Shown here piece by piece: positions 1 through 30,614 of a DNA stretch of 30,614 nucleotides. A program made the translations under genes and the position numbers. Under the pieces are notes generated by a model. It did not search any database. It was given only the letters and a program-made list of their open reading frames with translations, and was not told the origin of the DNA. The stretch comes from a virus (Duplodnaviria; Caudoviricetes). The stretch spans positions 1-30,614 of the IMG/VR virus record IMGVR_UViG_3300020044_007958. One strand, 5' to 3'. Numbering within the stretch: position 1 is the stretch's first letter; each line of letters begins with the position of its first letter.

Positions 1-121
1 TTATTTCCTCTTCAACACCCCCTCCAAATCAACACTATCAAGCACCGCATCGAGTTTATCTATTAAAGCATCTGTAACCTCGTCTGTTAACGTGTTACGC
101 ATTGATTTTTCAATCCTACCT
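1..121. repeat. Terminal direct repeat, copy 1 (circular assembly overlap)
   Basis: 1-121 is identical to 30494-30614, giving a circular unit of 30,493 bp. Confidence 0.95.
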
Positions 122-351
122 AAAACGATTGTAGTTGTATCCATTGTAAGCGTTAAATTTTTCATTGCATCCTTTATTTTCTTGTCAATCACTTTTTTGT
201 TTGGAATGCTTAAAGTATCATATTTATATTGTTGCTTTAATACGCTTATATTAGCCTCCTGTATCGTTTTTTTACATCCTTTAATGTAAAGGCTCGTAAT
301 TGCACACAACGCGCTTAAACGTGTGATATTGTCTTTTTCTTCTTTAGTCAT
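1..351 (-). CDS. Hypothetical early protein
   Basis: 116-aa ORF overlapping the stop of the upstream ORF (344..649) in a tightly packed leftward operon. Confidence 0.75.
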   Translation of the reverse strand: MTKEEKDNITRLSALCAITSLYIKGCKKTIQEANISVLKQQYKYDTLSIPNKKVIDKKIKDAMKNLTLTMDTTTIVLGRIEKSMRNTLTDEVTDALIDKLDAVLDSVDLEGVLKRK

Positions 352-649
352 TTTCCTTATCTTTTAAAAGTTCAATTAAATTATACTCTATTGCTTCCTT
401 AATCTCGTATTTCGGCTTAATTCTGCGGTTTTCAGTATCAAAAAATTCAATATCGGTAATTTCTACATCCATCCAATCTTCAATAGGTGTAAAATATCCG
501 TCGCCTGTTTCGTATTTATCCACGCTAAATTCAAAATTTACAGTACCATCAAAAACAACGCTATTTAAATCTGTTGGATCATCATACGCCAACACCGTTG
601 CATCGCCTGAGCCTGAGCCTATGTTGTAGTCGTGTAGTTCTACTTTCAT
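344..649 (-). CDS. Hypothetical acidic phage protein
   Basis: 101-aa D/E-rich ORF preceded by an AAACAATTAAA leader (minus strand). Confidence 0.8.
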   Translation of the reverse strand: MKVELHDYNIGSGSGDATVLAYDDPTDLNSVVFDGTVNFEFSVDKYETGDGYFTPIEDWMDVEITDIEFFDTENRRIKPKYEIKEAIEYNLIELLKDKEND

Positions 650-650
650 A

Positions 651-1019
651 TTATAAATTTAATTGTTTAATTTCCAATTTTAAAAATTTTAAAATATGGC
701 TTATTTTAGCATGATTATAAGCCATATAAACTTCCAATACTGTAAAGTTTCTTGAGTTTGGATAAGTCATGAAGTTTGGTGGGATAATTTTATTTCTGGG
801 CGTTAAACCCAAGCCATTATCTTGAAAAAACAAAGTGGCACTTTCATTAATCAATTTTTGAGCTCTATCACTAAAAAAGTGCCCAGTTAATTGACTATAA
901 AAACCCCTCAAATCTCCCTTTTCAATTGCGTCAACATCAACTTTGTTTAATTCCTCAGGAGTTACTAACTTTTTTAACTTCCTAATTTCTTTTCTCACTT
1001 TTTTTAAATCAATTTCCAT
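651..1019 (-). CDS. Hypothetical protein
   Basis: 122-aa ORF abutting both neighbours. Confidence 0.75.
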   Translation of the reverse strand: MEIDLKKVRKEIRKLKKLVTPEELNKVDVDAIEKGDLRGFYSQLTGHFFSDRAQKLINESATLFFQDNGLGLTPRNKIIPPNFMTYPNSRNFTVLEVYMAYNHAKISHILKFLKLEIKQLNL

Positions 1020-1218
1020 GTTGTAAGTATTGTTTAAGTTTATTTTCGTAATTAATCGTTTTAAATTCTCGCTCCCAGTAATTTCTCCCCTCGGGTATTT
1101 CTAAAATTGAATTTAGCTTTTGCCTTATGTGTTCCGAGTATTCCAACTTTTGCACCCTTACACTTGGTAAAGGGTGCGTTATTAGTTGGAGGGGGATTAG
1201 TAGGAGGATTAGGCGCAT
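1009..1218 (-). CDS. Hypothetical protein with a hydrophobic N-terminus
   Basis: 69 aa; TAATG coupling with the upstream ORF and overlap with the downstream ORF. Confidence 0.6.
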   Translation of the reverse strand: MRLILLLIPLQLITHPLPSVRVQKLEYSEHIRQKLNSILEIPEGRNYWEREFKTINYENKLKQYLQHGN

Positions 1219-1367
1219 TACAATGAGTAAGCTACATTTTTAGCTACATAATTTGAACAGCTAAAATTAGATTTTACCCATTCTTTTTTTTCATCTAAAT
1301 TCCAATTCCTAAAATTGTTAAAACCTCCGTTTTCTCTAATGTTTTTTAAAATTTCTTGCGTTTTCAT
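1218..1367 (-). CDS. Small hypothetical protein (49 aa, MKTQEILKNIRENGGFNNF...), not in the ORF track
   Basis: Hand-translated. Directly downstream of a TATCTTTG promoter and AAACAATTAAA leader; its stop overlaps the next ATG. Confidence 0.75.
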   Translation of the reverse strand: MKTQEILKNIRENGGFNNFRNWNLDEKKEWVKSNFSCSNYVAKNVAYSL

Positions 1368-1391
1368 AACCTTTATATTTAATTGTTTCCT

Positions 1392-1414
1392 CAAAGATAC
1401 AAACTTATTTGTAT
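1392..1414 (-). promoter_or_regulatory. Bacteroidetes -7 promoter (TATCTTTG) overlapped by operator palindrome ATACAAA-N4-TTTGTAT
   Basis: CAAAGATA at 1392-1399; palindrome at 1397-1414. Same architecture at 3433 and 5080. Confidence 0.8.
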
Positions 1415-1663
1415 TTAGAAAAGTGTTGGTTGTATAATTTTAGTTTCTTTAACAGTTTTTTTAACTATTTCGGGTTTTTTTAACATTAATCGCTCTATTT
1501 CGCGGTTTTCTGCGGTGTAATATTCGCCAGTATCAAAGTTGAAAATATGGCAAAGGCTACCAGTATTCGCCGTACACCTACACCTTTGCCCTTTTTCGTT
1601 GGTAAAATCTAGTGTTAGATCTCCCCATTTAACCGCATCTGCCATAGTCTTGTTATTATCCAC
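1415..1663 (-). CDS. Hypothetical protein
   Basis: 82-aa ORF in the early operon. Confidence 0.65.
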   Translation of the reverse strand: MDNNKTMADAVKWGDLTLDFTNEKGQRCRCTANTGSLCHIFNFDTGEYYTAENREIERLMLKKPEIVKKTVKETKIIQPTLF

Positions 1664-1914
1664 CTGTTTGTACGTTGTAAGCTTTGTTCGTTCATCCTAC
1701 GCGCCTTTTCAAGGGTGTTGAAGTCTAAAGTCATATCTAAACGCGCACCGCATTGATTAGCTGGTGGTATGGGTGCGAATGGTATATTTATTTTTCCATT
1801 TCCAAAGTCTTCCAACATTGATTGCGTGGCTTCACTTATGCGTTGTTTTCCGCAATTTGCGAAGATTTGACTTTTCAAATCCTCGCTTATTTCTATTCCT
1901 ACGTGCAAAATCAT
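1615..1914 (-). CDS. Hypothetical protein, possibly ribbon-helix-helix-like DNA-binding
   Basis: N-terminal alternating strand (LHVGIEISEDLK) followed by helical segments (RISEATQSML). The RHH resemblance is weak. Confidence 0.55.
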   Translation of the reverse strand: MILHVGIEISEDLKSQIFANCGKQRISEATQSMLEDFGNGKINIPFAPIPPANQCGARLDMTLDFNTLEKARRMNEQSLQRTNRWIITRLWQMRLNGEI

Positions 1915-1916
1915 AA

Positions 1917-2270
1917 TTAATATGGTAAATCTTCATCATTGCTATTACTTGCTTGTACTGGTTTGGGCGCATCCGTTGGGTGGTTGCCTGTTACGTTGGC
2001 TTCAATCTTCCACACGTCCAACGTGTTGAAATACTTAGTTTCGCCTTGTGGATTTGTCCAGCTTTTACCCCTTAGATTATAGTGCACCGTAGCCATTTGT
2101 CCGATTACCAACGGATTTGCTAAGTCGCATTTATCCTGTGCTAGTTGGAAGCAAATAGTCTGCGGATACGTTCCATTGTCCTCCAATACTATTTCCCTTT
2201 TTTTGAATTTGTCCGATACTTGTACAGTTTCGGTAATTGCGATAATTCTTCCCTCGAATTTGTTACTCAT
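1917..2270 (-). CDS. DUF3127 family OB-fold, SSB-like protein
   Basis: FKKREIVL..YPQTICFQLAQDKC..NLRGKSW..YFNTLDVWKI motifs and an acidic DEDLPY tail. Confidence 0.9.
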   Translation of the reverse strand: MSNKFEGRIIAITETVQVSDKFKKREIVLEDNGTYPQTICFQLAQDKCDLANPLVIGQMATVHYNLRGKSWTNPQGETKYFNTLDVWKIEANVTGNHPTDAPKPVQASNSNDEDLPY

Positions 2271-2272
2271 TT

Positions 2273-2464
2273 TTATTTGATTTTAGTTATTGATTTTATT
2301 TTTTCTTTTTCTATGCACTTTGTTAATTCGGTATTTTCATAAAGGTATAAATCTAATAATTTGCATAAACTGTAAATTGTTCCGTCTTCTAATTTGATAA
2401 ATAAATCTTGACTTTCAGGTTTAATAACCTTATGCCTTCTTAAAAATTCAGTTTCTTTTTCCAT
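2273..2464 (-). CDS. Hypothetical protein
   Basis: 63 aa with 2-bp gaps to both neighbours. Confidence 0.65.
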   Translation of the reverse strand: MEKETEFLRRHKVIKPESQDLFIKLEDGTIYSLCKLLDLYLYENTELTKCIEKEKIKSITKIK

Positions 2465-2466
2465 AA

Positions 2467-2868
2467 TTAAAAAGGTAATTTATCATCTTCCATTGTTGGC
2501 TCTGGTGCTGGTACTGGTACAGGCGCAGAACTTTCGTTTGTAATTTTCCACGCTTCCAAAGTGTTGAAAAAGCGGTCTTTACCCTCTTTGGCTAGTTGGG
2601 TGTAAATCCTGTTTTGTATTATTGGATTGTTTGGTATTTGTAATGGCTGTTCCTCCCCCGAAAAATCAAAGTCAGAGGGGAAATGTCTTTTTATCTCCTC
2701 TGTTATTTCGGGGTGGCTTCCTTTATCTACTGAATTACAAAATAAATCCATAACCCCTCCCCTAGTAAAGAAGTTATAAATACCGTAACTAGAGTTTTGA
2801 ACTATCTTTTTATCCGCCAAATACTCCGCCATTCTGCGGTAAGGCTGTTTTAATTCGCTAATTTTCAT
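2467..2868 (-). CDS. Chimeric protein with a DUF3127-like C-terminus and SSB-type acidic tail
   Basis: Ends FFNTLEAWKI...EDDKLPF, parallel to 1917..2270. Confidence 0.7.
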   Translation of the reverse strand: MKISELKQPYRRMAEYLADKKIVQNSSYGIYNFFTRGGVMDLFCNSVDKGSHPEITEEIKRHFPSDFDFSGEEQPLQIPNNPIIQNRIYTQLAKEGKDRFFNTLEAWKITNESSAPVPVPAPEPTMEDDKLPF

Positions 2869-3403
2869 CTGTTAATAATTTTAAGATTTCTTCACTAATT
2901 TTAAATTTTGATTGGATTTGCTCTATTGTTCGAGTGCCTTTTTTTAGCGCGTCTTTAATGTTGTTAAATAACGCGTGTGTTAGTGTTAATTCTTCCATTT
3001 CAGCGACTTTTAATGGTTCGACCTTGTAAGGTGTTCGTTTTGCTTTTGCAGTTGTTAAACTCACTATTTTTGTTTCTGTGATATTGGAAGCGTGGGAAAT
3101 TCTAATTCCACCAACTTGAGCACCTCCGAAGCTTACTTTTTCATCTCGGTACAATGTAAGGCTTCTGCCTATGTATTCGCTCCCATTTGCCCCCCAAATT
3201 GTAACCAATAATCTGCGCATTGATTTACAAGGTTTATAAGGTTTATTTTCGTCGCCCTCAAAGTAAATGCTTACACTTTGCGCTGGGTCGTCTGTTAGCT
3301 TAATATCCCTGATTTTAATTGTTTTCGTTGTGCCTATTAAATCGTCCGCATTCAGCTGATCGCTTTTAGGCAAAATGGTTTTTCTTAAATCTAAATTTTC
3401 CAT
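2858..3403 (-). CDS. Conserved phage protein, probable recombination partner of the YqaJ exonuclease
   Basis: PKSDQLNADDL...KPYKPCKSMRR...GGIRISH motifs, which I recognise as typical of genes next to YqaJ nucleases. Confidence 0.7.
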   Translation of the reverse strand: MENLDLRKTILPKSDQLNADDLIGTTKTIKIRDIKLTDDPAQSVSIYFEGDENKPYKPCKSMRRLLVTIWGANGSEYIGRSLTLYRDEKVSFGGAQVGGIRISHASNITETKIVSLTTAKAKRTPYKVEPLKVAEMEELTLTHALFNNIKDALKKGTRTIEQIQSKFKISEEILKLLTDEN

Positions 3404-3432
3404 AATTTAAAATATTTAATTGTTTATAAGTG

Positions 3433-3455
3433 CAAATATACAAATAAGTTTGTAT
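3433..3455 (-). promoter_or_regulatory. Bacteroidetes -7 promoter (TATATTTG) with operator ATACAAA-N4-TTTGTAT
   Basis: CAAATATA at 3433-3440; palindrome at 3438-3455. Confidence 0.8.
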
Positions 3456-3584
3456 ATGCAAAAGTTAATGTAAGTTAATATTACCGATATTGAAATAAAG
3501 GCAGTGAGTAAGGTCATGATATTACTCAACTCGTCAGCTGTATCTTCCCCCCTCACTTCTGCCAACATCTTGAATTTCTTCACA

Positions 3585-4244
3585 TTATAAATTTATCTCA
3601 TCCGACACCACCGCCACACGCGTAGCAAGTTTAAATCCTTTGCTTTTTTCGTAAAATTCGGCAATAACATTTTGTATTTTTGTTTCTGCAATTTGCACCG
3701 CTTCAATTAACACATCTTGTATTTCTATATCCTTTTCGACGCGGATAACTTGCATGGGCATACCGTTGCTGTAAGAAATAAAATCGCACCATTCACGCTC
3801 ACTCACTAACATACCGTAGTGGATTTGTGGCAAATGTTCAACTGGTACAATTCCGCTAACTATTCGCTCCACCTGTATAGATTGTTTTGCGCTCTTAATT
3901 TCGATTAAACCATTTTCGCCAACTAAACCGTCTGGCGAATATCCAACAGTAACACCGGCTATTTTGTTTGTAATAAATCCGACTTCCACCGCGCCACCGT
4001 ATAAGTCACGTGCCAACGGTTCTTCAAAATGTCCGCGATCCATATCGGAGGAATAAAAGCTATCTTCTAAATGTCCTGTAATCCTTTCACTAGCTAACTT
4101 CCATATTGCTTTGCGTGTTTTGTCGTTTTCAGCTATTTTAAACGTTGGTGTAATTAAACTCTTAACTACGGTGCTGGTAATTATTCCCTTGCGCAAGTCT
4201 AACCATTCGGGTGTGCCTTGCTCGATGTCTGTGTAAATTTTCAT
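3585..4244 (-). CDS. YqaJ-like (lambda-type) exonuclease
   Basis: QGTPEWLDLR, RGHFEEPLAR, YSPDGL and LIEIK PD-(D/E)xK motifs. Confidence 0.92.
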   Translation of the reverse strand: MKIYTDIEQGTPEWLDLRKGIITSTVVKSLITPTFKIAENDKTRKAIWKLASERITGHLEDSFYSSDMDRGHFEEPLARDLYGGAVEVGFITNKIAGVTVGYSPDGLVGENGLIEIKSAKQSIQVERIVSGIVPVEHLPQIHYGMLVSEREWCDFISYSNGMPMQVIRVEKDIEIQDVLIEAVQIAETKIQNVIAEFYEKSKGFKLATRVAVVSDEINL

Positions 4245-4654
4245 AAGTTTTCTATTATTTTGTTATAATCATTTAAAATTTTAAAATCAAATTGCCTGTT
4301 CTCTACTACTTTACAGCCATAAATAACAGTTGCGTGGTCGCGATTAATTACTGAAGCAACCTTTGAGAATGTAAATCCCATTTCACGCGCGAAATAACAA
4401 TAAATCTGCCTTGCTCGTACTATTTCGGCAAATCTTACCGGTCCTTTTGCTTCTTCAACCGTAACACCCAGCAATTTACAAACAAAGTCCAAAAGGCTCT
4501 CTAATTTGTCGGTGTTGGATAACATTTGCGATTTGGATAACATTTGCGATTTGGATAAATGTTCCGACGCTACTGTGTTTATACCTCTATTTAACTTCTT
4601 TTTAATTGGAATATATTTTATCCCAACGTAAATCTGTGGACTTATATTCCCCAT
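4241..4654 (-). CDS. DnaA C-terminal-like HTH DNA-binding protein
   Basis: ARQIYCY..NRDHATVIYG signature of the Bac_DnaA_C domain. Confidence 0.85.
   Translation of the reverse strand: MGNISPQIYVGIKYIPIKKKLNRGINTVASEHLSKSQMLSKSQMLSNTDKLESLLDFVCKLLGVTVEEAKGPVRFAEIVRARQIYCYFAREMGFTFSKVASVINRDHATVIYGCKVVENRQFDFKILNDYNKIIENL
4515..4558. repeat. 18-bp tandem repeat x2.4 (TTGGATAACATTTGCGAT)
   Basis: Seen directly; encodes the duplicated LSKSQM. Confidence 0.9.
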
Positions 4655-5046
4655 GTATCAACTATTTTAACATTTTCAACAAAATAAAAACTTTCTGCCA
4701 TGTCCTCAGCTTGTGAGTATGTGCGTTCTTCTGTTAACACTTCCTTACTGATTGCGTCAATTACGTGCCAACGTGGAAAATCGGATAACCATGAGTAGAT
4801 AAGTTGGTGCTCTTTTACACGTAAATTAGTAGCTAAAAAATCTGCCTTATGATTTGCGCCTTTTATTTCCATAAGCCAATCAATGGTTTCTTTGCCATCC
4901 AAATATTCAAAACTTATACGTTCGCCGTTGCACCTTACATCGGCGTAAATCTTCCAACTTTGAAAGCCGTTGGTTCTTACCGTGAAATTAAAGCTTACTT
5001 TGTGTTCTCGCTTTAAATGGTCTGTGATTTTGATTTCTGTTTTCAT
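4642..5046 (-). CDS. Hypothetical protein, first gene of the early operon
   Basis: 134 aa, downstream of the promoter at 5080. Confidence 0.8.
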   Translation of the reverse strand: MKTEIKITDHLKREHKVSFNFTVRTNGFQSWKIYADVRCNGERISFEYLDGKETIDWLMEIKGANHKADFLATNLRVKEHQLIYSWLSDFPRWHVIDAISKEVLTEERTYSQAEDMAESFYFVENVKIVDTWGI

Positions 5047-5079
5047 ACTATTTTATTTTAATTGTTTAACTTGATGCAA

Positions 5080-5102
5080 CAAAGATACAAACTAATTTGT
5101 AT
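5080..5102 (-). promoter_or_regulatory. Bacteroidetes -7 promoter (TATCTTTG) with operator ATACAAA-N4-TTTGTAT
   Basis: CAAAGATA at 5080-5087; palindrome at 5085-5102. Confidence 0.8.
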
Positions 5103-5150
5103 TCTGCAATAGTAAAAGTGTTAAGGAGTGTTAATAACTTATTAACGTAG

Positions 5151-5175
5151 CTTATTTAGAATGGTTTTAAATAAG
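5151..5175. promoter_or_regulatory. Palindrome CTTATTTA-N9-TAAATAAG in the divergent control region
   Basis: Inverted repeat lying between the two divergent promoters. Confidence 0.5.
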
Positions 5176-5206
5176 GGTTTTATGTTATATATAAATATAT
5201 TATACT

Positions 5207-5214
5207 TATATTTG
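5207..5214 (+). promoter_or_regulatory. Rightward Bacteroidetes -7 promoter (TATATTTG)
   Basis: TAnnTTTG 22 bp before the ATG at 5237. Confidence 0.7.
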
Positions 5215-5236
5215 CATAAACTTTAAAATTATTGAT

Positions 5237-5365
5237 ATGAGCAAAAAAATGACTACGATTTACATCGACCCTGTAATTAAGAAAAAAGCCAAAGAAAAAT
5301 CTAAAGAGATTTTAGGTAAAGATAACCTAAGCGCTTTAATTACTTACCTTATTAATAAACTGTAA
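5237..5365 (+). CDS. Small ribbon-helix-helix (Arc/CopG-like) regulator, 42 aa, not in the ORF track
   Basis: MSKKMTTIYIDPVIKKKAKEKSKEILGKDNLSALITYLINKL: strand TTIYID, a helix, then NLSALI. Ends 3 bp before the primase gene. Confidence 0.75.
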   Translation: MSKKMTTIYIDPVIKKKAKEKSKEILGKDNLSALITYLINKL

Positions 5366-5368
5366 TTT

Positions 5369-7504
5369 ATGGATATTAAACTTAGCTATTATAGCAATGT
5401 TAAACAAGTCAAAGCCACAAAGGTTCTAGGTTTACAATCCTTTTTGGAGGGTGTAAAAAATGGAGAATGGCAAGATATTGTATTGGATGTTAGAAATAAA
5501 AAAATTGACAAAAAAAAGGATGCTGTTATCCCAGCAGTAACACTTTCGGCTTTGTTTTCGGAAAAAAGAAGTAAAGATGCTTTTATTGAGAAAACAGGTA
5601 TAATGCAAATCGATGTCGATGCAAAAGATCAAGATATGACTATTGTCAATCGAGATAGCGTAGAAAAAGACCCATACACTTATGCTTTATTTGATAGCAT
5701 CTCTGGTAATGGTGGATTTAAGGTATTAGTTCGAATTGATAAGACTATTGAACACAAAGAAATTTTTGATAGCTTGAAAATTTACTACCTTAAACACTAC
5801 AATATTTTAATCGATATTCAGTGTTCCGATATTACAAGGCTTTGTTATGTAAGCTACGACCCTGATTTATACCTAAACGAAAATGCAAAGGTTTATTCCG
5901 AGAGATACACGCGCGAACAAAAAACATTTAATAAAAAATTTGATAAATTCAGCGCACCACGTATAACCATTGAAGAAGATTTAGCTAATGCAATTAATGA
6001 AGCATCAGGGTTAAATCTTTTTGATGATTACGAAGATTATCTAAACCTTGCTTTTGCCTTATCTAGTGAATTTGGCGCTGGGGGAGAACATTATTTTCAT
6101 ACCCTTTGTAAAGCATCATCTAAATACGACCCGAAAAAAGCTTCCAACGATTATCAAAGGGCAGTAACTAGAGGAAAACAAGGTGTGACAATTAAAACGC
6201 TTTACTTTAAATTAAAGGAAGCTGGTATAAATATTAAAAGCCAAAAAACTGCACGTTTAGAGCAATTAATTAAACATTCCAAAAATCCGAAAGAAGATGC
6301 TAAAAAACTAGGTATTGAAAACGCGGACAAAATTATCGACCAGCTTTTAATTGCGACTAAAAATGAAGATGAACAAACAGAAATTCAACTTATTTCGGAT
6401 TTAATCAAACTTGAAGATATTAAATTTAATGAGGTTGAACGAAATTATGAGTTTCAAGGCGAGTTAATGAACGACCGTATTTTGTCACATTTTTACGTAA
6501 AAGTATGGGAAAGCATAAACGATAATATAAGCAAAGATAAAATATTTACATTAATTCAAAATCCCGATAACCACACATCATACCACCCAATTAAACAATG
6601 GTTTGAAAAGAATAAAGGTTTAAAAACGGATAAGGAATTTGAGAAACTTAAAAAATGTTTTGACTATTCAGCCACTATGTTAACGGATAGAGGGGACGCT
6701 TTTATAGAGGATTTTTTGGATGTTTATCTTAAAAAATGGCTTTTGGGTATAATTGCCAGTGCTCATGGCACTTATTCGCTTTTGGTACTGGTGTTACTAG
6801 GGCAACAGGGTACAAATAAAACAAACTTTTTTCGTAATTTATTGCCAGTTGATTTAAGAAAATATTATTCCGATAATACTTTAGATGAGGGCAAAGATAG
6901 TGAAATTTTAATGTGCAAAAAGTTGCTAATTATTGATGATGAATTCGGCGGTAAATCAAAAAAAGATGCCAACAAATTAAAACGATTATCCAGCCAACAA
7001 ACTTTTTCTATCCGTATGCCTTACGGAAGAGTAACAGAGGATTTAGAACGTTTGGCAGTATTGGGAGGTACATCGAATGAAGATGAGGTAATTAACGACC
7101 CGACAGGAAATAGGCGTATAATCCCTTTAACGATTAAAAACTTTGATTTTAAGGCTTATGATCTAATCGATAAGGATAAACTATTCATTGAGCTTTATAA
7201 TGAGTGGAAAACGGATAAAATGGGGTTTGTTTTAAGTAAACATGAGATTGATATGCTAAATAAATGCACTGAAAAAAATCAGGAGGTAATTGCAGAAGAA
7301 GAAATTATAAATAAACTTTTTAGGGTTTCTTCAGTTGCTCAAATGACCACAACGGAGGTAATGTTGACCATACAATCGGAATATCCAATGGTAAAAACTA
7401 GTACAAAAAGGATAGGAATGGTGCTAAAAAAACTCAAAATTGAGCAAAAATTGGCAAAAATGAACGGAAAAACGACCCGAGTTTACCCATTGAAAAAAGC
7501 GTAA
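5369..7504 (+). CDS. VirE/VapE-family primase-helicase (BT4734-like N-terminus, PriCT-2, P-loop ATPase)
   Basis: IMQIDVD, SISGNG and DITRLCYVSYDP (N-terminal domain); YLNLAFAL..SSKYD (PriCT-2); GQQGTNKT, IIDDE and DPTGNRR (VapE). Confidence 0.9.
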   Translation: MDIKLSYYSNVKQVKATKVLGLQSFLEGVKNGEWQDIVLDVRNKKIDKKKDAVIPAVTLSALFSEKRSKDAFIEKTGIMQIDVDAKDQDMTIVNRDSVEKDPYTYALFDSISGNGGFKVLVRIDKTIEHKEIFDSLKIYYLKHYNILIDIQCSDITRLCYVSYDPDLYLNENAKVYSERYTREQKTFNKKFDKFSAPRITIEEDLANAINEASGLNLFDDYEDYLNLAFALSSEFGAGGEHYFHTLCKASSKYDPKKASNDYQRAVTRGKQGVTIKTLYFKLKEAGINIKSQKTARLEQLIKHSKNPKEDAKKLGIENADKIIDQLLIATKNEDEQTEIQLISDLIKLEDIKFNEVERNYEFQGELMNDRILSHFYVKVWESINDNISKDKIFTLIQNPDNHTSYHPIKQWFEKNKGLKTDKEFEKLKKCFDYSATMLTDRGDAFIEDFLDVYLKKWLLGIIASAHGTYSLLVLVLLGQQGTNKTNFFRNLLPVDLRKYYSDNTLDEGKDSEILMCKKLLIIDDEFGGKSKKDANKLKRLSSQQTFSIRMPYGRVTEDLERLAVLGGTSNEDEVINDPTGNRRIIPLTIKNFDFKAYDLIDKDKLFIELYNEWKTDKMGFVLSKHEIDMLNKCTEKNQEVIAEEEIINKLFRVSSVAQMTTTEVMLTIQSEYPMVKTSTKRIGMVLKKLKIEQKLAKMNGKTTRVYPLKKA

Positions 7505-7567
7505 TTAAGTTAATTTAAGTAAAATAAAGTTAAAAAAATGTTAAAAGCGAAAAAAAGGATGCAAAAA

Positions 7568-7866
7568 GTTACAGATTGTAAAAAATCTGTAACCGCCTAC
7601 ATCGTAGAACTGGTAAGGGTTTTAGGTGTTAAGGTTACAGATTACAGATTTTTATGCTGTTTTCTAAAAAGGCTATATAAAAAAAATATTTGCGTAATGT
7701 ATATACGAAACAAAACACTCTCGTATATATATTACAGAATAATCTGTGGCATCTGTAACCTTTTAGTAATTTACAGAAAATCAGCGAGTTACAAGGTTAC
7801 AGATTAATTTTAAATCTGTAACATCTGTAACTATCTGTAACTTTGTTCATTTTCAAGCAGTTACAA
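7568..7866. repeat. Putative replication origin with GTTACAGAT/ATCTGTAAC iterons
   Basis: Copies at 7568, 7585, 7634, 7751, 7796, 7814, 7823 and 7833, plus partial copies, in both orientations, directly after the primase gene. Confidence 0.75.
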
Positions 7867-7910
7867 AAGAGAATTCAAAAGAGAGTTGATTTAATTTTAA
7901 ATTTAAAAAA

Positions 7911-8309
7911 ATGGAATATAATTTAAAGAGTAAAAAAGATTATGAAGCATGGCAAATTGATATGCAAGATACTATGCAACTGTATAAAATCGGATTGATT
8001 GACCAATCAAATATAATTATTTATCCCGATTGTAGAATTTATCAATTTGTAAGCAATGTTATGATTTTTTCGCATACGGATTTTAAAGATAAAAGCGAAA
8101 ATGTGTATATTCGCGACTTATACATTTTGCCACCTTACAGAGGTAAATCAGGAGGTAAACATTTTTTAAACTACATCGAAAAAAACGCAAAAACATTTAA
8201 TAAAAAAACGATTACCGTAGAGCCTTTTTTATGGTCGGCTGACTTTTTTAAAAAGCATGGTTTTGAGTATATCAATGAAAAAGTAATGGAAAAAAAATTA
8301 AAACAATGA
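7911..8309 (+). CDS. GNAT-family acetyltransferase
   Basis: YIRDLYILPPYRGKSGG (motif A) and ADFFKKHGF (motif B). Confidence 0.85.
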   Translation: MEYNLKSKKDYEAWQIDMQDTMQLYKIGLIDQSNIIIYPDCRIYQFVSNVMIFSHTDFKDKSENVYIRDLYILPPYRGKSGGKHFLNYIEKNAKTFNKKTITVEPFLWSADFFKKHGFEYINEKVMEKKLKQ

Positions 8310-9544
8310 TACAACTAAGAGATTACCAGCAAGATATTAGCCAACGCGGTTTGGCTATCTTGCAACAATACAAAATTGTTTACTTAAACATGGCAGTCAG
8401 GACAGGTAAGAGCCTAACAGCTTTAAACATAGCTAAGTTATACGGCGCAAAACGTGTTGCATTTATCACTAAGAAGAAAGCCATAAGTAGTATTTTAGAT
8501 GATTACGAAATATTTAAACCTCCTTACGATTTGGAGGTTATAAATACCGAAAGTTTAACAAAATTAAAAAGCAATTTCGATTTAGTGATCAGTGATGAAC
8601 ACCACAAATTTGGAGCGTTCCCGAAAATGGGTAAACACGCAAAGGATTTTAAAACAAAATTTGGAAATACTCCCATAATTTGTTTATCAGGCACACCAAG
8701 TCCTGAGAGTTACAGCCAAATTTTTAACCAACTTGCAGTTAGTAACTATTCGCCATTTAGGGAATTTACAACATTTTACAAGTGGGCGAAATTGTTTGTA
8801 AACGTAAAACAAAAACAGTTAGGTTACGCGATAGTTAACGATTATACGGATGCAAAATACACCCTTATTAAGCCTTATTTAGATAAAATAATGATTAGCT
8901 TCACGCAAGAAGAAGCTGGGTTTAAATCGAAAATAAACGAGCATTTTTTACGTATTAAAATGTTGGATAGCACTCACGAAATGTTAAAGGCTTTAAGGAA
9001 AAATAAATTACTTACACTAAATTCCGACAATCCTAACATAGTTGCCGATACAGGGGCGAAAATGTTGCAGAAATGCCACCAGCTTTGTAGCGGAACGATT
9101 TTAACAGAAAACGGAAAAGCTTACATAGTGGACCAAACAAAAGCAGAATTTATCAAAGATTATTTTAAAAATAAGAAAATAGGTATATTTTATAAATTCA
9201 AAGCGGAGTATGATATGCTTAAATCCGTTTTTAATGATGATTTGTGCGATAATTTGGAAGATTTCAATAATAGCAATAAAAACATAGCTTTGCAGATAGT
9301 TAGTGGAAGAGAGGGCGTAAAATTAAGCAAAGCCGATTGCCTTGTTTTTTTGAATATTGATTTTTCGGCAACAAGCTACTGGCAGTCTAGGGATAGAATG
9401 ACTACTATTGACCGACAAGAAAATAATATTTATTGGATATTTTCTAATTTTGGTATTGAGAAAAAGATTTATGAAGCAGTAAGCAATAAAAAAAATTATA
9501 CACTCAAACATTTTGAACATGACTTTCCAAGCAAAATTTATTAA
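8306..9544 (+). CDS. SF2 (SNF2/DEAD-like) helicase
   Basis: LRDYQ, RTGKS, DEHH, LSGTP and QSRDR motifs. Confidence 0.9.
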   Translation: MIQLRDYQQDISQRGLAILQQYKIVYLNMAVRTGKSLTALNIAKLYGAKRVAFITKKKAISSILDDYEIFKPPYDLEVINTESLTKLKSNFDLVISDEHHKFGAFPKMGKHAKDFKTKFGNTPIICLSGTPSPESYSQIFNQLAVSNYSPFREFTTFYKWAKLFVNVKQKQLGYAIVNDYTDAKYTLIKPYLDKIMISFTQEEAGFKSKINEHFLRIKMLDSTHEMLKALRKNKLLTLNSDNPNIVADTGAKMLQKCHQLCSGTILTENGKAYIVDQTKAEFIKDYFKNKKIGIFYKFKAEYDMLKSVFNDDLCDNLEDFNNSNKNIALQIVSGREGVKLSKADCLVFLNIDFSATSYWQSRDRMTTIDRQENNIYWIFSNFGIEKKIYEAVSNKKNYTLKHFEHDFPSKIY

Positions 9545-9764
9545 GAAAATGGAGGAACAAGGCTATTTAGTTTTGAAAACTATTCGCCTTAATATAACAG
9601 GGATGCCCGATTTAATTTTACTTAAAGACGGAAAAACTACCTTTGTAGAATTGAAAAAAGGCAACGATACTTTGAAGGATTTGCAAAAGTTCCGAATTGA
9701 TGAACTTAGAAAAAAAGGTTTTCAGGCTTACTGTTGGCATGAGAAAAATGGTATTATTTATTAA
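9513..9764 (+). CDS. VRR-NUC domain nuclease
   Basis: GMPDLI..FVELK..LQ motif following the helicase. Confidence 0.88.
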   Translation: MNMTFQAKFIKKMEEQGYLVLKTIRLNITGMPDLILLKDGKTTFVELKKGNDTLKDLQKFRIDELRKKGFQAYCWHEKNGIIY

Positions 9765-9772
9765 TTTTTTCC

Positions 9773-9780
9773 TATATTTG
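9773..9780 (+). promoter_or_regulatory. Bacteroidetes -7 promoter (TATATTTG)
   Basis: TAnnTTTG consensus in the intergenic gap. Confidence 0.65.
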
Positions 9781-9783
9781 CAT

Positions 9784-9840
9784 TTCCATACTTAAAGTTT
9801 AATTGTTTAGAGGGGGTGGGTAACTCCAACCCCTTTTTTT
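9784..9840 (+). ncRNA. Candidate ~55-nt small RNA antisense to early-gene translation initiation regions
   Basis: Flanked by a promoter and a terminator; contains TTCCAT-N8-TTTAATTGTTT, complementary to four early leaders. Confidence 0.45.
9811..9840 (+). terminator. Intrinsic terminator
   Basis: AGGGGGTGGG-TAAC-TCCAACCCCT imperfect stem followed by a T run. Confidence 0.7.
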
Positions 9841-9852
9841 AAAAAACACACC

Positions 9853-10293
9853 ATGAGCAGACCAAAATCGGAATTAAAATTATGGGATAACTGGCAACAG
9901 GACATACTAGACCTTTATAAGGAGGGTGGGAGTGATGTTGAGGTAAAAGCTTTAATTCATGAGTTTAGGGGTAGTTTTTCCAACGACTTATGGGATAGGT
10001 GGATGATAGAAGAACCAAATTTTTCGGAAACCATAAAAACAGGAAAAGTATTGAGTGAAGCTTTTTTTCATAGATTAGGAAGAAAAAATTTATACGAAAA
10101 AGATTTTAGTTATACAGGTTGGTACATGCAGATGAAAAATCGATACGGTTGGAAAGATAACAATGCGGTTGATTTAACCACCAAAGGCGACAAAATAGAG
10201 CAGCCAACTATTGTTGTTAACAGTCCCGAAATTGCAAAAGCATTTGAAGATTTAAAGCAAATGTTTGAAGATGAAGATAACAACGACGTTTGA
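9853..10293 (+). CDS. terS: Terminase small subunit
   Basis: MSRP.. start, FSETIK and MKNRYGWKD..DLTTKGDKI motifs; overlaps TerL. Confidence 0.8.
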   Translation: MSRPKSELKLWDNWQQDILDLYKEGGSDVEVKALIHEFRGSFSNDLWDRWMIEEPNFSETIKTGKVLSEAFFHRLGRKNLYEKDFSYTGWYMQMKNRYGWKDNNAVDLTTKGDKIEQPTIVVNSPEIAKAFEDLKQMFEDEDNNDV

Positions 10294-11428
10294 AAAGACT
10301 GCTAAAGCTTATAAAGATAAGTTTAGGTATATAATAAATCAAGGAGGTACAAGAAGTGGCAAAACTTACAGTACTTTACAATTACTCTACTTTATAGCTA
10401 AGTGGAGCAAAAAGCCATTAATCATACACGTTGTAAGCCATAGCACACCGCATTTAAAGGACGGTGCAATAGTTGACTTTGAACATATCCTAAATTCTGT
10501 TAATGAGAATATAGCCAACATACGAACACAAAACCCGAACACCTACAAGATAGGACAAAGCCAAATTAAATTTATTGGTTTTGATAATTCAGGCAAAGCA
10601 CATGGAGCAAAAAGGGATATACTTTTTGTTAATGAGTGCAACTATATGAAGTATGAGATTTTGCATCAACTATTCCAACGTACAAGGGGCGCTATATTCC
10701 TAGATTATAACCCCAGCGCAAAGTTTTGGATTGATACGTGCGGAATATTGGAAGACCAGCGCACTAAGGTTATACATTCCACATTCTTAGATAACATTGA
10801 GAACTTAACGGAAGACCAAATAAAGGATTTACGCACCGCACAACTTAAGCATAATCAGGAGTTAAAACGAGGTACAACTGGCTACTACTATAATTGGTGG
10901 AGGGTTTACGGTTTAGGCTTATTGGGTAGGGTTTCGGGTACAATTATTACAGATTGGGAGGTTAGTCCATTTCCGGATACTGATATTTTCGGGTATTGCA
11001 TAGATTGGGGAATGAAAGATCCTTTTACCCTTACAAAGTGTGCTGTAAGTAAGCGCGACAAACAAATGTGGGTAAAGCAAGAAATATATTCGAGCGGTTT
11101 GAATGTTAATAACCTTTTGGAAATGCTTAAAACCAAAATTAAGGATAAAAGCAAAGTGATTGTTTGTGATAATGCAAGACCTGACTTAATCAATATGCTG
11201 GTTTTGAACGGGTACAATGCTGTCCCATGTTTGGGCAAAAAGAAGTTGGCCACCTTGCAACTACTCCAAAGCTACAAGTTATTTGTTACTCCTGAGAGTA
11301 CAAGCATTCAAGACGAACTATACAACTACAAATGGAAAGACCGTTCAGGAGAAGTACCTGAGGACGGCAACGACCATAGTATAGATGCTATTGGATATTA
11401 TTTAAGGTGGTTTGATTATTCTTATTGA
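10265..11428 (+). CDS. terL: Terminase large subunit, PBSX-like (start may be 10271)
   Basis: QGGTRSGKT Walker A, LFVNE Walker B, DYNP, DWG and NDHSIDA motifs. Confidence 0.93.
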   Translation: MKMKITTTFEKTAKAYKDKFRYIINQGGTRSGKTYSTLQLLYFIAKWSKKPLIIHVVSHSTPHLKDGAIVDFEHILNSVNENIANIRTQNPNTYKIGQSQIKFIGFDNSGKAHGAKRDILFVNECNYMKYEILHQLFQRTRGAIFLDYNPSAKFWIDTCGILEDQRTKVIHSTFLDNIENLTEDQIKDLRTAQLKHNQELKRGTTGYYYNWWRVYGLGLLGRVSGTIITDWEVSPFPDTDIFGYCIDWGMKDPFTLTKCAVSKRDKQMWVKQEIYSSGLNVNNLLEMLKTKIKDKSKVIVCDNARPDLINMLVLNGYNAVPCLGKKKLATLQLLQSYKLFVTPESTSIQDELYNYKWKDRSGEVPEDGNDHSIDAIGYYLRWFDYSY

Positions 11429-11437
11429 TTTTTTTTA

Positions 11438-11445
11438 TAATTTTG
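11438..11445 (+). promoter_or_regulatory. Possible -7 promoter (TAATTTTG) before the portal gene
   Basis: Consensus match immediately before ATG 11451; the transcript would be nearly leaderless. Confidence 0.4.
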
Positions 11446-11450
11446 TAAAC

Positions 11451-12800
11451 ATGATAATAAAAAACTATATTTCCAATATACTAAAAGCGGTTAAGAATGA
11501 ACCGTTTAATGTTTTCGCAGACCAGCAGAAGCAAGGCGCGACAAGTGAAAGCGTGTTTATACCGTTGTTTTCGAGCGGTCGCTTAGGTTTAAATATCAGT
11601 GAAGATATACTGATAAATGAGGGGTATATCACTAATGATATGGTTTACGCTGTTGCTACTCGTATAGCCAAAGTTACGGCTAGTTTGCCTATTATTTTAA
11701 CTCAAGATGCTGAGTTTATCGAGGGCAAGGATGAACTAAAAACTTTTATTTTTGAGAATTGGCACGATAACGACAGCTTAGAACAGGCACTATACAAGGA
11801 GGTTTTATATTTATTGCTAACTGGAGATGCTTACCATTACACACCATACGAATACATTGGTGCTAAGCTTCCTATTAAAAATTATATTTTACCCACTCAA
11901 AACGTAAGAGCATGGAGAGAAAGTCAAAGCATATTATCGGATATTGACCGCTTCGAATTTAACGACGGTGTAAGCATTAGAAAAATAGCACCGTTGGAAA
12001 TTATACACACCCATTATTTTAACCCTAGCATTGAGGGTATTCGCAAAGCTGAGGGGTTAAGTCCTTTACAAGCTGGTTACGATTTGCTTAAAGCTTCAAC
12101 AAATAGAAATGTTGCCGAAAGTAGCCTATACGAAAATAGGGGTGCAAGTGGGATAATATCTTCTAAAAACGATTTAATCTTAACTTCAAATGATAAAGAG
12201 ATAATTCAAAAGGATTTAAACAGCCGTATTGGTGGTGCAAAAAACGCTAATAAAATTGTTGCATTACAAGGGGCGGTTGATTACAAGCAACTAGGAATGA
12301 GTGCAACAGATATGCAGTTGCTAGGAATGAGAGCCGAACATTTACGCGCGGTTTGTGGTTTGTTTGGTGTTCAATCTATTATTTTCGGCGATGTAAGTGC
12401 TTCAACTTATGCGAATATGCAGGAAGCAATGAAAGATTTTTATAATCAAACTTGTATTCCATTAATGGAGCAGATTTTGGCGCAAAAAAACAAACAGTTA
12501 ATTAAGCGTTACAATGCTATCACGGGATTGAATTATAAGATTGAGATTGATAGCGGTAATATTTCGGCATTAAAACAGGATAGAAACGCAGATATTGAAG
12601 CGGTGTTGAAATTGGTACAAGCTGGTTTAATCACTATTGATGAAGCACGTACAGAGTTAGATTACCAAGCTTATACAGAGGACGAAAAACAAAGCAAATT
12701 TGCTACTTTATTAAGTCCATTGGTAGTGAACAACATTATTGCGACAATGAGTGAAGAGGACAAAGCAAGATTAATTAGTCAATTAAAAAATAACTTATAA
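11451..12800 (+). CDS. Portal protein (HK97-like)
   Basis: VYAVATRIA, LLTGDAY, EIIH, GLSPL, VCGLFGV and ITIDEAR motifs. ATG 11451 is preferred to 11412. Confidence 0.92.
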   Translation: MIIKNYISNILKAVKNEPFNVFADQQKQGATSESVFIPLFSSGRLGLNISEDILINEGYITNDMVYAVATRIAKVTASLPIILTQDAEFIEGKDELKTFIFENWHDNDSLEQALYKEVLYLLLTGDAYHYTPYEYIGAKLPIKNYILPTQNVRAWRESQSILSDIDRFEFNDGVSIRKIAPLEIIHTHYFNPSIEGIRKAEGLSPLQAGYDLLKASTNRNVAESSLYENRGASGIISSKNDLILTSNDKEIIQKDLNSRIGGAKNANKIVALQGAVDYKQLGMSATDMQLLGMRAEHLRAVCGLFGVQSIIFGDVSASTYANMQEAMKDFYNQTCIPLMEQILAQKNKQLIKRYNAITGLNYKIEIDSGNISALKQDRNADIEAVLKLVQAGLITIDEARTELDYQAYTEDEKQSKFATLLSPLVVNNIIATMSEEDKARLISQLKNNL

Positions 12801-12802
12801 AA

Positions 12803-13636
12803 ATGGAACTAAAACACATAATAGAAAATAAAAAAGAGTTGATTAGATTTAAAAAATCAACAGTAAAAAGATTTGTTAACGGAATTAATCAAGTACCCTT
12901 AAAGGTGTTGCAAATCGAAAACAAATCTTTGCCAATGGATGAGGAAGAGGTGTTATATCGTACGATTATAGGGAATACTTATAACTGGTTGGATAATCAT
13001 GGGGATGTACATTTAGGTGGTTGTTTTGCAAAATCAATAAACGAAAATGTACCGTTTATTTTAGCCGACCACAAAGCCGATGTAACGGCTAAGATTGGTA
13101 AGGCTTTAAAAACTTTGGAATTGGAATTAAGTTGGGAACAGTTGGGTATTGATAAAGAGGGCACAACTGAAAGTTTAGTTTCCGATGTGGAAATAATCAA
13201 AGCTTTAAACCCTAGCATATTCCACCAATACAAAAACAACATGATTAACCAACATAGCGTTGGGATGCAATATGTTACCATTGATTTAGCAATTAACGAT
13301 ACGTATGACAAAGACGGTTTTGCTAATTGGGGCAAATATCTTCCATTACTAGGAAATGAAAAAGATGCGGATGAGTGCGGTTACTTTTGGATTGTAAAGG
13401 AAGCGAAATTATTTGAAATTAGCGCGGTTTTGCAAGGTAGTAACACTTTGACTGGTGTACTCGATAATAATACAACAGATGAAGCGCAAATAGAGAAAAT
13501 TTATAATAAATTTGGAGATATAGATAAATTTTATGAATTTTGCAATAGCACTCTAAAAGCTGAGCCGAATGTTATCACTCAAATTGAAGAAACGCAACCA
13601 AAGAAAAATTTTTATAAACACTTAATTAAAAAATAA
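12803..13636 (+). CDS. Prohead maturation protease (HK97 S78-like)
   Basis: DNHGD..FAKSI, LADH, HSVG and LFEISAV motifs; lies between portal and capsid. Confidence 0.85.
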   Translation: MELKHIIENKKELIRFKKSTVKRFVNGINQVPLKVLQIENKSLPMDEEEVLYRTIIGNTYNWLDNHGDVHLGGCFAKSINENVPFILADHKADVTAKIGKALKTLELELSWEQLGIDKEGTTESLVSDVEIIKALNPSIFHQYKNNMINQHSVGMQYVTIDLAINDTYDKDGFANWGKYLPLLGNEKDADECGYFWIVKEAKLFEISAVLQGSNTLTGVLDNNTTDEAQIEKIYNKFGDIDKFYEFCNSTLKAEPNVITQIEETQPKKNFYKHLIKK

Positions 13637-13640
13637 CAAC

Positions 13641-14921
13641 ATGAAAAAATCAGTAAAAAAAATGGACGGCTTTACGTCCGAAACAACATTAGAGCAATTC
13701 TTAGTATTGCAAGGTATCGAGAACTTCGATGAATTACCTGAAGAGCAACAAGCTGAACTTGTAGCAATGTACCAAGAAGAGTTAGCAAAGTTAGCTTCCA
13801 ATTTAGAAGAAGAGAACAAAGGCTTAAAAAATGAAATTAAAGTAGTTAAAAACCAAATGGAAGTAGGCTTCAAAGAAATTTCCACAAAATTAGAAAAAAT
13901 GAAAACAGTTAACCAAATTACTAAATCTTTCTCTCAGGAGTTAAGAGCAAGTTTAGAAGCTAACAAAGATGCTTTAAAATCTTTGAAAGAAAAAGGCGAG
14001 GGAAGAGTTTCCTTTAAAGCAGTTGGCAACATGACTTTCGCAAATGTAAGCGGTGGAAATGTACCAGTTGAGGATAGAATTGAGGGTTTAAATGGTATTG
14101 CATCGAGAGATACAAAATTTTTAAATGCTTTACAAACTCGTTCAACTTCTTCAAATGTTATTAGCTGGGTAGCACAAGCGAACCAAGAGGGTACAGCTGG
14201 TCAAACAGGAGAGGGGTTATTGAAAAACAAAATCGATTTTGATTTAGTTGTTTCAAGCGAAAACGTTAAAAAAACAACTGCGTTCATTAAGGTATCTAAC
14301 GAAATGTTGGATGATATCGATTGGATGCAAAGCGAAATTGAAGCGGAATTAATGCGCGAATTGTACAAGGCTGTTGAAAACACTGCATTTAGCGGTAACG
14401 GTAGCGGTACGAACTTAAGAGGTGTTAACACTGTTGCAACTGCTTTCGCTATCACAGGGGCTGACTTTGATGCTCCGATTGATAACGCTAACGTTGTGGA
14501 TGTATTAGTAGCTGGTAACTTACAAATCGAGTTAGCAGAGCAAGGAAGCGCAAACTTAGCGTTTTTAAACCCTAGAGATGTAGCAAGTTTAAAAGTTGCT
14601 AAAGTAACGGCGACTGATAAGAGATACATTGATCGTTTACAAGCTATTGGTTCTAGCTTATTGTTGGATGGTGTAACTAAAATTGTACCTACTACATTAG
14701 TACCAGCTGGTACATTCTTAATGGGTAACTTCGACAAAGCGTTCTTAGTTGAAAAAGACGGTGTTAAGTATGATTTAGGTTACGAAAATGACGACTTTAC
14801 TAAAAACTTTGTTACTTTACGTGCAGAGTGGAGGGGTGCGGTTGTTGTTAAGACTAACGACAGAACAGCATTTGTAAAAGGAACATTCTCTACTGCAATA
14901 GCAAGTTTAGAAACAACCTAA
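13641..14921 (+). CDS. Major capsid protein (HK97 fold with N-terminal delta domain)
   Basis: Coiled N-terminus; VSNEMLDD, GNGSG.NLRG, LNPRD and DDFTKN.VTLRAE motifs. Confidence 0.93.
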   Translation: MKKSVKKMDGFTSETTLEQFLVLQGIENFDELPEEQQAELVAMYQEELAKLASNLEEENKGLKNEIKVVKNQMEVGFKEISTKLEKMKTVNQITKSFSQELRASLEANKDALKSLKEKGEGRVSFKAVGNMTFANVSGGNVPVEDRIEGLNGIASRDTKFLNALQTRSTSSNVISWVAQANQEGTAGQTGEGLLKNKIDFDLVVSSENVKKTTAFIKVSNEMLDDIDWMQSEIEAELMRELYKAVENTAFSGNGSGTNLRGVNTVATAFAITGADFDAPIDNANVVDVLVAGNLQIELAEQGSANLAFLNPRDVASLKVAKVTATDKRYIDRLQAIGSSLLLDGVTKIVPTTLVPAGTFLMGNFDKAFLVEKDGVKYDLGYENDDFTKNFVTLRAEWRGAVVVKTNDRTAFVKGTFSTAIASLETT

Positions 14922-14945
14922 TAACTCAGCCATAGGGGTTAAATA

Positions 14946-14979
14946 AGAGGGGTGGGGTGTAATGCTTCACCCTTTTTTT
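14946..14979 (+). terminator. Intrinsic terminator after the capsid gene
   Basis: GGGTGGGGTG-TAA-TGCTTCACCC stem followed by T7. Confidence 0.75.
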
Positions 14980-14991
14980 ATACTTAAAATT

Positions 14992-15816
14992 ATGAAGAAA
15001 CTTGTATTTATTATTGCTATCTATCAAAGGCACGATTTGACTAAGATAGTGCTAGATTATTATCGGAAGCTAAGTAAGAAGTACGGCTTTACGGTTGTTA
15101 TTGCTGGAAGTGAGGGGCAGATAAGTAAGGATTTAGCAAAAGGATTGGTGTACATTGAAACCGAAAACAATCCGTTAACGGCGAAAAATAATGCAATGAT
15201 GTTGAAAGCAAAGGAGTTTAATCCCGATGCGGTGGTGTTACTAGGTAGCGACGATTTAATTTGCGAAAATGTAATACGTTGGTACTACTCACTAGATACC
15301 AATAAAGTAATGGGATTTACTGATATTTACTTCTATTCAACACAACATAAAATTACAAGCCATTTAACACTAGATAAACATTTCGGAGCTGGTAGGTATT
15401 ACCCGAAAAGTGTACTTGATAAATGTAAATGGAAAGCGTGGAACGGTAAGATTAACAAAGGTTGTGACAATAACAGCGAAAAGTATTTACGTGGCTTAGA
15501 CGTAGAATTTGAGCGGATACCATTAGATAAAATCAATGGTTTTTTAATTGATATAAAGCACGATTATAATATTTCGAGTAAAAATATTATCTTTGTAGGA
15601 AACCAAATTAATAATGAAATTATGGCAAAGAAATTAAATAAAGAAGTAGCTACAAAAGTAGAAAATTTAACATTTACACCGAAAGCGGTTAAAAGTGATA
15701 AAATAAAGTTTGTTGGTAATGGCAAAGAAGCAACATTAGGCACTAAAACTTTTTACATAGATAAATTAAAAGCTGAGGTATTTGTTAAAAAAGGGTGGGG
15801 GGAAATATGCGAATAG
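14992..15816 (+). CDS. GT-A/family 2-like glycosyltransferase with an extra basic C-terminal module
   Basis: FIIAIYQR, LTAKNN and LLGSDD motifs. The track start at 14962 lies inside the terminator, so 14992 is preferred. Confidence 0.8.
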   Translation: MKKLVFIIAIYQRHDLTKIVLDYYRKLSKKYGFTVVIAGSEGQISKDLAKGLVYIETENNPLTAKNNAMMLKAKEFNPDAVVLLGSDDLICENVIRWYYSLDTNKVMGFTDIYFYSTQHKITSHLTLDKHFGAGRYYPKSVLDKCKWKAWNGKINKGCDNNSEKYLRGLDVEFERIPLDKINGFLIDIKHDYNISSKNIIFVGNQINNEIMAKKLNKEVATKVENLTFTPKAVKSDKIKFVGNGKEATLGTKTFYIDKLKAEVFVKKGWGEICE

Positions 15817-16520
15817 TCGTAGCTGGTAAGTCGTACAATGTACGCACTACTTTACAGGAATTTAAGGTAAAAGATTTAATTTGGGCAAATCAATTACTAC
15901 CTAAATGCGATTATTCCTTTAAATGGTGTATTGAATACCTATTAAAAGCGTCCGATATGCCTTTGGATATCCTCGAAAGATTGGATTTAGAAAAGGATTT
16001 AGTCCCCATTTGTGAGTTATCGGTGCTAGGTTTGCGCGTTCCTGATACCTATTTGGAGCAAGATTTTGTTAAAATTGAGGGTAAAAAGTACGAAAAACGC
16101 AAAGAGTTGCAAACATTGTCAGGAATGCGCGTTTGGTTAGGCAACAATAATTATAAACAATTTGCTTTAATGGGGCAAATGCACGATATAATTAGCAAAG
16201 CAAAGCAAACCGATGCTACTGCCTTAGCAAGTTTAAACGCGGTTTTGTATGGCTCGGATTTTTCGGATAAAGGAATAGAGGAACGAACCAAACTTTTTAT
16301 GAATTTAAATTTGTTGGAAGCATTCAGCAGTTTTTTTTTGTTTCAAAAGGACTTGAACAGATTTCAAAGTTTTTTATCGGAATTTTCAGAAATGAAGATG
16401 CAAGTGGTGGAAAAGTTAGAAAAGAGTTTAGCTCCATTGTCGAGCAAAATTTTTGGATTGCATTTGGTTACGAAGTCGCAAGTGATGCAGTTTATAATGC
16501 GAATGGCAAAACACCTTTAG
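15807..16520 (+). CDS. Putative tail assembly chaperone (gpG-like)
   Basis: Contains the T9 slippery run (SFFL) with an open -1 frame downstream. Confidence 0.6.
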   Translation: MRIVVAGKSYNVRTTLQEFKVKDLIWANQLLPKCDYSFKWCIEYLLKASDMPLDILERLDLEKDLVPICELSVLGLRVPDTYLEQDFVKIEGKKYEKRKELQTLSGMRVWLGNNNYKQFALMGQMHDIISKAKQTDATALASLNAVLYGSDFSDKGIEERTKLFMNLNLLEAFSSFFLFQKDLNRFQSFLSEFSEMKMQVVEKLEKSLAPLSSKIFGLHLVTKSQVMQFIMRMAKHL

Positions 16521-16606
16521 AAAGTGTATTAGAAGAAAATTGTTTAACAATATTGGACTACTTGAATGTAAAGTTAGCAAAACTAAAAATGTATAAAAAT
16601 GATTGA
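16331..16606 (+). CDS. -1 frameshift extension (gpT-like) of the chaperone
   Basis: The -1 frame is open from 16271 to 16606 with no usable early start. It reads FVSKGLEQISK...FWIAFGYEVA...LDYLN and its stop overlaps the next gene. Confidence 0.7.
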   Translation, partial: FFFVSKGLEQISKFFIGIFRNEDASGGKVRKEFSSIVEQNFWIAFGYEVASDAVYNANGKTPLESVLEENCLTILDYLNVKLAKLKMYKND

Positions 16607-17069
16607 TACGATTATAACATTAATGGAAGAGGTTGCAACGGCTTACACCGCTGTAAATTCGTTTTCTTACGAAAGTCCGTTTGAAATGAACGGTGCACCT
16701 AGTAGGCTATACCCACACGTATTAGTAGCTGATACACCCGACTATCAAAATGTAGGTAATTACAGAGAAAACGGAATGCAAAACCAAACACGTTGGACTT
16801 TGAGAGTATTTTTGTATGATGTTTACAACATGGAAGAGCGCGGAACTACTGCAAGACCTGTTAAACAGCAGACTTTAAAAAACATTATGGATAGATACAT
16901 GGCTGAGGTAAAGCGCAAAGCGTTGCATGAATTGGGGTATAATATAGAGATTAGCGGTGGATTTCTTGCCAAACGTGCAATGAATGGCAAATTTGAGCAA
17001 GTTACAGCGAATTTAACGGTTGTTACTGCAAACACTTGTACTTTAGGGGAGTTTGAATATGGAGAATAA
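16599..17069 (+). CDS. Putative tail terminator/completion protein
   Basis: Size, the LYPHV motif and position in the structural operon. Confidence 0.55.
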   Translation: MIDTIITLMEEVATAYTAVNSFSYESPFEMNGAPSRLYPHVLVADTPDYQNVGNYRENGMQNQTRWTLRVFLYDVYNMEERGTTARPVKQQTLKNIMDRYMAEVKRKALHELGYNIEISGGFLAKRAMNGKFEQVTANLTVVTANTCTLGEFEYGE

Positions 17070-17562
17070 AAGCGCGGAGTTAATTGCTTTATTTGTGATT
17101 GACTTTATAAAGGCTGAGTTTGTGGCGCAAGGACATAGCAATACAGGTAAGTTAGAAGATAGTTTAACGTGGAAATTAGAGGGTAATAAGATTAATATTT
17201 ACGGTGTTGACTATGCGAAATGGGTTGAAAGTGGGCGCGAAAAAAAAGCTAAACGTATTCCGATTGATGCTTTGATTACGTGGGTAGAACAAAGAGGGAT
17301 TGCAAGTGGAGATAAAGAGGTAAAAAATGTTGCATTTGCAATACAAAATGCAATTTTTCAGCATGGAAGTCCAACACCAAACAGTTTAAGCCCTGAGTTT
17401 ACAAGCAATGGAAGAAGAGATAAATTTATTACCTATGCCATAAGCGAAAACGAAAAAGCTATTTTCGATAAGATTTCGGACGTAATGGGTAGTATGATAG
17501 TGGGGCAATTTGAAGACATGATGCAAGAAGCAAGAAGATTATATTTTAATAATAAAAAATAA
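17053..17562 (+). CDS. Putative tail completion/morphogenesis protein (HK97 gp10-like)
   Basis: TGKLEDSL, DYAKWVESGR and AFAI motifs. Confidence 0.65.
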   Translation: MNMENKSAELIALFVIDFIKAEFVAQGHSNTGKLEDSLTWKLEGNKINIYGVDYAKWVESGREKKAKRIPIDALITWVEQRGIASGDKEVKNVAFAIQNAIFQHGSPTPNSLSPEFTSNGRRDKFITYAISENEKAIFDKISDVMGSMIVGQFEDMMQEARRLYFNNKK

Positions 17563-17567
17563 AGATT

Positions 17568-18698
17568 ATGCCATTAACTTTTGTGGGTGCTTTCGGCACT
17601 CAATTCGTAACAGAAAAAAGAGCGGTGCAAGTTACAACGGATAACGCACTTGTGATTGAATGTAAACTTGAAATACAAATAGGAAGCGAATTTATACACG
17701 TTTCGCAATTACCTGATTTGGGCACTAGCAACACTTTTACGTTTGAAATAAATACTATTTTACGTAACTACTTAAAAGCTGAATTATTGCCATTAACAGC
17801 TGGAAGTGTTAATAGCGAAATGGCTTTGGTTTATGGTGTAGGCTTTTATGGTACGGATGCAAATGGAACAACAATTTCGGGCGAAGTTGTTGGCGGTGGA
17901 GGTTCTACTATTGCTTATAATATTTCACAAGATGAATTTACAACACTTAACTTATCTAACTATACCAATAACGGTACAGGCGACAATACAAGGTTGCTAT
18001 TAACAGACTACGCAAACCCTAGAAAGGCTATTAGAAATGGTTACGGTTGTATTTCTTCATTAATTACAACAACTTCACAGCGTTGGATAGTTATTTCTAC
18101 TGATGATGATTTGAATATAATTGGTGAGCAGTCTATAACTCCTGTTGGAACGAATATAAGCACTGTTGTGTATGGAAGCAGTTTAGTATATCAATTTGGC
18201 GGTTTAGCTACGAAGTTTTTTATTTTTTTAGCCGATAACGGAGGGGGCGCTGGTTTTTCAAAAACTTATCGTAGCAAGATTTACAGCTTTGAAGTAGTTG
18301 ATACACCTTGTAACTATTTGGAGTTGTTTTGGGTTAACCAATTTGGTGTAATGGAAACATGGCTATTTGATACAAACTATTCCGATAGCACCCAAATCGA
18401 CAAAAAAAGCTTTTTAAAAAATAGACCAGTAAATCCGAGTGCATTAGATAGAGGTCAAGATAATTACAAAGTTGAAAGTGTGCGTCGTTTTAGGGTTTGG
18501 AGCGATTACGAAAGTATGGAAACGATAAAGTTTTTAAATTCTATTGCATTAAGTCCACAAGTAGCGATAAAGGTTAACGGTGCTTTAGTGCCTGTAATTG
18601 TAGAAAATCCGAGCGTAGATAACTTCAACTATCATGAACCTATCAATCGTATTACTTTTGATTTAGTGTTAGCTAATAAACGTATAAATGTAGTGTAA
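17568..18698 (+). CDS. Tail tip structural protein (distal tail-like)
   Basis: C-terminal LFWVNQFG..ETWLF..SPQV motif, which I recognise from Bacteroidetes siphovirus structural genes. Confidence 0.55.
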   Translation: MPLTFVGAFGTQFVTEKRAVQVTTDNALVIECKLEIQIGSEFIHVSQLPDLGTSNTFTFEINTILRNYLKAELLPLTAGSVNSEMALVYGVGFYGTDANGTTISGEVVGGGGSTIAYNISQDEFTTLNLSNYTNNGTGDNTRLLLTDYANPRKAIRNGYGCISSLITTTSQRWIVISTDDDLNIIGEQSITPVGTNISTVVYGSSLVYQFGGLATKFFIFLADNGGGAGFSKTYRSKIYSFEVVDTPCNYLELFWVNQFGVMETWLFDTNYSDSTQIDKKSFLKNRPVNPSALDRGQDNYKVESVRRFRVWSDYESMETIKFLNSIALSPQVAIKVNGALVPVIVENPSVDNFNYHEPINRITFDLVLANKRINVV

Positions 18699-21001
18699 TG
18701 AATGAGATACAAGTTTACATAATTGGAAAAGGGTATTTAGATTTGTTGGAGCAAACTAATTTTCCTTTGGTAATTAACAAATCCATTGCTAATATTTCGG
18801 ATATTTCTGCAAGGGATAGTACATTTTCGTACGATTTTGAAATTCCTAATAATACGAATAACAATAAAATATTGTTTGGCGCTGAATATGTTAACGCAAC
18901 GGATAAGGCTATTTTAGGTAAACAAGATGCTGTAATATTGCTAAATGGTGCTGAATATGAACGCGGATTTGTAGAGGTTAAGATTAGCAAGTATTTAGAT
19001 AAGTACGTTTGTAATTTTTTCGGTGGAAATGCTGAATGGGTGGAGCTGGGGAATGAGTTATTAGTTAAGGATTTGGGTTTTTCGCCTGATATTACAACGT
19101 ATGATTTAGCAACTATCAACACGCAAAACGGAGGAAACGCAACGAATAAAGATTATGCGTTCCCAATAGTTGACCGTAACACCGCGCCAACGGATTTATT
19201 AAATTCGCGACCTGTATTTTATGTTAAAAGTATATTTGAACGTTTTTTTGATAGTATAGGTTACACGATTGAAAGCGACTTTTTAAATAGCAAATTTGTA
19301 TTAGGCGAAAGTGATAGCAACAACAAAGGTTTAGCTGTTGATTTGGGTTGTAATTATGAGTTTGATGATATAGATATAAGCGATACAATATCCAAATGGA
19401 AAGCTACTACAAATAATATAGGTACGGAGTTTGAGCTATATAAAGATGCCTACCCTGATACCGATAAGAGAACTACTGCTGAGTTAAACAAAGATTATAC
19501 TTTAAAAATAGAAGATGAAAACGATTTGTTTGCGCCAACTGTTGGGTATATTGCACCAAAAAAAGGGTATTACACTTTTATTTTTAATTTTTCTAATTCT
19601 TCTGTTACAAGTGCGAATTTTGGCACATCTACTGAATGGAAAAACTACCGTCCCGAAATTAATATTGAGTTAAGAAAAGATAACGGAGAGCCTTTTATTT
19701 CATTATGGGATATTGCAGACAAACAGCCAGTAAATAATTTAACTTATTTTAGTGGAATGCGCGTAACTTTAAACGCTTTTTTAGAGGAAAACGACAAAGT
19801 AAAATTTAGATTAGTTTGGGATGGCAAATTGTTAGATGGTACGGATAGAAGCAACATTATAAACGATCCTTATTGGTTTAAATTTTGGCAAATTCCGAAT
19901 ACTTTTCAAATCCAAAGAAAATCAAAGATAGAAGAGGGTGACCAGTACCAAATCAGTAGTGTAATTCCTAAGGACATGAAAGCTTTTGAGTTAATAAGCG
20001 ACTTTAAGTTACTTTTTAATTTGTACTTTGAAGCAGACATTAAAACAAAAGTTGTAAAGATAGAGCCAAGAAACGCATGGAAGGACGCCGATTTTGATGA
20101 TGTAAACGGATACTATAAGAGCGTTGGTTTAGCTACAAATTGGACTAACTTAATAGATTTGAATTTTGCACCCGAAATACATACCGAGTTGCCTTATAAT
20201 CGTACATTGATTTATCGATACAAAAAAGATAGTAACGATAAATGGCTTGAACAATGGGAGCGCAACAACAATAGAACTTATGCGGAATATCGAACGGATT
20301 TAAACAAACCCGATCCTTTAAGTGCAGACTTAAAAAGATTTCCAAACGGCGAAACTGTTTTTGAAACTACATTATTAGCACCTACTATACAGGGAGAGAG
20401 CGGAAATAGCCAAACAGTTACCTCTATTATACGCGCTGAATATTCGCCTTTAAATGGATTAGATGCCGAACAGCCTACACCAAATAACAGATATGCACCG
20501 CGCATAGGGTGGTTTGCAAATGATGTTTTCCTAATGGAAGCGTTTAACGGTGTTGCACCATTTGAGAGCACCGCGACAAAGTTAACTTTTAATGGCACTA
20601 GCGGACTTATTGATAAGTTTTGGGGTAAGACTTTAAGCAATTTAATTAATGCTGTTACGCTTAAAGTAAACGTTAATTTAAACAAGATTGCTTTAAGAAG
20701 TTTTGATTTTTCAAAGCCTGTTTATATTGATGCACCGCAACAAATTAAAGGTTATTATGTTGTTATGAGTTTGGAGGCTAACTTGATGAATGATAGTTTG
20801 GTTTCTGCTGAATTACTGTACTACAAAGACTATGCACCGATTACCATAGACCCGAGCCAAGCAACTAATATAAACCCAAACAAGCAACAGCAACAAATTG
20901 CACCGCCAAACTACGTGCTTTATGAAACAGAAACAGGACAATTAATTAACGTTTTGGATGAAGACGATAACGGAAATTTACTAACTTTGCTTTACGACTA
21001 A
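18698..21001 (+). CDS. Tail tip/baseplate hub-like structural protein
   Basis: LDL..SIANISDISARDSTFSYDFEIP..NNK N-terminal motif; TAATG coupling with the upstream gene. Confidence 0.65.
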   Translation: MNEIQVYIIGKGYLDLLEQTNFPLVINKSIANISDISARDSTFSYDFEIPNNTNNNKILFGAEYVNATDKAILGKQDAVILLNGAEYERGFVEVKISKYLDKYVCNFFGGNAEWVELGNELLVKDLGFSPDITTYDLATINTQNGGNATNKDYAFPIVDRNTAPTDLLNSRPVFYVKSIFERFFDSIGYTIESDFLNSKFVLGESDSNNKGLAVDLGCNYEFDDIDISDTISKWKATTNNIGTEFELYKDAYPDTDKRTTAELNKDYTLKIEDENDLFAPTVGYIAPKKGYYTFIFNFSNSSVTSANFGTSTEWKNYRPEINIELRKDNGEPFISLWDIADKQPVNNLTYFSGMRVTLNAFLEENDKVKFRLVWDGKLLDGTDRSNIINDPYWFKFWQIPNTFQIQRKSKIEEGDQYQISSVIPKDMKAFELISDFKLLFNLYFEADIKTKVVKIEPRNAWKDADFDDVNGYYKSVGLATNWTNLIDLNFAPEIHTELPYNRTLIYRYKKDSNDKWLEQWERNNNRTYAEYRTDLNKPDPLSADLKRFPNGETVFETTLLAPTIQGESGNSQTVTSIIRAEYSPLNGLDAEQPTPNNRYAPRIGWFANDVFLMEAFNGVAPFESTATKLTFNGTSGLIDKFWGKTLSNLINAVTLKVNVNLNKIALRSFDFSKPVYIDAPQQIKGYYVVMSLEANLMNDSLVSAELLYYKDYAPITIDPSQATNINPNKQQQQIAPPNYVLYETETGQLINVLDEDDNGNLLTLLYD

Positions 21002-21019
21002 TAAATAAAATCTATAAAA

Positions 21020-23671
21020 ATGGAAAACGAATTAATTTACTCTATACGATTAGACGGAGCAGATGAAAATATAAAAACCTTAGTTGAACAAAAAAGGGTG
21101 TTGGCTGATTTGGGTAAGGAGCAAAAAAGATTAAAAAAGGAACAAATTGATTTAGAAAAAAACCTAGCAAAACAACTAGAGGAGGGGACTATTACTCAGG
21201 AGCAATACAACGAAGCTATAAAGCTTAACATTACGCAACAGGTCCAAGTTGAAAGCAACACGAAAAAAGTTCGTGAAGCTATGCGTTTGCAAGAAGCAAC
21301 GGTAATGGCTAATGTAAAGGCAACGGATAAAGCAACAGGAAGCATAAACCAATTAAGTGCACAACTATCTAAAGCTAAAAACGATTATAAAAATTTGTCG
21401 GCGGAGGAGCGGAACAGCGCAAAAGGTCAAGAATTATTAAAGCACATTCAAGATTTGGACTCTGAATATAAGGAGTTGCACGTTTCAATCGGCAACACTC
21501 AAGTAATGGTAGGTAGTTATCAAGATGCTGTTAATAGTTTGTTGCCTGTTATGGGTGGGTTGGGCGGACAAATACAGGGTGTAATGGGGCAACTAAACCA
21601 AATAAAAACAGCGTTAACAGGTGCTGGCACTGCGATGAAAGGGTATGCAGTTGCGACAAGTGGAGGATCAAACGCATTAAAAATATTCAAAATTGCTTTG
21701 ATTTCAACAGGGGTGGGGGCAATAGTAGTTGCTTTAGGTTCGTTAATCGGTGCATTTCTATCTACTCAAAGGGGAATTGATGCGGTTAACAAAGTGCTTA
21801 CACCTTTAAAAGAAGTGTTTGCAACATTAGTTGGTTTCTTACAAACAAAAGCCTTAGCAATATTTGACCGGTTAAAGGAAGCGATTAACAATCCAAAACA
21901 AGCGTTTAGCGACTTGTTAGACTTTATTAAAACAAATGTAACTAACAGATTTAACGGTTTAATTCAATTTTTCAAAGGTTGGGTGGGTGTATTCGTTAAT
22001 AGCTGGAAGGTATTAGGATTAAACATTAAAAAGGCCACGAATGATATTCCATTTATCGGTGCTGGTTTGGGCAAAGATGCTTTAAAAAAATTAGACGCGG
22101 ATATTGAAAAAGCAAAGGATAGTGTTAAGAAAGGTGTTAAGGATATGGCGGACGGTTTTATAGCTGTTAATACAGGAATTGCCAATGGAACAGATAAGTT
22201 AAAAGGAATGGTTAACGATGCCGTTAAAGGGTCAAAAGTTGCGATTGAAAGAGGTAAGCAAATACAAGCTTTAACGGAAAAAATCCGACAAAGTGAAATG
22301 ACTTACAAGCGTGATATGGCACAAAATAACTTGTTAGCTGAAAAAATGAAGTTTATTTTGGAAGATGAAACCAAAAGCATGGCTGAAAGAAATAAGGCTG
22401 GTAAGGAGTATTTAAGGCTAATAACAGAAAGTGGAAAAAGGGAGATTGATATAACTAACATGAAAGTTAAATTGATGAAACTTGAAGAGGAAGCGAACGA
22501 TACAAGCGACGAGCAAAAACAAGAGCGATATGATTTAGAAGCCGAAAGCATGGAAAAATTAGCTGGTTTAACTGGTAGGCAAATCGAGGTGCGAAACAAG
22601 TTAAACGCTATGGAAAAAGATGCTGTAACAAAACAAGCTGAAGCACAAAAAAAGTTAGCTGAGGATAAAGCAAAAGCCGATGAAGAAGCGCGAAAACTAG
22701 CAGAAGAAAACGCTAAAACAGAAATAGAAAGAAGCAAGGCGATTGCCGAGCAGAAAATTAGGGATTTAGAATTTGAGCAAAAAAAAGAAAAATTACTTTT
22801 TGCAGGTACTAAGGCGGAAGAGTTTGAAATGGAAAAAAAGCATTTAGCACAAATGTTGGATTTAAAATTGCAATACGCAAAGGTAGGAAATGAAGATACT
22901 TTGGAATTGCAAAGAGATAACCAGTTGGCTGTTTTTGAGTTGGAACAACAACAAAACCAATACTTAGCAGAAAGCCGAAAAAAGGCACAAGAAGAACAAG
23001 CAAACTCGTTAAAAGCTGAACGATTAGCGTTGATCAATAGTATTACGCAAAATGCTGAAAAGTTGCAAGGCACATTATTCACTAACGAAAAAAACAGAAT
23101 AGAGCGCACGACAAAACGCGAGATTGAAGCGTTAACATTAAGGCGACAAGCTGGAGAAATTAGCGCGGAAGAGTTTGAGAAAAAGCGGTTGGAAATTGAC
23201 AAAAGAGCGTTTGAGAAGAAAAAGAAAATGGATAGTAGGGAAGCCGTGATAAATGGTATTGTTGCAATTTCAAAGATTTTTGCGCAACGTGGTTTTTTAC
23301 TTGCTTTGCCTGAGGTTATTGCAATGGGGGCACAAACAGCTACACAAGTAGCGCAAATACAATCCCAAAAGTTTAGATTTGGTGGTAATGTGGGTGGCAA
23401 ATCACACTCGCAAGGGGGCACAATGATAGAAGCCGAAAAAGGGGAAGCTATAATTATGAAAGAAGCCGTAAATCCTGTTACTGCTCCAATATTATCGGCT
23501 ATAAATCAAAGCTACGGCGGTGCTCCGATTGAAGCTTTAAACAGCTTTAGAGGTGGTGCAAGTGCCCCGACGCAAATGCAAACACAAACTATTGAAGTCG
23601 TGAATGTTGCAACTGATACCAATAAAATTGCAAACCGAGTTAAAAATTTGCAAAATTCAAGAAGATTTTAG
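21020..23671 (+). CDS. Tape measure protein
   Basis: 883 aa, coiled-coil and Ala-rich; GSINQL..VGSY, ALISTGVGAIVVALG and C-terminal GG.VGG.SH.QGG..IEAE.GE motifs. Confidence 0.88.
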   Translation: MENELIYSIRLDGADENIKTLVEQKRVLADLGKEQKRLKKEQIDLEKNLAKQLEEGTITQEQYNEAIKLNITQQVQVESNTKKVREAMRLQEATVMANVKATDKATGSINQLSAQLSKAKNDYKNLSAEERNSAKGQELLKHIQDLDSEYKELHVSIGNTQVMVGSYQDAVNSLLPVMGGLGGQIQGVMGQLNQIKTALTGAGTAMKGYAVATSGGSNALKIFKIALISTGVGAIVVALGSLIGAFLSTQRGIDAVNKVLTPLKEVFATLVGFLQTKALAIFDRLKEAINNPKQAFSDLLDFIKTNVTNRFNGLIQFFKGWVGVFVNSWKVLGLNIKKATNDIPFIGAGLGKDALKKLDADIEKAKDSVKKGVKDMADGFIAVNTGIANGTDKLKGMVNDAVKGSKVAIERGKQIQALTEKIRQSEMTYKRDMAQNNLLAEKMKFILEDETKSMAERNKAGKEYLRLITESGKREIDITNMKVKLMKLEEEANDTSDEQKQERYDLEAESMEKLAGLTGRQIEVRNKLNAMEKDAVTKQAEAQKKLAEDKAKADEEARKLAEENAKTEIERSKAIAEQKIRDLEFEQKKEKLLFAGTKAEEFEMEKKHLAQMLDLKLQYAKVGNEDTLELQRDNQLAVFELEQQQNQYLAESRKKAQEEQANSLKAERLALINSITQNAEKLQGTLFTNEKNRIERTTKREIEALTLRRQAGEISAEEFEKKRLEIDKRAFEKKKKMDSREAVINGIVAISKIFAQRGFLLALPEVIAMGAQTATQVAQIQSQKFRFGGNVGGKSHSQGGTMIEAEKGEAIIMKEAVNPVTAPILSAINQSYGGAPIEALNSFRGGASAPTQMQTQTIEVVNVATDTNKIANRVKNLQNSRRF

Positions 23672-23682
23672 AAAAAAACTAT

Positions 23683-23690
23683 TAACTTTG
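23683..23690 (+). promoter_or_regulatory. -7 promoter (TAACTTTG) for the major tail gene
   Basis: Consensus match 28 bp before ATG 23719. Confidence 0.6.
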
Positions 23691-23718
23691 AAAAAATATA
23701 AATTTAAACTATAAAAAT

Positions 23719-24300
23719 ATGTCTTGTTCTGTACTAACAAATTTAACAATCGGATGTGCTGATGAAACCGCTAATGCTGGTTTTTCAAAAATGTACATCA
23801 AAGCAGATGCGGAAGTAACTGCTGTAACTTTTGGTTCATCTACTGCCCACACTGTAACAGGTGTAACATTAGCAGACGGTGCTGTATTCATTGAATTAAA
23901 CGGTCGCTTTGCAACTAAATCAATTGCTTCGGAAGTGGCAAAAGAAAACGGAGGTGCAATGTACACCCACACTTTAGAGGTTTTTGTGCCTAAGGTAGAA
24001 AAAACAAAAGCGGAATTTTTAGCTAATTTAGATAAAATACGCGGTGTAATTGCTATTGTTGAAATGTACGAGGGTGCTGGTTCTAACAAGCAAGGTTTGT
24101 TTTTTGGCTGGGATAAGAAAATCGGGAAAGATGCTTTCTTGAAACCTCAAATTTCGCAAATGGTTGAAGCAACTATCAACGGACAGAATGGTTACATGGT
24201 GCAATTTGTGGGTAATTCAACAGAATTAACACGCGAGTTTATCGGAACAATTACAGTTGAAGACGGTTCTACTGGTACAAGTGTAGTTATCGGTTCTTAA
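23719..24300 (+). CDS. Major tail tube protein (putative)
   Basis: MSC......GC start, ENGG..YTHTL and NGY motifs typical of Bacteroidetes phage tube proteins. Confidence 0.7.
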   Translation: MSCSVLTNLTIGCADETANAGFSKMYIKADAEVTAVTFGSSTAHTVTGVTLADGAVFIELNGRFATKSIASEVAKENGGAMYTHTLEVFVPKVEKTKAEFLANLDKIRGVIAIVEMYEGAGSNKQGLFFGWDKKIGKDAFLKPQISQMVEATINGQNGYMVQFVGNSTELTREFIGTITVEDGSTGTSVVIGS

Positions 24301-24317
24301 TCTTAAAAACATTAACA

Positions 24318-24476
24318 ATGGAAAAGATAAAAAGAAAATACATTGTTAAACCAAAATACAAGAATTGCCGAGTGTGTTGTGCACTCGGTGTTTTTGTTTT
24401 GGATGACAAAATAAGCCAAAAAAACTTAAAACTTTTGTACGAAAATGAGCACCACGACAAAATTGATTACTGCTAG
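24318..24476 (+). CDS. Small hypothetical protein (52 aa, MEKIKRKYIVKPKYKNC...SQKNLKLLYE...), not in the ORF track
   Basis: Hand-translated; fills the gap and overlaps the next gene. Confidence 0.65.
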   Translation: MEKIKRKYIVKPKYKNCRVCCALGVFVLDDKISQKNLKLLYENEHHDKIDYC

Positions 24477-24936
24477 TGAATTAAAAAGTATTGTTACTAT
24501 TGACCAGACTATTGACCCGTTTTGGTTCGATAGAGAAATTTTGTTTTGTCAGGAAGTTTACTTGAAACCTGTATTAACAGAGGAACTTTACTACTCTATT
24601 TTAACCGATTACGCAACACCGCCATTAAGCGCAAATAACCAAATACTTTATGATAGGTATTTAAAATTTATAGTTGCTAATGGTACTGCTTTTCGTTCAA
24701 TTGTTGGTAATATCGAAACTCAAACAAGTAATCAAGGGGTTGAAGTTAATCGTACGGAGTATTCCAATAGTAAGGCAATTGATGATAAAAGACAAGCCAA
24801 CTTATTGTACAACAAAGTGTTTTACTACCAAAATCAATTAGGCAATTTCCTTATTAATAACGCGGTTGATTATCCTAATTTTGACCAAACACAAATATGT
24901 TTAACTCCTGAATTTGGTTACTTTACAAATATTTAA
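24445..24936 (+). CDS. Putative head-tail connector (DUF6712-like)
   Basis: LITASELK..Q.VYLKPVL.EELY..YLK..FL..N..DYP pattern. Confidence 0.6.
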   Translation: MSTTTKLITASELKSIVTIDQTIDPFWFDREILFCQEVYLKPVLTEELYYSILTDYATPPLSANNQILYDRYLKFIVANGTAFRSIVGNIETQTSNQGVEVNRTEYSNSKAIDDKRQANLLYNKVFYYQNQLGNFLINNAVDYPNFDQTQICLTPEFGYFTNI

Positions 24937-24938
24937 TT

Positions 24939-26954
24939 ATGAGTAGCAATTTACATAGAAATAGCACCGAAGCAAACAAACACACTCCTAAAGGGTTTGA
25001 TTTATCTGTTAATAATTCTCGATTAGTACGTGATGAACGCGGACAAAGTCGCTATATTGACAACTTGCTAAACGAGAGAGCCGAAAATTTAGTTGACGGA
25101 AACAGCGCACCACCGACAACAACGGAGGGGCACGTTTATGTTTTAATTGATGAGGGTTCGGGTAGTGTTCATGTTGATTGGCAAGGCGCGAATTATAACG
25201 ATATTGTAAGGGTGCAAGGCGGTGTATGGGGTGTTATTACTCCTGTGAGTGGCTATTTGATTTTGAATAAAACAGACAATAAATATTACAAATTTAATGG
25301 TACGATTTGGGAGGAATTTATCCCCGATAGCGAAAACATTTACACGAATAACGGCACAACAGGAAGCAATAGGACAGTAACCATTACAGACGTTTTAAAT
25401 TTTAACGGTGGTAAGGTGGCTTTAAATTCCACTGCTAACGGCTTTCTAATGAACAGGGTCACAACTCTTCAAATGAATAGCATCGCAACACCGAGCACCA
25501 ACGAACTTGTATTTAATACAGATTTAAATGGTTTATACAGATACAATGGTAGTTCATGGGTTGCTTTATCAAGTGGTTACGGAATTATAGGAGTTTACTC
25601 AGGGAGTGGCAACGGTACGCCAACGTTTTTCGCAGATTTACAAAGTGCATTAGAAACTTGTAAAGCAAGTGGAGGGTATTTTACAGTTAAGTTGTATAGT
25701 AATATTACTATTACAAGTGCTATTGAAATAGATTATACAGGTGCAGGAGTTGGTAAATCGTATTTATTTAGGCAATTAACTATTGACTTTAACGGTTTTA
25801 GTGTTACAAATGCACAGGCTAATACTACGGATGCTTTTACTTTACAACTGAGTAATACGGCTAGTGTGTATCAGGAGGTAAGGTTAATTAATGGAAATAT
25901 TATTAGAACTAATGGTACAGGAACTCATAGGGCTATAAAATGCAATCAATCAGGGAGGGTTGGTATTCTAACAATGAGCGCAATGAATGTGTATTGTGAA
26001 AATGGAACTGCATTAGCTTACTCTTTAGAAACTATACATTCAGCGCAACGAAATATAAACTTTTCCGATTTAGGTGGAAGTAAGTTTGTTAGTTTAAATT
26101 CTTACGCCTTAGATATTTCTACAAGTGGTGTGGGGAACAGATTTGATTTAAGAAATTTTAGTGCCGTATCTTACGGAAGCGTTGAAACGGTTTATATTAA
26201 CATTTTCACTCTTCCAAGTTCGGTGTCTAATTTTACTTGTGAAAATTTAGGCACAGGGATAGGTTTAAACGCGCTAGGAACGACTGCAAGTATATATGAT
26301 TTTACTGCAAAGTCAAATAGCGGTACAGCATTATATATTACAACTGCTAAAGAATTATACAATTTCAAAGCTATTTCGGTAAGTGGTTTTGCTATTGATG
26401 TGCAAAGTTTTCCGAGTTGTACGATTGATAATTTTACAGCAATAACAGGAAATGAACGATGTGTTAGAGTAGGTGCAAGTTTTGACAATTCTACGAGTAT
26501 AACAAATGGTAAATGTGTGAATAATAGCAGTAATTATTGCTTTGCGGTTAATAACCCGAACGTAGTTCATAACATTGAAGTTATTAATCTAGGTAGTGGC
26601 ATAGGGGCAATTTTAGACAATTTTCAAGGCTCACGTTCCGAAATAACAAATTGCAAATTTACATCAATTGGAGGTATAGCAGGAGAACTTTATTCAAGTT
26701 CAGGGCACGTATTGAAAATAAGCAATTCATCTTTTACCTCGCATTGGAATAACGCAGGAGGGCACGCAGTTAGATTGATGAATACATCAACTGTTATGTT
26801 GAGTAATTGCCATTTTAACGTTCGTAATTCGGGAGCTAATGTAATTAATTCAACAGTAGCAAGAAACCTTAAATCATTCGGGAACACTCACAACGAAGTA
26901 GCAACTACACCAATTAACGCAAATGTAACAATAACAGCTTTAGCAAGTTTTTAA
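24939..26954 (+). CDS. Tail fibre/tailspike with a predicted beta-helix C-terminus
   Basis: DUF2793-like N-terminal module; GFLMNRVTT..LVFNTD..YNGSSW motif; N/S/T/G-rich repeats such as 'I.NF.A.S..G.A'. Confidence 0.8.
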   Translation: MSSNLHRNSTEANKHTPKGFDLSVNNSRLVRDERGQSRYIDNLLNERAENLVDGNSAPPTTTEGHVYVLIDEGSGSVHVDWQGANYNDIVRVQGGVWGVITPVSGYLILNKTDNKYYKFNGTIWEEFIPDSENIYTNNGTTGSNRTVTITDVLNFNGGKVALNSTANGFLMNRVTTLQMNSIATPSTNELVFNTDLNGLYRYNGSSWVALSSGYGIIGVYSGSGNGTPTFFADLQSALETCKASGGYFTVKLYSNITITSAIEIDYTGAGVGKSYLFRQLTIDFNGFSVTNAQANTTDAFTLQLSNTASVYQEVRLINGNIIRTNGTGTHRAIKCNQSGRVGILTMSAMNVYCENGTALAYSLETIHSAQRNINFSDLGGSKFVSLNSYALDISTSGVGNRFDLRNFSAVSYGSVETVYINIFTLPSSVSNFTCENLGTGIGLNALGTTASIYDFTAKSNSGTALYITTAKELYNFKAISVSGFAIDVQSFPSCTIDNFTAITGNERCVRVGASFDNSTSITNGKCVNNSSNYCFAVNNPNVVHNIEVINLGSGIGAILDNFQGSRSEITNCKFTSIGGIAGELYSSSGHVLKISNSSFTSHWNNAGGHAVRLMNTSTVMLSNCHFNVRNSGANVINSTVARNLKSFGNTHNEVATTPINANVTITALASF

Positions 26955-26972
26955 AAATAAAATAATATAGAT

Positions 26973-27374
26973 ATGACAAATAAAATTTGGAATTACGGAC
27001 AAGAAAACGGATTAGAAAAAAGGTTAGTTTTAAAAGGGTTTACATTCATAGAGGATGAATTAATGACAATCTTTTTAAGGGAGGAATTACTTGCACCTAA
27101 TGGGGCGGTAATTAGCCATAAACCAGCAGATTATCAAGTTATCAAAGGGCAAATATCAACGGATATAGGAGGGCAACCGCTACCTAAAAGAAACACAAAT
27201 GGCGAAATTATCTACCAAGTTGATGAAGAAGGTAATGTTACTGATATTCCAGAAGCAAGAGATAACGCATTTGAGAACATTGTTTTTTACATTGATAACA
27301 AGATATTTACAATTTATGAGTTGATTGATGCTGGGGTTGTTGAAAGGTTTAAATTAAACGAAAATGAAGCATAA
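26973..27374 (+). CDS. Hypothetical acidic protein, possibly a fibre chaperone
   Basis: 133 aa directly after the tail fibre gene. Confidence 0.7.
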   Translation: MTNKIWNYGQENGLEKRLVLKGFTFIEDELMTIFLREELLAPNGAVISHKPADYQVIKGQISTDIGGQPLPKRNTNGEIIYQVDEEGNVTDIPEARDNAFENIVFYIDNKIFTIYELIDAGVVERFKLNENEA

Positions 27375-27504
27375 TAGTAACTTTGAACGCGTGGCTTATA
27401 TTGTTTTAATGGGTATATTTTTCTACCTATTTGCAGTTAAATGCACCGCGAAAAAGATTGATTTAAAAAATAAACCTAACTACCCTTATTATATCGAAAA
27501 ATGA
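27364..27504 (+). CDS. Small membrane or lipoprotein candidate (46 aa), not in the ORF track
   Basis: MKHNSNFERVAYIVLMGIFFYLFAVKCTAKK...; overlaps both neighbours (ATGA coupling at its end). Confidence 0.65.
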   Translation: MKHNSNFERVAYIVLMGIFFYLFAVKCTAKKIDLKNKPNYPYYIEK

Positions 27505-27917
27505 AAACAGCCAAACAAATAGCTATTGCGGAACTTTTGGAGCAAATCGAATTTTATGATTTAGATTATATTCAAGAGCGTTTGATTATGGAAGCAATTT
27601 GGTCGGATGAATGGGACATGGTGGAGCAATACGACGGTTGTACAAGTGTGCCCGAATTTCACATTAATAAATATATTTTCGATTGTTTTGTACATGATTT
27701 TCATTGGCAAAGCGGACGCGGTGGAAAAGTATCTGATAAAATTTTTTATAGCTTAATGATAGCGCGTGGATTTCCAAAGTTCAAAGCAAAAAAAAGATAT
27801 TACGGTGTTCGTTTAGCGTGGAATTTATGGTACAAATGGAAGCACAAGAAAAAAAATAATATTCGACCGCTTACTTTAGGCATGAAAAATTGGTTAAAGA
27901 ATAATAAAAATTATTAG
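27501..27917 (+). CDS. DUF1353/phospholipase A2-like protein
   Basis: YDGCT, CFVHD, SDKIFY and YYGVR motifs. Confidence 0.6.
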   Translation: MKTAKQIAIAELLEQIEFYDLDYIQERLIMEAIWSDEWDMVEQYDGCTSVPEFHINKYIFDCFVHDFHWQSGRGGKVSDKIFYSLMIARGFPKFKAKKRYYGVRLAWNLWYKWKHKKKNNIRPLTLGMKNWLKNNKNY

Positions 27918-27927
27918 TTTTGTATAC

Positions 27928-28254
27928 ATGAACGAGATAAACGACTTTACGAAATTAATCCTTAATGAGCTGGAGCGAAATCGAACTAGCGTAGAAAATT
28001 TAAAAATAAATTTAGATAAAAAATTTGACGATTTGCAACGTGAAATTGTTAAAATTCAAACAGCAGAAAAAGATTTGCACGAATTAAAACTTTGGTATAA
28101 AGAAGTGACTGATACATGGAGCGCAAAGCAGATGAAAGAAGCTAAAGACGAGATTTATGAGCAGAAAAATAAATGGTCTAAGGCAATCGGTTTATTAATC
28201 GCAATTGAAATAATAGTAGGCTTTCTAATTTCGTGGATATTAAAGAAATTTTAA
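27928..28254 (+). CDS. Coiled-coil protein with a C-terminal transmembrane helix (XhlA-like lysis accessory)
   Basis: Heptad-rich body followed by AIGLLIAIEIIVGFLISWIL. Confidence 0.7.
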   Translation: MNEINDFTKLILNELERNRTSVENLKINLDKKFDDLQREIVKIQTAEKDLHELKLWYKEVTDTWSAKQMKEAKDEIYEQKNKWSKAIGLLIAIEIIVGFLISWILKKF

Positions 28255-28255
28255 A

Positions 28256-28654
28256 ATGGAAACGTTTAAAAAATTTGAAGATATTAAAATCCTAAGTGAA
28301 AAAATATCGAATATTTTTAAGCAAAACGAATTGCTAAAAATGGCAATTAATACAAGCCATGAGGGTATTGCAATTTTGAACAAAAAAGGCGAATACATTT
28401 ATCTTAATGAAGCACACGCGGAAATGTTTGGTTATACCGTAGATGAGTTAATTGGTAAAACTTGGCAAATTTTATATAAAGAAAAAGATGTTGAATACTT
28501 TGTAAATGAAGTATTCCCAATTATAGAGCAGAATGGCAAATGGTCAGGTAAATATATTGGTTACGCTAAAAATGGAAATCCAGTAAATGAAGAAGTATAT
28601 TTAACATCTTTACCAAACGGTGGTTTAGTATGCACTTGTAGAATAATAATTTAA
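28256..28654 (+). CDS. Stand-alone PAS domain protein
   Basis: EGIAILNKKGEYIYLNEAHAEMFGYTVDELIGK S-box; W.G...KNG..V.L PAC segment. Confidence 0.9.
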   Translation: METFKKFEDIKILSEKISNIFKQNELLKMAINTSHEGIAILNKKGEYIYLNEAHAEMFGYTVDELIGKTWQILYKEKDVEYFVNEVFPIIEQNGKWSGKYIGYAKNGNPVNEEVYLTSLPNGGLVCTCRIII

Positions 28655-28665
28655 AAATAAATAAA

Positions 28666-28938
28666 ATGTTAAAAAAATTTCTATTTAAAATTAACCCAAT
28701 CGAGGTTATAAAAGCATTAAAAAAAAGTGATACTAATATAATGGTAAAAGGAGTTACCCAAATGGGTGGCGGTGGAGTGTTGATTACTTCGGGTATTACC
28801 TTAATTACAGATGGAGCAATTAACAAAAGTTGGTACGAAATAGTAGGAGGTTGTGCCCTTATAATTGCTGGGGTTTACATTACTAAGAATTTAACTGATA
28901 AAATCGAGAAAATAAAAGAAGATGAAACTAACAGCTAA
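28666..28938 (+). CDS. Putative holin
   Basis: 90 aa with two hydrophobic segments and a charged C-terminus; overlaps the endolysin gene. Confidence 0.6.
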   Translation: MLKKFLFKINPIEVIKALKKSDTNIMVKGVTQMGGGGVLITSGITLITDGAINKSWYEIVGGCALIIAGVYITKNLTDKIEKIKEDETNS

Positions 28939-29368
28939 TTTTTCTTTAAAGGAGTTCATAGAGGGCGAAATGCCTAAGGAAGCTATAAAAATGAACTATG
29001 ATTTATTAACGGATGAACAGCAAAAAAATATCGGCTTAATTGCTATTGAATTGCAGAAATTGCGAGATAAAACTAAAGCAGAATTTGGTTCAAAATTTAC
29101 AGGCTTTAAAATTACCTCAGGTTTACGACAAAAAGAGTGGGAATTAAAGCAAAAAAGATCAGGAAATAGCCAACACGTTAAAGGCTGGGCGGTTGACTTT
29201 CAGCCTATTTGTGCTAAAGAAGATTATTTAATCATTTTCTACTGGGTATTTAAGCAACTTGAAAACTTTAATGGAGGTGTAGCGCAAAAAAAACCCAACT
29301 TAAAAGCTGGGTTAAAAGGTTTTATTCATTTTGATTTGCGCGGTGTTCGTGCCCGTTGGGAATATTAA
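28922..29368 (+). CDS. Endolysin, peptidase M15 family
   Basis: NFSLKEF, ITSGLR, SQH..G.AVD and FIHFD zinc-binding motifs. Confidence 0.9.
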   Translation: MKLTANFSLKEFIEGEMPKEAIKMNYDLLTDEQQKNIGLIAIELQKLRDKTKAEFGSKFTGFKITSGLRQKEWELKQKRSGNSQHVKGWAVDFQPICAKEDYLIIFYWVFKQLENFNGGVAQKKPNLKAGLKGFIHFDLRGVRARWEY

Positions 29369-29377
29369 TAATTAGAT

Positions 29378-29461
29378 TTATAACATAATAAAATCCACTA
29401 TAATGTTAATAAATAAACCGATTAAAAATCCGTAGAGGAATATAAGTATTTCTTTTTTCAT
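29378..29461 (-). CDS. 27-aa hydrophobic peptide (MKKEILIFLYGFLIGLFINIIVDFIML), not in the ORF track
   Basis: Hand-translated; A-rich leader and a single predicted transmembrane helix. Confidence 0.5.
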   Translation of the reverse strand: MKKEILIFLYGFLIGLFINIIVDFIML

Positions 29462-29479
29462 TTTATTTGATTTTAAATT

Positions 29480-29532
29480 AATAACTTTTTGTTAACGAAA
29501 TTAAAACTGTCGTTAACGGGGGTGTTAGGTGC
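29480..29532. repeat. Short att-like hairpin (putative resident insertion site)
   Basis: AATAAC-N5-GTTAACGA-N11-TCGTTAAC-N6-GTTAGG. Confidence 0.55.
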
Positions 29533-29918
29533 AATGCTATTTCGACCACGCACTATCATTCTTCAACATACGAAGCACAGCAGGGAAAATGTGTTGCAAG
29601 TCATTGGTTGTCATACCGTTTTTTTCAGCGACTATTGCCATTTGATGTGCTAACATTGCTTCGGCTTCTGTATCTTCTGTGAACAGCCAATTTTGAACCA
29701 TTGGGTGAGCAGGGAATACTTCTTTAACTCCCTTTCTCCATTTGAAATTTAAAACATTTTCCATTTTTATTTGAATTTTTGAGAAGCACTGCACCTAACA
29801 AGGTATTGCCAAAAGCAGGGTATTCTCGGTTAATTAATCTTTTGTACTTCTAATGGGTATTTGTGCAAGGTTGAAACTTTTGTATTTTAAATCCCTGCCT
29901 TCGGCAATACCCAAACCA
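29525..29918. mobile_element. Integron-like gene cassette 1 (394 bp)
   Basis: TGTTAGGTGCA (29523-29533) is the exact inverse of TGCACCTAACA (29790-29800); one ORF plus one attC-like hairpin. Confidence 0.7.
29537..29764 (-). CDS. Hypothetical cassette protein (75 aa)
   Basis: ATG 29764 has an A-rich leader; the track's start at 29794 lies in the R box. Confidence 0.75.
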   Translation of the reverse strand: MENVLNFKWRKGVKEVFPAHPMVQNWLFTEDTEAEAMLAHQMAIVAEKNGMTTNDLQHIFPAVLRMLKNDSAWSK

Positions 29919-29927
29919 TTATATGCC
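29790..29927. repeat. attC-like site (long)
   Basis: CCTAAC-AA-GGTATTGCCAAAAGCAGGG ... CCCTGCCTTCGGCAATACC-CAAACC-ATTATAT; arms match at 17/19. Confidence 0.75.
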
Positions 29928-30389
29928 ATTTGACGTAGACAAACCTAACATCACATTTTCATAATTAGAAATTGCTTCATCAAATGTTTTCCCAAAAGCG
30001 TAGTTTGTACTTTCTTGTAAGTTGATAAAATCCAAACCATGACAGCAAAACTCATTACCGTCCTTTTCTACTTGAATTTTCCACCACTCTTTATCGACAT
30101 CTTTTCCTCCACAATTATTACACACAAAAAATCCACCATACTGAAAAGGGTAACAATCACCCTGCTTACATTTGAATACTTTTGTAAAAGCAATACCATC
30201 TTCTTTTGCCATTTTTTGAGCAAATTCATATCCTTGCATCCTATCGTAAGCATCATGATAACCATCACCAAAAGTAATAGGTGGGTGTCCTTGAATGAAC
30301 ATATTGAAACCTGCCATTACCGAAGTATTATTTGTTTTTATTAACTCTTGGGCTGTTTTTAATTTTAGCATAATTCTATTTTTTAACAT
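29919..30389 (-). CDS. Cassette protein with a Cys cluster and a HicB-like C-terminal module
   Basis: CKQGDC..CNNCG; IQVEKDGNEFCCH..AFGKTFDEAISN. Confidence 0.75.
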   Translation of the reverse strand: MLKNRIMLKLKTAQELIKTNNTSVMAGFNMFIQGHPPITFGDGYHDAYDRMQGYEFAQKMAKEDGIAFTKVFKCKQGDCYPFQYGGFFVCNNCGGKDVDKEWWKIQVEKDGNEFCCHGLDFINLQESTNYAFGKTFDEAISNYENVMLGLSTSNGI

Positions 30390-30493
30390 GCTTACTACTT
30401 AATGGAGAGTAAACTAATCCGAAATAAAAACGGCATATAACAGCAACTTAGCGAAAATACGTGCTGTGTTTAGGTTCGCCAAGTTGCAAAACG
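29919..30493. mobile_element. Integron-like gene cassette 2 (575 bp)
   Basis: TTATATGCC (29919-29927) is the inverse of GGCATATAA (30432-30440); one ORF plus one attC-like hairpin. Confidence 0.7.
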
Positions 30494-30499
30494 TTATTT
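30432..30499. repeat. attC-like site (short)
   Basis: ATATAAC-A-GCAACTTAGCGAA-N19-TTCGCCAAGTTGC-AAAAC-GTTATTT; arms match at 12/13. Confidence 0.75.
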
Positions 30500-30614
30500 C
30501 CTCTTCAACACCCCCTCCAAATCAACACTATCAAGCACCGCATCGAGTTTATCTATTAAAGCATCTGTAACCTCGTCTGTTAACGTGTTACGCATTGATT
30601 TTTCAATCCTACCT
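30494..30614. repeat. Terminal direct repeat, copy 2
   Basis: Identical to 1-121. Confidence 0.95.

Follow-up and report, generated by a model that had tools for sequence, protein, structure and literature searches.

Apart from T4 lysis inhibition, which reads its cue outside the cytoplasm, holin timing is regarded as set by the holin allele. Lysis inhibition in T4 involves the holin T, the cytoplasmic antiholin RIII and the periplasmic RI (PMC12162936; PMC8385771; PMC11413866), and RIII is reported to bind the cytoplasmic helix of T (PMC12162936). Small membrane proteins acting with holins are also on record: XhlA of Bacillus PBSX (PF10779) is predicted to act with the holin XhlB (PMC5589764), and 1-TM regulators are reported to activate 2-TM lysis proteins (bioRxiv 10.64898/2026.08.27.747656). 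Vibriophage VP882 encodes a PAS sensor with an influence on lysis, VqmA-Phage, a PAS-containing, DNA-binding transcription factor of the lysis-lysogeny switch (PMC8284805); it is, however, not a stand-alone PAS protein in a late lysis cassette. A literature search covering titles and the starts of abstracts returned no study of a PAS protein in a lysis cassette. Here we describe a PAS gene and a membrane-anchored coiled-coil gene, hereafter ccTM, that by sequence comparison form a real, conserved and previously undescribed two-gene module, for which a role in lysis timing is plausible.

The window, that is, the whole stretch of DNA that was analysed (30,614 nt), carries an exact 121-bp repeat at both ends (1-121 and 30494-30614) and therefore represents a complete, circularly permuted phage genome of ~30.5 kb. 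Its GC content is 29-38%. On the + strand, terminase, portal, capsid, tape-measure and tail genes can be recognised by eye, followed by four genes at 27928-29368:

27928..28254, + strand: ccTM, 108 aa; residues 1-86 form a predicted cytoplasmic helical/coiled-coil rod, with a C-terminal TM at 87-105; XhlA-like layout.
28256..28654, + strand: stand-alone PAS protein, 132 aa; N-terminal helix 2-32 and one complete PAS domain, with no output domain and no TM.
28268..28312, + strand: N-terminal helix motif of the PAS protein (residues 5-19), a candidate docking helix from PSSM searches in both directions and a weak hhalign match.
28666..28938, + strand: moderately hydrophobic protein of 90 aa, a holin candidate by position only.
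28922..29368, + strand: Peptidase M15-type endolysin, 148 aa (phrog_894, Pfam).

The ORF coordinates place ccTM 1 bp before the PAS gene and the PAS gene 11 bp before the 90-aa gene, both as given in a first-pass annotation made from the sequence alone, and the 90-aa and endolysin genes overlap by 17 bp. That annotation had set the PAS domain between a membrane-anchored coiled-coil gene and a holin-endolysin pair. The former was borne out: ccTM has a single hydrophobic segment, at its C-terminus (mean hydropathy 2.61). As to the latter, the endolysin stands, with a match to the endolysin family phrog_894 at 1.9e-15 and one to Pfam Peptidase_M15_3 at 3.5e-4, under the cut-off of that family. 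The holin label is tentative: neither Pfam nor PHROGs matched the 90-aa protein to a holin family, its best 19-residue hydropathy is only 1.52, and its position before the endolysin fits a holin. A promoter and terminator scan returned signals at chance level.

XhlA consists of an N-terminal coil and a C-terminal TM. ccTM likewise has a soluble N-terminal coil, a single C-terminal TM and a lysis-cassette position, with distant members of its family located among head genes. Like XhlA and BhlA-type partners, it is a small lysis-cassette membrane protein near an endolysin and, here, a holin candidate. PF10779 did not match the window's ccTM, and was found for 0 of 28 ccTM members among the 25 families listed of 39. 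The likeness has further limits: the host of ccTM is of Gram-negative type, and the available text of PMC5589764 describes no PAS-like partner of XhlA. Against PHROGs, ccTM gave a weak match to the holin family phrog_689 (E 0.013) and a shorter form of the protein matched phrog_1193 'hemolysin' (E 0.004); XhlA accounts for 22% in one neighbour cluster of the Atlas. Mycobacteriophage LysF1b/LysA2b also features an elongated helical single-TM protein that works with a 2-TM protein and may be encoded apart from the endolysin, but there the TM is N-terminal (N-out/C-in), with a charged C-terminal helix and no PAS partner. We rejected ccTM as a LysF1b-type 1-TM regulator, since its TM is C-terminal and its topology the reverse.

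The PAS protein matches Pfam PAS_9 (E 1e-11; 45.4 bits, cut-off 27) and PAS (42.5, cut-off 22.6). Its AlphaFold model (pLDDT 95) consists of a helix at residues 2-32 and a five-strand PAS fold ending at residue 130, with the five-stranded antiparallel sheet and flanking helices of the PAS superfamily. The best solved structures in Foldseek are the PAS domains 3lyx, 2r78 and NifL 2gj3 (3lyx E 1.6e-8, TM 0.76-0.83). The protein had been read as a short helix plus one complete PAS domain; the domain is as proposed, and the helix, at 31 residues, is longer than "short" implies. The stop at CTCRIII was confirmed: all 27 aligned cellular relatives run on as RD(I/V/N/T) past the last strand. The N-terminal helix follows a heptad spacing that puts Asn24 in the core, which suggests that the protein dimerises through this helix.

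Four pocket-type residues (H54, W70, Y74 and C126) are invariant in the phage PAS family and retained by most cellular kin, and the protein carries no recognised ligand motif. LOV photoreceptors are marked by a GxNCRFLQ motif with a photoactive Cys; we discarded this assignment, as the motif is absent, W70 occupies the Cys position and the only cysteines are 126 and 128. Likeness to the heme and FAD sensors FixL/DosP and NifL is generic only, and a PAS Pfam family does not predict the cofactor (PMC10468136). By eye, two alphaproteobacterial kinases with the same PAS subfamily (L086, L088) lie downstream of H-NOX/HNOB-like genes, which may hint at the signal of the subfamily.

A PAS profile matched 93 loci, window included (L013 had no match), of which 75 hold a PAS ORF of <200 aa and 18 are long cellular proteins. 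Of 68 candidates from a search restricted to lengths of 72-231 aa, 63 were scored as homologues; that the protein stands alone follows from the short ORFs seen in the DNA loci. A profile search of 1.84 billion representatives was dominated by multi-PAS cellular proteins, with three short ones among the best 150 (P0045, P0107 and the tandem P0102). The Atlas returned generic PAS clusters only and PHROGs no match for the PAS protein. Searching 50,697 GenBank phage records by tblastn with the PAS, ccTM and 90-aa proteins gave no match, and thus no cultured member of the PAS clade was found. Output-less PAS proteins do lie beside endolysin genes in cultured Bacteroidota phages, namely Cellulophaga phage phi14:2 (gp089, AGO48967) and Chryseobacterium phage MA9V-2 (gp249), and are annotated in GenBank as membrane-anchored PAS proteins; beyond annotation, our literature search found no functional study of either. 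These are, however, PAS_4-type and not detectably related to this clade (hhalign 0.5%), and in gp089 a hydrophobic N-terminus, a coil and the PAS domain are fused in one chain. BFVD also matched R9ZZL0 and S0A2B2, uncharacterised proteins with a PAS-like predicted fold from the cultured Cellulophaga phages phi19:1 and phi18:3.

In a tree of 22 phage and 27 cellular PAS domains, the phage sequences make up one side of a branch (99/98) that adjoins Chitinophagaceae-type hybrid kinases; among cellular sequences, the N-terminal PAS of such a kinase comes closest (51% identity over 101 aa). These kinases (L095, L064, L080) share the PAS subfamily and its H/W/Y/FP/C core with the phage protein, but the cellular form is a 742-aa PAS-PAS-HisKA-HATPase-REC protein lacking the phage N-terminal motif. 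From this nearest relative, and because contig L094, which carries the same cassette with a PAS 88% identical to ours, was binned in a Bacteroidota MAG, we infer a Bacteroidota host for the window phage. The phage PAS clade is under purifying selection, with dN/dS of 0.04-0.28 in the 22 of 25 pairs for which dS could be estimated, similar to ccTM; the decay in homologues that would have spoken against a function was not seen.

The pairing of PAS and ccTM is tight. ccTM adjoins PAS in 65 of the 75 short-PAS loci (55 upstream, 10 downstream). Where each flank reaches 250 bp or more, it does so in 53 of 55 loci and for 41 of 42 distinct PAS sequences; these counts include near-duplicate loci and four neighbours added by hand. 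Six of the ten remaining loci are cut by contig ends, and four (L051, L054, L055, L061; three distinct proteins) appear to lack ccTM and have no lysis gene in view. These four look like large-phage loci (for instance L054:3950-4360), and in three of them the PAS gene lies, by eye, 3' of a tRNA-like sequence and 5' of a GNAT-like gene. Of the two partners first suggested for the PAS protein, holin or coiled-coil protein, the latter is thus the likely one; the 90-aa gene occurs without PAS in 8 of 9 viral loci. The ten downstream ccTM copies are of a shorter 67-73-aa form, whose N-terminal helix is common to both forms (hhalign 96%, E 4.8e-9).

Junctions in 39 PAS/ccTM pairs range from -8 to +3 bp (+3, +1, 0, -1, -4, -8) in mixed frames, which fits translational coupling of genes that are not fused. 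A programmed +1 frameshift at the TTT-TAA junction, which would fuse ccTM to PAS, is ruled out by these varied gaps. Distances between PAS proteins correlate with those between their ccTM partners (Mantel rho 0.52, p 0.0002, 21 pairs), and the two trees have three main groups in common, with one swap (L033/L034) indicating that partners can be exchanged; since neighbouring genes are co-inherited, such agreement is no proof of contact. A complex prediction with two PAS copies and ccTM 1-84 scored 0.01 against a mark of 0.32, which speaks neither for nor against binding. The window's capsid protein is present in 5 of 10 viral records tested, yet two complete records of 63 and 70 kb without it carry a PAS 95-96% identical to ours, indicating that the pair moves as a unit. 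PAS and ccTM are thus a conserved, mobile two-gene unit that travels between unrelated phage backbones. In one relative, the capsid-protein match has one internal TAA (G004:C1:771-2045).

A recurring linkage of PAS with lysis genes emerged from the synteny survey that the first-pass annotation had proposed: an endolysin gene lies within 1.5 kb of PAS in 21 of the 29 loci whose flanks span 1 kb or more (14 of 21 distinct PAS), and including DUF5675 genes raises this to 24 of 29. Five endolysin types alternate beside the pair (Amidase_2, Amidase_3, M15_3, M15_4 and phrog_894), and GTA-type holin genes lie near some PAS loci. The nine viral loci with the window's 90-aa gene include one with the PAS/ccTM pair and eight without. 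In all eight, the place of the pair is taken by a hydrophobic ORF of 60-64 aa, and the flanks are 76-95% identical to those of pair-bearing loci; the pair is therefore optional and exchanges with a small membrane-protein gene immediately before the holin candidate. Elsewhere, a small membrane-protein gene directly follows ccTM (L163, L189). In the T4-like L041 (3634-5682), ccTM is accompanied by a PAS of this clade, a second, PAS_3-type gene and a convergent amidase with a peptidoglycan-binding domain, with a PhoH gene upstream.

The wider ccTM family offers a different setting. A ccTM profile matched 167 viral loci, of which 80 were kept: 7 with this PAS, 2 at a contig edge, 63 with only a 67-92-aa helical protein directly upstream, 1 with both a helical protein and PAS, 2 with other PAS genes and 5 with no partner. 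Of the 71 distant loci, which include all 63 with the PAS-less partner only and the 5 partnerless ones, 68 sit in a T4-like portal to prohead-protease cluster, on contigs of up to 370 kb. Nine residues are invariant in the family alignment (W64, S65, M69, E75, Y77, Q79, K80, W83 and G88). The PAS-less helical protein adjoins ccTM in all 80 loci kept of 83. It was modelled as three helices, had no match in Pfam or PHROGs, and returned nothing under E 0.001 in a fold search. At L183:2742-3312 and 79 similar loci of large T4-like phages, the two genes are inserted with portal-side genes on one flank and prohead-protease genes on the other. At least three other PAS types also occur beside ccTM: PAS_4-like (L165, L195), PAS_3-like (L041, L195) and another in L171. 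In the tandem protein P0102, this clade's PAS is joined to a second PAS that is 30% identical to that of L171. No longer, fused ccTM forms were seen among 7,997 candidates, which is weak evidence.

PAS proteins and PAS-less partners share a motif at their N-terminus. On a PSSM built from that of the helical partners, 54 distinct PAS proteins have a median of 0.7, against -14.9 for 139 neighbouring gene families. The window PAS scores 0.5, the second PAS of L041 scores highest, 14 cellular relatives reach at most -0.1, and two of five other PAS proteins (L165, L171) fall under the background 95th percentile. With the reverse PSSM, from PAS residues 5-19, 30 of 30 helical partners exceed the 95th percentile of the background, 28 of them in one and the same register (median 11.6 versus -10.9 for background, and -0.3 to -5.9 for the partners' other helices and the ccTM coil); the rows of these PSSMs are related and the counts hence not independent. 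The shared helix is only ~15-18 residues long, and hhalign aligns the same segment weakly (P 0.003-0.007, probability 5-11%). Among 2,387 ORFs, a whole-protein HMM of the PAS-less partner gave one N-helix match below E 0.01, the second PAS of L041. Judging by these profiles, the motif is likely a docking helix for ccTM. In L156:2687-2965, a helical partner carries it twice in tandem.

We propose that PAS and ccTM form a holin-accessory module with an optional sensor that shifts lysis time, a reading to which we give a little less than an even chance. A PAS ligand, sensing and an effect on lysis timing are presumed in it. As a tail-anchored protein of the inner membrane, ccTM would extend its helical rod into the cytoplasm, where PAS, dimerised through its helix, would dock on the N-terminal helix of the rod, the one portion that long and short ccTM forms have in common. 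A small molecule or the redox state of the host would set the PAS pocket (H54, W70, Y74, C126) and thereby alter the grip on ccTM, and the changed grip could modify ccTM assembly or its action on a neighbouring membrane protein and so shift lysis time. The helix would then be the docking module and could carry exchangeable payloads, be it this PAS, one of another subfamily, a tandem PAS or just two plain helices. By analogy, the proposed arrangement resembles T/RIII, in which a soluble cytoplasmic protein binds a single-pass membrane lysis protein at its N-terminal helix and lysis time responds to a cue. T differs in that its C-terminal domain is periplasmic and the cue, superinfecting DNA, is perceived outside the cytoplasm, whereas ccTM ends at its TM and a cytoplasmic PAS serves as the putative sensor. 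No link between the two systems was found in sequence or fold.

Several observations count against the holin-accessory reading. Nearly all distant ccTM loci lie among head genes, outside an evident lysis cassette; the window's holin is not identified with confidence; four PAS loci have neither ccTM nor a lysis gene; and the shared helix is short, with low hhalign probabilities and a modest score for the window copy. Two alternatives are serious rivals, their evidence being the head-cluster position and the PAS-less partners. PAS/ccTM could be a membrane-tethered late module unrelated to hole formation (a head-assembly anchor, superinfection exclusion or counter-defence) that small phages have parked in a late, exchange-prone lysis slot, which is unlikely but carries appreciable weight. 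The portal to prohead-protease location of 68 of 71 distant loci speaks for it, as do the lack of a significant holin match for ccTM and a pair in L040 that lies between portal and head protease, though an M15 gene is close by. It fits poorly with the sister loci, in 8 of 8 of which a small hydrophobic gene immediately ahead of the holin candidate stands in for the pair, with the endolysin beside the pair even in the T4-like L041, and with the small membrane-protein genes just after ccTM in L163 and L189. PAS domains often work through protein contact alone, and the helix-bearing protein could be a constitutive antiholin or chaperone that restrains or folds ccTM, the PAS being a soluble dimerisation scaffold with nothing sensed. 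This we regard as rather unlikely. The three-helix protein holds the partner's place in 64 of 80 ccTM loci, so that the pair can do without a PAS; the recurrence beside ccTM of several unrelated PAS subfamilies, of tandem genes (L041, L195) and of the PAS-PAS protein P0102 nevertheless goes beyond the needs of a scaffold, and the polar core residues H54 and C126 are invariant.

The first-pass annotation had also suggested a dominant-negative decoy, in which PAS hetero-dimerises with a host hybrid histidine kinase or sequesters its ligand and so reprogrammes host signalling. Its kinship with a Chitinophagaceae kinase PAS and the four loci without ccTM are in keeping with this, but the decoy leaves unexplained the pairing with ccTM in 53 of 55 loci and the phage-specific N-terminal motif missing from cellular kin, and both the late-operon position and the existence of one old clade, in place of repeated fresh captures of the host's own PAS, make it improbable. 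Least probable is that PAS is a functionless kinase fragment hitch-hiking with ccTM: sister phages do manage without the pair, but the dN/dS values, like those of its neighbours, largely refute a passenger, frames stay intact at divergence to about 40% identity and order swaps preserve the pair.

If the holin-accessory reading is true, phages of slow-growing aquatic hosts could time their burst to conditions through a cytoplasmic sensor coupled to a membrane protein of the lysis cassette, with effects on burst size and carbon turnover. A broader proposal, possible but doubtful, is that aquatic phages infecting hosts of Bacteroidota type share a plug-in system, across a size range of 30-kb siphoviruses to T4-like giants of >300 kb. 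In it, a membrane rod would offer a socket for any protein with one N-terminal docking helix, this helix having been fused to several PAS sensors captured separately or to a plain helical blocker, and burst time would be set by the state of the host cytoplasm. The module comprises two small genes, and natural controls exist in the form of the PAS-less partner, the other PAS subfamilies and the sister cassettes whose slot holds a plain hydrophobic gene; the lysis-timing question is therefore directly testable by reconstitution.

Some further genes of the window deserve mention. No integrase is evident by eye among its ORFs. A GNAT acetyltransferase (7911-8309, Pfam 4e-7) lies between replication and helicase genes, and a 284-aa gene 3' of the capsid gene (14962-15816) looks glycosyltransferase-like by eye and has no Pfam or PHROG match. 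Immediately 5' of ccTM, a DUF1353-like gene (27501-27917; phrog_1158, E 2.5e-6) belongs to a family that PHROGs labels tail assembly chaperone and that recurs in 17 lysis-region loci.
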